This document shows, piece by piece, positions 1 to 64,000 of a stretch of DNA of 64,000 nucleotides; position 1 is the stretch's first letter; the number at the start of each line of letters is the position of its first letter. The position numbers and the translations under genes were made by a program. This DNA is from Hyphochytrium catenoides (taxonomy: Eukaryota; Protista; Hyphochytriomycota), in NCBI GenBank assembly GCA_900088475.1, contig FLMG01001570.1, positions 124,001 through 188,000 of the forward strand, written 5' to 3'. Below the pieces are notes generated by a model. The model did no database searches and was not told where the DNA came from. It saw only the letters and a list, made by a program, of their open reading frames with translations.

Positions 1-3000
1 GGGAGAGGTAAGGGTCTATTAGCCTCCATATATTCTTCTCACCATGTTCCTGTGTCCTTGGCTATTGAGATCTTTTCTTCACGTGTACCGTCATACCTTA
101 GGATTTCGCGGATCTTCCTCTCGGATCCTTACTTTCTTCGATCTCAACAGGTATCTCCAGAACTTCTGCTATGGTTTGAAGAAGTGGGTGCTTCACGAGG
201 ATATGGTTGATGTGTCTGAGGAGGCTGTGAAACATACTGAACTGGCCCTAACCACCGGAAGGATTCTAGAGTGGTAAGCGAAGCATGAACACAGCAAAAC
301 GATGCCCTTGGGTGAAGAAGGGATGCTTGCGGGCTGAGTAACAGCTCCATGAAAGAGAAAAAGCGGTCTGGCCCCAACTTTTAGGCGTCAGCATGCACCA
401 ACCCCATAGAAGTAGCAAAATAGAGTATGCGGAGGGGGACCCGTAACCACGAAGGCTAAAGTGCTCTTTGCCTTAGGGATCCTGACCATCATCGAATCTC
501 CTTCCCTGGGTTGTTTGCCGACTTATCGTGGGCATACACCAGCAGCCGCAAACCCGGCTATACTAAATCAGGGCTACTTGGAAGGTAGGTTGAAACGGAG
601 GGGAAGACAGAATGGCTCAGGAGTCTGGTTGAGAGCAGGATTTGGAGTCACCACGAGTCAAGGACAGCTTAAACAAAGAGAAAAGGAAGTATATGGTAGT
701 TGCGAAGATGAGCTGCTGGTACAGTTCTAGACAGAGAGATATCAATACTTGGATCTTAAAAGAAGGAGGTAGTCAAACTTATCTTGTTCCCATCCTAGGT
801 TCATGGGCCTGACAGGCTGGAAAGAAGGAATGAATCATGAGGCTAGTCATGTGCCTCGCAAAAGGCAAAGAAAGTGGGCCGAGGTATGCTTAATGCATCT
901 AGGGCTTACCTTCCACGGCAGCAGTGGTTACGATCACAATGTGCCTATCTTCCATTTAGATTCCTTCTCCTGACGTCTCTTCTTCTATCTGCAAGCCGGT
1001 GAGGCCGCAGGAGTATCTGTTATGGCTTATAAGTGAGTGACATCTTCCCCATTGTGACAGATGAAGAATCTAGTTCTAGATTCCGATCGAGTGCAAGCCG
1101 CCATCGGGGAGGAGGCGAAAAGATTGGGTGGCGATGGTGGTTTGGCCGCTGCAAGGGCACTCAAAATCTATAAAGCCATGGCGGCTGACATTCAATACCC
1201 GACAGCTAGAGCGCTAGCCTGGTCGCTGAGAAAGGTCTTGTAACCATTTTGCTCTACGCTCTTAGCGCTTTGGACGCGATCTCTTGCCTTCTTTTCATTG
1301 TCGTGCTATTATCTTCTGCTGCCTTGCGGTCTCCTTTTCATCACTGGATGACGTCGTTGACAGAACTTCTGGGCTCGTCCACCTCATGCAGATATGGCGA
1401 AAAATCTACGACGGTATAATTGTGGATGAGCCGGGAATCAATCGGGTCAGACATCTGGCCAAGGACAAGAACCCCATTGTAAGTCAATACTCTCCCTTTA
1501 TCGATAATCTCTCTAATAAGCCATCCTTGCTTAAAGTCTAACACTCCGTTTAGCCCTCTTCTTGCCCGACTCCTTGCCTTGGATCAGTGCTATTGTCATT
1601 ATGTGGTACTGATATCTGTTGTCGGGCAACTTGTGCTTCCTTCTCTGTCAGCACCCATCGCGGTCTCCACCACCTGCCTCCTTTGTCGAACTGTATTACT
1701 TAGAGTCTCAGTCACGAGATTGGTTTGGCTAAGCTTAAACTTCTTTACTCTTTACCTCCCTTGCGGCAGGTCCTCATTCCAACCCACCGCTCCTACATCG
1801 ACTTCCTCCTTCTCTCCTACATCTTCTTTGCCTACAATCTACCCATCCCGTACATAGCAGCTGCGGAAGACTTTCAGAACCTGGGGAAGATGTCTCAACT
1901 TTTGCAAAGGGCAGGTGCTTTTTTCTTGAAGAGAAGAAAGGAAGGAGAGGCTGAGAAAAGGCGAGATGAAGACTTGCTGTACTACGCTATATTTACAGAG
2001 TATACGCAGAGGCTTCTAATGGACGGACAGGCCGTCGAGTTTTTTATAGAGGGAACCCGAAGCAGAAGTGGAAAGCAGCTAAAGCCTCGCTTCGGTCTAC
2101 TGAAGATAGTGATGGACGCGTTAGAGCGTGTGACCCTAGAGCGAGGGGATAGGAGCGCTGAAGCGATTGACGATGTGCACCTTGTCCCCATAACGATTGA
2201 TTATGAGAGGCCTCTGGAAGTGTCCTTGCACCAGAAAGAACTACTTGGTAGGCCACCTCTAGAAGTGCTATCCCCCTTCTTATAATCAATCATCTTCTCT
2301 CTTACCTTACAAACTCCACTACTTGCTGGTCGCTACAAGTTTTATCGTTCATTATCCCTCCTTGTATCTGAGCCAATCCCTAAAATCAACATAGGGGAGT
2401 CCAAGGTCCCCGAGTCCATAAGTTCTCTTCTTCGAGCTAGCCAAGTCCTCGGCTCTCAGTTCGGTTCAATTGCAGTCAGCTTTTCAAAACCCATCTCCCT
2501 CAGAAGTTTCCTGTCAGAGCAGAGCAATAAAGGTAAGAAAGTCAGGAAGATCGCTGGTTTCAGTGCTAGGCTCTTCCTTTCTTTTGCCGCCTTGTGCCTT
2601 TCGTTCTGAATGGGGCCTATGTCCTTATTTTCGCTGTGTGTTCTCTGCGGTAATTGTCCAGCTACCATGGTCAAACTTCTAACGCCCGAAAACCCACTGT
2701 CGTCAACCCTTTTTCGCAGGGAGTAGCCCCTCGACTCCCTCTCATTCGTCTTTGGTCAAGGCTAATGCTCCAGTGGAGCAGTTAGGCTACCTCCTGACAG
2801 AGCGCCTAATCTGCTCATCATCATGCATGGGCACGCATCTTGTGGCCGTACTTCTTCTGTTACATCGAAGTGGGATTAGCAAAGGGGAGCTAGTGGAACG
2901 AACGGATTGGCTACGAAGAGAAGTCGAGAGACGAGGAGGAACTGTCCACTGCGCACAAGGGATGAACAAGAAGGCTGTCGTCGATAGGTAACGCGTCCTG

Positions 3001-4861
3001 TATAGCTCTACTTCTACTTCCGAACGATTCCATCTCATGGGTTTGATGTAAGCCCACTTGTCGCTGCCGTCTAGCCCTGGGCGCTGCCGGGAGTTAGAGT
3101 TAAATCGCTATCTTCTGTTTCCCGTACTAATCCCTTCTTCGTAGGGCAGTGCGGCTTCTAGGGACATTGGTTGTGCAACGTCGGAAAGACTACTTTGAGC
3201 CGAACGTCGCTGAAAGGGAGAACTATGAGAATCTTATGGGCCTAGGTTATTATAGGAACAAGGTATCGTTCTGATAGCTATCACGCTATCAGTGGTCCTA
3301 TCGTCCTGCTCACCTTCTTTGGAATGATGCCTCCCAGCTTACGTTCTCCATATAGATATTCCACAAATATCTTCCACTGACTGAATCGCTCTCTATTTAT
3401 AGATACTTCACCTGTTCGACATTGAGGGTATTGTGGCCTGCGCCTTCTACTCGTTAACATCAAGGCAGAAGTCAATATCAACCGCGACAACCAGAGGACA
3501 TGACGTGGAGATGAAATTAGCTGGAGGAATTAAGGAGGACAGAGTTGAGGATGCTGTGTCAGCGGAGGTGCTCAAGTCGGAGGCATCATTCCTTCTGGTG
3601 AGCATTTAGGGTCGTAATTACGTCTCTTCCTTACTCTCATCTGTTTTTGCTTCTCCAACACGCATTCTCATTGCTCATCACTGGAGTATCCATCGTCCCC
3701 GAATGTCCGAAGAGCATTATCTTGCGGTTCTTGTTCTTACTGACGTTTCCTGCAGTCTGTCCTGCAGCCCGAGTTTGCCAGTCGCTTTGACCGGTTACCT
3801 TCGGTTATAGATGGAGCTCTAGAGCGTATTATCAAGCATGGCATCCTTGAGATGAGGGAGCATGGATGCTTAAGGGTCGAAAGAAAAGGGGAACGAATGT
3901 TCTCAATGCTGTGTGGACTGATGTGGCCCTTCGTTGACAGGTAATAGACCTTTCTTCAGATCACTATCCAGCGATCATCAGTCCGGTCAAATGTTGGACT
4001 TTCTTCTTCTCTGTTATTGGCTTCTCGCGGGTGTTACGCCATATCTCCAATGCTCTACCCATAATTCCTATGCCTGGTTGGCCTTACATTTTACGAACTC
4101 CAGCTACCGTTTTCAGCTCCCTGATAGTATTTGTGACCTAACAACGTCACGTTCCGCAGCTACTGGGTCAGTATCGTCAGCTTACTGGCATTGCAGCAGC
4201 AAAGAGGGATGGCCGAGTCAGCCCTTTTGCACCGCATGCAATGGTTGGCAGAGACCATGTACCACGAGCGTGTCATCGTGCACTACGAGAGCTGTTCTGC
4301 AGAGACCCTCAGGAATGCGTTGAGCTTCTTAGAGGTAAGTTCGTGAGGGCCTTTAAGCGGTCGAAAGGCTGGTAGAGACTTGAAGGTCAGTCGGTAAACG
4401 ACTTTGCTCGTATTCATGTCCTCTTGCCATTGGACAGCAATGGGGCGTTGTAATGCGGCGCTGGGATGTGGACGAGGCGGGTAACGATATACCTGGTACT
4501 AAGCCAGGGAACACTGTGATGCTCTTCCTCAGTCAAGAGTTTGAGGATGTAAGTGAACGAATAGTACGCCATCGCCAGATCCCCCATCTTCTCACATCTT
4601 TTCGTCCTTGGTTTGAGCCTCCTCTTGTGTTTGACGCTACTGCTAAGTCCTCTTTTACTACCTAGTTTCCTCTGTGCGACTTTCTGTCAGCACTTGATAT
4701 TTATCTTCCCCTCTCCGCATACGTTTGTCTAGGCTGAGAAGATCTCGTCGCTGGCAGATAAGGTGGGCCAGTTCCGCAAGCTGCCACCCACCTTCAGCTC
4801 TCCTCCTGCCACTCTTGCGACAAAGCTTGTTACCCAGTTCCCGATCCTTGCCAAGCTCTAA
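1..4861 (+). CDS. Bifunctional fatty acyl-CoA reductase / dihydroxyacetone-phosphate acyltransferase (FARAT-like), 5'-truncated by the window edge, multi-exon
   Basis: Splicing 1-7 to 150-273 gives ..ERYLQNFCYGLKKWVLHED, resembling the FAR C-terminal 'Sterile' domain. The exon from ~1770 has the acyltransferase motifs PTHRSYID (HxxxxD), GAFFLKR, FFIEGTRSRSGK and VPITIDYE. The last exon 4733-4861 ends ..QFPILAKL*, a PTS1 signal. Exons are bounded by GT-AG. Confidence 0.85.
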
Positions 4862-5130
4862 TGTATAAAGTTTAAAGTCAGATGCTCCCTTCCAATCTGT
4901 CAGATGCTCTCTCTGCCTTCTCTTCGAGGCCTTGTAACAGATAGAGTGTCCGTCATAAGATGGGCTAACGTTAAGTCGCTATAAAATGTTCTAGTATTAC
5001 CTATGGCTTACCCTAAGCCATACATAATATATAGAGAATAACGTGGCAGAAGTGGAGGAAAAACGGACAAAGCCAATCTTCTCTGTGTTGAAAAGATCTG
5101 AGTTCTTTTCTTCGAAGAGTGAGCTCTTTC

Positions 5131-5185
5131 CCTCTCTCTCTCTCTCTCTCTCTGTCTTTTGCTCTCTCTCTCTCTCTCTCTCTCT
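5131..5185 (+). repeat. (CT)n microsatellite upstream of TMF1
   Basis: Two adjacent CT dinucleotide runs are visible. Confidence 0.95.
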
Positions 5186-5499
5186 TGATGCATCGTCTCT
5201 GTCTCTCCCATTGTTCTCCTCCTGCCATGACGCCGCTGACATTTCCTTCGTCTCTCTTCCCCTTGGCATCATAGCGATCTCCCGCTGCTGGTTGGTCGGT
5301 GAAACTCATCGTTTGTTTGTCGAGAAGACTAAGAGGCAAGCGTCCGCAGTGAGAGATGACAGAGAGAGTAGACTTCACATGGGTTCCTTATCGATGTTAG
5401 CTCTTCTTAGCACAGTGCTGTGTCGGATAAGAAGAGGAGGAGGCTAGTCTGCCAAGGGCGACCACTGGACCAGCAGGACGGGGGGAGAAGGGCGCAAGC

Positions 5500-8400
5500 A
5501 TGTGGAAGGAATGGGGAAAGGGGCTGGAGTTCCTCAAAGAGGGCGTAGAGCACATCAACAAGATCAAGGATGAGTATGAGAAGCAGCTCAACGAAGCAGT
5601 CGGTGTAAAGCCGTCTCTTCCCTCCTCCATGTCCTCTTCGTCTATCGCTTCCGCTGCCTCCCTCAGCGCTGCTACTTCAACAAGCTCTAAGCTTACTGGA
5701 GCAGATCTCCTAGCTGCTGTCCCTGCTCAGGGGCTTCAGGATGCTGAACGAAGGGCAAAGAAGGAAGAGAAAGCAGCGGAAAAGGAGGCGCTGAATGTCG
5801 GTGGCAGTGATCGAGATGGAGAGGAACAGAAGAGAGACCCAAGCCTCAGAGAGGCACAGTCTGAAGGAAGTGGATGGGGAGACCTTGACTTTCCGGAGGA
5901 TGAAGGCGAAGCTGCTTCCTCCTTCAAAAAGGGCGAGCAAGGCACCGCAGGAGATAACTCGACAGACCTCGCCCTTTCTCGGCTTCCTACGACTGTCTCT
6001 CCTCCAAATCAAGCTAATGAAAGCAGAGACAGTCCGCTAAACGGGGAAGGGAAGGAAGAGTCAGGCCAAGAAGCAAGAGACGAAGCTGCGAAGCCCAAAG
6101 ATGCCAAGACAGCGGTACAACCGCGCAGAATAGATGACCAGAGCGAGGGAGCTAGGGGAAGGCGAGACGACATCGTGACTGAGGAAGGTATACCAAGCAC
6201 GGAAGCGGTGACCCAGGTCTGAGGCTTTCCTTGTAAGCGTCAGTCTACAAATCTCTAACTCGTACTCCGTACGTTATCTCCATGGTATGGGCATCTCTGC
6301 ATTCAACAGCTTACGGATGTTCAGGCAGAGGGCGGAGGCAGGCCGGGGCCTGAGGCCACGATATCTAAAGACCTGGCGCCAGGTGTCGACTTACCCTCAC
6401 AGACTATGATAGATAAACGGAAAGAGCAAAGAACAGGGCAAAGAGCAGGACCGACAGAGCCACTAAGCCGCGATCCGCAAGAAAGCAGGCCCCCAAAAGA
6501 GGAAGTGAAGCAGGAACTGCCATCAGTTCCCACACATTTGGTCCAGAGTCGGACTGAGAATGCAGCTGAAGCGCGACAGAGGTATCGGAAGGCTATTAAG
6601 GCACATAAAGTCGACAGCTGCCCTCCTTCTATTTCTTCCTCTGCTTGCTGCCGTCACAAAGATACAAAAGAAGAATTAACCTTGTCCAACTCCATCACCG
6701 TCGGGCTTCCTTACACCTTGTCTTCATTACTAGGGTCCTTCAGGGCATCAGCAGGGTGAGTTCCCGGCTCAACAATGAAGCAGAGGGCAACGCCACCAAG
6801 GTGAGCTTTCGTGCTTATAAAGTGGACAGTAGGGACAGACTTGGGAAGATGCTCACACCTCTCCACGTAACAGATTACTGCCATACAGCTTTTCCGAAGA
6901 CAGTTAAAGAGAGCTGAAGAAAGCAGAGATGTCAATGCACTTATGGACTGTGCTGGCGCTATGCTGGCGGCCCTCGAGGAGCATGATCCTGGTATGCGCT
7001 AGGTCTCTTTGTGAACAAATTCTCCGCCATTCTGCCCGTTCCTCCTCCTTCTGTGTGAAATGCGCTGAAATCCTCCGTCATTTTTATAGAACAACAAGCC
7101 AGTTATCACGCGGATCTAGCAGCGCTGAAGGAAGCTTTAGAAAAGCTAGGACAAGAAGACAACGACGACAATGCATCTTCTTCTCTCCTGCTAAGGGAAG
7201 TGGAAAGATGGCAGTCGGCGCATCGCTCGCTGCAGGATGTGCTGAGACAGAGGGAAAGGCAACTGGAATCTGCTTCAGCGGCACTAGCAGAGATGAATCT
7301 AAAGGTGGGTTTGAAGGCCAGCCCTGCCCTTTCCCAAGCTTCCTGCACTCTCTGCATAGTATCCGTGATGCTAAATGATACGAAGCAGGTTGAGAAGAGT
7401 GCTGAGGCAGAGCAACAAGCGAGAAACGACGTTGCTTCTTTGCGGCTACAACTGCTTCAAGCCCAACAGAGGATAGTAGACATGGAGAAAGAGAAGGCGA
7501 TAGGGTCCAATGCAACTGGATCTTTACAGCAGCTCCTACTAGTGCTCCAGGAGGAAAATGATGACAAAGAAAGAAAGATCAATGCACTCCTCAACGAGGG
7601 ACAAGAGTGGTCCAAAAAAAGCTTCAAACTGGAGCAAACAGTGAAGGAAATGAGAAATCTTCTAGCCGATAATGAGAGAGAGCTGGCGGACTTGAGGTGA
7701 TTCATCAATTGCTTGTCTTTTCTTTTGGCGTATAATCGTTTTGTGCCATGTGATTGTCGTTCAGTTCGTCTACTCCGATAGTCGCTACGACGAGCTCTCC
7801 ACAGCCCTGTCTTCTGAGCTTTCCCACTCTTCCAAGTCATCTCTTCTGACCGTTTAGTCCATAGGACGAAGCTGCAGAGCTCCTCACAAACGGTGGAGGA
7901 TCTGAAGGCGAGGCTACAGACTGCCATGGATGAGCGGAAGGCGGCGGAGAAGGCGGCCAAGAACTCCCAGGCTGCTAGTGATGCAGCGCATAAAAAGCTG
8001 ATAGCTAAGAGTGCAGAAAACGATAAAAGCACTGAAAAGGTGCGAAGGCAGAGAATCTATGAACTTTTAGGTTTCAGCTCCAAGTGTTGTGCACAGTCAT
8101 ATGCCCTTTCATTATCTTCGCGCTATGTGACCGCGCCTCGCCGCCGGCAGCCAATTTGTTAACCGGGATACATTTCTAAGCTATGAATGTTGTCATTAGT
8201 GCAAGGAGCTTCAAGAGACCCTTGACAGATCCTACAAAGAGATAGCTCGGCTTGAGGCGGAGGCGAAGGTCCTACAAAGCAGTGCGGCAGAAAGCAGACG
8301 GAAAGGAGAAAGAGAAAGAGAGGATGCGCAAGCACTTGCTAAAGCACAGGAAGGTTGGGACGCTGAGAAGATGGCTCTAGAGTCTACGATAAAACAACTG

Positions 8401-11101
8401 CAGTTTGCCCTCTCTAGGTACTCTCAACCGTCTCATGTATCGACACCGTATCTCAAGTTGCAACTTCATTCTTGCTTAACTCTTTTAAATTGCCAATCAC
8501 AGACATTGGCCAACCACCCAGGTTGCTGATGCAAGTTCAAGCTATTCTGCTTATATTATGCGCTCTTCCTTTCCTTTTCTCAGTCAAACAGCTCCTCACA
8601 GAGTACACTTTCTATCTGTAGATCTCAGGCTGATTTCCAGCTAAGAGAAGAAGGACTTCGTGGGGAGATCCAGGACATGAAGAGGCGATGGGAAGAAGCA
8701 ATAAGAAGGTAAGCTGAGGAACTGTACTGCAGAGAGGTAGTTCTCTATATATTGTTGGATCATTAGGGTTTCGAAATGCTCATAAAACTCGGGCTCTCTT
8801 CATCCACAGAAATGACGACTCTGGCCAGGCTGTGACTGAAGCCACAGCTCCACTTCTCAGGCAGATTGCCGCACTTCAAGCTGAGAGTCAGGCCAGGACT
8901 GCCTCCTGGATGTCTTCAGAGGAGAGTTGGCTTTCACGGCTTAGGGCGGCTGAGGTAAGGACGCGAACCCGTCAGAGAGGGAAGGTGTGGCTTGAAGACG
9001 ACAGGAAATCGGGCCTTGAAAAGTAGATTAGAGGGAACGACAGTAAGGGGATGAGGAGCTAGCTTCCTGGCAACTAGTCGTAAGACTATAAAGACAAGCA
9101 GTGACCCGGGATTGATGCGCAGGGCTCTCTTTTGGCTGCTGAAGAACAGAAGCGGAGTGCGGAGGAGGAGCGCTCAAAGCTGGCCAATATAGTTGCCAAG
9201 CAGGAAGGCGATCTTTCTTCGCTGAGGTAGGATGAAGCAACTATAGGACGTCATCTTCAGCCTTACATCCCAAAACTTGAGGACTGTCTTCTTCAAATAT
9301 GGCTTCAAACCTTTCCGCGCTTAGCTGCGCGCTTCTATTTGCCGCCATTCATTTCTCTTTCGTCTCCCTCCTTCTATCCCAATGCTGTTCGCATTCTAGT
9401 GTAGGGCGCTTCCCGCCCTCTGTCGAGTGGATGTCTTACTTTGGCTTGACAGGTCTCAGCTTTCCCATCTCAACGAGCAGGCTTCATCCTGGAGAAGTCA
9501 CCAGCAGGAGCTCGAGCAACGTCAGATGGAGCTTCAGGAGCTTGTGCACAACCTCCAGAACAGTCAACGAGAAGTCTCCAAAGTAAGAGTTGGAGAGCTA
9601 ATCAAGATGTTGGTTCCATGAGTCGTTTAACTTGAGTCGATTCTGGTCTGTCATGACTCTCGCTGCTCTCCCTGATCCTCGTTGTCTAAGGTGTGGTGAC
9701 ACACTCACGTGTGCTGCTTGCTCATGGTTCTTGCTCGAGCCTAACCCTGTATATCTTGCTTCTCGTCCCTTGTCCCTCTCTCACATTGGCAGGAGAAGCG
9801 CTTGTTAGAGCTACAGTATCACAATGCAAAGCAAGAGTTGGATGATCGACAACGCTCTTTAATGGCTGAGCTGGAGGCTGCTAAGGAGAGAGAACTCCAC
9901 CTTAACTCGAAGATCGCTGCATTGGAGGCCAGGTCTACTACTCAGGTCTGGTCCTCCTCAAACCCGACACCCTGTGGATAGAGCCTATTGTTCCTGTACC
10001 ATTTAGGCTTTCAGTCAGTAACTCTTCTTCCCAGTTCTTTCTCCTTTATACATTGAGCTCTGAGAATCACGTAACATACCTCAATCTACTTCTGCATTCC
10101 TTTCAGTCATCAGCGATCCTTGCCGCACCGGAGCCGCAGCCGTCGGGGGTGTATCCTCCCTCACAGACCCAGACAGGGATACTCCAGGCAACCCTTCTGG
10201 GGTCTGACGCGTTTAACAATGCATCCTTTGGGACAGGGACAATAGGCAATGTTCTCGCGACAGGACAGGTAGATGGAACGCTGACTGATGTCCACAGACT
10301 GCAGCAAAAGCTCAACTCCAAGGAAACGGAGCTTGCGTCAGCGAACGTAGGCTCTTCAAGTCACTACTTCTTCCTACAGTTCCTCGTTTATATAAATGTC
10401 TTCTTGATGGAAGCTCTTACGTCGTCATACTCCTTCCTATGTCACTTTGGGCTTGCCGATATGCAATGTACGGACCTTTGACTGTTAGAATGAATTCCTG
10501 CCCCCTTGACCTGTCTGTTGTCCTTCTCTTATGGCAGCGAAGCTACTAACCTCCCTACCACCACATCAGGTCAAAGTGCAAGAACTCCAGAGATCCTACT
10601 CAGACCTAGCGACAGAGGTCGTGCGGCTGACTCAGCGGAATACAGAGCTAGAGGAGGCGTGTCATAGGGCAGAGCAGTGGCAGGAAGACTACCGCGAGGT
10701 GTCAAAGCGCCATGATATCCTACTGGAACTTCTTGGGGAGAGGGATGAACAGCTAGAGGAACTACAGGAAGAGTTTAAGGAAGTGAAGGTAAGGGCAGTC
10801 GTGATTTGCCCGTAGCCGGAGCCTGCTCACAGTCTTCCGGATGCTCTGATCTCTTTGGCAAGTGGCCCTCACGGCAATCTCTGCCTTCCTATTGTATGGC
10901 GCCTCTCGCTGTTGCAGACTGGTTGTCTGCCGGTGCTATCATCTGGCGTGCTGTCATGTCCTTTTCTATCCCTCCTGTTAGTAGAGATGACTTTGTTCGT
11001 GTTTGTTCCCGCCATGTCCTGGCCTTGCTCGTTTAGTCTGATCTGTGTCGTTCTAACAGGAGATGTATAAGAGACAGATTGACGAACTTCTGAAGCGATG
11101 A
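5500..11101 (+). CDS. TMF1: TATA element modulatory factor / golgin (TMF1/Sgm1 family), multi-exon coiled-coil protein
   Basis: Long coiled-coil exons with the internal motif KINALLNEGQEWSKKSFKLEQTVKEMR. The C-terminal motif LATEVVRLTQRN..HDILLELLGERDEQLEELQEEFKEVK is spliced to a final exon 11060-11101, EMYKRQIDELLKR*. Confidence 0.88.
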
Positions 11102-11658
11102 GCCTGAAAGGAAGCCTTCCCTTAGCCCACGTGGACTGTCGCTCTAAGTATTTATGGATGTAATTAATGCCGATAGAAGATGTGGACCTATCTGACGGGC
11201 TGCATAGTACTCATCTCAAATGAGCCTCTTCCAAGACCTCAAGGTGGTTGGCCGTGCCCTCATATGATCGGCTGAGGCAGGGTTCCCTGTCCAGGGCATA
11301 TATCATCTTCTAGTTCTTCAAATTGCTATGGAAGGGTGTCTGTACATTGATTATTTATCAATCTAAGTCTGTCTACATCCTAATACACCTACAGATCTGA
11401 ACTTTATTTCCATGGCTCCGCCCCGAGACAGAGAGAGAGCAGAGGAGGTGTCTCCTCCATTCCCCTTCAATAAACTTAAGGTCGGAGCCAGTAGAGGGCT
11501 GCCAGATCAAACCATCGCTGCAGTGCGGGTGAGTGTACAGCTATACAGAAGGCACTGCAGGCTTACATCTACAAGGCTACTTACTATGTATAAAATGTAC
11601 AGGTGGAATACAGCTGCGGCTCGCTCCTACAACGCTGGCTTAGAGCCGCCCGGAGCAT

Positions 11659-13629
11659 TTATGACTCTTCATCTATGCCACAGCGGTCCAAAAAGGACAT
11701 GATAATGGGCAAAAAGCCGTAGTAGTCCTTTGTTGGTCGGTTCCTCGGGCCTTTGAGATAGTGCTTCCAGTGATTTAGGCACTGCTCGGCGTACTCCTCG
11801 TCGGCCTCCTCCAGCTGGCGATATAGGTCGGCGAACAGAGGGAATATGTTCACCAGCAGCCGGATCTCTCCCTCTTCGGGGTCACAGCACTCAATGACCT
11901 CCATCATCTCGCATACCAAGTCGCCGGCAACCCTTTCCAAGCCTACACGATATGACATCAGTAGGGAGTTGTGGTCATCACCGGTCCAAACCGCTTACCT
12001 AGGAGAGCATCTTTCTTGAACTTCTTTTCCGCATACTTTTGAGGTGAGTACTTGGCTTCATAGACACTCTGCTTCGGTAGCCCGGCCTCTTTAACCTGAA
12101 GTAACAAACGGTAATGAATGAGCCTACTTTCTAGACCAAGCACCTTTGACGGTCGCCTTACCAAGAAGTCCAGCTTCTTGAGGTCGCTGTCACTGAACTC
12201 TATCCGAGTTTCTGGCTCCGTAAAATCTCCAGTATGTAGAAAGTAATCCACAAGGGACTCGACGTTGTACACTACCGCGGTGCCGTTGCTTCTTGTGAAC
12301 GTGAACTACACAGCCAGAAGGGAATGAGCCTACCAGGCCTGTTCATTGCCTGCTATCCCGCAACAGCAGACTACATACCGTTACATCGGTCAACTCTGTC
12401 AGCATGATGGGATCAAGCTCATTGAGCTTTTGTTGGGTGCAGTTTCGTTTTTCCATAGTCCCTCCACTGCGGGGTATGTTAATCTTCTCAGCTGGTGATG
12501 CCTCAGGATCTGTTTGCAACCATGAACAAAAAGTGAGGCGAGGAAACTTGCGCATGTTCCAAGCTCCTCTCCCTACCAGTTTGGTCGCATCTCTTCCTCT
12601 TCAGAGGTAGGATCTCAGTATGGGACTGCAGTGCTTCTGTGCTCATGCCTTCTGCCTCACCCGTCACCACTGGTAGCCGTGTAGCTTGTGGTTCCTGTCG
12701 AACTGGTCTTTGTTGTTCCCTACGCCTACGTCTCGCGTGCCTACGTCTACGCCGTTTAAGGATCCGCCGGTACCGGACCAAGTCGTAATCCTTCTCTAAC
12801 TTTCGATATAACTCTTCCTTTGAGTAGTGCTCTACGTCTGTAAGGCCGAGATCGATCGCCCAACTAACAAGAATGACAGTTAATATTGGGCTTCTAAACA
12901 GCCTTACACCACAACAGCTCTTCAAGAAGAAGGCGTGAAGGAGGTGATAAGGCAGCTACCGATCGGGATATGAATCACCTACGAACCTTCTTAATGACGC
13001 TAAGGATGGGGAGGAACGTGTTCGCATAGCTGATAGTCACCTACTTCCTTCAGAACCAATGTCGCCGGGACAAAACCACGCCACGGTGAGCAGCACCTTG
13101 TCACTCTAACCACGACGGGAAGATCTTGGCTTCCAGGGACCAATTTTGGCTGAACACTGTTGGAAGATAGTCAAGCACCTTCCGCAACAAAACCCAATCC
13201 ACAAAAGATGCGGAATAGGAAGCACCGCTGTTGCTGAGCCAGAAGAATCTTTCCAGCAAGGCTGATGGCCCGTCAAAGCGCTGTAGCGGCGCTATCCTAA
13301 CGCTCTCAGCGGAGGCGGAAACGGTGGTTAAAGAGGGCAAACTGAAGAATGATGACGACCAAGGTCTTTGCTCGAGGAAACCAGGCCAGAAGGGAAAGGC
13401 AGGGGAAGCCAGACCCCCATAGAAGTTCTACTTCCTGCTCTGTTCTTCTTCCTCTCTTCAGCTTCCTCGTCTTCATCTCACTGACTAGCCAGCTCTTGTC
13501 CTTGGGCCCCCCAGCCTCTGTCTCTTCTTCTCCTTCACTCTCTCGCTTGTTGCTGTCCTTTCTCTCTTCCCCTATCTCTAGAGCTCCTCTGTCTCCATCT
13601 TCAACCTCGTATCGCTCTAGGGCTGTCAT
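11659..13629 (-). CDS. Spliced protein of unknown function with a degenerate U-box/RING-like motif; 5' end uncertain
   Basis: ORF pieces join through phase-compatible GT-AG introns into ..KLNELDPIMLTELTDVT|FTFTRSNGTAVVYNVESLVDYFLHTGDFTEPETRIEFSDSDLKKLDFL|VKEAGLPKQSVYEAKY..DALLG|LERVAGDLV..GPRNRP..EES*. An Arg-rich NLS-like tract lies upstream. Exons above ~12870 are not resolved. Confidence 0.7.
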
Positions 13630-13999
13630 CTATCTATCTCCCTCTGTCTCGTCCGACCTTCCCCGCTTGACATCTGCTCACTGTCTCTTCCCTTCCTCCT
13701 CCCTGTTTCCTGATGGGAGGAGGGTTCGTAGGAGGAAGGTTAGATCTTGTCCTACGACTGCCGGGAGTTACTATTAGGCGATAGAGAGGAATGTGTGAGG
13801 GTGAGAGCCCACCCAACTGTATTACTACTGCTGCGCACTTCGGAGAGGAGGATGAACCTTCTTCAAAAGGAGAGTGAGGCTGAGGACTATCTGGGCCTGA
13901 AGGTACTGTGATTATATATGTATGAGGAAAGGGTGGAGGTAAGCAGAGTGGGTTTGAGGGCTCATTTGTGTGAGTATTTCCTGGATAGTTCATTGAAGC

Positions 14000-16600
14000 T
14001 TTGGGATTTTACTTCAGCAATGTTTCCGGAAGTAGAACTCTAATCAGTACTGAAAGATTCCCTGACGCATTATCTTTCCTTCACTACCAAAAACCATTGC
14101 AGGAAATTTCTTGCCATAAAGATCGCTTGACCTACTACTACAAGTCCTGAGCCTCTGCATAAGGCCTATAAGCAAACGTGACCGCCACATTTCTCATATT
14201 AATACTGACCGAAAGGCGCCAAGCTGGAGTGAAGGCTTTATAGTTCATGAATGTTAGCTGTCTTTTGAAGGCAATGAAACTGCCTGAGTTTCCGAAGAGA
14301 TTTAGAAAGATAGATAGAAGACACAGAGCCAACAAATCGGGCAGACAGAGGTCATTGAAGCAAGTTATTAAGATGGGCAGTCGCCGAGGTGTAGAATTAC
14401 TCTCAAGGCCAAGAGATGCGGACTGGACAGGAAAAAATGGACGCTCTATTCTTGAAAACAGTCATACAGGTGAGTGTAGGACGAGCTGTCAACTGCGTCT
14501 CCTCGTCCGGTTCGTAGGGTTTCAAACCCTGCCGATCCCCATCCTTCTTACACCCACTGGTGAAGTATGATGATTACGAGTTAAATCCTTGGTATTATTA
14601 ACTTACATTCCAAGGCAAGGAAGCGCGGATACATTGCCTTCTTGTTGGATCTTCTCTTCTGGATCCGTCCTCATCGTAGGCAAGGAACCACGATATGTAC
14701 CAGGAAGGGATCGCGTCGCATATCCAGCCTCAAGTTTTTATACCCAGACTTGTTCTGATGAGCCTGGGAACTCTTCTTGCTAAATTCAGGGCCCCGATAT
14801 TGCTCTAATCAGTAGAAATGATCCTTGTCAAAGCACACTCTTTCTAGCGCAGCACCACAAAGACATAAGCATAGGTCGGTCCTTAGATGGGCCATTGACC
14901 ATGAGGCAGACTTTTATAGAGTACCTGTAGTGACACAGGTGGATCTTGCTCTATGGTCTTAGGGAAATGTTGGTCCGTCCACCGTTCTTAACTTGATGGC
15001 TCCGATTAAGTGATTTGAATCTTTCTAGATCAAGAGCTTGGTTGGCAAATTGCTGGGCTTGAAGCTGAGCGTGCCGAACCCTTCCCTGGCACGTAGTACC
15101 GTACCTGTGCGAAGCGGGTACTTTCGTGGAAAGGAACGGGTCACGGGTCATGGCATTACCTTATTTTAGAGAGTTGCAGCTTGGAGGACATCACGTAGCG
15201 AGTACCCACATCATCTGAGCGGCTGATGATTGGGAGAGTCACTAGAAGCATCTGTCTAGAAGGCAGGTTCCTTCTCTCCCAAAATCAAGGCATATGATGA
15301 TGGACATTTTTTGTTCATGAACACTCTCTTAGCGCAAACGATCACCTCATACATAGATGAACTGTTACCCCTATTACTGACCCGGAGAAAAGGACAAACC
15401 ACACGTGAAGACTGAGTGTCCTTGGCCATTTTGGAGTAAGGCATAATGTGAGTCTTAAGACCTATATGCCGCCTCTCAGGTTAGAGTAGTCTCTGCGCAC
15501 AAATCATCCCCCTTCTCTTGGCTGACGATGTTAGTCTCTTGTTGGTTCTAACTTGTGTAGGTATCCAAAATGTGGCAAGATGGGCGACACATTCTGTCTG
15601 AGCACAGTGTCATCCTGGAGTTCGAGGGCAGTGCAACTGCAGAAGAGCCATTACTCATTGAGGATGGTCTACAAGAAGTTCACTTCGCCCTCGTAGATCT
15701 GCAGTGATGATGCTGTAGCGTAGTATTCCGAAAGATATAGACTTCTTCGTTTGGCTCACTTTCTACCCTTCAAACAAGTTCTCAATGAGACCACCAAGCT
15801 CTAGACAATGGATCAGTTTGTGCTTAGGGTCATCATGGCAATAACTTCGTTGTCATTGGATCTCGACTCGATAGTAGGTTCAAGCAAGCAAAGCCCTATC
15901 ATTTTTCCTCCTTCAATAATGGAATAAAAAAAAGCATTTTAAGGGTAAATCTCCTGGAGAGTGTGACTTCTGGCACTGTTGCACCAGGATCTTTCCAATA
16001 GTGTAGTGGTCCTGATTGCTGCTGGGTTGGACAAACAACCATGAAGTTCTCAAACAATCACAGGTAGGTTGTTGTTTGGGTCAAAGTAGTATGTTATCTT
16101 GTGCCTATTATAGCGAATCCTAGAAGATGACTTATTAGTGAACTGCTCCGTCAAGAAGGTTGCCATCATCACCTCCTCGTCCTTCATCAAAGTCGAAGAT
16201 CAACCTTTCATCTCCACTCACAGCAGCTTAATTCAGATCACAGCCAATAGGTTTGCGTCAATCCAGCCATGATCATCCATAAGTGAAGTGGAGCATAAAT
16301 CTTCATAGAGTTTTGCGCGCTGTTCCTTATCCCCTGTCACAAGCTCCGCCAACTCTTGCTTTTTCTCTACTGGTATTATCTTCCTTTCTTTTCTGTCCAA
16401 ACTGCTTCCGAAGTGATGGAATTAGGGACATCATCATGCCCTTTGTCCGGTTTCCCTCTTCGATTGGAACTGCCTTGCATTTCTGCCTCCGTTAAAATGG
16501 TTCTTTCAATAAAACTTCAAACTCATTCTTCTTTCCTTTTGCGCTTTCCTTTCCTCGATATACTTCCGCTAATCTCCGATGATGCCGCAACCTAATCATT
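14000..16600 (-). pseudogene. Decayed coding sequence, possibly a D5-like primase/SF3 helicase relic of viral or mobile-element origin
   Basis: No long ORF, many stops and frameshifts. Collinear minus-strand fragments RIRYNRHKITYYFDPNNNL, DDPKHKLIHCLELGGLIENLFEG, LDLERFKSL..GGRTNISLRP*..KVCLMVNGP and QGLKPYEP loosely resemble D5 family motifs. No intact Walker A was found. Confidence 0.3.
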
Positions 16601-17443
16601 ATTCTCGTCCACGGTAATAAACAACTCCTTCTTCAAGACCTCCAGCCGCTCCAAACGCTAGTCTCTCATGGCGGCTCTTGATGAAACGTTGCGCTTCTCT
16701 GCCTTGAATGCAGGGCAAAGCTCCTCCAGATAATAGCAAAGGATGCTACTTCTATCGGTCAAAGTACTACGGACTTTCAATCAGGTGACTTCCTCCGTTA
16801 GCACGAGTATCCATATTACCAATGATAGCCATTAGCAAGCTCTGACACCAGCCCTGGAACATGTGTGCTTTTATGATTGCTAGCTCTCTACAAGTAGCAG
16901 CCACCTGCTGCTGACCAGGCAGCTGGGGCGTGATGATGATTTATTTTGAGTACTACTTCGTAGCTGGTTTGGAGACCGCGAACTCTGCTAAGGAAAGCTT
17001 CACTTCTGATAGCTAATGTTTGGCGGTTTGGCGGAGCTGCTTCTGAAGGGACAAAGATTGGAAATCCAAGACAAAAACGAGGAGTCCACCAGCACGTCCG
17101 AAACAGGTTGGGTGGTACGCCTCCCACCCAGCCTTTGAGTGCTTTTTGAGTCGAACTTGGGAAAGTGGCAGAGGTACGAAGGTTTTTACAGGAGGAGATC
17201 TGGGAGGGATATATTTGAGGAGAGAGCTCGTTTCCACGGCAAAGCTGTGCTCCAAGCCCGTACAAGGCGATGAGTTGGGCATCGGAGGCGCTATCCTAAA
17301 GGAAAGCACGCGCACCACTGGCCCGATTGACAGAGCTGCGATATCACAGGATAGACTGAAGTTGGGCTTGTGATCGTCGTCTGTAGATCAACGAACAGAC
17401 AAGAAAAGACTCGACCGAAACCCCCACAGGAGCCTACTCAACT

Positions 17444-18718
17444 ATGGGGGAGATCATATTGGATCCAGCTATTAGAAATTGGGTTGTCCTGCCTATGGTC
17501 CTCATCATGGTGCTGATCGGCCTGGGGCGCCATTACTTGTCAAAACTGATGGCTACAGAGAACGTGATGAAGGCAGACGAAGCTAGGAACATGTAGGCAG
17601 CTGAATGGCTGATAATGTAATGCTCCAATCCTCTAAAGACATCGTAGGCAAACTCTTGGCCGGGCACAGAAGACCCGCATCAATGGCAGGTTTATAAACC
17701 CCACAGCTTTCGCCATGCGCAAGGTAAAACCTCTTAAGTAAGGGATGATGTTTGGCTGAAGTTTTATTGGACTGCTTGTAGAACTACTTCACTGCGCGGA
17801 AAGGAGACGGGAAAGATGGCGGCAAGGGCGTCTTGCGCGAGAAGGTACGCTGAGGGTATCCGAACTCTGAGTTGTGCTTCCCTAACTTGCCTCGTTGTGC
17901 TCTGTCGAAAGGTTAAGGGTGGGCAGCCCAACCCAATGTCAAATCCCAACCAGATGACCGGAATGTTGAAAAATAACATGACTTTCATGATCCCAAACTT
18001 CGCGATGATGGGCTTGATCAGTATGTTTTTCTCAGGCTTCGTTCTAGGTGCGACTCAACTCCTACCGGGATGGTCTTCAGTGCCTCACTCTTTCTCTCGC
18101 TTCAGTTAAGATTCCATTCCCCCTAACTCATAGGTTCAAGGCAATGCTCCAGCGAGGAATCGAATTAAGGTGAGTCTGTCCTTCATGCAGCTTCAGGCGT
18201 CTAAGCTGATAGAGCTTGTCTTAGTACCCTTGATGCTTCGTACGTATCATCCCTTTCTTGGTACTTCTTGGTGATGTTTGGCATGAGAGGATTTCTCACG
18301 ATCCTCCTCGGAGAACAGACAGGTAAGGAAGATTGTCTAAGAAGTAGCCTTCATATGTTGATGCTTTTGCCGGTCCAGATAATGAAGAAGAAAAAATGAT
18401 GCAGATGCAGATGGGCATGGCAGGAGGCGGTAACATGGCTTTTGATGCAGCTAAAGCTTTCAAGCAGGTGGGAGTCCGTACAGTGTCGGCGAGAACTTAT
18501 CAACCAACTAACCCAGGTGTTATTAGGAGAGAGAAAGCCTCGAGCTTGAAGTTCATAGATGGGCTCTCGATGATATTGAGTATAAGCTTTTAGGGGAGAA
18601 TGCGCCTGTGTCTGAGGGACCCACACCGTCATCAAAGGAAATGCTTCTGGAAGAGACAACAGAGACGCCATCAACTAAGCGGTCAAAGTTCTCTAAAACG
18701 AAGAAGTCGAAGGCCTAG
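17444..18718 (+). CDS. EMC3: ER membrane protein complex subunit 3, 8 exons
   Basis: MGEIILDPAIRNWVVLPMVLIMVLIGLGRHY..MLKNNMTFMIPN..FFSGFVL|VKIPFPLTHRFKAMLQRGIEL|STLDASYVSSLSWYFL. All seven introns are GT-AG and about 55-70 nt. Confidence 0.96.
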
Positions 18719-18796
18719 GCTATTAGAGAATGCTATGGGCGAGTTGCGTTAAGACCTGTTCCGCATATATCGTTCTGTTTCCCCTGGTGAAGGAAC

Positions 18797-20139
18797 CTAC
18801 GTGTCCTTTAACCTCTGCAAAACTGTAGAAACGGAGGCACTAGTCTTCCCTTCCTGCTGGGCATCTAATAGAGCCTTGACCTTCGGCCGCCATTCTCGCC
18901 CTCTGACGTTGATGAACCAATTGTTGACTTGATCTACCGTTATCGAGCACTGCTTTGCAAGCTGCAATTTCTCCTCTTCAGTGGGGTATGGATGGAGGTA
19001 ATGGGCCCTAAGCCATGTCATAAGTGTCGCTCTGATCTCTTTCGAGAGATTTGGTCTCGTTTTTCTCTTGCTCTCTTGGGTAAGAGGCTTAGGTTGCTCC
19101 GCTGAGACCTTCGACGTAGAGGTAAGTGAGCGCTGGGCGGAGTCCATGTTGTCAGTTGCTCTCTTGGTATTTGCCAGAAACAGTGATTTTATCCCTTTTT
19201 GAAGCCTGTCCCGCTCCAAATGAGGGTCCCTCGGTCTAGATCTCGGTTCTGTTACCTCCGCCATGGCCACCTTACGATCGAAATCTTCCAAAAGAATGTC
19301 GACTTCCTTATAGAGCGCAGTCATTAGTGAAGAACTGTTTGGCGAGCCCACCATTGGCTGAAGCCTGCTCAACCTTCCACATGAGCCTTCGACTAGGACT
19401 TCTGGAGCTGACTTCCTAATCCACTCCCCTTCACGACCTGCAAAACGAGTGCACTACCGTTACAGGAACGAAGCCAACCTATTTCAGCAGACCCAACAGC
19501 TATAGGAAAGCCACTTAGCTGTCGATTGGACCCAGAGCGCGATCTCGCGCTACTACTACGGGAACCAGGGACTGGACTTCCGCGGCTTCTCGAAAGACGC
19601 CATGATTGGATGTAGAAGGTTCAGGATTCAGAGCATCAGAAATAGTTGCTAAGTGTTTATTATGAAGAGGTGGTAACTCCTCGACAGCAAGGCTTCTTCC
19701 AGTATTATGGCCTTGATAATCGCCAGTTGTGCCCTGCCGCCTATTGGGAAGAGTCATTGGTGTTTGCCAAGAAGTGCCACCTGTAAAACGAAGCAGCCTG
19801 TCAACGTGAGACTCATGTGCTTTGCAAGCAATAATATTACCTTATGCACAAAATGAAGACTTTCGGCGGTCGATGCTGACGCCCTTCTCTTGGTTGATAC
19901 TGTAGCACAATGATGGTAGCAACAGAGGATCCTCTTTTGTAAGAATGCCCTACGAATAGGAGTGCAGTGGCAAGGAAATCCAATCCGTCATCTTCGTTCG
20001 ATAGATAAATGTACTTCGTGACTATGCGCGCTCTACCTTTATGGTTTACTCCACAAAGTACACGTACCCAGTCATAGGTTGCAGATCTGCACCCGCAGAC
20101 TACGCAACTGTTGTATGAATGAAGCCAAAACCAGGCCAT
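18797..20139 (-). CDS. TALE homeodomain transcription factor A with a PBC-B-like segment (PBX/BELL-side partner); last exon 19437-18797 is secure, 5' exons are tentative
   Basis: The homeodomain at ~19069-18881 reads KRKTRPNLSKEIRATLMTWLRAHYLHPYPTEEEKLQLAKQCSITVDQVNNWFINVRGREW, with the three-residue loop extension, PYP and WFxN. Upstream is EDFDRKVAMAEVTEPRSRPRDPHLERDRLQKGIKSLF. An acceptor TTTTGCAG precedes 19437. Confidence 0.88.
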
Positions 20140-21320
20140 TGCTCAGGAGAACCTGAACAATTGTGCCGCGCTTCCTCCTTTCAATTCCATTCTTTATAGT
20201 GGGAGAGAACGTTTATAATGGGACCGGTTTCGTTGATTGTCGAAGAAGAAGCAAGAACAGCAGGAGTCTTGAGTCACGAATAATCAGAGTGAGCGGCCAG
20301 GGGCCCACACATTACGCTACTAATTAGAACTAGAAAGGCTGTCATGGACAGCTGAAGAAATGAGCAATGCGACAGGACATCATGACTCCAGCAAGCTGAA
20401 AGAAGCGTTAGGACTGCCGTCTTTGGCACTCTGCTAGTACTCTGCTGGTACAAGGGAGGAGAAAGAAGAGAGCCGCGTTTTGTTGCTTCTGTGCTTTCCC
20501 CTAACTTCTTCCCTAGGGGGTTGTGGTGATTACTCCTTCATTACAATTCCTAATCCGGTAGTTACTATTGTTATTGGAACTATCTCCGACAATTAGCAGC
20601 AAATAAAGTTCTGCTATCTGTAGAATGACTTGTATGTTCTACAGTAGTCGTTCTGTGGTTCTACTCGTAGCACCAACAAAAATAAGCGAAATGGTAGTCG
20701 TTCTACAATTCGTCTGAATAGTGGACTTGCTTGTCACAACAACGCTTAAGAAGCGGGCGAAGCTGCCTGAGGCTCTCAAGTAAGAAGTAAGGCAGTCGTG
20801 GACTGGTCCTTGTAATACCGTCGGTTGTGGCTGTGAGGATGATGGCCTCGGATGCCAAGCTCGCCCGAAGGAGGAGAAGCCAGACGCAGTGAGGCAATAG
20901 TGGTACCGTGGAACTCTACCTCAAAAGAAGCCCTCGCGGTAGCGGAGGCTTCTAGTCTTTTATGTGGTCCAAATGGGCTACCACTAGGGGCTCAGAATGT
21001 CTGCGGCAAATGAGAAGCAGCATTGATAAATATTCTTTCCTGTCCATGTTAATGCCTCATCTAGTGGATGGGCGGACGTTCAATGCCCCGTAATTGTTTG
21101 ATAGGAAGCGCTACAGCTGCCTCGTAGATCAAGCAGAGACTGAGAAGAAGTGGCCAGATGAAGAAACAAAAACAGCTGCTTCTGTTGACCTGGACCGTCT
21201 CGAAATCTCGATTTATGTGCCATCTGCAGGCAAAGCTCTTATAAGTTATAAGTATCTACCTAGCATCTTACATTACAGACGACATAAGGCCGAGGAGTGA
21301 TTCCCTGAGGGCATCACCAA

Positions 21321-22692
21321 ATGACTTTGCCCAACAAAAGTCCTGTGCCCTACCAAAGTGATCGAGAAAGAGAGCAATCCGCCACTCTGAGGGAAGCTGC
21401 AAAGGAGGAGTCCATAAGCGTAGGCAGTGATGTTGCGGCTTCAGGAAGAACCTTTTACGGGAGGTCAGGGCCCAGAAGGGAAGTCTGCTCGACTGCCTTA
21501 AAAGGGAATAGCATGGCATGTCATCTGGCCAAAGAGGCGATTGTTCTTCACGAACTGTTTGAAGAGCTTCTCTACTATAGGACTCTAGCCCTCGCGTTAA
21601 CCATGCCAAGCGCTTTCAAAGACAAGGAGAGGCTTTCCAGGTCCAAACCAAAGCTGCTCTCCCAGAGCTTAGAGCAACTTTCATTTATAAGAACCTATAT
21701 AGACGAGCTACGGGCCCAGATGGGTTGCGGCAAACGGCCGCAAGTAAAGCTTGGAACGAATCCAGAGTTAGACGCCTACATGCGCAACGTAATCAAGACG
21801 TTTAGCGACAGATGTCAGGGTGATGACGCTGTAAATTGCTCTAAGTTTGCCCATATACAGCAATTATTGGACCATTCTGCTGCTGAAACTAGGGGTGGAG
21901 ATATAGGAATCGCAGACTTCCTCACAAGACATAAGCAAGACAAATTCATCTCCGGCGACTCCCAGCTGACAACGTTTCAGCCCTGCGTTGACGATGATGA
22001 TGTTAGCATACTCGACAGTTTGACTTCGTCAAGTGAGAGTGTGCTGCAGCCTGATCCACATGACTCCTTAAGGCTGGAGAAAGAGGCTAAGTTAACCCAA
22101 CAATCAAGAACCCACTTAAAGTCTGCAGGAGGTGAGTACTCGCACAGCGCCAGATTGTCCTACGTATACGAACTGCTGCACAATCAGACTAAAAGCTTTT
22201 GAATCTACAGATCGTCAGTCCCAAGAACTGACCTATTCCGGAGGGGGCAGCCAAGGCATGCTTGTCATCACAGCGCCCAACAAGAGGCAACGCCTGCGGA
22301 GATCCTCTCTAGACATTTTGACGGCATGGTTTATGGCCCATATTGACCATCCTTACCCTACCCTACAGGAGCGGAAAAGGCTGGCCAAGGAGTGCGAGCT
22401 CTCAGTGCAGCAGATTCGTGACTGGTTCACGAACATTCGTAAACGCCATTGGGGGCCTATCAAGGATGGCAAAAGAAAGCCACGGACACTTCTGGAGTAC
22501 GTCTTTTATGCAAACCTTGAAGAGAAAAAGCAGCATCAGCGGCAAAAGCAAAGTAAGGTTAAAGGGAGTGGGTCTAACGGCGATAGTCAGCCAAACGGCA
22601 CCCCATCAGCAACACCCAACAGACACAACACCCGCACTACTCTGCCACTGGAACTATGCGAGCTAGAGACCCTCTCGCTCTCCTATTCATAG
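21321..22692 (+). CDS. TALE homeodomain transcription factor B with MEINOX (MEIS/KNOX-type) motifs; exons 21321-22131 and 22211-22692, about 430 aa
   Basis: A phase-1 intron GTGAGT..CTACAG (22132-22210) joins two ORFs. The N-terminal part has KEAIVLHELFEELL (~21531) and NPELDAYMRNVIKTF (~21759). The homeodomain reads NKRQRLRRSSLDILTAWFMAHIDHPYPTLQERKRLAKECELSVQQIRDWFTNIRKRHW. Confidence 0.9.
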
Positions 22693-23351
22693 CAATAGAA
22701 GGGTAGAACATTCCTAATGACATGCCAGACTGCCGTTGCTGCCACGGCAAAATATAAGCTACACTTCAGCCAACCAGCACCTGATATCTATACCAGCTCT
22801 TTCTCTTGCTGCAGAGACCATCCTTTGTTACACTCGGTGATACCACTTACAGTCCATACTGACTAGTCTCTCATCCTGATAGACGGACATGCTGATCAAA
22901 GTTGCTACCTCTGTCAACAGTACACGATGATACTACAGACCTTGAATGGAGCGGTCCACGAGCAAACCTGAAGCTCTCCTTTAAGCGAACCTCACTCCTC
23001 TGCCTCATCAGACCTTGAATAAGATGAGCACACAGGAGCTTCATCAGCCGTGTCGCCTCCTCCAACTCATCCCATGAGCGGTGACATGATGGCCCAAACA
23101 TGACCAGCAAAACACTGCTTTCATCTTCCCCTGTGTTCTATTACCGCGAGCTGTCGTTTTCTAGGTCTCTTCATATCTTCAGCGGCAGTAGTAATACCGC
23201 TATTCAAAGGGCTTTGACGGAGTTAATGCGTAATAGCACGAGTTCGGGCCGGGGTTTTTCTTACTTCAGGATCCTGACTGCTGCTGTAAGGTGTTTCTGA
23301 CTCCTTTCTGACGCTGTCAACATCTCAATCAACGCTGTTGCTCTTTTGCCT

Positions 23352-23451
23352 TCTCTCTCTCTCGCTCTCTCTCTCTCNNNNNNNNNNNNNNNNNNNNNNN
23401 NNNNNNNNNNNNNNNNNNNNTCTCTCTCTCTCTCTCTCTCTCTCGCTCTCT
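23352..23451 (+). repeat. (CT)n microsatellite spanning an assembly gap
   Basis: CT runs flank an N run. Confidence 0.95.
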
Positions 23452-23653
23452 GACTCCGCAGCCCCTCTCCCTTGTCCTTATGTAACAAAGACGTTGCTCC
23501 AAGGCTTGTTGTTTGTCAGATCTCTTCAAGCGCCATCGTTTGCGCATTGTCACCATTTCATAAATAGTCTCAGTCAGCCCTCTTGAGCTCAGTACTCTTT
23601 GCTCCCTTTGCAAGGTCTAGCTTCTGGAAAGCGCATTCTCCACGTCCGCAACG

Positions 23654-24691
23654 ATGCCACGAAAATCTCTTGTTGGAGGCAACTGGAAATGCGTAAGTGC
23701 CTGTCTCTTCCCGCTCGTTCCCCCCTCTCGCTCTCATATAATGGATCCGGATCCGGTTACTTTCTTTCTCTAGAACGGCTCCAGAAGCTCCGTGAAGGCA
23801 TTGGTAGAGACCCTCAATAGCGAAGTGCCACCTAGCAGCATTGACGTTGTGGTGGCTCCCACCTTCCTACACGTAGACTATGTCCTGCAGCACCTCAACA
23901 AGGAGTACCAGGTTGCACTTCAAAACGTCACCCATGTCCACGACACCGGAGGAGCCTACACCGGAGAGATCACTGCGACGATTGCCAAGGGTAAGTTCGT
24001 CCAACTCAGCTTGTCAAATCTGCTGGCAGGCTCAAGAGAGTCCAACCCTGACGATCTGTATGGCGCGCTTTGCTTACCTCGCCGGATCTGTAGATTTCGG
24101 AGTAGGGTGGACTATCACTGGCCACTCTGAGCGCAGGGCCCTGATGAAGGAGAGTGATGAAGATGTCGCCAAGAAGACGAAGGTGGGAAATGCCTCGCTT
24201 TTGCCACCTGCTGCCGGCTGTTCTGTTTTCTTTTCCCTACATGTGCTGACTATTTCGTCTTCCTTGCCCGTTAGTATGCTCTCGATAAGGGCCTGAACGT
24301 CATTCTGTGCATTGGAGAGACGCTCCAGGAGCGTGAGGCCAACAAGACGATGGATGTACTGTACAGACAGATGACACCGGTCATCTCCACCCTCGCCGAG
24401 GAGGACTGGTCCCGGGTGGTAATCGCCTATGAGCCTGTATGGGCTATTGGCACTGGCGTGGTAGCCACCACCCAGCAAGCGCAGGAGGTACATGGGGACC
24501 TCAGGAAATGGCTAGAGGCCCAGTTGTCCGCTGCGATTGCGAGCAATCTTCGGATTCTGTATGGAGGTTCCGTTAAGGGCTCGAACTCCAAGGAACTGAT
24601 TGCGCAGGAAGATATTGACGGCTTCCTGGTTGGAGGAGCGTCTCTGACGGCTGACTTCTTGACCATCATCAAGAACTCTGCCGGTAATTAA
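23654..24691 (+). CDS. TPI: Triosephosphate isomerase, probably cytosolic, 4 exons
   Basis: [13 protein letters not shown]|[38 protein letters not shown] and [10 protein letters not shown] are all present. No N-terminal presequence is seen in frame. Confidence 0.98.
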
Positions 24692-25224
24692 CCAGGCCTC
24701 ACTCTTTCACTTTCTTTATGCACATCCTTAGCGATTGTTTCGCCAAAGCTTTAATCCCGGTATTGAAGCCGTGGAGTTAGGACACAGATTCTTTGTATTC
24801 TGAGCCCACTTTTCACTTTCCTAGCCTTCTTTCAGCTCTTCATTTAGGCTTCAAAGAGAAGTCCGAGAGTAGTGGACGCTAAGCACTTGCCATTATTGGT
24901 CTCTTAACATTTATACATGGCTAGCTCTCACTTGTATATACTCGGCAGCTGCATACTGCATACCCCTGACTCCTTGTTGTTTCTCTTCTCTTCGCTTTTC
25001 TCTCTTGACTCACATCGCTGTTAGCGGGAAGAGGTGCAAAGCTTTGACGAAGAATCTATGACGACAGGCCAGTAAATGGTCGATGCTTGTTTTCCTCTCC
25101 TTGAGGCCAAAAGGCCTCTCATATATTATAACAAAGAAGTAGATACGTACACTAAGCACCTGCGAGAAATCTCAAAGTTAAGGTAGATGAGAATCATCCG
25201 GGTGCTCGACTTAGGCTATGAAGC

Positions 25225-28200
25225 CTACCGTTTACTGGCCACCGGCTTGTCTTTAGATCTCAGGGGCACGGTCTCCTTGACGGTAGCCTGAATCGCTGAA
25301 CCTTGAGTCTTAGATTTAGCCTTAGAAGGTGGTGTTCCATCCGATTTCTTTTCTTGGTCCTCTTCTTCTGAACTCCATTCTTCCTCCTCTCCAACAGATT
25401 CTTCTCCTTCCTCATCACCTTCTTCTTCCTCGTCGTCTTCGCCGCTTTCGTCATCCTCACTCTCTCCAGCATCATCTTCCTCTTCCTCTTCGCCCTGTTC
25501 CTCATCATCGTCTTCCTCTCCCCCTGTCTCCGACTGTGAGTCCACTTTTTTCTGAAGAGATTTCTCGCTAACTCCCTTGTTTAGCTTTTGCTCTGGAGCT
25601 CCAGATCCTGAGGATGCATCTGCCGTCTTTGCTAGAGGCAGGTCAGGTCGGATATCTGCTAGACGCTTGATGGAAGATAGGGGAACACAAGCTGACTTAT
25701 CGCCATCCTTGAAGTCAACAGCATAGGTACCATCAGCATTAGCACAGGCAATCTTTCCCTCATACCACAGTCCATTGTCGTATTGAGCTGCCACGGCTTC
25801 TCCCACTAAAAACGAGACGGGCGCCGGACCTTCCAGGGTAAATGTGAAGATCACCTGAACGCTGCCATATCCCTCCTTGCTTGGCTTTTCCAGACCATAA
25901 TCTGCGAATGGAAGAGTGAACGACTGAGAGTGAGGAGACGGTAGAGAAAGGATCTCAGCCATGTTGACTAAGCAGCCAGCTATCAATCTATCTGGCAGGG
26001 GCCAGATCTGCTTGTCCATGATACGAAGAGCGAGTACTGCATTGTCTCCTTTCTTCACTTGTATTTGGGTCATGGCATTCTTGAAGACTGGGTTGCGGCC
26101 GGCCCCATCTTCGACATCACTCTCATAGTTGTGTCCTCCTAAAGTGAGCCGCACATAGGGGTCTTGCTCTCCAAAAGTCTCAACGTTATGAAGATTCTGT
26201 GCGGATTTGACCTCAATCATTATTTTGGCGTTACAGCCAAAGACAGCGGCCCCAGTATTATGTTCTTCTGCTAGGCTCTTGCTATCCATAAACTGGTAGG
26301 TGACGTCCACTGTGCCGCACTTGTTGGTTCCAGATGAGGTTGCAGTGGAAGAAGTTGGAGGAGGCTGAAGAAGATGAAACTTCTGCACCGGAGCTCCATC
26401 TTCCTCAGAGATAAATGGAGAGATATCTACAGTGGCCGTTCCTATGAGCGCATTATTTACAAGTCTCTCCACATAAAAGTGCAGCTCCAACACGCTAGAC
26501 ATCCCCGGCACCAGTGAGAAGTCATGCATCGCACTGGCAAACTCAGGGTTCACATCTCCCTCGTTGGCTTTGATCTCCCAGATCTGGTTCTGCTCCAGCT
26601 TCACCTTCACAATGATTGTTTGGTTGCTACTCAAGCGAGGAAGGCCGTACGCTCTATTAAGCTGTATCCTAAGAGTACCCTTTCTTGCAATCTTGATGGT
26701 GTTCTGGACCTCCGTGCTCCCTATTTCTTCAGCTCTCTCAAAGGTAAGCGCTAGTTCTACCTTGCCAACGTCTCCAGGCTGTTTGAAGTCGTGATCCTTG
26801 AAGGGAAGGGAGAAGATGGTCTGGACCTTTTTCTCTTCTTCTACGACTGTACTGAGGTCGATTTTGGCTGCCCCACAAGGTGCCTCAGAGCCTACTAATA
26901 CGGGACACTCCATCATTTCCAAGACGAGAATGCTGCTACTTTGTCCAGGCACAACCGCAAAGTCATTCGTTACGTTGCGGAAGACAGGTGCCATCTTCCC
27001 TTCCTTCGCACTTGACCCTTTCCAGGGTTTATGATTATAGAGGAGGAAAGGGTAGATCTCCCCATCAGGGAACTTCCTATCGAGATCAAAGGCTCGGAGT
27101 ACTTGCACTCGAAGGTTGCCTTTCTTCATGAGAGGTCTCTCTAGGACATTCTGCTGCCTTTCCAGGACGTCTTTTGAGGTAAACCCGTGTCGAAGAGTGA
27201 CGTACACTTTCTTGGTTCCTCCATCGGTCATATCTGCCTCAGAGGGTCGTAGGTCGTAGGTTGCTTCTCTCACTGCTTCCTCGTTGTTGATAACTCCGTG
27301 CACGTCTATCTCACCAGACGCGGCAAGAGAGAAGGTCCCAAGGTGCCCTTTAGAGAAGAGACGAACTGTTATCTTGCCCTCTTCTGCTGTCCGCGTTCTA
27401 AATACGTGGCAGGAATTCTGCCAGGAAGGAGAATCTCCCTTCCGACTGAGCCCGGTAACGAAGCGGTCAGTGTTATAGATAAGCTTCGCATAGCATTCTG
27501 CCTTGTTATCGCTTTCTCCTTCAAGAAAGGCGCGGACAACCTCAACAAATAGTTCTCCTTCGCGTTTGACGGGCAACAGCACACTTTGCTGGAGCTCTTC
27601 GACGCTTCGGAAAGAAAGCCTAACGGTTATCCTGCCATAGCTGCCGGGGGATGATAGAGAGAGATTGGGATAAAGTAGCTCAAAGGTATCTTCAATTCGC
27701 CCTCTTTCTCCCCCCGCCAGAGAAGTGATATCCACATCCGTGGCTCCAACCAATTCGTCAGAGGTTAGGCCCTTTCGATAGAGCCCAATTATCAAGTAGC
27801 CCTCTCCCTCTTTCTTTGTGGAGAAGTCAACGACACAGTCGGTGAAGGTCACTCCTCTCTTATAGCCCACACTAGACTCCGACTTTTTACTCTCTCCGTT
27901 GTACACCATCATAGCGCAGTACTCCTGCCCTAGAAGAGAGCTTTGCTGGGGCAAGTCATACGCTTCCAAGACCTCAACCTGCAAAAGACCAGCACGGGAG
28001 AAGGAAGCCGCGGAGCGAGCAAGTCGTTTTTCACGTATGGATTCAGGCTCAAAAGAGAGAGAGACAGAGACCAAACCGTAGTCCCCTGCTTTGGAGAGTG
28101 TTTGGTCAGCAAAGCAGAGTCCCACAGTCTCTATGAGAGGCTTCCTCTCTTTGATCAAGTCTGACACATCTATCGCTGCAGCTCCTAGAGGCTCCATAGA

Positions 28201-31200
28201 GGTGAGAGAGGATAGGAGGATCTCTATGACCAAGAGGCTGGAATCTCCTTTCTTCACATCAAAGTTGTGAGAGGCGAGATCAAAGGTAACAGCACTCCCT
28301 TTCTCTTTAGCTTTTTCTGACTCGAATTTCTTTCCAGAGAAGAGAAAGCGTGCAATCGCTGATCCTCCTCTCCTATCGTTGAAACCGAATGCGCGACTGA
28401 CTTGCACACGGAGTGAACCACTCTCGTCGAGAGAGGTTCCTTTAGTCACTCCAGAAAGAGCAGAAAGGGCTTCTGAGTCCGTGAAAGATAGAGATAGCTC
28501 CAACCATCCCATGTCCTCCCGTTTGCTCAGAGCTGTATCGGCATAGTCCAGTCGAATTAGCATCTCTTTCCGTTCGTTATGCTTGGCTGTGTTAACAAAC
28601 TGAGCTAAACCTATCTGGGTTGCTCCTAGCACTTGGTCAATTGCCAACATCTCCCTTTCCCTCAACCTGACAACCAAGCGACCAGGTTTGTTGGGGAGAA
28701 CTGTGAACGTACTGGCAGCATAGTTGAACTCAGGAGAGCTATGCTGGCTGACGGTCACGCCGGACTTATATGGAGGATTCTCAGCTAGGTAGAGCTCCAC
28801 ATAAAGTTCCCCACGCTTCTTTATGTCAAATCCTCTATTCACAATGATTGTCAATCTACCTTTCCTCTGGAACATTGCTTCTATCCCTTCTCTCTGTTGT
28901 TGAATAACATCCTCTGGCAAAAACTCTACTTTCAGCTGCACTTTCCCAGCCATACCGGCTCTGGTGAGGTCTGCATCGAGGAAGTTGAGGATCGGAGATA
29001 AAGAAAGTGCTTTTCCGGAGTTGACCGCAGAGGAAATGTCCAGTTCGGTAGCTCCTATGATGGTGTCCTTCGTCGCGTTGTCATCGTACACTAAGAGGCG
29101 AAGAAGCCCCATTTCTCCTTTCTGGATACGAAACACATGCTTAGCATCCGGGAACTTGACGGCTCTCCCTCCATCTCGCACTGCGGTAGAACGGAACGAT
29201 TGACCATTGAGCTCGAACTGCAGAAATGGATCTTGCTTCCACAATTTGTCTACCTCTCGAAGATCGTATGCTGTCTCGGCATGCACTAGAATGGCGCCTG
29301 ACTGGTTAAACGGGGCAGCTATCATGCTCTTTTTCTCCATTTCGTTCTTGTCCTCGAATGAAAGAGACACGACCACCTTTCCATCCACAGGTTGGGTTCT
29401 CCCTTTGCCACTCGCCATCACTTCGTCGGAGTGAGATAAAGAGAACACTTTGTCCTCGATCTTTGCGCCATCATTGACCACTTCAGCCACACTAAGGCTC
29501 ACTTCGCCAATTACGGTCTGCTGTCCTAACCCCAGTTGATCAACGATCCGGACAATGAGGCGGTCCGGATCTCCTTTCTTCAAGTCCAGGCGGAAGTGAC
29601 TGCTGTTGAAAGAAGGATTCCTGTCCCCATTATTACAGACGGAGCTTGACAACTCCTGGTGACCAAAGATCACCCTCACCAACGGGTCTTGAGTCCCTAG
29701 ATGTCGAACCACTGGAAGATCGAAAGCTCGAGGAACGCTTACATAGAGTACTCCTTCCTTCTCTAGAGGCCTGCCCATGGCGGCCTCCCTTTGCTTCTGC
29801 AAGGGATCCACGAATGCAAAGGAGAGCTCTATTCTGCCGAGGTCATTCTTCTGCTTTCTAAGAGCTTCATCCTCATGAGTCAGCATAAAGGTCTCCCTTA
29901 ATGTTCGCTTGGTCGACATGACTCTCGTTAAAATATCAGTGAGATCCAATTGACAGGCGCCGATGAGAGAGTCGCTTAGCACATTGTGGTCCCTTACCCT
30001 GACTACAAGCTTGCCACTGTCTCCCTGTCGAAGAGTAAAATTCCTCACTGCATTGCGGAACAAAGGATTTGTTCCTGCATCTTCAGCAGTCTCTGAATGC
30101 CAGGGAGGGTGGTCTCCAAGAAGAAGCTCAACATACGGATCTTGCTTACCCAACGCCTGAATATTGCGAAGGTCAAAGGCACGGTGGGCAGTTATGGTCA
30201 GCTCCCCATCAACAGGAATCCGGGAAACGATCTCGTTTTGCTTTTCCTCAGCTCCGGATAACAAACGGAAACGCAGCTCCACACTGCCGCTCCCTCCTTC
30301 GACCACCATATCAGGATCCTTGTACTCGAGAGGGAAGGAAACAGTCTTCTCTCTCAATCCGCTGTTTAGCTGTTGTGAGCCCAGCTCGCGCACTATTCCG
30401 GCCAGGCCGATCTGTGTCGCTGAGATAACGCTATCGCTAACAATTCCTCCTCCCATGGCGTACACCTGGAGTCGCCCACTCTCACCCTCTCGTACAGGCA
30501 GCTCTGTGACAGCGTTCGAAAAAGACGGGGAGACAAGGTGCTGGCTTTGTCTATCCGTCTCGAAGACATGCTCTCCTTCTCTCCCGATCAGCTTAAAGTA
30601 ACGAGTTGCTTTCTGCAGCTTGGAAGGAGCTGGAAGGTCCCATGCCCTCTCCACCTGGATGAAGAGTTTTCCATTGCAGTCGAAGGGTTCTAAGACCAAC
30701 TCCCGTCGTCGGTCTGCCTCGTCCTGAAAATCCAGAAGAAGCTCTACCTTACCACAGCTTCCGGGGATCTTCATTTCGACATCCTGCGGTAAATAGTTGG
30801 AAGGGAACAAGAGACACAGATTGAGCGGAAACGATAAGAGTGAGGAGGAAAGAAAGGACGACCACCCGGACCGGGCGTTGTTGAGAGTAAAGATGTAATA
30901 AGAAGCGGTGTAAGAAGCTTAAGAAGACGAGGAGAGAGGCTGTGACTCTGGTAATCGTAGAAACAGACAGGCAGACAGACTGGCATATAATAACTGACTC
31001 GAAGCCGTCTAGAAAGGCTGCTTATGTTGGCACAAATTTGGCCAATCGTCAACCAGGAGGACCGAATGCATAAAATAAAGCGATAGAAACAAGTTGTCCG
31101 CACCTGGTAGTCCAAGTCTATTGTGAGCCTCATCTTGCCGGTTTTAGAGGTTGCTTCCCCCAGCCCTACCTCGGCTACTCCTATAACCTTATCAGTCAGA

Positions 31201-34200
31201 GTGTTATAGTCTATGACACGCACCACCATCCTCCCGCTTTCTCCACTTCTCACTTTAAACTCCTTAACTGCGTTAGAAAAAATGGGTGAGGTGCCACCGT
31301 CTTCGGCAACCGATGTCTTGAAAACCTGTCCGAGAAAGAGCAGCATCACGTACGGATCTTGCTTGCCTATGGTTTGAACTATTCGGAGATCGTATGCCTT
31401 GACCACTTCCACGCGTAGCTTGCCTCCCTTAATTATGGGAGTCTCAAGTCTCTGCTTCCTTTCTCGCACCTCGTTGTCGCTAAGGAAGGACAAGAAGAGA
31501 TCAATCTGCCCATAGTCTCCTGGTTTCTCCAACTTCTCATCAGCGAATCGAAGGGGAAGAGACATGGTCATTTGAGGAAGAGTACTTTGACTGTTGTTGA
31601 CTATGTCAGCGACGGAAAGAGCCCCAACCCCGAGCACCGGATTGTGAGCTAGAGCATCGCTCTTCACAACCACCAGAAAACGGCTGAGGTCTCCATCTTC
31701 TACTATGAAATCCGTTGTAGCATTAGGGAAGTGAGGAGTTTGTCCTCCGTCTTCCACTACGCCGCTTCGGTAAACGTGAGAGTTGAACAAGAACTTTACA
31801 TATATGTCCTGTCGTACGAAGCTAATCAAGGAAGCTTGAGGTAGGTTGTACGCCTTCAAGGCCTGCACAGTCAGGCGGCCCGGACGGCTAAGTGGTACAG
31901 GAGGTGGTATGAAGCTCTGCATGGCAGCGGCGCTGACGAAGGAAAGAGATACTTCTACACTTCCAAAAGCTCCTTTGCTCCGCATTTTCTCATCGCTATA
32001 GATCAGCTCCACGACGTGAGAGAAAACGTCTATTCTGTCTCTTGCGTTGCCGTCCACTGGTCTTGTTGCTCTCTCCTTCTGCTCCATGATTAATTTCTGA
32101 ACATTCAGTTCTGCCACTCCAATGAGTGTATCCATTAGCGGTCCACTATCGAAGACATACAGCAAAAGGCGGCTCTCTGTTCCGTTTTTTGCCTTAAACG
32201 AATGAGTCCCCTGCCTGAAAATGGGGTTGCGTCCTCCATCTTCGGCGATATCAGTTTTGAACTTCTGGCCACTAATATAGAGTTGTACGTAAGGATCCTG
32301 TTGCTTTTCCACCTCTTTGAGGTTCAAACAGCGATGAACGCAGACGGTCAAAACTCCATCTTCGTCAAAGAGGTCGGCCGCAGATGAGGCTGCCAAAAGT
32401 TCCTCTGGCTGGATAAAGGTCAGACGCAAGTTCACAGTACCACATGGCTCTCTTTTCGACAAAGCAAGATCAGCATATGACAGTGGAATACTTAGCTCTA
32501 TTGGAGCTCCTTTCTCTTGGCTCACTAAGATTGCCCAGGCCAAGCCAAACTGAGCCACTCCCAAGACATTGGCTGAAAGTGTTCCAGGTGCCAGAGCATG
32601 GAGGAGCAGACGCCCGCTTTGGCCTTTTGCGATGGAGAACTCGTGCACCGCGTTCAGAGAGGAAAAGTTTGGGGCCGTTCCTTCTCCTTGTGCAACTGGT
32701 GTCTCATAACGTGTCTCTCCTAGGAGCAAGCGGATGAGACAATCCTGAGGGCGAAGGAGGACATCCGAAACCTTGTTCTGTAGGTTTTTGAGTCCGTACG
32801 CCTGAAGCACCTCAAGCCTTAACCTTCCTGAGCAGGCGAAGGGCTCATTTACGTCATTCTCTTCCGCAAGAGCCTTCTCATCCAGAAACTGCAAAGAAAC
32901 CTCTACCTGCCCACAGCTTCCTTTTTCTTTCTCTTTGACTCCTGTGTGAGTTGGCTCTAGCTCATAGACACTAACATTTGCTCTTTCCACGGACGTTCCT
33001 AAGACGATCTCGTCAAGCGGTATCCGACAACCACCAATCAGAGAGTCAAACAATGCGTTGGCGTCCATAACTTTTACCAGCAGAACGGCTGGATCGCCTA
33101 TCTTCACCTTAAAATCTGTACATGCCGAGGAGAAGATAGGGTTCCGGCCGCCATCGATTGTAGCGGAACTTCTGAAGGATTCGGAGCCAAAGACAAGATG
33201 AACATATGGATCCTACGTAGAGGGACAAGAGAAGGAAGTATCGTGATACAGCTTTAGACCCCTAGGCGCTGGGAGCGAACTGACAGACGCGTGGCAGAAA
33301 GGAAATGGACGGTAGACGGAGAACCAAAATGAAGGACGACAAAAGGCGACGACAAAAGGCACCTACCTGTGTTTGCCCAGTTATCTCAACGTTGCGTAAG
33401 TTGGTCGCTCTTGTCACGTTCACTCGCAATAGCCCTGGCTGGTCCAGGGTCTTCCTCAATCTTGCCTCTCTCCGGAGCTCATCTTGTCCCTTAAAGGAAA
33501 AGCAGAGCTCAATCTTACCGCACAGCTTCGGCTTTGTGAGTTGCAAGTCTTGGTACTCAAGGTCTACGGCCGTCTGGAGGACGTGGCGGGATCCGTTGAC
33601 GACATCTGATAGTGCAATAAGCGTAGCACCTCTGACAGGATCCTAACGATAAGAGGGCCAGAAACAACTATTAGAATGGTTGATAGAAAGCTCGTCATTG
33701 TAGAGATTGCAAAACGCGCCCCAAAGACCCGCAACATTAGCAAGTCGAGTTCACAGGGCAACTTGTGACCATGAGCAAAAACTGTAGAATGCCCTGGTCG
33801 GTGGACAGATAATAAGAGTGTCCGAGAACATGCAAGCAGGCAGCTTCTCCCTGGCGTGAATAAGATGCCTTACATTGAGCAAACTGTCCTCCACCAGGAT
33901 GAGCTTTAGAGCGCCAGCTTCTCCCTTTTTGACCTCCAGGAATAAGTTCTGCTCCTCCGTGAACTCCCCTTGACCATCCTGGACTGCCACCATTCCGCTC
34001 TTCAGTTCCTGTTCACCAAAGAAGAGCCTCACGTAGTATTTTTTGGAGCTGGGAAACATTGTAGAGGAGGAGAGAAGGCCCCTATTCTCTTCAAGCTGCA
34101 TGAGGCGGAGGATCTGAACTTTGACCTGCCCCTCCTTCTCAAGCATCCTGTACGCCCGCTAGAAACATTGAAGAAAATTAGTCTTCGGAGGCACCGGCAC

Positions 34201-37200
34201 AAGACAGAAGCTTAGCACGATGGGATCTCAAGGAAAAAGAGGGCGCGAATCGCCCAAAATAAGGCTAGTTCCCTATGATGCGCGATTGACAGGAGAGACA
34301 CGGGAGCGCCTAAGCCTTGTAATGGCAATGAGGCAACAGCAGCAAGGACAGCAAGGAGAGATTTTCTCTGTACCTGCTGCTTGTGTACGGTCTCAAGGGT
34401 GAGGAAGGCCAAAGAGAGCTGCACTCTCCCGCGATCTTCTCTCTTCGACAGCTCAAGATCCGTAAAGTCCAGTGGATATAAGCCCTTTTCCTCTTTTCCT
34501 TCCTTTCCTCCTTCCAGGCAACGTGATAATCCAATCTGCGTTGCCCCAATGAGCTTATTCTCTCCAACGGTGTCCTTATCATAGACTCGGACTAGGAGCG
34601 TTGCCAAGTCTCCTATTTTCAGCTCAAAGTCATGAGTCTCATTGTGGAATACAGGGTTACGTCCTCCGTTAATGACTGGCTTTGTTCTGTATACCTGAGA
34701 GCCATGCAAGATCTCCACGTATGGGTCCTGTGGGCAGGATTTCAGTAGAGGCGGCTCAAAAAAGTGCAGGGTAAAAGCACTACTAGCTGCATTTCAAACG
34801 TGAGGAGACAAGAGTAGAAAGGAAGGAGATAACTAAGAGGCGTAGAAGGAAATGGGGAAAACGATAGGTGAGCCACGGCTGAGGGAGGGCAAGGACCATA
34901 GCTGCATTGAAGCTCGTTGACGAGTTCTCCAACGTTTGTCGATATTTGCTTCTCACCTGCTTTCCTATTGACTCCACATCCTTGAGATCCACACAGCTGT
35001 GGACCTGCACCCGAACCACTCCAGCCATCTTAACTACCTTGCCCAATTCTTGATGACGAGCAGCCGTTGCCTCGTCCATGAAGGAGATGCTTAGTTCCAA
35101 TCTACCTTTCCCTTCCCGTTTCCTCATGTCCAGGTCCTTGTACTCGAGAGGAACAGTGAAGGTCTTTTCCCCTTGATCAATACCTCCCTCTCCTGCTCCG
35201 ATATAGGGCTCTATGCTAATCGCTGTGCAGCCTATAAGGGAATCTCTCAAGTTGTTATCGTCCCAAAGGCGTAGGAGGAGCTGTCCACTTTCTCCTTTCT
35301 TTACAAAAAAGTCATGGATGACGTTAGGAAAGACAGGGTTCTCACCACCATCTTCTGCTACCTCTCCCCTGTATTTCTCCTTTCCTAGCTGCATTTGGAC
35401 ATATGGGTCCTGCTTGCCCACCAGCTGTCCTTCCTGCAAGCCAAAAGCACGGTGAACCTGAACGCGCACTACTCCAGAGCGCGAGACGGGGCGTAGAGAA
35501 TCCTCCTTTTCTTTGAGAGCTACCTCGTCAATGAAGGAGAAAAGCAGCTCTATTTTGCCACACTTCATAGGCTTCCGCAACGCCGTATCAGCGAAGTCGA
35601 GCTCATAGACTTGCTTCAGGGAGGAATGGTTGGTTGATCTGGAGGAAGAAATGGCTTCCAGAATGTGTGCAAGGCCGATTTCCGTGGCGCCAATCACAGA
35701 GTCTTTCACGGCATTCTCATCCATAACTTGGACTACCATCCTTCCAGGGTCTCCTTTCTTGAGAGAGAACAGAGTGGTTGCGTTGCTGAACGAGGGATAG
35801 CGACCTCCATTTTCTGCTGTCTCACTCCTGAAGCGCTGTTCAAGGTATTGAAGCTTAACAAATGGATCCTGACTGCCTAACAGCTGCACATCTCGGAGGT
35901 CAAAACATCGCAAGATCTGGACCTGAAGTTCACCAGACAGAGGGATTGGCGCGTTGCATTCCTCTCTCTTCTTAAGCACTTCTTCGCCTATGAACGCGAG
36001 GGAGAGCTCTATCTTGCCATTCTTTCCTCTGTATTGCAAATCATAGTCCGAGAAGTCCAGGTCATAGATATCCCTTCGTTCCGTTCTTCCATCTCCAGGT
36101 TCCCCATTTACTAGCTCGGACAAGCCCAGCTCTAAGCATCCAATTACCGAATCAGCCAGATTATTGTCGTCTAGCACGCGGACAATGAGACGGCCAGAGT
36201 CTCCCTTCTTGACCTGAAAGTCATGACATGCATTGGCAAATACAGGGTTTCTCCCTCCATCCTCGGCAGTAGCAGTTTTCCACTTGTTGTCTCCCAGCTG
36301 CATCGCGACGTACGGGTCCTGTTCTCCTAGGATCTGAACTTGTTTCAGGTCGTAACACCTAAGCGCCTCCACTCTGACAATGCCGTTTCTCTCTAAAGGT
36401 TTCTCTAGATTTGTCCGCCGCTGTATAATTGTTTCGTCTAGAAAGGACAAAGAAAGGAGAAGTACTGAGTGGGGTTCCTGAGTCTCTTGTCCCTTGTGAT
36501 CGACAAGCAGCAGCTCACAAGGGAGCTGCACCGACTTGCCGGCGTTTAGGGTGTCTGCTAGGCCAAGACTAACTTGTGCCACTATCTTGCCACTTCCGTC
36601 CGTGGATATCAGTTGCGCAGTAAGGCGGCCACAATCTCCCTTTTGAAGGAGAAAGTTTCCCCAACCCTTAAGAGATATGGTAGACTTGCCCTCCGGCCCC
36701 ACTGCGAAGTGTTCTGACTCGCATGTCCCTGTGCCTAAGTTGAAAACTAGCTTATAACTTCCTGATATCGGTAGAGAGCTAGAAGTGCTTGACTGTTGCT
36801 CATCTTGTGGTCGGCCCTTCTTCAGCTGAAGACTCAAGGGCTGCAATCTGAGGTGCCCACCATGATTAATCTTACGGCTCAGCTCTTGTTTCCGTCTCCG
36901 CTCTCGTTCTTCCTCTAAGGAGATTTCCAGCTTGACCTTTCCAGTTAACTGGGGGCAGAAGAGCTCGACATCGGCAAACTCTAGGGGTACGTCCACCTCT
37001 GTTTGCCTCCTTCCGTCCTGTAACATGGTGGCTACGCCCAAGAACCCAGATCCGAGGTGCACTTTCTCCGCCTTTCTCTCGCTGTGGCCGTAGACATGAA
37101 TCCGGACAAGACCGGCAGCATTCATTTTCAACGCAAGCTCGACCCTTTTGCCCTTCCCCAGCTTCTTGTCTCCGTGCGCCTGCACATCGTCTCCGCGGGT

Positions 37201-40200
37201 TTGCCCTGCAGACGGTGACCACTGGCAGCTTTGTGGCATAGACCCATGGTCTAGCTCTATATCATAATGATCGAACGTAGTGCCGACGTGAGACGCATTT
37301 CTTGGGCTAGACGCTAGGGCAGGGAAGACTCCCAATATGCCGATCTCAGCCACTACATTCTCTCTCAAGGGTTTCTGACTCTCTAGCAACCTCTGATGAA
37401 GCTCTGCATGGAGGAACGCTAGCGAAAGTTCCACTCTCCCAGATGTCCTTCTCTCTTCCAGGTCCATATCCGCATAACTTAGCTCCACCAATTCATGCAA
37501 TTTACCCCCTTTTTCAATAGCCTCCAACGCACTGAACTCCGTAGCCCCAATGAGTTGGTCTCGCAAGTTTGAGTCATCGAAGAGACAGAGAAAGATCCGA
37601 GTGCTGTCCCCTTGCTTAACGATGAACTCTGCTACCGAGTTAGAGGGAAACGAGGGCGATCTACGATCAAGCCCAGAGTTGCAGATAGAGCAAAAGTAAG
37701 TGCAAGCAACAAGCCAAAATTTGTAGACAGAGACGATTCCTGACAACCTATGTCGTACTAGCTATCGAGGCGGAATGGACCAGAGGGACGTGCTTGAGGA
37801 ACACAGATCATTTGGTTGGAATACAAAGGGTAGAGTAATACTGGTGAGAGCAGAAGGCGGCCCAGGGTCTACGATCTTTTGCCTACCTTCCTCCTCGGTG
37901 AATGATTTGCGACTTGTATCTTTGTCCACTGAACGTCACAACGGCGTAGGGGTCTCCACTGCTATCTGAGCTCTTCAACGCTAGATCAAAGGCCCGATGT
38001 ACCTAATCGTAGTCGTGTAGGAGAGACACTAGGTAAGCAATCTTTGGCGGTACTCTCCTACACGAAAGGCTACGCGAACCCTAGCAGATTCCTTCAAGCC
38101 TATCGTCAGCACTGTTTCCACTCGCTACTCGCAATGCGAGAGTATAGCGGAATACACTAGCTGGACACATGTGCTGCTCAGTGTCACGACTCTTTTGCCT
38201 CTTGAGGTACTAAGACACTCCTGCCTACATCGGCCCTTCCTCGTCGTGATACCTGGATGCGAAGGACACCGCTTTTCGGCGTAGGGGTATTCAGAGTGCA
38301 CTTCTGCACAAATCTGGATTTTTCCATAAAGGAAAGCTCCAGCTGTATCTGGCCAAGACTTTCACCCCGCCTAGTGAGTTCCGCGTCTTTGTGTGTAAGT
38401 GGTAAAGATAAGGATCGCCATCCTGAGTGAGAGAAAACCGACGAGAGTGGAATCTCCGCAGCTCCTATGACAGAGTTCTTAAGCACTCTGTCCATGACCT
38501 GCAGTACCATCATCGCAGACTGTCCTGCCTGCGCCTCGAACTCGTGAATAGATTCGGGAAATGCAAACGTCTCCCCTAGTCCGGTGTCGCTCTCTGCTTC
38601 TCCATTGGAAAGCAGAATAGGTGCCCCGCAGGCAGTTGTCTGAATCTGGTCCCTATACACTAGCCGAAGCACAGGTTCTTGTCGTCCTATTCCCTGAGTC
38701 TTACGGATATCGGTGGCAGATTTGATTCTAATCCGGATGATGCCGTCCTTCGGTAGCTTCGCCTTATTACTAGCTCGCTCCTTCTCCTCCCTCGTCAAGA
38801 AGGATATTGAAAGGGTTACAGACCCATAAGAACCTCGTTTTTCCAGTGCATCATCCGGATAGTCTAACTGGATCGTCTCTGACCTCAATACCTTGTTCTT
38901 GGTAAGGATGTCGATGACGTTGACGACAGTGCAGCCAGCAATGGCAGGATAACTGTATAGCATGATGAGTAAAGGTTGATCGAAAGAGTGGCGGAAGGAG
39001 CAACAGTACGAGAAGCAAAGGTAGATCTTGGACGCAGCACTAACAAAGAGGCAAGAATTAGGATGAGGAGGCGCCAACCTGGCATTATCCTTCACCACTA
39101 TAAGGAGTTTGCAGTCAAAGTCCAGATCAACCATAATATCTTTCGCCTCGGAAGGAAGTTTCTCGATCACAAGCTGCTTGTTTCCTGCTCTAAGCTCTAT
39201 GGAGGTGGACAGCTTGTTGGTGGAAGCGGGAAAGGCCTTGGCCTTGGCCAGCTGCGCACTATGCACTACAATGGACAGGAAACCTTCAACGTTTGCCCTC
39301 TCAGTTCCTTTACCCCACTCCCTGTACTTTGATTGTATAGCCAGTGCTGCGTCCTGCTGTCTGGCAAATAGTTCTGCTTTTGCAAGCTCCTTCGCCTTAC
39401 GTGGTCCATTGACATTAACTGCAAGATCTCGCTCCAGCTCCGCGAAACGCTGAAGACGAAGCATTTCGTCTTCAATAAGCGGTTGAACAGCTGAAAACTC
39501 TCCTTGAGCGTTTTGGTTTCTGTGTTGAAGGCCATACGAAGAGAGGAACTGAGTGTAGTGACTTGATACCCGACTCCTCTATGGGCGTGTGCTACGTGCA
39601 AACCTGCTCTATATATTGTCCAAGGTGCCTCTTGACCGATCTTCTGATTGACCCCATACACCATTTTAACGGTATGACAAGTTCAAGATCCCACTTTGAC
39701 CCCAAACCACTTAAGCAGTCCAGGACTTACGTGCTAGCCGTAGCCTTAAGCTTCTTATTTTTCCTCTTGACATGTGATAGCTCTGTCTGAAGGAGGGAAA
39801 GCTTCGTCTCCTGCCCTTTAAGTAGCTCAGACACCTTCAAGACTTCTTCTCTCAAACTAACAGTCTCCTTTCTATAGTGTTCCTTCTCGGCTTCCACCTC
39901 CCAGAGCTTCTTATATTTGCTACAGTTTCGGATGTCAGACCAAGGGAATGAGCCAGCTTCAATGCCCACAAATGGGGCCGGATGCACAAAGAAAAGGCAC
40001 CATAAGGCTGTCTACTAAGTACTTGAAAAGGAATCTAAGATATGGGAGAAGAGTGGAGGAGCTCTTCTTGGTCAGCGTATCGAGGGGTAGGATAGCTTGG
40101 TAGAGGCAGATATAGGCGATTTCGGCAGCCGATGAAGAACCATTCGGTACTCACGTTATTGAGATAAGGCGTTCCAGTTCTGCCTTACTTTCTGCAGCTG

Positions 40201-41181
40201 TCTTTTCTAGACTTGAAATCTTTGTAGTGACAGGCGGTGTTTGTTGCATCGTGACAGGCATGAGATTAGATCGGTAGTGAAGCGGAAAGAAAGAGTTAAA
40301 GGGGAAAGTACAGGTCAAAAAGGAGGGGGCGTGGGATAGTTCGTGATGTAAGCCTAACCTTGGCGGCAAGCTTTTCTTCTGAGACGGACGATCTAGCCAA
40401 GTCCTCATCCAGCAGTCCCGTGGGCTTGTCACTTTTAAGGTAGGCTAGTGCTTTGGCCAGCTAAAGGCAGTCATCTGTCAAGACGTGCTCCTTTCGCCTT
40501 GACTTCTATTTGGTTTGTATCGGCGTACCTCTTTATCTTTCCTTTTAATGAGCTCGTCCTGTCGCCTTAGCGCAGACCGGAGCGCCCTGTTGTCCTCTTC
40601 CTGTCGTAGTAATGTTCCTTTAAGAGAGCGCAGTTCGTCTCTAGCAACAATGAGTTGGTCCTCTGAACTGCGTTTAATCCCACCATTCTGAGGTAAGAAA
40701 GGGGTTCCGAAGAGTAAAGGTCAGCAGGGGAAGAACCAAGCGAACAATGATGTCAGTTGTCTACCTCATGACCATCCAATGAGACTGTCTTCACAGCTCC
40801 GCGAGATTTCTTAATGAGCTTTGAAGCTAGTTCATCAGAGCTCAGAAGCCGGTGGGCGGTCGAATAGCTTTCATTGGCGTCCTGGATGGTATAAGGCCAA
40901 CGTTAGCATCGATCAAAGAGACGCTCATAAAGGATCAAGAGAAATCGCTGACCGATCAGAAACAGAGAAGAAAGAGGTGTGAAGAGGACGACAATCAGTA
41001 AAGTTAATAAGCCATGCTGTAGGTAAAAAAGCGCGGCTCGAGTCGCCCACGACGGTAGTAGACTCACTGACCATTATCAAAAATTTTGGGGGCAGACAAC
41101 TGAAAAGGGTCAAGGGCGCATCAGAGCGTTGTCATGTACCCCTCCGCCTCTATTTGACTCCTCCTCAACAATTAGTTCCAT
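25225..41181 (-). CDS. Giant multi-C2-domain protein: N-terminal coiled coil, IQ-like motif, about 26 tandem C2 domains, Tudor/Agenet-like domain, acidic tail
   Basis: ORFs of 426, 987, 168, 131, 94, 778 and 1861 aa share a ~145 aa repeat (GxLxVxVxRAxDL..QDPYV..AEDGGRNPxF..DxNxxxDxxIG..GxVELxLSF) and are linked by GT-AG introns. The putative start MELIVEEESNRGGG| is at 41181. AALAIQSKYR is IQ-like. WYEGKIACANADGTYAVDFKDGD is Tudor-like. Confidence 0.88.
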
Positions 41182-42225
41182 ATCCAGCGATTAGATAGCC
41201 TAAACAGGCCGTTGAGGCCCATGCTTGCATGATGAGCTGCTACCTGGTGGGCGTGAACTATGCGCACCACTCATCCTTTGGCGCTTCTTCTGCTTCCGAC
41301 TTTCGATCGGTGCACCGCTTTCTGGAGCTTCTGTCATTGGCTTTTCCGTGACTGTTTGAGCTTTGACGTTTCTGGACTGTGGCTGATCACTAAACTATAG
41401 TTATCATTTTGGGGGACTACCCTAGTCTACTTGGGGTGACAATCCCCTTGAAGAATTGGTGGTGAGACAATGACGGCAAACGGGGTGGGGTGCCGGGGAT
41501 CCCGACAGGTTTTGTCTTTTGACTCTGGGCTGAGGGGAGGCGTCGGCTACCCCTGTGTCTGATAAACTCTGCCCGTCATCCCTCCCGTTCCTCCTCCCTC
41601 AACCTCCCTCAATGTCTCCTACTTCTCTGTCTCTGTTATCATTGACCACGTTATACCCAGTATGCTCGTAATTGATTGTATCTCGCGCAAACTCTGTCTT
41701 GCTCTTGTTTTGGTTAGTTATGTATTAGAAGAAACACCAAGATCTTGGGCTTAGTTAGCTGCAGCTGGGAAAGCTCAGTTATTGCCTCAGAATTGGAGCT
41801 TTCTGAAGGAGATTATTGCCTCTATTATCGAGATCAGCAGGCGTCTTCTTGCGAAGACGTAGGTGAGAGATATTTAGAGATCGGTTACGAGATACCTGTG
41901 GCTTCGCTCTGCCATTGTTATTCCGGTCTATTAGCGGCGCAGAAACCTCATTACGAAAGCTGTGATTGTCTAAGAAGTAGTGATGCCGTGGAAGGGCTGA
42001 TCTTACAAAAGGACTTCAGGAGTATATGAGCTCAGGGTAAGTTTCCCATTCGAATAAGGCAATGAGATCTTTATCTCAGGAGTGCTTCCCTGATTCAGTG
42101 CCCGAAATCTGGAGTACCAAGAGCGATTTAGAGGTAACTGATAGAAGCGTTGATCAGAGGTAAGCCTGCGTGTGGAAATGCAGGGAATGCCAGTTCAATT
42201 GCTAACAGATGAATAGGCGCTGTCC

Positions 42226-43742
42226 ATGCTAGGCGCAGTGATGGCGAAGAGCTATTCGGGGGATGATGCCATCAATTTAGGCTTTTCAGAATTTCCGTCT
42301 TTGACCAATAGGTACTGGACCTTCAGCATCTTTGCTCTTTTTGCTTATGCTCACAGGCGGTTACGGTTCGTCCATCGCAACTGCAGGGTAGCTTTACTGA
42401 ACGTCAATAGTGACGCAGATCAGGGTTTCAGCTCGCGCTATGGCCCCAGCAGTGCTTCAGGGAGCGAGACGTCAGAGTTCAAAGTGCAAAAAGAGGACTT
42501 TCCAGCGTTAGGAGTAAATATAGCAAGCTTATCAGACAAAGGTGAGGCAAAACTAATATGCTGAACGAATTATTTGTAGACTGAGCCTTTCAGCATCAGG
42601 TAGCAGCGAACCACTTCCGTCACCCACAACGCGCGATGGTGCAGCGAATAAGGTGCGCTAACCACTGAACATGTTCATATATGTCCACTGCTATCTCCAG
42701 TCTCTTGGTCACTACATTGAATCCTAATGGGGACGTAGTATGGTCCTTCTAGACCTCTCGAGGTTTTGCCTGCCAATACTCTCTTCTTGCCAAGGCAATT
42801 TGATGCTCTGACACACTCTTATATAACAGACAAAGGACGAGTCAAGTGACAAATTTGGTCTGCTGGGGCTTCTAGGCGTTATCAGGATGACAGACCCTAA
42901 CTTAAACACCCTTGCTCTTGGGACTGATCTGACTACGCTGGGGCTCAATCTTAACTCTGCAGAGTAAGTTTCAGCTGGTTGCGCAGAAGACTAGACCCCA
43001 CCAATTTTGGGGAACAGGGATGACGACTGGAAGGATCGGAAAGGATCAACAATAGTACTATTGACTGGCTCAGAATAAGCTGTGGATCAGGTTACCTGGG
43101 CTGCGTAGTTATCTTGGTTTCGGACTCGCCAGCGCTACGGCTGGCTGTTAATCTCTTGTTGATTCCTCAAATACTTATGATATGACTGTTGTTGCCTTCT
43201 TCTACCCCGCTAGATGCCTTTACTCGGCCTTCGGTTCCCCCTGGTCGGACCAGCCCTCAACTCGAGAGCCCCAGTATACCTTGCCAGTTTGCTACTATAT
43301 GCAGCCACCAGCACTGAAGACGAGCCACCTGTCAAAGTTTCAACTGGAGACATTATTTTATATCTTCTACGCGATGCCGAAGGATATCTTACAGGCCTAT
43401 GCCGCTCAAGAATTGTACGGCATCTTAGTTTGGTCCTGCTCGGAATAGATAGTTGAACTAATCTCCCTTCTCTCATTTATCCTTGGCTGCGCACTATCTG
43501 TACGTACTGGCTGTTGCCTCATCCTTTATCGTCGCGACAGGTACAACCGAGATTGGCAGTATCACAGCGACCTAAAGCTTTGGTTCCATCGAGCGCCATC
43601 ACCAGACGCAGCACCAGGAGGAGTGCAGTATACGTACTTCGACATCAATGCGTGGGAGCGGAGACCGTTCACTGGCAATCCGTCCAGCTTAGCAGCTGGT
43701 TTGATGTCCGCAGAAGAGATTGGGGCTAAGTATCCTTCATGA
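42226..43742 (+). CDS. NOT2: CCR4-NOT transcription complex subunit 2, multi-exon; start codon tentative
   Basis: EFKVQKEDFPAL; KFGLLGLLGVIRMTDPNLNTLALGTDLTTLGLNLNS; NOT-box FQLETLFYIFYAMPKDILQAYAAQEL|YNRDWQYHSDLKLWF..YFDINAWER. Confidence 0.95.
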
Positions 43743-44109
43743 GGGCTCAGAAGGCTGGGAAGAGAGCCGATGGGATGCTAGAGAGACATGAATGTCGTTC
43801 CCATAGTGTTGCACAATTCCCGTCGAACCTCATGTTCGAATATGTCATCTAATGTAAGATACGATGAGATATCCACCCGCGCGAAGTTGAGGGCAGGCAA
43901 AGGCTTTGATTATGAAACCACGAACACTTCTAAAAAAGTGTAGAGCAGGGCCAAATTAACACGATTATGTGCCAGCATAGAGTAGGTTGACTCTGTCCAT
44001 GTGTCGATACGTGTTATTTGCACGAGGCAGAGTTACTGACGCGAAGCCATCCAACCTGGACACTACGGGATCAGGGCAACGATGAAGCTCGTCTTCCTCG
44101 ATCTCCTCT

Positions 44110-46307
44110 TCATCTTGCGCTGCTTTCTGCCTTCTCTACCAACCTCATAAATAGCTTGCAGAACTCATCGAAGCTAACAGTTCCACTTCCATCCACATCC
44201 CGCGCTTCAATATATCCTTTGACATCAGCTTCCCTGATGTCTGACCCTGGCTCCGTAATCTCTCTCAGGAGCTTCATCACCTCGTCTGAGTTAAGATTGC
44301 CATCCTTGTCCACATCGAAGCGGTCGAATGCAGTGCGGAGCAAGGCCTTCGCGCCTCTGAAGTGACGAATTTGCTCCTCTAATTCTTGCCTTCTTTGGAG
44401 GAGGGGCTGTACTCTCAATTTTTCTAAACGCAATTTTTGCTTCCACTCGGCAAGCTGCTGTCTCTCGTGCTCTAACGTCTCTTGAAGCTCTTCCAGCTCC
44501 AGTCGCAGCGAGTTCTGTTCGCACTGGGCCGTAGACATCTTCTCCAGGGTGCCCAGACCTCGACCGTGTAGCTCCTTTTCTATCTCCTGCTTGCTTAGCA
44601 GTAGCTTTGAAATGTCTTGCTCCAGCTCAACAAGAGAAAGCACTGGTTGCCCACTCAAGGCAGAATAGGCTCTCTGCTCCTTCTGCAGCCCTTCCTCAGC
44701 CGTGGTCTTCTTGACTTGTAGTTCAGCTAGGATAGAGTCGAGCTGGAGGGACAATTATGAAGCATGCATTAGAGAGGCTAGAATAGGAAAGTGCTATTCA
44801 GAGTAGCCGTCCTTGCAAGCAAGATGGAGAACCAGCTCATGGGGAGACGTTTGGCCAGCTGCTCGTCGATGATCCTATGCACTCTAATCCCCTACAGAAG
44901 TTTACGGTCAAGGTTAAGACAGACGAATGGAAGAGTACCTTCTTCAGCTGATTCGTGAGCTCTGCATTCTGTGAAGAGAGCTCTAGAACTCGTTCCTGTA
45001 GCTCTATCGGTGTCTTTAGGTGGGAAGAGGGCACTGACTTCTCTTTTGGAGGGAAAGGACTGGAGCTTTGGGCCTTCAAAGTCTGATTCTCTTTCCGCAG
45101 CAGCGCCTAAGGTGGAAGCTATGAGCTATCCCAAGCTCTTAGGGAAACTTTCCCCAGTGAGAAGACCTACCGTTTGCTCCTTTTTCCTAACAATCTCCTG
45201 TCGAAGAGCTTCTTTCTTTTTTCGTAGGACTGCTGTCCTATAAAGTAGATCCTCGGGGTCTTTGGTGAATGCTCTTGTCCGGGACAGTTGAGGTTTGCTG
45301 ACTGTAGAGGGAGAGAGCAGTCAGACAAAGACTCGGCGATCCTTCATGGTTCTCATTTGCTTGCTGCTGCCTCTCTCTCCTTTTTTCAGGTTGTGATCCC
45401 TGTAGTGGTCTTCACCCTGCTCTCTCTTTCTCTCTCTCAGGACCTCTTCGCTCTCTGTTAATGTGTAGGTATGTGCTTGTGGCAAGTCGTCTCTATCCTT
45501 AGCCGTTCATACAGGCCCTGCAATCTAAATCCAAGTCACACATTACGTACCTTCTAATGTTTTGCCCTTAGATCTTGAGATGGATGCCTTCGTCGCCCTC
45601 ACAACGTTCGACAAGGATTTGGCAACAGATGCTAGGGAGGCGGTTCCTGTGGGTTTGCCAGTAACTTTCTCTATAAAATTTGTGACTGTTCGACCCTTTG
45701 GCTCCTTGCTTGCGCCTTGCGCAGGCGGCTCCCTTGTCGCCTCTTCCTTGCTGGACTCTGTTGATGGCGCCATTCGAGCTTGTGCTTGTGAAGAACCGTC
45801 CTTATGGGAGAGATCGACAGGAGGAAGGGGTTTCTCGCAAGTTATGAGGTCAGGATCCACTCTGTCATCTACCTCACTCGAGTCATACTGTACAGAGAAG
45901 GTTCCATCGCCATTGACCGAAGTAATCGTTCCCAGATGATACTTGGTAAGGCCCCGCCGTCTAACACGTACCCTAACGCCTATCTGAATGATGTCAGAAG
46001 TGGCTGGCTCACTGAATGGTGTTCTGCTAGGACCCTGTGACTCTTCTTTCTGCTTTGGGTTGGGTACTAAGCTCTCAGAAACTGGCTCCGTGCTGGCGTT
46101 CTCTGCGCCTTTTACTTTTTGAGCAAGCGCATCCGATGCTGCTTCTGAACTAGCGTCGTCGTCTAAAGCTGTTCCCGAGGCTTGCGATAACAGTTGCCCT
46201 ACTCCAAGATGTCCCTCCACTGGTGCAACGGAGCGGATCTGTTCCTTGCCCTTTGGGCTTTCCTTCTCAAAATCTTCCCCTCCATAATCGTCTTCTGCCT
46301 CAACCAT
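44110..46307 (-). CDS. Protein with an N-terminal Tudor-like domain, a central coiled coil and a C-terminal EF-hand pair
   Basis: YHLGTITSVNGDGTFSVQYDSSE (Tudor-like), coiled-coil exons, and canonical EF loops DVDKDGNLNSDE and DVDGSGTVSFDE. Confidence 0.8.
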
Positions 46308-47185
46308 TGCCACAAAGCGTCGTTGCCTCTGCTACCCCGTCATTGGTTATGTGAAGTCCAGAAATGGGCCTAGCTCTTGACCCTCGTAAGAACTTTCACA
46401 AGGCGCTTTTCCGTGCCATCCGCGGCTACCACGACCTGTGGAGAACGTCTGATTACTTCTAGAGGACGCCCAGATGGACCCTTGTTCAGAGTTCTGACTA
46501 GTGTCAGCAGGGATAGGAAGCTCAACCGCGGAGGTTGAAGACGCGGCGCTGACCAGAGGCCGCAAAGGCTTTCCCTTGGGTAAAAGTGTCGTTACATTCT
46601 GCAACAAGCTTAAAGATTGCGGATAAGATGGGGCAAAGCATGATGATAAGGGGTAGAGCTGAGGATTATCCGTAATCATTTGAGTTTGTTTTCGACAGTG
46701 TTTTCGGAGTTCGATGATCGGGTTCTGCTCCCTTCAAAAATCTGAAGCTCCATCTACAGAAATCTGCAGTTTGCGTGACATTCTGCTGCAGAGCTTGAAA
46801 CACTGCAGGCCAAGTGATTTATTATTGAGTAGGTTCCATTGCATAGCTTCCTGGTCGAGTACGTTGACCACTAGCAGATGTCCTGGGCTCTCAGCCCACC
46901 TACCCTGCGACCTTATCACCAAGCAGAACCGGAAGGTTCATCAGCCCCCGCTGGCCTTTAGGGGAAGTGGCAGGCCGTGATACTAGGTCAGAGGCGACGA
47001 TGATGGCGTCACGGACAAAGTTCGCACCCAGAGTGTATAATAAATGTTTTATACGGATAAACTTGCATCGTACAGCGGTACCGCCGTGAGAATAAATAGC
47101 AGAAACAAAGCAGTATACAAGACGTATCCAGACATAATGTAGGGCCGCCCGGCCCGTCTTGATCGACATAGACAACAAAGAAAGG

Positions 47186-50138
47186 TTAATCAGAAAGTTC
47201 AACCCGAAACTCGCCATCATCCTCCATAGAATCATCGTGGCTGTTGAGCGGAGAGCTGGGTTCGCGGTACTTATCACCGAGTGTTGCCACCACAATTGTC
47301 ATATTGTCCAGTCCAAGCCCTTCGCGACGGTGTCCTGCCTGAGTTGGCGACAGACAGGCATCAACTAGAGTCTCCAGGATGTCTGAGAGCTTATCGCCCC
47401 GTCCAAGTCCCCTACGAACATAGTCGCACACCTGCTGGCTTTCCAGCACCTCCCATATGCCGTCACAAGCAAGAACAATAAACTCATCCTCCGGACTCAG
47501 ATCAATAGTGCGCACGTCTGGACAGGCTGTGATGGCTTGCATCTCTGCCGGAAGGTCAGGATTCTTCTTGAAGTCCAGGTCACCTATCATAAAGGAATTA
47601 CGACAAATAGACGGGTCAGATTAAGTTGACTCGTTGGCAAACACCTTGGAAGTAGCCAAGGGAAGCCATTGCGTACTAGAAGGCTACCGCCAAACCATGG
47701 CGAAGTAGGTAGTGGCACTTGATAGGAAGGACTCCGGTACCGAAGATGAGTAGCACTCAGAAGCATAGAAAGAGAGACTAGCTAAGCACACATTCATTCG
47801 CCTTACCTAGCGCTCGAGAGAGGTTCAGACTCCCATTCACTCGGCCGTTTACAACGTTGGCGCCTGCTTTTTGGATGCGGTCCATTTCCGATGGGAGCTC
47901 AGGCTTATGATCCACCGACATATCAATGGCCTTACCGTCCCGACAAAGGACGCATCTCGAGTCACCAGCATTTCCTACCACCAGCCGATAGTCAGGAGTA
48001 ATGAACGCCACCACAGCCGTGGAGCCCGCTGAGCAGCCTTCTCTCTCCCTCTTTTTCGACCTCCCTTTTGCTGAGTCAGCTCCACCTCTGGATCTGGAGA
48101 TGCTTGGTTCTCGCGAACTGCCAGCACGACTGGCCCCAGTTGCTGCAGCTCTATGGCCCTCCTGAGAGTCAAGTCCAGCGGACTCTTGATGCTGGGTAAG
48201 AGCCTCCTGTAACAGTGATGGCTCCTTTTGACTGAGCATTGCACCTCTGTCTCTTCCACCCGCGCCTATCCCTATGCTTCCAGAAGATAAGTCATGGGGA
48301 GCCCGTCCTCTCGGAAGCCTGGTGTCGTCCCCACTCTCATCCGTAGATTCGCACTCAGGAGAACGAGGAGGTGACGACACGGCCATCAGTGCGCCCATTC
48401 TCTCGGATATCGATTTCTTTCTGGTGCCATCTGCTCTGCTATCATCACTGTCATCCAGGGAAGGACCCGTAGAGATAACCCCCGCTATGCTTCCAACCCT
48501 TTCTCTCTTCCGATTTGTCGGTTTAGGCTGCCGTGGGCGATAGACTCTCTCCCTGGGTATTTGGCCATTCGCGATACCGTTAGGGCTCGGATTAGGGCTT
48601 CGAGATAATTTTGATGAGGAGCTGTTTGGCATGAACATGCCAACACGAAAGGCAGGGGAACGGCCGAACATAAATGGGTTGACTCCACCATCGGGAGCAG
48701 AAAGAGATAGGCCAATCGTAGGATCAGTTTGGTGAGCGAGAAAGCCATCCACCTCCACTCCAGGCGCCAGAAGAGACGTTCCTGGAGAAGGAGGAGACAT
48801 AAAGGGCATGGACGACGGAGTGGGGACAGGGGACTGGTAGAGAGACACTGGCGGGCTGCTGCTGTAGGCATACGTGGAAGCTTGGGCTCCTGCGAGGGGT
48901 TTCCGAGAGATTGGGATAGGGCCTTGCCTCTCATCTCCTCTAGCAGGAGCAATTGGGATTCCGCTTCTTTCCACTGACAAATCCTCGCTCCTCCGTCCAG
49001 AGCTTGCTGCCATGGCCATGTCATCTGTACTCTCCATCGCTCCTCTCCCGTTATAGCGGCCCTGTCCTAGGACAGAAGATGTTGTAGGAAGACTCCTCGC
49101 TAATTGGCTTCTTTCTTCAGCCCCTGCACTTCCTGGCCTCCTAGGTATAGGGATGCCCTCTCTTCTTGCTGCAGCGTACTGTCTCCTGAGAGCTGGATCC
49201 GTCTGCATTTTCCTCGCTCTATCTTTTAGAAACTGCGAGAGCATCTCCACCTTGCTATTCACCTCTGGATCTTCATCACCTTCACCCTCTGCAGCCAGTT
49301 CTTTGAGCTCTTGTGCAGCCTCTTCTGTCCCTAATCGCTGATCTATCTCCAGGTAACCCTGTGCTATGGCGCGGATAAGGTCTCCATGGCTCTGATAGTA
49401 ATTGAGAATTATCTGGCCAAGATGTCTGCAAAAAATACATGTAGTGAGCGGAGCGTATGGCTAAAGCAGAGCGAAGATTGAGCGACATTTTGATGTCTTA
49501 GGAAGTTCTATGACAAATAGACCAAGACAAGTTGTCTAGCTTACGCCGCTGCCAGTAATATTAATGTAAACGTGGCATACAAAGAGGAAAATTCCTAAGG
49601 CACTGAGCACCATAACGAAACAATGAAAGAGGTCAAAGAGTGGGTCTCACCTTGAAAGGTACTTAGAGACTTCTCCGCCTGCACCAAGTAGCGGGCAAGA
49701 AAGAGCGGGGACGGTGATCAGCGTTGGCATGGAAGCTTTCTGAAGACATGTGCAAAAGAGCTTTGGACCTTACCAGAATGGCCGTCAAAAACTCCGAAGT
49801 ATCGTAGGCCGTCCTCAGAAAACGTCAAATCCACAGCATGAGCATCTTCCATAAAGCGCCTCCAACCATGCATGGCTAGAAGACATCAAGGATAAGCAGG
49901 AACCAAATGGTGAGATGCTGAGTGAGCAGGAGGAGCCGGGCGTACAGGGTACAGGTACACCTGCAGAGTAGTGCAGGATGACATGTGCAACGAATGCTGA
50001 ACTTGACCCTTCGTCCCTCTTCGGCCCGTCTACCTTAACTTCTGATTGATTCTCACCTGTCACGGTGTACATAACGCGGTCATCGCTTCCAGATTCCGTC
50101 ACCTTATCTCTAATTGGACTACTGAGCAGCTGTCCCAT
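47186..50138 (-). CDS. PP2C/PPM-family Ser/Thr phosphatase with a large low-complexity insertion
   Basis: MGQLLSSP (myristoylation-type start), [54 protein letters not shown]|D, LACDGIW and DNMT. Confidence 0.95.
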
Positions 50139-50819
50139 CGCACCGGTTGCAATGCGGAAAGGTATCTGACAGCAAGGGAGAGAGCAAGACGAGGACCCAC
50201 ACCCAGTGCCGCACTAGCGTTAGAGAACAACTCTTAGATGCTAGGACTAGCACAAGAGAGAAGCTTCCGTTGTGGGTAAAGGCCCAATGACTGAGGCTGC
50301 TAGGCTAGCAGTTGTCCGCAATCATCTTAGAAAGCGCTGGGCGATGTAAGGAGCAGTGTGTTGGCCGAGACTGTTCCTGTGTCTTCACATGCACCTCTCT
50401 AGTCTGAGAGGTGATTAGTGGAGAGACACAGAGATCAAGAGTGCCACTTCACTGGTTCTGATGAAGATGAAGGAAGGGGCCGCTAGCTCGAAGAGGACTT
50501 GAATGTTGGTCAGAGGGATAAAGACCTCCACTGGTCCAGCAGGCTGCTTGCCTTTCTTTCAGTAGATTGTGAGGAAGCAAGAAAAGCCGGGGAACAGGAC
50601 AGGGACAGAGACAAGATTCCAGGTTACCATTAGACTGCGAGACAGAGAGGAAGAAGAGGGAGGACAATTGAGGCGGGAGGAGTGGGTTGTTCAGAACAGC
50701 TAGCTCGATGGCGAACCAAGAAATTGGTTAAATAGATGGCTTTCATAGACAGGAGGCCAATCGATGTTGGGTGACGAGAAGAGACAGACACGAAAGAAAG
50801 TGGAGAAAGACGGGGAGAA

Positions 50820-50859
50820 AGAGAGAGTGAAAGAAGAGGGGAGAGAGANNNNNNNNNNN

Positions 50860-50895
<36 letters not shown>

Positions 50896-50900
50896 GAGAG
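50820..50900 (+). repeat. (GA)n microsatellite with an assembly gap, upstream of PP2C
   Basis: GA runs flank an N run. Confidence 0.93.
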
Positions 50901-51319
50901 GAGAGCTGACCCAAGAGCACCCACCACCATGCCGCTGCTGCTGGTGCACGCTAGTCCAGCAGTATCACAACCGGCAGCCACCAATAGATCTCCCACATAT
51001 CCCCCAGGACATGAAGCCGGGTTAAGAAACTGACAACCGTGGTATTACCACGTCTGCTACCGTCTGTCTACTCCTAGAGCCACGGCGATAACGGTCGTCT
51101 GGTATTATTATTTAGGTCTAGTGATGTGATGGCTTGAGACGTAAACGAAGTGCCAGGGCTCAGGAGCTCAGGAGCCCCAAACCCGCCAAGCCAGTCAGCT
51201 TGAAGCCAAACAGGAAACGGAGAAAGGCAGCAGGATGCTCAGGTGCTTCAAGGAGCCTACTTATGATGACTTCAGCCATAAACTTCTCATAAAAGAGGAT
51301 AAAAGGAGAGAACGAGAGC

Positions 51320-51850
51320 ACAACAAAACTACGGTCATGGACATAAGGGCCCTAGGAACTACCTCCCTCCTACCCTGTAAAGCCTTTGTTGTTCGCAGTT
51401 CTACGTTCTACCTGTTACCGTGGTAGGACTTCGTAAAGACTGATAAAGGACAGACGAGGGAAGCAAAGAAGGGGATGTGGCACATGGCATGCATGAATCG
51501 TTGGTGCTGGAGCACCTTCTACATCCTTGTACTTGGGTGGGTTTCTCTTATTCTTGGTGACAGTACCTTCGCCTATGATAGAATAGAGATTGCAAAGGCA
51601 AAGAATAAGGCTCTGACTCTTGGCGACTTCAATGCCATTGGGGTCAAGTCACCGCTTGTCTATGACCAATGAACAATAACCAAACTGGACCAGGATGCGA
51701 AGAAAGAGTGGTTCGAAAGAGCCTAGAACGTCCTGTCTCACCTATTCGTCTTGTACCTACATACTTATGTTCTGACGAGAGACAGAGCGCCTTGAGATAT
51801 GTTCGCTGTATAGGGAACACCCCGAAACCATGGAGAAAGAATGTGTCAGT
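51320..51850 (+). mobile_element. Degraded non-LTR retrotransposon (LINE) APE-endonuclease remnant
   Basis: Ordered, frameshifted fragments TVMDIRAL, RTDEGSKEGDVA, LTLGDFNA (GDFNA at 51622-51636) and PTYLCSDERQSALRYV resemble the APE motifs NxRGL, RxDR..GGGVA, GDFN and PT..S.IDY. Confidence 0.45.
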
Positions 51851-53214
51851 CAACCTCCAACCGGACGCCGCTTCTTACGTCGTGGTACAAGAGGCCACCC
51901 CCTTCCCCTGTCCAACGGTGCTTGGCCCTTTGTACCGCAGGGGAGTGTGGGCTACCCCAGGCTGGTGGTGTGTTTGGTGTGGCGCCTTTCTCACCCACCC
52001 AGCTGTGTGTCAAAACTGCTTCCCTTAGTTCATGAGTTCATGAAACGTCGCCAGTTGAAGAAAGCTTCTCCCTTCTCTTCAAAGCTGTTTCGCTTGCGCC
52101 ATTGTCAGCAGGTCAGGGTCTGCCTATGATCCGTGGTAGGGGAGAGCTGATCCAAGTTTCTCCTTTGCTTCTTAAGGTTCCTAGTCACAAGCCACCGACC
52201 ACAACACCTCTGCTGGGCCGTCATCATCGCTGCGCCTATTGCCTCGCTTGGTTTGCTGGGTCTTGTTGACTGCTGCGCTAAGAGGTCAAGGGCTTCTCTC
52301 GTGCGTCTAACGTCGCCGTCAAGAAGTTGCCTCTCTCTCTTATGTCTAGCTTCCCTCCGTTAATGCGTCTGACTGCATCGACGACCAACTCTTGTCTACG
52401 TAGCAAGAAGGGATACGGTTCTTATATAAAGTCGCCTTTTAGGTTTTACTCCGTAACTAGTATCTGCAGCCATGCCTGTTGGGACTACACCTCTTTATCT
52501 GCGATAAACGGTCAAAGTGTTAATAATGGAGTTTGTGGACATAGCCTCAACCTCGAAGAATGGGAAGATGGGAACGCGACACAACTTTCTCTGTCAGTAG
52601 TCAGTATAGAAGTCTCCTTTTATCTCGCATGGCAAGATCTCTGTTATAAGCAAGCCTAACTGTGAGCGTCTGACGATCTTCGCACGTTCTAGGCTTTTCT
52701 TGATAAGAGGGCATAGTTCTATCCTATTATTCTAACTCTGTTCATGATGGATCTAGACTTGCTTGGTCCATACATATGTTTAACTGAATGCTAGTTGGAG
52801 AAGAGGGAGCTCTCTCAGCCGTCAATGGTTAGAAAAGTGTAGATTGCCGGGTGTTGCTTTTTGGTAATTGTCGAGTTCTGCTAGCGACGGAAGTTTTAGT
52901 GGGGCCTGGGAGTGCAGATGCATGATTAGCAGCACTGGGCCAGATTGAGCTATTTATTAGATGTATCTATATTTATTGTTCCTTTCATTGACAGGGCAAT
53001 CTTAGGCAACGAAATTTCTCAGTCGACATGCAAGCCTCCGAGGTACATGTATCACAGCTTCCAATCGCAAATAACTTCACATTATAAAGAATAGAAAGCC
53101 AAGACTTATAAAAAAGCCGAGATTTGCTTTTGAACTCTTCTCAAGTGCCAACGTCTTCTTCTCACCTGAGGCGACTATGACCTACTAACCGTTACAGAGC
53201 AGTACTATAAGACA

Positions 53215-55492
53215 TCAAATAGTAATAGTTGAAGATGATACGAACAGCGCAAACGGAGCCATTAGTTCTCGAGCTGCGAAGTAGATGATCACTCCCCCAA
53301 TGACACTGATAGGTAAGGCTGGTAAGGCACGATGGTAGATCGCAAGAAGGCCGAGAGTGATCAGTAGTCCCTAAAGTGCCGGTCACAGTTATTGCATGAC
53401 TCAGCGAGTGTTCAAACAAAGCTACCTACCATGAGAACAACCGTGAAACAACTAGCCATCTCGCAAAAGCCTGAGAGCCCAGCCCGAGCTACTAGGGTGC
53501 TATAGAAGATGAAGTCGCCCAACCCAAGTTTGATAGAATTGTACTTTTCTTCCTCTTGATGCAGGAAGTAAGGCACAGGCAGGCTTACATGTCAAGCTTT
53601 TTGCGTTACCTTCGTCAAACTTAGCATGAACCGTTGGCATATGGCTCGGGACTGGAGGATAAGGGGCGTCTTGAGCGACCGCCTTCACGTTGTATCGATG
53701 ATAGAGGGCAGGCCATAAAGAATCTTCTCGGCCTGCAAACTTCTTAGCGACCATGCTCAGAAAGCTTTCATCGAGCTTTTGAGGATTGTATTGGCTGTAA
53801 AATGCTGCGAGGTTCCTTTGTAAAGTTTGCGCTTTCTCTTCTTGGGCTTCGATTGACAGTACCACGACGCCCTGCGTGTAAAGTTAGTAAATGTTTAACT
53901 AAAAATAGCACCATCTGCAAACCTTATTTCCCTCAAGGTCCTCGATCTCTTTCACTGCTTGGTATGAGTACGGCACTTCTGCTTCATAGATTAACCCAGG
54001 CATTGGTCGCCCTTCTTTCTGCATCAACTTGACCTGCAGGGCGCAAGTTCAGTCAGCTTTTGCTGCATTCCACCCAACCCTGGTGAAAGCTACTCCTTTT
54101 GCCTATACTACGGTAAGCTCCTACCAGCCATCGCAAGGGTCCGCATGGCGTCAGGACGGCAACAATATCGTAGAGTGCCAAAGCACAGAGGATAGTCCAC
54201 ACGCTCCACTGGAATGGCGCAGATATGAGAGCTAGGCCTTCTGCGAACAAGGTCGTGACGGCAGATAGTGCCTACCTCAGGCCACATAGATAGCTGCCAC
54301 GCCATTATGATACTGATCAGAACAAGATAAGCCTGTTCCATAACCAGAGATACTCCCTACATATGATTTGGTCCGTGGTGAAAGGTAAGAAGAGTGAAAC
54401 AAAGCCAACTTTAGCTTCGTCACGAAGATCAGAGTTCTCGCGAGTATTCGCAGAAGCAGATAGCGACAATTCAAACTTCCACTGCGGGTTGATGCAGTCA
54501 GGAAGGACAAGAGGATAGGAGCCCAACGGGGGAGCCAGTGTAAGAGAAACAAACATTACATTACCCAGCCGGAGATGCTCAAGACTGTTTAAGAGAAAAG
54601 ACTGATAAAATGTACTTAGAGAAAAGAACGTCTTGCGGATAAGAAGATAGGAGTTGACAGGTGGACTATGAAAACCTCTTGTCAGTAAGTATAGTTCCAT
54701 TACCTTTTGATAGAAGACAGCCGTGGTACCAACGACAGCGAAGTTGTAGATTATAATGACGAAAGCCAGCCAGTCAGCGTAGCAGTGCCACCTGCCAAGC
54801 AGCAGCCTGACCATATACCCACCCATCCAGCCTAGGAGCAGGGCTGAGGAACAGATAAGGTAGACTAAAAGCGCCTAATCATGAATGTACGAGAAGTATG
54901 GGGTTAGGTAAGAGCCATAAACATCCAGAAAGAGATGTAAAGCTCCAACACAGACGTCTCATACAATCGCAAGAGAAGGTAGAATTGTTGGGAACGGGAG
55001 GAAGCCTTTGTGGAGTCATACCTTCATACAGTTATATTTGTACAGAAGGACAACCACCAACGTAAGAGCTGCCATCACCATAATGATGATTAGGGCGTTT
55101 ACGAGAGACTGATATAACTTGACTCCAACGTCTTTCTCCTCGATGTCAGTTGTTTTGTAGGCCAGATAACTAGCCATACTAGACGCCATCTCCCCATCTC
55201 TAAGATAGTAGCATAGCAGACTAGAGAAGATCATAGTCGCCGCCACCGGCCAAACAATCACCCCGAATGACTCAATGCAGTGAGAAAGGTCTCCGCTCTT
55301 GATTCTAGGCGCTTCTCTAGGCCTTGAGTCTGCATTTTGAAGGTCATTCTCGTCATGACCGGATGTTCCAAGTAAAGGCTCCCTACGTCGACACTGGGAT
55401 CAGTCTTGAATATAAGGCAGTGCAGTGCAGTAATCATTCCCTTACCGTGCTGAGTCCAAAGAAGACCCTCGTGTTGAGTTTTGATTCCCCAT
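53215..55492 (-). CDS. PSEN: Presenilin (gamma-secretase catalytic subunit, A22 family), multi-exon
   Basis: TM exons with the catalytic [16 protein letters not shown] (YD) and [12 protein letters not shown] (GxGD), plus ALPALPIS (PAL). The first exon [16 protein letters not shown] begins at 55492 and the stop is at 53217-53215. Confidence 0.95.
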
Positions 55493-56343
55493 TCGTGTGC
55501 TCCTCTACCTGGTTGGGAGGACTCTGACGGTAGAGGTCTGTCTTGCAATCTTGTCTTCAGGTACCCACCTCATCGTGCCATTCTTGCGACTTCCGAGCCC
55601 GTAAAAGCTCAGCTGGGAATGGCCCTGTAAAACCGTTCAGGGTTACCGGGTAGAGGGTAAACCTCTCATAGACTTGTTGCAGAATGGCTCCACTCAGTTA
55701 CCTACATGCGCACTGTAGCAGGGGCCTGAGACAAGACTCCTTGAGAGAAGAGAGTCTCCAATGTTAGGGAAGCAAATAGGAGACGGGAGCTTCCTAGAAG
55801 ATTTCCTAGAGTAATGAGAGCGTAGATCAAGTGCTCATTGTCGCCGCGGTGCCATGCAAATACCTTGCCGCTCCTGTTGCATGCAGTTAGCTCGCCGCTC
55901 TGGTACAAGTGGCAGCAATTGGCTTCTGCAGAGAAGGGAAGAAAGGAAAACGACCATCAACAGGCAGAAAGGCCAGCAGGACTCTTATTATCTCCTACAA
56001 CTAGCACCGCTTCGCTTCAGAGCTTCAAGGAAACCACACTGATAACCGTACAAGATAACCAAGTAGTGATTTAACCTCTTGATATGGAGGATTGGTTTTC
56101 AATTCTGTTGCTTCTGATGATTTTCGCAGACAGAAGCAGCTGCCAAGCAATTCGGTGAAAATTGAGTGAAAATGATTTCTTGAGCATTCTCTCACTAATC
56201 AAAAAGGCCTGCGGCGAGAAACACGGCGCTGAGTATTGACGGCCTCGAATTGCCATCTTGGTGTACGCGGCTATAGAGAGCTAGAGACTCTGTTGGGCTT
56301 CCTTGCTTTGTATGTGTAAATTTTACCTGTAAGTCGCAAAGAG

Positions 56344-59324
56344 ATGGCCGGTCAGCTCACGGCTTTTGAGGTGGCCAGTCTTCGAAAAGCCTTGGAGCAA
56401 TGTGACGCTGAGACTAAGAGATTCATTCAGCCCATCCTCAAGTATGATCCAGTTCAGAAAGCGCTATTAAGGTAGGGTGAGACACACTCTACTTCAACAT
56501 TTTGTCATAGCTCTCATCATGACCTGTCTCTTTGCGGTCGGGCCTCTCAATCAATCCCCTGCTTCTTTCTGTCGCCCCGTCAGCTTCCTTCGTGATGACT
56601 CCAAATCTTTCGAAGAGTGGATCTGGGATCCTGCTGCCCACCAAGCCCTCTCTCGCTTTAGAGGAGAAGTGGAGGAGGAGAGCTCCTACAAGGAGAGCCT
56701 AGACGAACAAGTCTCTTCGAAGTTTGTGAGCGCCGTAAATGGGTTTTCTGACCAGGTCTGTAAGAAGTCTTTCCTTACCCCTTAGATTTGCCTTAGTAGA
56801 CTGTAAAGACGATTGCTCTCGTTCTCTATACCTGACGAGCCTTTACAAAGATTCTCATGATTCAATAGCCTTATAGCTTCCCTGTCCTCTAGACACTATT
56901 TCCGTTTACTTTTCATTAATCTGGTATCGGCTTCTTCAGCTTTGAGCATTCCTTCCTTAAAAAATCTCCTCCTCAGTCAAATGTTTATCCTACTAGTGGG
57001 CCCAGTGTCCTTTCTAGCAGACTTCATTATAGCTCTGACGTTCCTCCTACCTGCGTGCTTTCAGAGGGAGACAAATTTGGAGGAAGCTATTCAGACCGCC
57101 AAGTTATTGAAAGAAGATGGATCAGAGAGGTTTAAGGAAGGGAACAGCTACGCAGCAGGCAGACTCTACGAAAGGGCTGTTGACGCGCTGGAGCCCCTTG
57201 TCTTAGGGACGCTAGGGAGAGAAGAAGCTTGCAGGACTGGAGATACGATGGAGCTGAGAAACGAGGCTGCATCCCTTTACGTAGTGTGTTGCAGCAATGC
57301 AGCTCTGTCTGCAATGAAGAGCGATTCTCCATCTCAGGCGAGGGTCTTCGCTAACAAGGTATTGCCTACTCCGCGGACTCTATGTGTCCGTGTCTCCCTT
57401 TCGGTACTTTCTCGTAGGTGTGGTGTCCCCCGACGTTTCTCCTCTCTTGCCTTTGTGCAATCTTATTGTCTTCGTTGGTCAGTTCAGCATCTTGCCCCCA
57501 CTCGTACATTCCCCCTCTATCTAAATTTCTTGCTCCCGCTTCTATATCCACCACTGAAACTTTATACGATTTTTATCTCTTCTGATCCCACCTTATGCCG
57601 TGTAACTTCCCTTGACCTCTAAAGCTTTTCATGCTCCAATTAGCTAGATTTGCCCCGTCGCTCAATTTCAGTGCGCTCTATGTAACAGCTACCTCTTGCT
57701 CTCATAGGCCCTACACGTAAATAAGTGTTGGCTTAAAGCTTGGTATATCCGAGCCAAGGCAAATCTCCTTCTCTCACAGCTGGATGACGCTCTTTCTGAT
57801 GCTAATCTGGTGCTTGAGCGGGAACCTAACAACAAAGAGGCCCTGAGCCTCCGTGCAAGGATTGAAAAAAAGCTGAGGGAGAAAAGCAGGCTAGTACAAC
57901 AATACTACAAAGACCAAGAGAAGGAAGAGGAAAGAGATAAGAAGGAGGATACCATTGAGCTCGGATTTAGCACTTCCGGTAGGGAACTGTCTATGGAAAG
58001 GGCTGCCACATACTGGCGCATTGGCTCGCATCGTCTTCTGTCATTTATCGCTGATATAACTCGCCAACCCGATAGCCCTCAACAAATGCATGTATCTTAC
58101 GTGATGCTCACCAACTCGAAATCGATGTCGTAGTCTTGCTCATTGTCTCTGTCGGTATCATCCACTTGTGCTTTCCAGGCTCAGGAACGCAACGGCGACC
58201 CCCAGTGGTCCGAGTTATTTCATCGGGCGACAAGAGATATCTTCCCTTAGAGCTTCCGCCCCCAGCTACACCATCTGCCATTTTGGAGGACTATTTGCAT
58301 TATTGCAAGAGAGAGGTAGGAAGCAAGATCACATTAACACTGCGGGTGGTGCGGCGCAGTAGAACTTCTGACTGACCCAATGGCGTTAGTGCTTTAGTGC
58401 CTTTCCGATTCGCCGACTTGCTTGTTTCTTATTGAGCTGCTTACCTGGCACCTGCACTTTTTTATCATTTCATCCCATTTCTTCCCTGACTTTGACCTCT
58501 TGTTCTGTTCAGTATGAGTTTATACTCGATGAGGATACTCGCGGCCCCTCTTATCTTTTCACGCTCAGTCTTGACGGAAGTAAAGAGCCCTTCGCTGAAG
58601 GCGCTAGAAAGGGGTCGAAGAAGGAGGCGAAAAACGACTGTGCGACTCAAGCCATAAGGAGAATGCATATAGAGAAACCGGAGCTTATTCCCCCACCAGA
58701 TTATAAACAGCAGTTAAGACGGGAGGCACTGAAAAAGAAGCTGAGCTATGATACTGAGAACAAGGAGTTCAAACAATGGGAAAACCACGAAAAATGGGAC
58801 GAAGAAAGGAGAAAACGGAAGCCCCCAGCTGCTTTAGTCCATGAAGATGCTGCACGGTATATGCTTGAGGTAATAGCCTGCTTCTTCTGTATTCCCTAAT
58901 ACTCATCGCCTTCTTCTTCAGATAGGTTGCTTTTTGCCTTCTTTGCTTGCCTTAGCCACTACCTTTTTCCAAGTTGGTGCTCACCGAGACCTGTCACCTC
59001 CATTAGCTTCTTGTGCTAGAAGTTTGCCATAACCTTCTTGTGCTGCTGGTTATCGAGTCATGTTTGCACCCATCTAATTGTCCTCTGTATCAGTTGGAAG
59101 AAGAGTTATTAATGCCCGAAGGACCAGACAAGCCACGTCAGTACATCTACAAAATAGACGGGGAGGTAGCCGGTATCGGTTTCGGAGAAAAGAAGCAGGT
59201 AGCCAAGGAGATGGCAGCACGACAAGCCTTGGAGTTTATTGAGAAGAAGATTAAGGCAGAACTCCAGCTCTTAAGTAGCGATGGCGGAGATATACCTCAG
59301 GAAACTCCTCCTTGCAACTGCTAA
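56344..59324 (+). CDS. TPR-repeat protein with two C-terminal double-stranded RNA-binding domains
   Basis: TPR triplet AKLLKEDGSERFKEG..CSNAALSAMK..KAWYIRAKA..EPNNKEA. dsRBD-like segments PSAILEDY..YEF..GSKKEAKNDCATQAI and EGPDKPRQYIYKIDGEVAGIGFGEKKQVAKEMAARQAL. Introns are GT-AG. Confidence 0.82.
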
Positions 59325-60266
59325 AAAGGGAGGGTGAACGGACAAGGACAAACCCACCGAAGGGGTAACTTGTACACACCGCATCGTCACGATCGGTAAA
59401 AGTTTACATCATTGCATGGAAACCGTTCAAGCTTGTTCTGGGCCACTGGGGTTCAATCACCGCAGGTACTTTCCTGGGGAGGAAGCAAGCAGCAGAATGC
59501 CTTTTGAAGGTGCATCCCGTATGATGGAACCAGGTGGCCTCACGCTGTTGGTCCGTTATCAACTTTAGGACTGGTATAACCAGGGACACGAGGGTCAAAG
59601 CAAGTCCTGTGTTGGGCACTGCGAACAACTACTACTTCTCATTCACGAAACTACGGCTCGTAGGAGAGGACCGCATCGTTGGTGAAGTAGGGAAACAGCT
59701 AATACTAACGATCCAAGACCCTCCCCTCCATACGGGCAACCTCAAGACTACTAGGTGCACAGGAGGCTCTAGTATTGAGACCCAGTCCAAAGAATAAAAC
59801 CCCGAGATTGCTTCTACAAAGCATCAAACACAAAGGGCCGAAGGTGGATGACCAGATTGACGGACTGATTTGTACTATTGCTTGTTCAGCGTTATAGGGC
59901 CATCTTGAAAGCAAGGCACGTGCTGCACAGTCATTGGATTGATGTAGACAACTTGAAGACTCAGGGATTTCATAGAGTATATATTTAGCGGTTAAGAAGT
60001 GTACGCTCTACTTGATCACCAAAAGGTAAATAGGCGAGAAACTCTGGGACTATCGTCGCACACTTTTCTGCTTCCCTTGTTCAGGCCAAACCTACCTGAT
60101 AAAGTTAAGAGAGCAGTGAAGACCATCTAGGAAATCAACGGTCTCCTACCATCAGATTGCAATCCCACATAAGTACCCAATTGTCAAGGAGAGAGAGCGG
60201 GAGACTTTGATTGATGAGGTACATGGCGCCTATGGACGCTCGTGACTGGTTGGAGCAATCGAGCTT

Positions 60267-63200
60267 CTAGTACTCGAGAGCTTCCACGTCCGCCATGACC
60301 TCATCTATCAAAGTCTCCAGCTCTCTATCCTCGGCAAGGAGGGACTTATCGGGAAGGCGATTGTGTGGTTGGAAGGCGTTGCCTTCATAGAAGCTATTCA
60401 CTGCTAGCTTCACTTCATCAGGTACCTCCAAGTCCAACGGAACCGGGATCGGGGAGAGAGAGATCGCCTCATCTTTTCCGGCTGGTCGGACTTCAGGCAG
60501 ATCAAGAGCCTTCCAAACAGGTGTATTGCGCCCTCCCGCTTTTTCTTGGGCAGACAAGGTAGACGATGAATTAGTGTCCGTTAATAGCTGACAGACTTCA
60601 GCCTGGAACTGATCTCCAGAAGCCGGCTTGCCCACATTCCTGTCCACCTTCTGCGGACTCTCCCCAAAATTTAGTCGTTGCGGTCCACATACGACATTCA
60701 TTCCAGATGGAGAGTTTTCCTTCCTACTTGATTCTTGTTGCGATGGCTGGGACGGCAAAGGTTGTCGTGTCAGCTTGAGCTTTGGTGTAGCCGATGCTGT
60801 CTCTTCTTGTCCCCCTTGACCTACCATAGTCTTTCCTTTGGACGCCTCGTCGGCTGCAACATCAGAGACACGGCCATTTCTGGTGACACGAGGGGTTAAG
60901 ACCACAGGGGGAACTGGCTCCTTGACCTTCATGGCTTGCCTTGGACGGGGTCTCCTAGCCCTAAAGATGGGCCGAGCAGCAGCTCTGGACGATGCGGTAG
61001 AAGAATAAGCACGCGGAAGAGGCTGGGAGCTGCTATTCCCTACACTAGGACGAGATCCCGGCGAGACTCTGACCTCCGAAGACTTGTCAGAGATTGACCC
61101 CACCCTAGAATCAAGGAGTGGCCGGGCAACGGTAGTGGGCATGGGAGAACCAGTGGGCTTTGAAGGACCAGCATCTATCAGGGGACATAAAATCTTGGAA
61201 GGAGGACCGTCGATATCGGACGTAGCAATCTGTGGTCTCGTGTGTACAGGCTCTTGGATACCAAGCGCTGAGGAAGACAAGCTCTGGCCCTGTACTTCAG
61301 AAGCCTGAGGGCACTCAACGCAAGGCACTGATCGGGACAAAGGGTAAATGGAAGCATGGCCGTCTAACTCGGCGTCTTGCACAGTTGGTTGTGGTGACAA
61401 AGGGGAGGCTGTGACCGCATCTTGGATAGGCTCCGGGGAGTCCAGAAGTGGGAATACCGGGAAAGATAGCTTAGAGGTTGCTGGACTACTAGGGGCTGGA
61501 GTGCTCCCAAGGGCGCCACGGTCGATCACCGACTGAACCGTCAACGGATCAGAAGCCATTGTGCAGGTTGCAGCGCTTGAGGTCAGCGTCTGCCCGGCAC
61601 CAGAAGTAATACCATTGGGTGACGGCACTGTACGAATTGGATTTGAAGCATCCTTAGAGCAAGAGGAAGCGACAGATACATCAGGGCAGAAAGGACAGGA
61701 CGGAGAACATGACCCCGTTTTTGACATCGGGCTGCTAGGAGGCGTAGCTCGAAGTGGCGGAAGAAGGATGTCGCAGTCATCCCCATCTAAAGGACCGAGT
61801 GAAGAAGTTCTCTTAGGCTTTTTGCGAAGCAAAGAGGAGCTCGGAAGGGGGGTCTTGGCCGCAGAGTCTGCACTGTAGTCTGGATCAGCATCCACCAGAT
61901 AGGCAAGAGACCTAGTCTTGCTAGAAGGGTTCAGGCTAGAGCTCGCTGTAGTCAACCTGGGGGTGGAGACTGCTGCTTGAAAGCTACCCTGGACCGTAGA
62001 CGACATAGCGGCGCAATCGAGCGTGGAAGCCGTAAATGCAGCGCCAAGAGGAGAGCCAGCAACAGATGTCGGTGGATTAGAAAGTGATTGAGGTAGAGCT
62101 CCGTGCTCCGTTGAAGAACCAAGCTGAGTACCATTGACCAGAGTGCCACTCGTAGGGCGATTGGGGTGAGAGCTTTTGTCGCTCCAAGAGTCGTCTAAAG
62201 TAGTGCCACAGTTAATACTAGCGTTACCAGAGAGAGATAGAGCTTCAGATGTCACGCTGGCTGGTTGAACGATAGACCTTGCGTTGGTGTTACCGGAACC
62301 ACAAGACGTAGAGGAGGGAGTCGATCGCGTGGGACGAGAGTTGGCTTCCGATACAATGAGGTGCCCCTCAGACTTGTCGGCGGTGACTGGAGATCCAGAG
62401 GTAATCCCAGGGTCAGAGCTGGTAGACTGAGAATTACCGTTAACTTGATCATCAAAGGGGTCTGAGATGGAGCTCGTGAAAGAGATGGCCGAGCTTGACT
62501 CAACAAGACGAAGATTAGGGACAATGGTCGGTGCTTGAGTGTTCAAAGCAGGTGCAGGTTCCTGAGGGGGAGAAGGGGACAGATCCTGAATGACACCGAG
62601 TTCCGAAGAAGGTTGAGGGACTAGGGACATGGCTGACTGGCTCTGGAAAGCTGGATAGTACATGGTCGAAGGACTTGCAGGCGAACTCCAGATATCATTG
62701 CTGTCGAACCAAGCCGTATGTTGGGACTCACTAAGCCATTGGAAGATGAAGAGGAAGAGCGCAACCGAAATACTCAGGAGAAACAGAACCGTAAGGGACC
62801 AAAGTAGGCAGCTCCCAACGAGGGCGATCAGGTTCGGACCGTTGAGGCAGAGATTGATCAATGCGTGACCCACAACAGTGCCCATACCCGTCAAAAATGC
62901 GCGGATGAGTTCCCAGCCGGCGATGAGGCAGAGGAGAGACCTGACGGACGCGTTGGGATATACAAGAGACGAGCCGAGATTAGCCGCGAAGTCCACCTTG
63001 AGGCTGAGAGCAGGAGTATCAGCGGCGGCGACATTCGTGATCGAGAACAGGGCCGTGATGATGAAGAGTAGTAGAAACGAGAGCCTCCACATACTTGGAA
63101 TAGGTGTAAAGAGATGGAGGTTTATTGCGGAGATCGTCAAGTTTGCGGTCGCAAAGGTTAGGATCTGAGCTCTATTTAAGAACTTTTGAAGTGATTGTAA

Positions 63201-63377
63201 GCTGACAATGAGCTTGAAAGCGGCGACACCAGTCGTGATTCCGATCTCCTTTCCGGGTCGATTATGCCTCTTTCTACAATTGCTTTCGTCCTGCAGCAGC
63301 TGGAGATCACACACAGCAGCAGTGCACAATCTCCAGCTGCTGTTCGTCGCGAAGAGTCGCATGCCAAAAGGCAGCAA
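60267..63377 (-). CDS. Intronless orphan ORF with hydrophobic N-terminal segments followed by ~800 aa of Ser/Pro/Thr-rich low-complexity sequence
   Basis: 3.1 kb open frame. Signal-peptide-like MWRLSFLLLFIITALFSITNVAAA starts at the ATG near 63092 and is followed by 2-3 hydrophobic helices. No recognisable domain. Confidence 0.55.
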   Translation of the reverse strand: MLPFGMRLFATNSSWRLCTAAVCDLQLLQDESNCRKRHNRPGKEIGITTGVAAFKLIVSLQSLQKFLNRAQILTFATANLTISAINLHLFTPIPSMWRLSFLLLFIITALFSITNVAAADTPALSLKVDFAANLGSSLVYPNASVRSLLCLIAGWELIRAFLTGMGTVVGHALINLCLNGPNLIALVGSCLLWSLTVLFLLSISVALFLFIFQWLSESQHTAWFDSNDIWSSPASPSTMYYPAFQSQSAMSLVPQPSSELGVIQDLSPSPPQEPAPALNTQAPTIVPNLRLVESSSAISFTSSISDPFDDQVNGNSQSTSSDPGITSGSPVTADKSEGHLIVSEANSRPTRSTPSSTSCGSGNTNARSIVQPASVTSEALSLSGNASINCGTTLDDSWSDKSSHPNRPTSGTLVNGTQLGSSTEHGALPQSLSNPPTSVAGSPLGAAFTASTLDCAAMSSTVQGSFQAAVSTPRLTTASSSLNPSSKTRSLAYLVDADPDYSADSAAKTPLPSSSLLRKKPKRTSSLGPLDGDDCDILLPPLRATPPSSPMSKTGSCSPSCPFCPDVSVASSCSKDASNPIRTVPSPNGITSGAGQTLTSSAATCTMASDPLTVQSVIDRGALGSTPAPSSPATSKLSFPVFPLLDSPEPIQDAVTASPLSPQPTVQDAELDGHASIYPLSRSVPCVECPQASEVQGQSLSSSALGIQEPVHTRPQIATSDIDGPPSKILCPLIDAGPSKPTGSPMPTTVARPLLDSRVGSISDKSSEVRVSPGSRPSVGNSSSQPLPRAYSSTASSRAAARPIFRARRPRPRQAMKVKEPVPPVVLTPRVTRNGRVSDVAADEASKGKTMVGQGGQEETASATPKLKLTRQPLPSQPSQQESSRKENSPSGMNVVCGPQRLNFGESPQKVDRNVGKPASGDQFQAEVCQLLTDTNSSSTLSAQEKAGGRNTPVWKALDLPEVRPAGKDEAISLSPIPVPLDLEVPDEVKLAVNSFYEGNAFQPHNRLPDKSLLAEDRELETLIDEVMADVEALEY

Positions 63378-63802
63378 TGAATCCAGTGCGCACTGCGTTA
63401 GAGAAGACCCCGCGTCCAGCTAGGCGCCTGCTGGTAGCTTTTCTTTGAGAGGATCCGCCCGCGAAAGGTTGACGGTGAGCGCAGCAGCAAGTACGGAAGG
63501 CATTAGCGAAGGGTCACATCTGTCAGAGGAACATAAAGGCTGAGAAAGACAAACGACGGTCACCGTAAGAAGAACAGCGTGATGGTTCCGACGCTAGTCG
63601 AAGAGAAACAAAAGAGGAATTCTCAAGCGACCCATCAAGCATCGTCGAACGCGGCGGTGACTGGAAATGACCGTAGAAGGACGAAAGGAATCAGAAGGTA
63701 AGAACAAAGAAATGGAGAAAGGACAGATCATCCCTTGTTTTGTCGTATTCTCTTCGCTGGTCCTTCTCAGCCGCGTCTGTTCTCTTTATCTGCTGCCTAC
63801 TG

Positions 63803-63822
63803 CTCTCTCTCTCTCTCTCTCT
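63803..63822 (+). repeat. (CT)n microsatellite
   Basis: A run of CT units is directly visible. Confidence 0.9.
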
Positions 63823-64000
63823 GGTTAGCGTTCTTGCTTCCCGAAGGCGACAGGCCAATCTGGAGCCTCTATGGTCTCCTTCCATCAAGAGAAGAATGGC
63901 TGGGTACAGGGAAGCATGGTCAGGAGGATAGCAATTGTCCATGGAAATCAAAAGTGTTAATCCTCCTAGGTAAGCAAGGTAAAACAGGAGAAGGACAGGA

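What the first reader, a model, noticed from the sequence alone, without database searches (positions are those of the whole stretch)
18797..22692. Head-to-head cassette of two complementary TALE homeobox genes (PBC-like and MEINOX): candidate mating-type or life-cycle switch locus
Seen in sequence: two dissimilar TALE homeodomain genes are transcribed divergently across a shared ~1.2-1.9 kb spacer, between EMC3 and TPI. They are not a recent tandem duplicate, since their N-terminal regions differ and helix 3 reads WFIN in one and WFTN in the other. Established: TALE factors act as heterodimers of two classes (PBX-MEIS in animals, BELL-KNOX in plants, GSP1-GSM1 triggering zygote development in Chlamydomonas, ORO-SAM directing the sporophyte in Ectocarpus). 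Divergently transcribed HD1/HD2 pairs form basidiomycete mating-type loci. Inference: both partners of the haploid-to-diploid switch are physically linked under one bidirectional promoter in a probable stramenopile-like protist. This could be a fungal-style HD mating cassette, possibly multi-allelic with self/non-self dimerisation, or a co-regulated zygote switch. I do not know of this arrangement being described outside fungi.
Basis: partly seen in the sequence, partly recalled or inferred. Interest (0 to 1): 0.92.

Follow-up and report, generated by a model that had tools for sequence, protein, structure and literature searches.

The report
Conserved head-to-head TALE homeobox gene pair
Two different TALE homeobox transcription-factor genes lie head-to-head here, and the same arrangement occurs in water moulds (oomycetes), where the matching genes switch on strongly during mating; this makes them likely partner regulators of sexual development, not a proven mating-type locus.

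Summary
Gene A (minus strand, 18797-19757) and gene B (plus strand, 21321-22692) are both TALE homeodomain genes. They are transcribed divergently, with 1563 bp between their start codons, and lie between EMC3 and TPI. Their homeodomains are only about 40% identical, and an AU test rejects them as sister sequences (p = 0.0016).

Each gene has its own orthologue group in oomycetes. The head-to-head A/B pair recurs in Saprolegnia diclina (with EMC3 beside A), in Aphanomyces stellatus, and on a 59-kb metagenome scaffold with the same EMC3-A-B order. In Pythium oligandrum the two genes lie about 344 kb apart, and in Phytophthora infestans no A-type gene lies within 10 kb of B. One uncultured organism carries both homeodomain types in one reading direction, apparently as one gene.

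The P. infestans orthologues, PITG_01080 (A) and PITG_01135 (B), are the only two homeobox factors among genes induced more than 10-fold in all three mating crosses.

Class labels fare unevenly. B has weak but consistent MEINOX-like signals. The "PBC-like" label for A failed every test.

DNA runs show two haplotypes. The N-terminal coding parts differ by 12-15% and the spacer is largely unalignable, yet B's homeodomain exon is identical. This resembles a fungal b-locus, but the genome may be about 2.75% heterozygous throughout, so the mating-type reading stays unproven.

No RNA evidence was obtained.

The parts
17444..18601 (+). EMC3 gene (flank), tail-to-tail with gene A; part of the conserved block
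   Evidence: Pfam EMC3_TMCO1 on 17816-18106. tblastn of the L031 EMC3 exons hits 17444-17593, 17930-18046, 18105-18167 and 18527-18601.
18797..19437 (-). Gene A (A-type TALE), last exon including the stop codon: helical pre-homeodomain region, homeodomain and conserved C-terminal tail
   Evidence: ORF; Homeobox_KN E = 1.5e-18; acceptor TTTTGCAG at 19438. The tail resembles oomycete A-type tails.
18875..19060 (-). Homeodomain of A (TALE, LHPYP loop; helix 3 NNWFINVRGREWRP)
   Evidence: In the tree it lies in a clade with oomycete A-types, support 100/97.
19438..19531 (-). Inferred intron of A (94 nt, GTCCAA..TTTTGCAG, phase 1)
   Evidence: It is the only in-frame pairing that uses the best acceptor. 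There is no RNA support.
19532..19757 (-). Gene A exon 1, starting with MTLPN
   Evidence: ATG at 19757. The MT(L/F)PN start is shared by A- and B-type relatives.
19758..21320 (.). Shared 1563-bp spacer between the two start codons, the presumed bidirectional regulatory region. It holds a possible 5'UTR intron of A at 19781-19840.
   Evidence: Sequence. No Pfam, Rfam or tRNA hit inside it. The second haplotype cannot be aligned at 80% identity over about 19665-20683.
21321..22131 (+). Gene B (B-type TALE) exon 1, starting with MTLPN; helical MEINOX-like region at about 21510-21896
   Evidence: ORF. AF2 helices at residues 64-192. Foldseek top hits are enriched for N-terminal parts of MEIS/PKNOX/KNOX proteins. 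The H77-x-L79 block aligns with the B-type family block.
22132..22210 (+). Intron of B (79 nt, GTGAGT..CTACAG, phase 1)
   Evidence: Sequence. The spliced ORF is 431 aa with no stop.
22211..22692 (+). Gene B exon 2: homeodomain (22282-22467), B-type tail motif (22468-22521) and low-complexity C-terminus
   Evidence: Homeobox_KN E = 6.1e-16. The RKRHW motif and the G-K/R-x-PR-x-LL-E/D-x-V tail are shared with B-types. It falls in the B-type clade, support 86/73.
23792..24691 (+). TPI gene (flank); not part of the conserved block
   Evidence: Pfam TIM, E = 2.7e-38. TPI is not next to B in L010 or L031.

Best explanation
This is an ancient, conserved cassette of two distinct TALE homeodomain transcription-factor genes, inherited from the common ancestor of this organism and the oomycetes. 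The organism appears to be a stramenopile related to, but outside, the sampled oomycetes. A-type has a WFINxRxRxW(K/R)P helix 3 and a two-helix region before the homeodomain. B-type has an RKRHW helix 3 and a MEIS/KNOX-like helical N-terminal region. The genes are transcribed divergently from a shared spacer, which would give coordinated expression. Most likely the two proteins act together, probably as a heterodimer as other TALE pairs do, to switch on a sexual or zygote (resting-spore) programme. Shown here: the gene anatomy, the two separate orthologue groups, the conserved EMC3-A-B order, a natural A-B fusion, and published mating induction of the Phytophthora orthologues. Inferred: co-regulation from the spacer, heterodimerisation, and the function in this organism.
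For: Both genes carry TALE domains. A and B fall in separate clades together with their oomycete orthologues, 100/97 for A and 86/73 for B, and the AU test rejects A+B as sisters. Head-to-head A/B pairs occur in Aphanomyces stellatus with 184 bp between the genes; in Saprolegnia diclina with 101 bp and EMC3 tail-to-tail with A; and on metagenome scaffold L031 in the order EMC3(+), A(-), B(+) with a 432-bp spacer. Contigs L005-L007 carry an A-type homeodomain followed on the same strand by a B-type homeodomain, a fusion that suggests the two act together. PITG_01080 is A-type by its published DNA-binding-domain sequence and PITG_01135 is B-type (P0197). [quoted passage not shown] Both families share the N-terminal MT(L/F)PN motif: 38 of 62 B-types and 4 of 7 A-types, against 1 of 141 other TALE proteins. 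B's N-terminal part, which has no homeodomain, draws MEIS3, STM, PKNOX2 and KNOX N-terminal regions as 12 of its top 22 Foldseek hits.
Against: There is no expression data for this organism: no RNA run was listed and two candidate runs laid nothing on the locus. No interaction test was possible. Pfam finds no KNOX1/2, Meis_PKNOX_N, PBC or POX domain in any A- or B-type protein. The hhalign and Foldseek signals for B are individually non-significant (E = 0.02-1.4). The pair is split by about 344 kb in Pythium oligandrum, and in P. infestans no A-type gene lies within 10 kb of B, so tight linkage is not essential. The 1.56-kb spacer here is far longer than in the relatives. No motif of 8 bases or more is shared by three or more of the spacers.
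Confidence: 0.6

Rival explanations
1. It is a basidiomycete-style homeodomain compatibility locus. Each haplotype would carry its own A and B alleles, whose variable N-terminal parts allow dimers only between products of different haplotypes. The active factor would then report heterozygosity or the outcrossed diploid state and define mating types.
For: Two haplotypes are present at about equal depth in both DNA runs. B exon 1 at 21710-22126 has 49 differences plus 3 gaps in 417 bases (12%). A at 19249-19385 has 17 differences in 137 bases, and at 19484-19664 has 28 in 181. About 1 kb of the spacer and the first 55 codons or so of B cannot be aligned at 80% identity. B's homeodomain exon (22097-22629) is identical in run X1, and the EMC3 stretch 18000-18448 shows no heterozygous site. 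In 33 codons of A's best-predicted helix, the second allele has 11 amino-acid-changing and 6 silent codon changes. A variable N-terminus, a constant homeodomain and divergent transcription are the hallmarks of the Ustilago b locus (background knowledge).
Against: If the genome is Hyphochytrium-like, its SNP frequency is about 0.0275 on most scaffolds and the uncollapsed assembly is 107 Mb against 65.7 Mb. The mean divergence of about 3% over the 5.2 kb is then ordinary, and a mosaic of deep and identical patches may be genome-wide. Only one stretch could be laid, so there is no background measure. Both genes are TALE, whereas the fungal pair is TALE plus non-TALE. The head-to-head pair persists in Saprolegnia and Aphanomyces, which are largely self-fertile (background knowledge). 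S. diclina and S. parasitica B N-termini are almost identical. In Phytophthora species several strains share one 90% identity cluster. The pair is unlinked in Peronosporales. The ratio of 11 changing to 6 silent codon changes fits relaxed constraint as well as diversifying selection.
Confidence: 0.12
2. The two genes are neighbours by history alone. An ancient inverted duplication left two TALE paralogues that now work independently, and the adjacency survives only because the intergenic gaps are tiny.
For: The shared MT(L/F)PN start suggests a common origin (hhalign of the two N-termini, E = 0.0028). The relatives have very short spacers and overlapping or near-overlapping 3' ends with EMC3, which leaves few places for breakpoints. 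The published DNA motifs of PITG_01080 and PITG_01135 share only TCA. The pair has been split in Pythium and Phytophthora.
Against: After the split, the P. infestans orthologues are still co-induced in mating. A natural A-B fusion exists. The order is kept here even with a 1.56-kb spacer. TALE proteins characteristically act in heterodimers of two classes (PMC6219170, PMC6368402).
Confidence: 0.2
3. The second 'haplotype' is not an allele but a paralogous copy of the whole cassette elsewhere in the genome.
For: Contig depths alone cannot separate two alleles at half depth from two loci at full depth.
Against: The divergent contigs merge into shared contigs on both sides and inside the locus (18000-18448 and 22097-22629). 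Depths of the split contigs add up to those of the merged ones in two runs. A diploid, highly heterozygous genome is the simpler reading.
Confidence: 0.05

Closest known systems
Oomycete TALE genes PITG_01080 (A-type) and PITG_01135 (B-type) of Phytophthora infestans, and their Saprolegnia and Aphanomyces orthologues (for example SDRG_04313)
   Same: They fall in the same homeodomain clades, share the MT(L/F)PN start and share the C-terminal tails. In Saprolegniales they have the same head-to-head order, with EMC3 beside A. The Phytophthora genes are strongly mating-induced.
   Different: Homeodomain identity to the window genes is only 54-63%. The window's N-terminal regions are much longer and more divergent, each gene has an intron, and the spacer is 1563 bp against 101-184 bp. 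In Phytophthora and Pythium the two genes are unlinked. The papers found do not treat them as a pair.
KNOX/BELL of plants and green algae (GSM1/GSP1), and ORO/SAM of the brown alga Ectocarpus
   Same: Each is a pair of unlike TALE homeodomain proteins that heterodimerise and trigger the diploid or zygote programme. B shares the RKRHW helix-3 signature and weak MEINOX-like N-terminal features with KNOX.
   Different: Those partner genes are, to my knowledge, not adjacent, and are typically expressed in different gametes. Here both lie on one haplotype facing a shared spacer. Pfam recognises no KNOX, ELK or POX domain. Orthology to ORO/SAM was not tested.
Basidiomycete HD mating-type loci (bE/bW of Ustilago, HD1/HD2 of mushrooms)
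   Same: Both are divergently transcribed pairs of unlike homeodomain genes. In the two haplotypes seen here, the alleles have a variable N-terminal part and a conserved homeodomain.
   Different: The fungal pair is one TALE and one typical homeodomain, whereas here both are TALE. Multi-allelism, non-self-only dimerisation and linkage to mating type are not shown here, and comparative evidence points away from them.
MEIS/PBX of animals
   Same: Both are TALE heterodimers in which a MEINOX-type partner binds through N-terminal helices. MEIS and PKNOX N-termini are the top Foldseek hits for B.
   Different: A has no PBC domain and lacks the PBX helix-3 signature. The animal genes are unlinked.

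Membership tests
TALE homeodomain superclass | Homeodomain with a three-residue extension in the loop between helices 1 and 2 (P-Y-P), and a WF.N.R helix 3 | tested here: met
   Pfam Homeobox_KN, E = 1.5e-18 (A) and 6.1e-16 (B). HPYP is present in both.
Pseudofungal A-type / B-type TALE orthologue groups | Homeodomain falls in the respective clade | tested here: met
   A falls with the oomycete A-types at 100/97. B falls with the B-types at 86/73, which is moderate support.
Pseudofungal A-type / B-type TALE orthologue groups | N-terminal MT(L/F)PN motif and class-specific tail after the homeodomain | tested here: met
   Both window genes start with MTLPN. The motif occurs in 38/62 B-types, 4/7 A-types and 1/141 other TALE proteins. 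The tails align.
Pseudofungal A-type / B-type TALE orthologue groups | EMC3 - A - B gene order with A and B head-to-head | tested here: met
   Found in S. diclina L010, scaffold L031, A. stellatus L009 (pair only) and the window.
MEINOX class (MEIS/PKNOX/KNOX), proposed for gene B | Bipartite helical domain (HR1/HR2 or KNOX1/KNOX2) N-terminal to the homeodomain | tested here: inconclusive
   Pfam finds no hit even at E <= 10. In hhalign the B-type 'H-P-L..LL' block lands on KNOX1 of P0041 (E = 0.4) and on residues 18-31, near the N-terminus, of the MEIS-type protein P0015 (E = 0.019). In Foldseek, 12 of the top 22 Swiss-Prot hits are MEIS/PKNOX/KNOX N-termini, but with E = 0.2-1.4 and TM about 0.2.
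MEINOX class (MEIS/PKNOX/KNOX), proposed for gene B | Homeodomain groups with KNOX/MEIS; ELK domain present (KNOX) | tested here: not met
   The B clade is separate from the KNOX and MEIS reference sequences in the homeodomain tree, whose deep nodes are unresolved. Pfam finds no ELK domain.
PBC class (PBX), proposed for gene A | PBC-A/PBC-B domain before the homeodomain, and the PBX-type helix 3 (GNKRIRYKK) | tested here: not met
   Pfam finds no PBC hit. Foldseek of the pre-homeodomain model returns no PBX hit, with best E = 4.2. Helix 3 reads INVRGREWRP. A does not group with the PBX reference.
BELL class, alternative for gene A | POX (SKY+BELL) domain, and WFINARVRLWKP helix 3 | tested here: inconclusive
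   No POX hit; hhalign against the POX domain of P0096 gives E = 0.79. The helix-3 pattern WFINxRxRxW(K/R)P is BELL-like. The tree does not resolve the question.
Basidiomycete-type HD mating-type locus | Divergently transcribed pair of unlike homeodomain genes | tested here: met
Basidiomycete-type HD mating-type locus | One TALE-type (HD1) and one typical (HD2) homeodomain | tested here: not met
   Both genes are Homeobox_KN / TALE.
Basidiomycete-type HD mating-type locus | Many alleles with a variable N-terminal specificity domain and a constant remainder | tested here: inconclusive
   Two haplotypes show that pattern. However, no genome-wide background could be measured, only one strain was seen, and the oomycete orthologues show no such variability.
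Basidiomycete-type HD mating-type locus | Dimers form only between products of different alleles; the locus segregates with mating type | not testable with these tools
   This needs interaction assays and crosses.
Brown-algal ORO / SAM | ORO- or SAM-specific domains outside the homeodomain, and conserved homeobox intron positions | not tested
PMC6368402 found such domains only in brown algae and one raphidophyte.

The most novel reading that the evidence does not exclude
The cassette is a true self/non-self homeodomain compatibility locus in a stramenopile. Under this reading the two deeply diverged haplotypes, with variable N-terminal helices and spacer but an identical homeodomain exon, are maintained by balancing selection, and only cross-haplotype A-B dimers are active. 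That would place b-locus logic, built from two TALE genes, outside the fungi, and would suggest that linked HD pairs are an ancestral eukaryotic way of sensing the diploid state.
Probability: 0.12. Interest if true: 0.9.

Novelty: new variant of a known kind. Interest (0 to 1): 0.66.

Why it matters
TALE homeodomain heterodimers control the switch from haploid to diploid in plants, green algae and brown algae. In those lineages the partner genes are, to my knowledge, unlinked and kept apart in different gametes. Here the two candidate partners are physically coupled in a divergent cassette. The cassette has kept its order, even its EMC3 neighbour, since before this lineage and the oomycetes diverged, and its Phytophthora orthologues are the top mating-induced homeobox factors.

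This gives a concrete, testable candidate for the zygote or oospore master switch in oomycetes and their relatives. These are diploid-dominant organisms, many of them major pathogens, whose sexual regulation is poorly known. It also allows a direct comparison with fungal HD mating loci. The conserved MT(L/F)PN start on both partners hints at a shared, undescribed regulatory signal.

Tried and rejected
- **Word-indexed protein search:** nothing was found for B exon 1 or for A's last exon, so I switched to the exhaustive HMMER search.
- **ESM Atlas:** B's N-terminal part gave nothing useful, with best scores of 0.61-0.67.
- **Pfam at E up to 10:** no MEINOX, PBC or POX domain in any A- or B-type protein.
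- **RNA evidence:** no RNA run was listed for the locus. Runs X4 and X5, found through TPI, laid nothing.
- **Recent inverted duplication:** only short chance repeats occur in the locus.
- **RNA genes:** Rfam and tRNA scans of 17000-25000 were empty.
- **Shared spacer motif:** no word of 8 bases or more is shared by three or more of the four spacers compared.
- **Metagenome scan with a B-type profile:** 17 loci were found, none with a second homeodomain nearby.
- **Contig look-ups:** P0135 and P0128 are not on record.
- **Classification by homeodomain tree:** 62 columns cannot resolve the deep nodes against KNOX, BELL, MEIS and PBX.
- **Organism identity:** it could not be checked. Hyphochytrium is a conjecture based on phylogenetic position, diploid heterozygosity and assembly sizes.
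- **Literature:** one search was wasted on too lax a query.
Full report
**1. What is in the sequence**

The ORF at 18797-19372 (minus strand) and the ORF at 22132-22692 (plus strand) each contain a TALE-type homeodomain. Pfam Homeobox_KN gives E = 1.5e-18 and 6.1e-16. A tblastn scan with both homeodomains finds no third one in the 64-kb window.

Gene B is simple to model. An ATG at 21321 opens an 811-base exon. A 79-base GTGAGT..CTACAG intron (22132-22210) joins it in phase to the homeodomain exon, 22211-22692. The product is 431 aa.

Gene A starts at the ATG at 19757. Its first exon runs into a stop unless an intron is removed. The best acceptor (TTTTGCAG, exon from 19437) pairs in frame only with a GTCCAA donor after 19532, which gives 288 aa. 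This splice is inferred, because no RNA data could be obtained.

Both start codons are backed by an unexpected feature: both proteins begin with MTLPN, as do most of their relatives (section 2).

The start codons are 1563 bp apart. The flanking genes are EMC3 on A's 3' side and TPI downstream of B. The homeodomains are 40-43% identical, and the DNA shows no inverted repeat beyond chance matches.

**2. Relatives**

The word-indexed protein search found nothing. An exhaustive HMMER search with a profile of the two homeodomains returned 11,568 TALE proteins.

Sorting their homeodomains by identity separated two sets.
- **A-type** has helix 3 NNWFINxRxRxW(K/R)P and a conserved tail after the homeodomain.
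- **B-type** has helix 3 NWF(A/T)NMRKRHWxP followed by a G-K/R-x-P-R-x-L-L-E/D-x-V tail.

A further search with the Saprolegnia B-type protein found B-types in Saprolegnia, Achlya, Thraustotheca, Aphanomyces, Lagenidium, Pythium, Globisporangium, Phytophthora, Peronospora, Bremia, Plasmopara and others.

In a maximum-likelihood tree of 84 homeodomains:
- Window A sits in a clade with the oomycete A-types (support 100/97).
- Window B sits with the B-types (86/73).
- The two clades are separate.
- Forcing window A and B together costs 48 log-likelihood units and is rejected (AU p = 0.0016).

Identity to the oomycete homeodomains is 54-63%. This appears lower than among the oomycetes themselves (about 72-83%, from reading the hit alignments). 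The organism therefore seems to lie outside the sampled oomycetes while sharing both orthologue groups with them.

The start motif MT(L/F)P occurs in 38 of 62 B-types and 4 of 7 A-types, but in only 1 of 141 other TALE proteins fetched. The codons differ between A and B here, so the conservation acts on the protein.

**3. Conserved linkage**

Genomic context was fetched for the nearest relatives.

| Source | Arrangement |
|---|---|
| Aphanomyces stellatus | B-type (minus) and A-type (plus) head-to-head, 184 bp apart, both starting MTLPN |
| Saprolegnia diclina | Same pair, 101 bp apart; EMC3 tail-to-tail with A, as in the window |
| Metagenome scaffold L031 (59 kb, GC 42%) | EMC3(+), A-type(-), B-type(+), 432-bp spacer |
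| Pythium oligandrum | Both genes on one contig, about 344 kb apart, same orientation; B still 8 kb from EMC3; A next to SLC35F and RanBP1, which lie beside EMC3 in L031 |
| Phytophthora infestans | No A-type within 10 kb of B |

Species names come from PMC8308905.

The ancestral state thus seems to be EMC3-A-B. It is kept in this organism, in the L031 organism and in Saprolegniales, and is broken in the Pythium/Phytophthora lineage.

Three metagenome contigs (L005-L007) carry an A-type homeodomain followed about 190 bases downstream, on the same strand, by a B-type homeodomain interrupted by an intron. This looks like a natural A-B fusion.

A metagenome scan with a B-type profile found 17 more loci, none with a partner nearby. 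Linkage is therefore far from universal.

**4. What class are they?**

*Gene B.* Pfam recognises neither KNOX1/2, ELK nor Meis_PKNOX_N in the window proteins or any relative, even at E <= 10. Three weaker signals point the same way:
- All B-types share two helical blocks, an H-x-L..LL block and a later amphipathic helix. MAFFT aligns window B's H77-E-L79 to the first block.
- In hhalign the first block lands exactly on the KNOX1 domain of a plant KNOX (E = 0.4) and on residues 18-31, near the N-terminus, of a MEIS-type protein (P0015; E = 0.019).
- An AlphaFold model of B exon 1 (no homeodomain; pLDDT 63; helices over residues 64-192) was searched against 550,000 Swiss-Prot models. It returned MEIS3-A, MEIS3-B and SHOOT MERISTEMLESS as the top three. 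MEIS, PKNOX or KNOX N-terminal regions made up 12 of the top 22 hits, though with E = 0.2-1.4 and TM about 0.2.

I read this as a weak but real MEINOX-like signal, not as membership.

*Gene A.* The region before the homeodomain models as two long helices. Foldseek finds nothing related to PBX or BELL, with best E = 4.2, and hhalign to a BELL POX domain gives E = 0.79. "PBC-like" is not supported. A's helix 3 is BELL-like in pattern only.

The homeodomain tree cannot resolve the relation of either clade to KNOX, BELL, MEIS or PBX.

**5. Function**

Two papers on P. infestans bear directly on this.
- PMC11267843 reports that all five homeodomain factors are highly expressed in mating, "especially" PITG_01080 and PITG_01135.
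- Its supplement prints their DNA-binding constructs. PITG_01080 has the A-type helix 3 and tail, and PITG_01135 is the B-type protein P0197.
- PMC5999078 reports 29-fold and 60-fold induction in mating for two homeobox factors.
[quoted passage not shown] "PITG_01335" in that paper's text is evidently a misprint.

Neither paper treats the two as a pair. I found no paper describing a linked TALE pair in any stramenopile.

Taken together:
- two unlike TALE classes;
- ancient linkage;
- a natural fusion;
- co-induction in mating even after the genes were separated;
- the known habit of TALE proteins to act as heterodimers of two classes (PMC6219170, PMC6368402).

The best explanation is therefore a partner pair that drives a sexual or zygote programme, with the shared spacer giving coordinated expression. 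Heterodimerisation, co-regulation and the role in this organism are inferences.

**6. The mating-type idea**

Laying Logan contigs of two DNA runs of the organism on 18000-23200 showed two haplotypes at about equal depth. In run X2 the split contigs have depth about 200 each and the merged contigs 323-355. In run X1 the figures are 13-21 and 29-33.

| Region | Divergence between haplotypes |
|---|---|
| EMC3, 18000-18448 | No heterozygous site |
| B homeodomain exon, 22097-22629 | Identical in X1 |
| A, 19249-19385 | 12% |
| A, 19484-19664 | 15% |
| B exon 1, 21710-22126 | 12% |
| B's first 55 codons or so, and about 1 kb of spacer | Align only in fragments at 80% identity |

From the listed differences I rebuilt 33 codons of the second A allele (19136-19234, in the best-predicted helix). 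They show 11 amino-acid-changing and 6 silent codon changes, and 67% protein identity.

A variable N-terminus, a constant homeodomain and a divergent promoter are just what fungal b loci show. The evidence against it is stronger:
- Both genes are TALE, which is not the fungal HD1/HD2 design.
- The cassette is kept in Saprolegnia and Aphanomyces, which by background knowledge are mostly self-fertile.
- S. diclina and S. parasitica B proteins are almost identical in the N-terminal part.
- Several Phytophthora species have many strains in one 90% identity cluster.
- The genes are unlinked in Phytophthora.

The background may also be very high. The organism's position as a relative of the oomycetes, its diploid heterozygosity and the contig totals of 84-101 Mb fit Hyphochytrium catenoides. 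For that species the authors report a SNP frequency of about 0.0275 on most scaffolds, and a 107-Mb uncollapsed assembly against 65.7 Mb collapsed. This identity is a conjecture that I could not verify. If it holds, the mean of about 3% over this stretch (159-175 variant places in 5.2 kb) is ordinary, and a mosaic of identical and deeply diverged patches may be the rule.

Only one read-laying run was allowed, so I have no measure for other regions. I put the compatibility-locus reading at about 0.12.

**7. Verdict**

Compared with what is known, this is a new variant of a known kind. It is a TALE partner pair, but physically coupled in a divergent cassette that is conserved between this organism and Saprolegniales oomycetes, with a shared N-terminal motif that has not been described in the papers found.

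It makes one question directly testable: do diploid-dominant stramenopiles use a TALE dimer as a sexual switch? It also gives oomycete biology two named candidate genes.

Noticed in passing
window 19743-19757 (-) and 21321-21335 (+); relatives P0126, P0143, P0145, P0150, P0151-P0162, P0209: Both partner families begin with the same N-terminal motif, MT(L/F)PN, often extended to MTLPNRxxY. It occurs in 38/62 B-types and 4/7 A-types but in only 1/141 other TALE proteins. The codons differ between A and B, so selection acts on the peptide. It may be a shared degradation, modification or localisation signal. No paper was found that mentions it.
   Followed up: partly
L005:560-1159, L006:622-1221, L007:437-1036: Metagenome contigs of an unknown eukaryote (GC 57%) carry an A-type homeodomain and, about 190 bases downstream on the same strand, a B-type homeodomain split by a short intron. 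This appears to be a natural A-B fusion protein.
   Followed up: partly
window 18000-23200: Two haplotypes at equal depth form a sharp mosaic. There is no heterozygosity at 18000-18448 or 22097-22629, 6% at 18419-18640, 12-15% in the N-terminal coding parts of A and B, about 1 kb of spacer that cannot be aligned, and several indels at 22690-23033. Whether such mosaics are genome-wide could not be checked.
   Followed up: partly
L008 and L012 (Pythium oligandrum SPLM01000108.1), L011, L031: The L031 scaffold has the order SLC35F, RanBP1, ubiquitin, EMC3, A, B. In Pythium oligandrum and in the L011 organism, A sits next to SLC35F and RanBP1, and in Pythium oligandrum B stays within 8 kb of EMC3. 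The break-up of the cassette therefore seems to be a local rearrangement of one ancestral block.
   Followed up: partly
L020, L022-L024 (JGI metagenome contigs, GC 47-48%): B-like genes with NWFINMRKRHWTPM and a tail (NGKRRPRTFLDYII) closer to the window's B tail than the oomycete tails are. No second homeodomain lies in the flanks held for these loci (up to 6 kb on each side). The organism is unknown.
   Followed up: no
window 19781-19840 (-): A clean GTAATA..TTTTACAG intron-like segment lies just upstream of gene A's start codon, suggesting a spliced 5' UTR. The 100-codon ORF at 19837-20139 upstream of it has no Pfam match.
   Followed up: no
window 23338-23500: A (GA)n/(CT)n microsatellite with a run of N (an assembly gap) lies between gene B and TPI.
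   Followed up: no
PMC5999078 main text versus its S5 Table: The text names the second mating-induced homeobox gene PITG_01335, but the supplementary table lists PITG_01135. The text appears to contain a misprint.
   Followed up: yes
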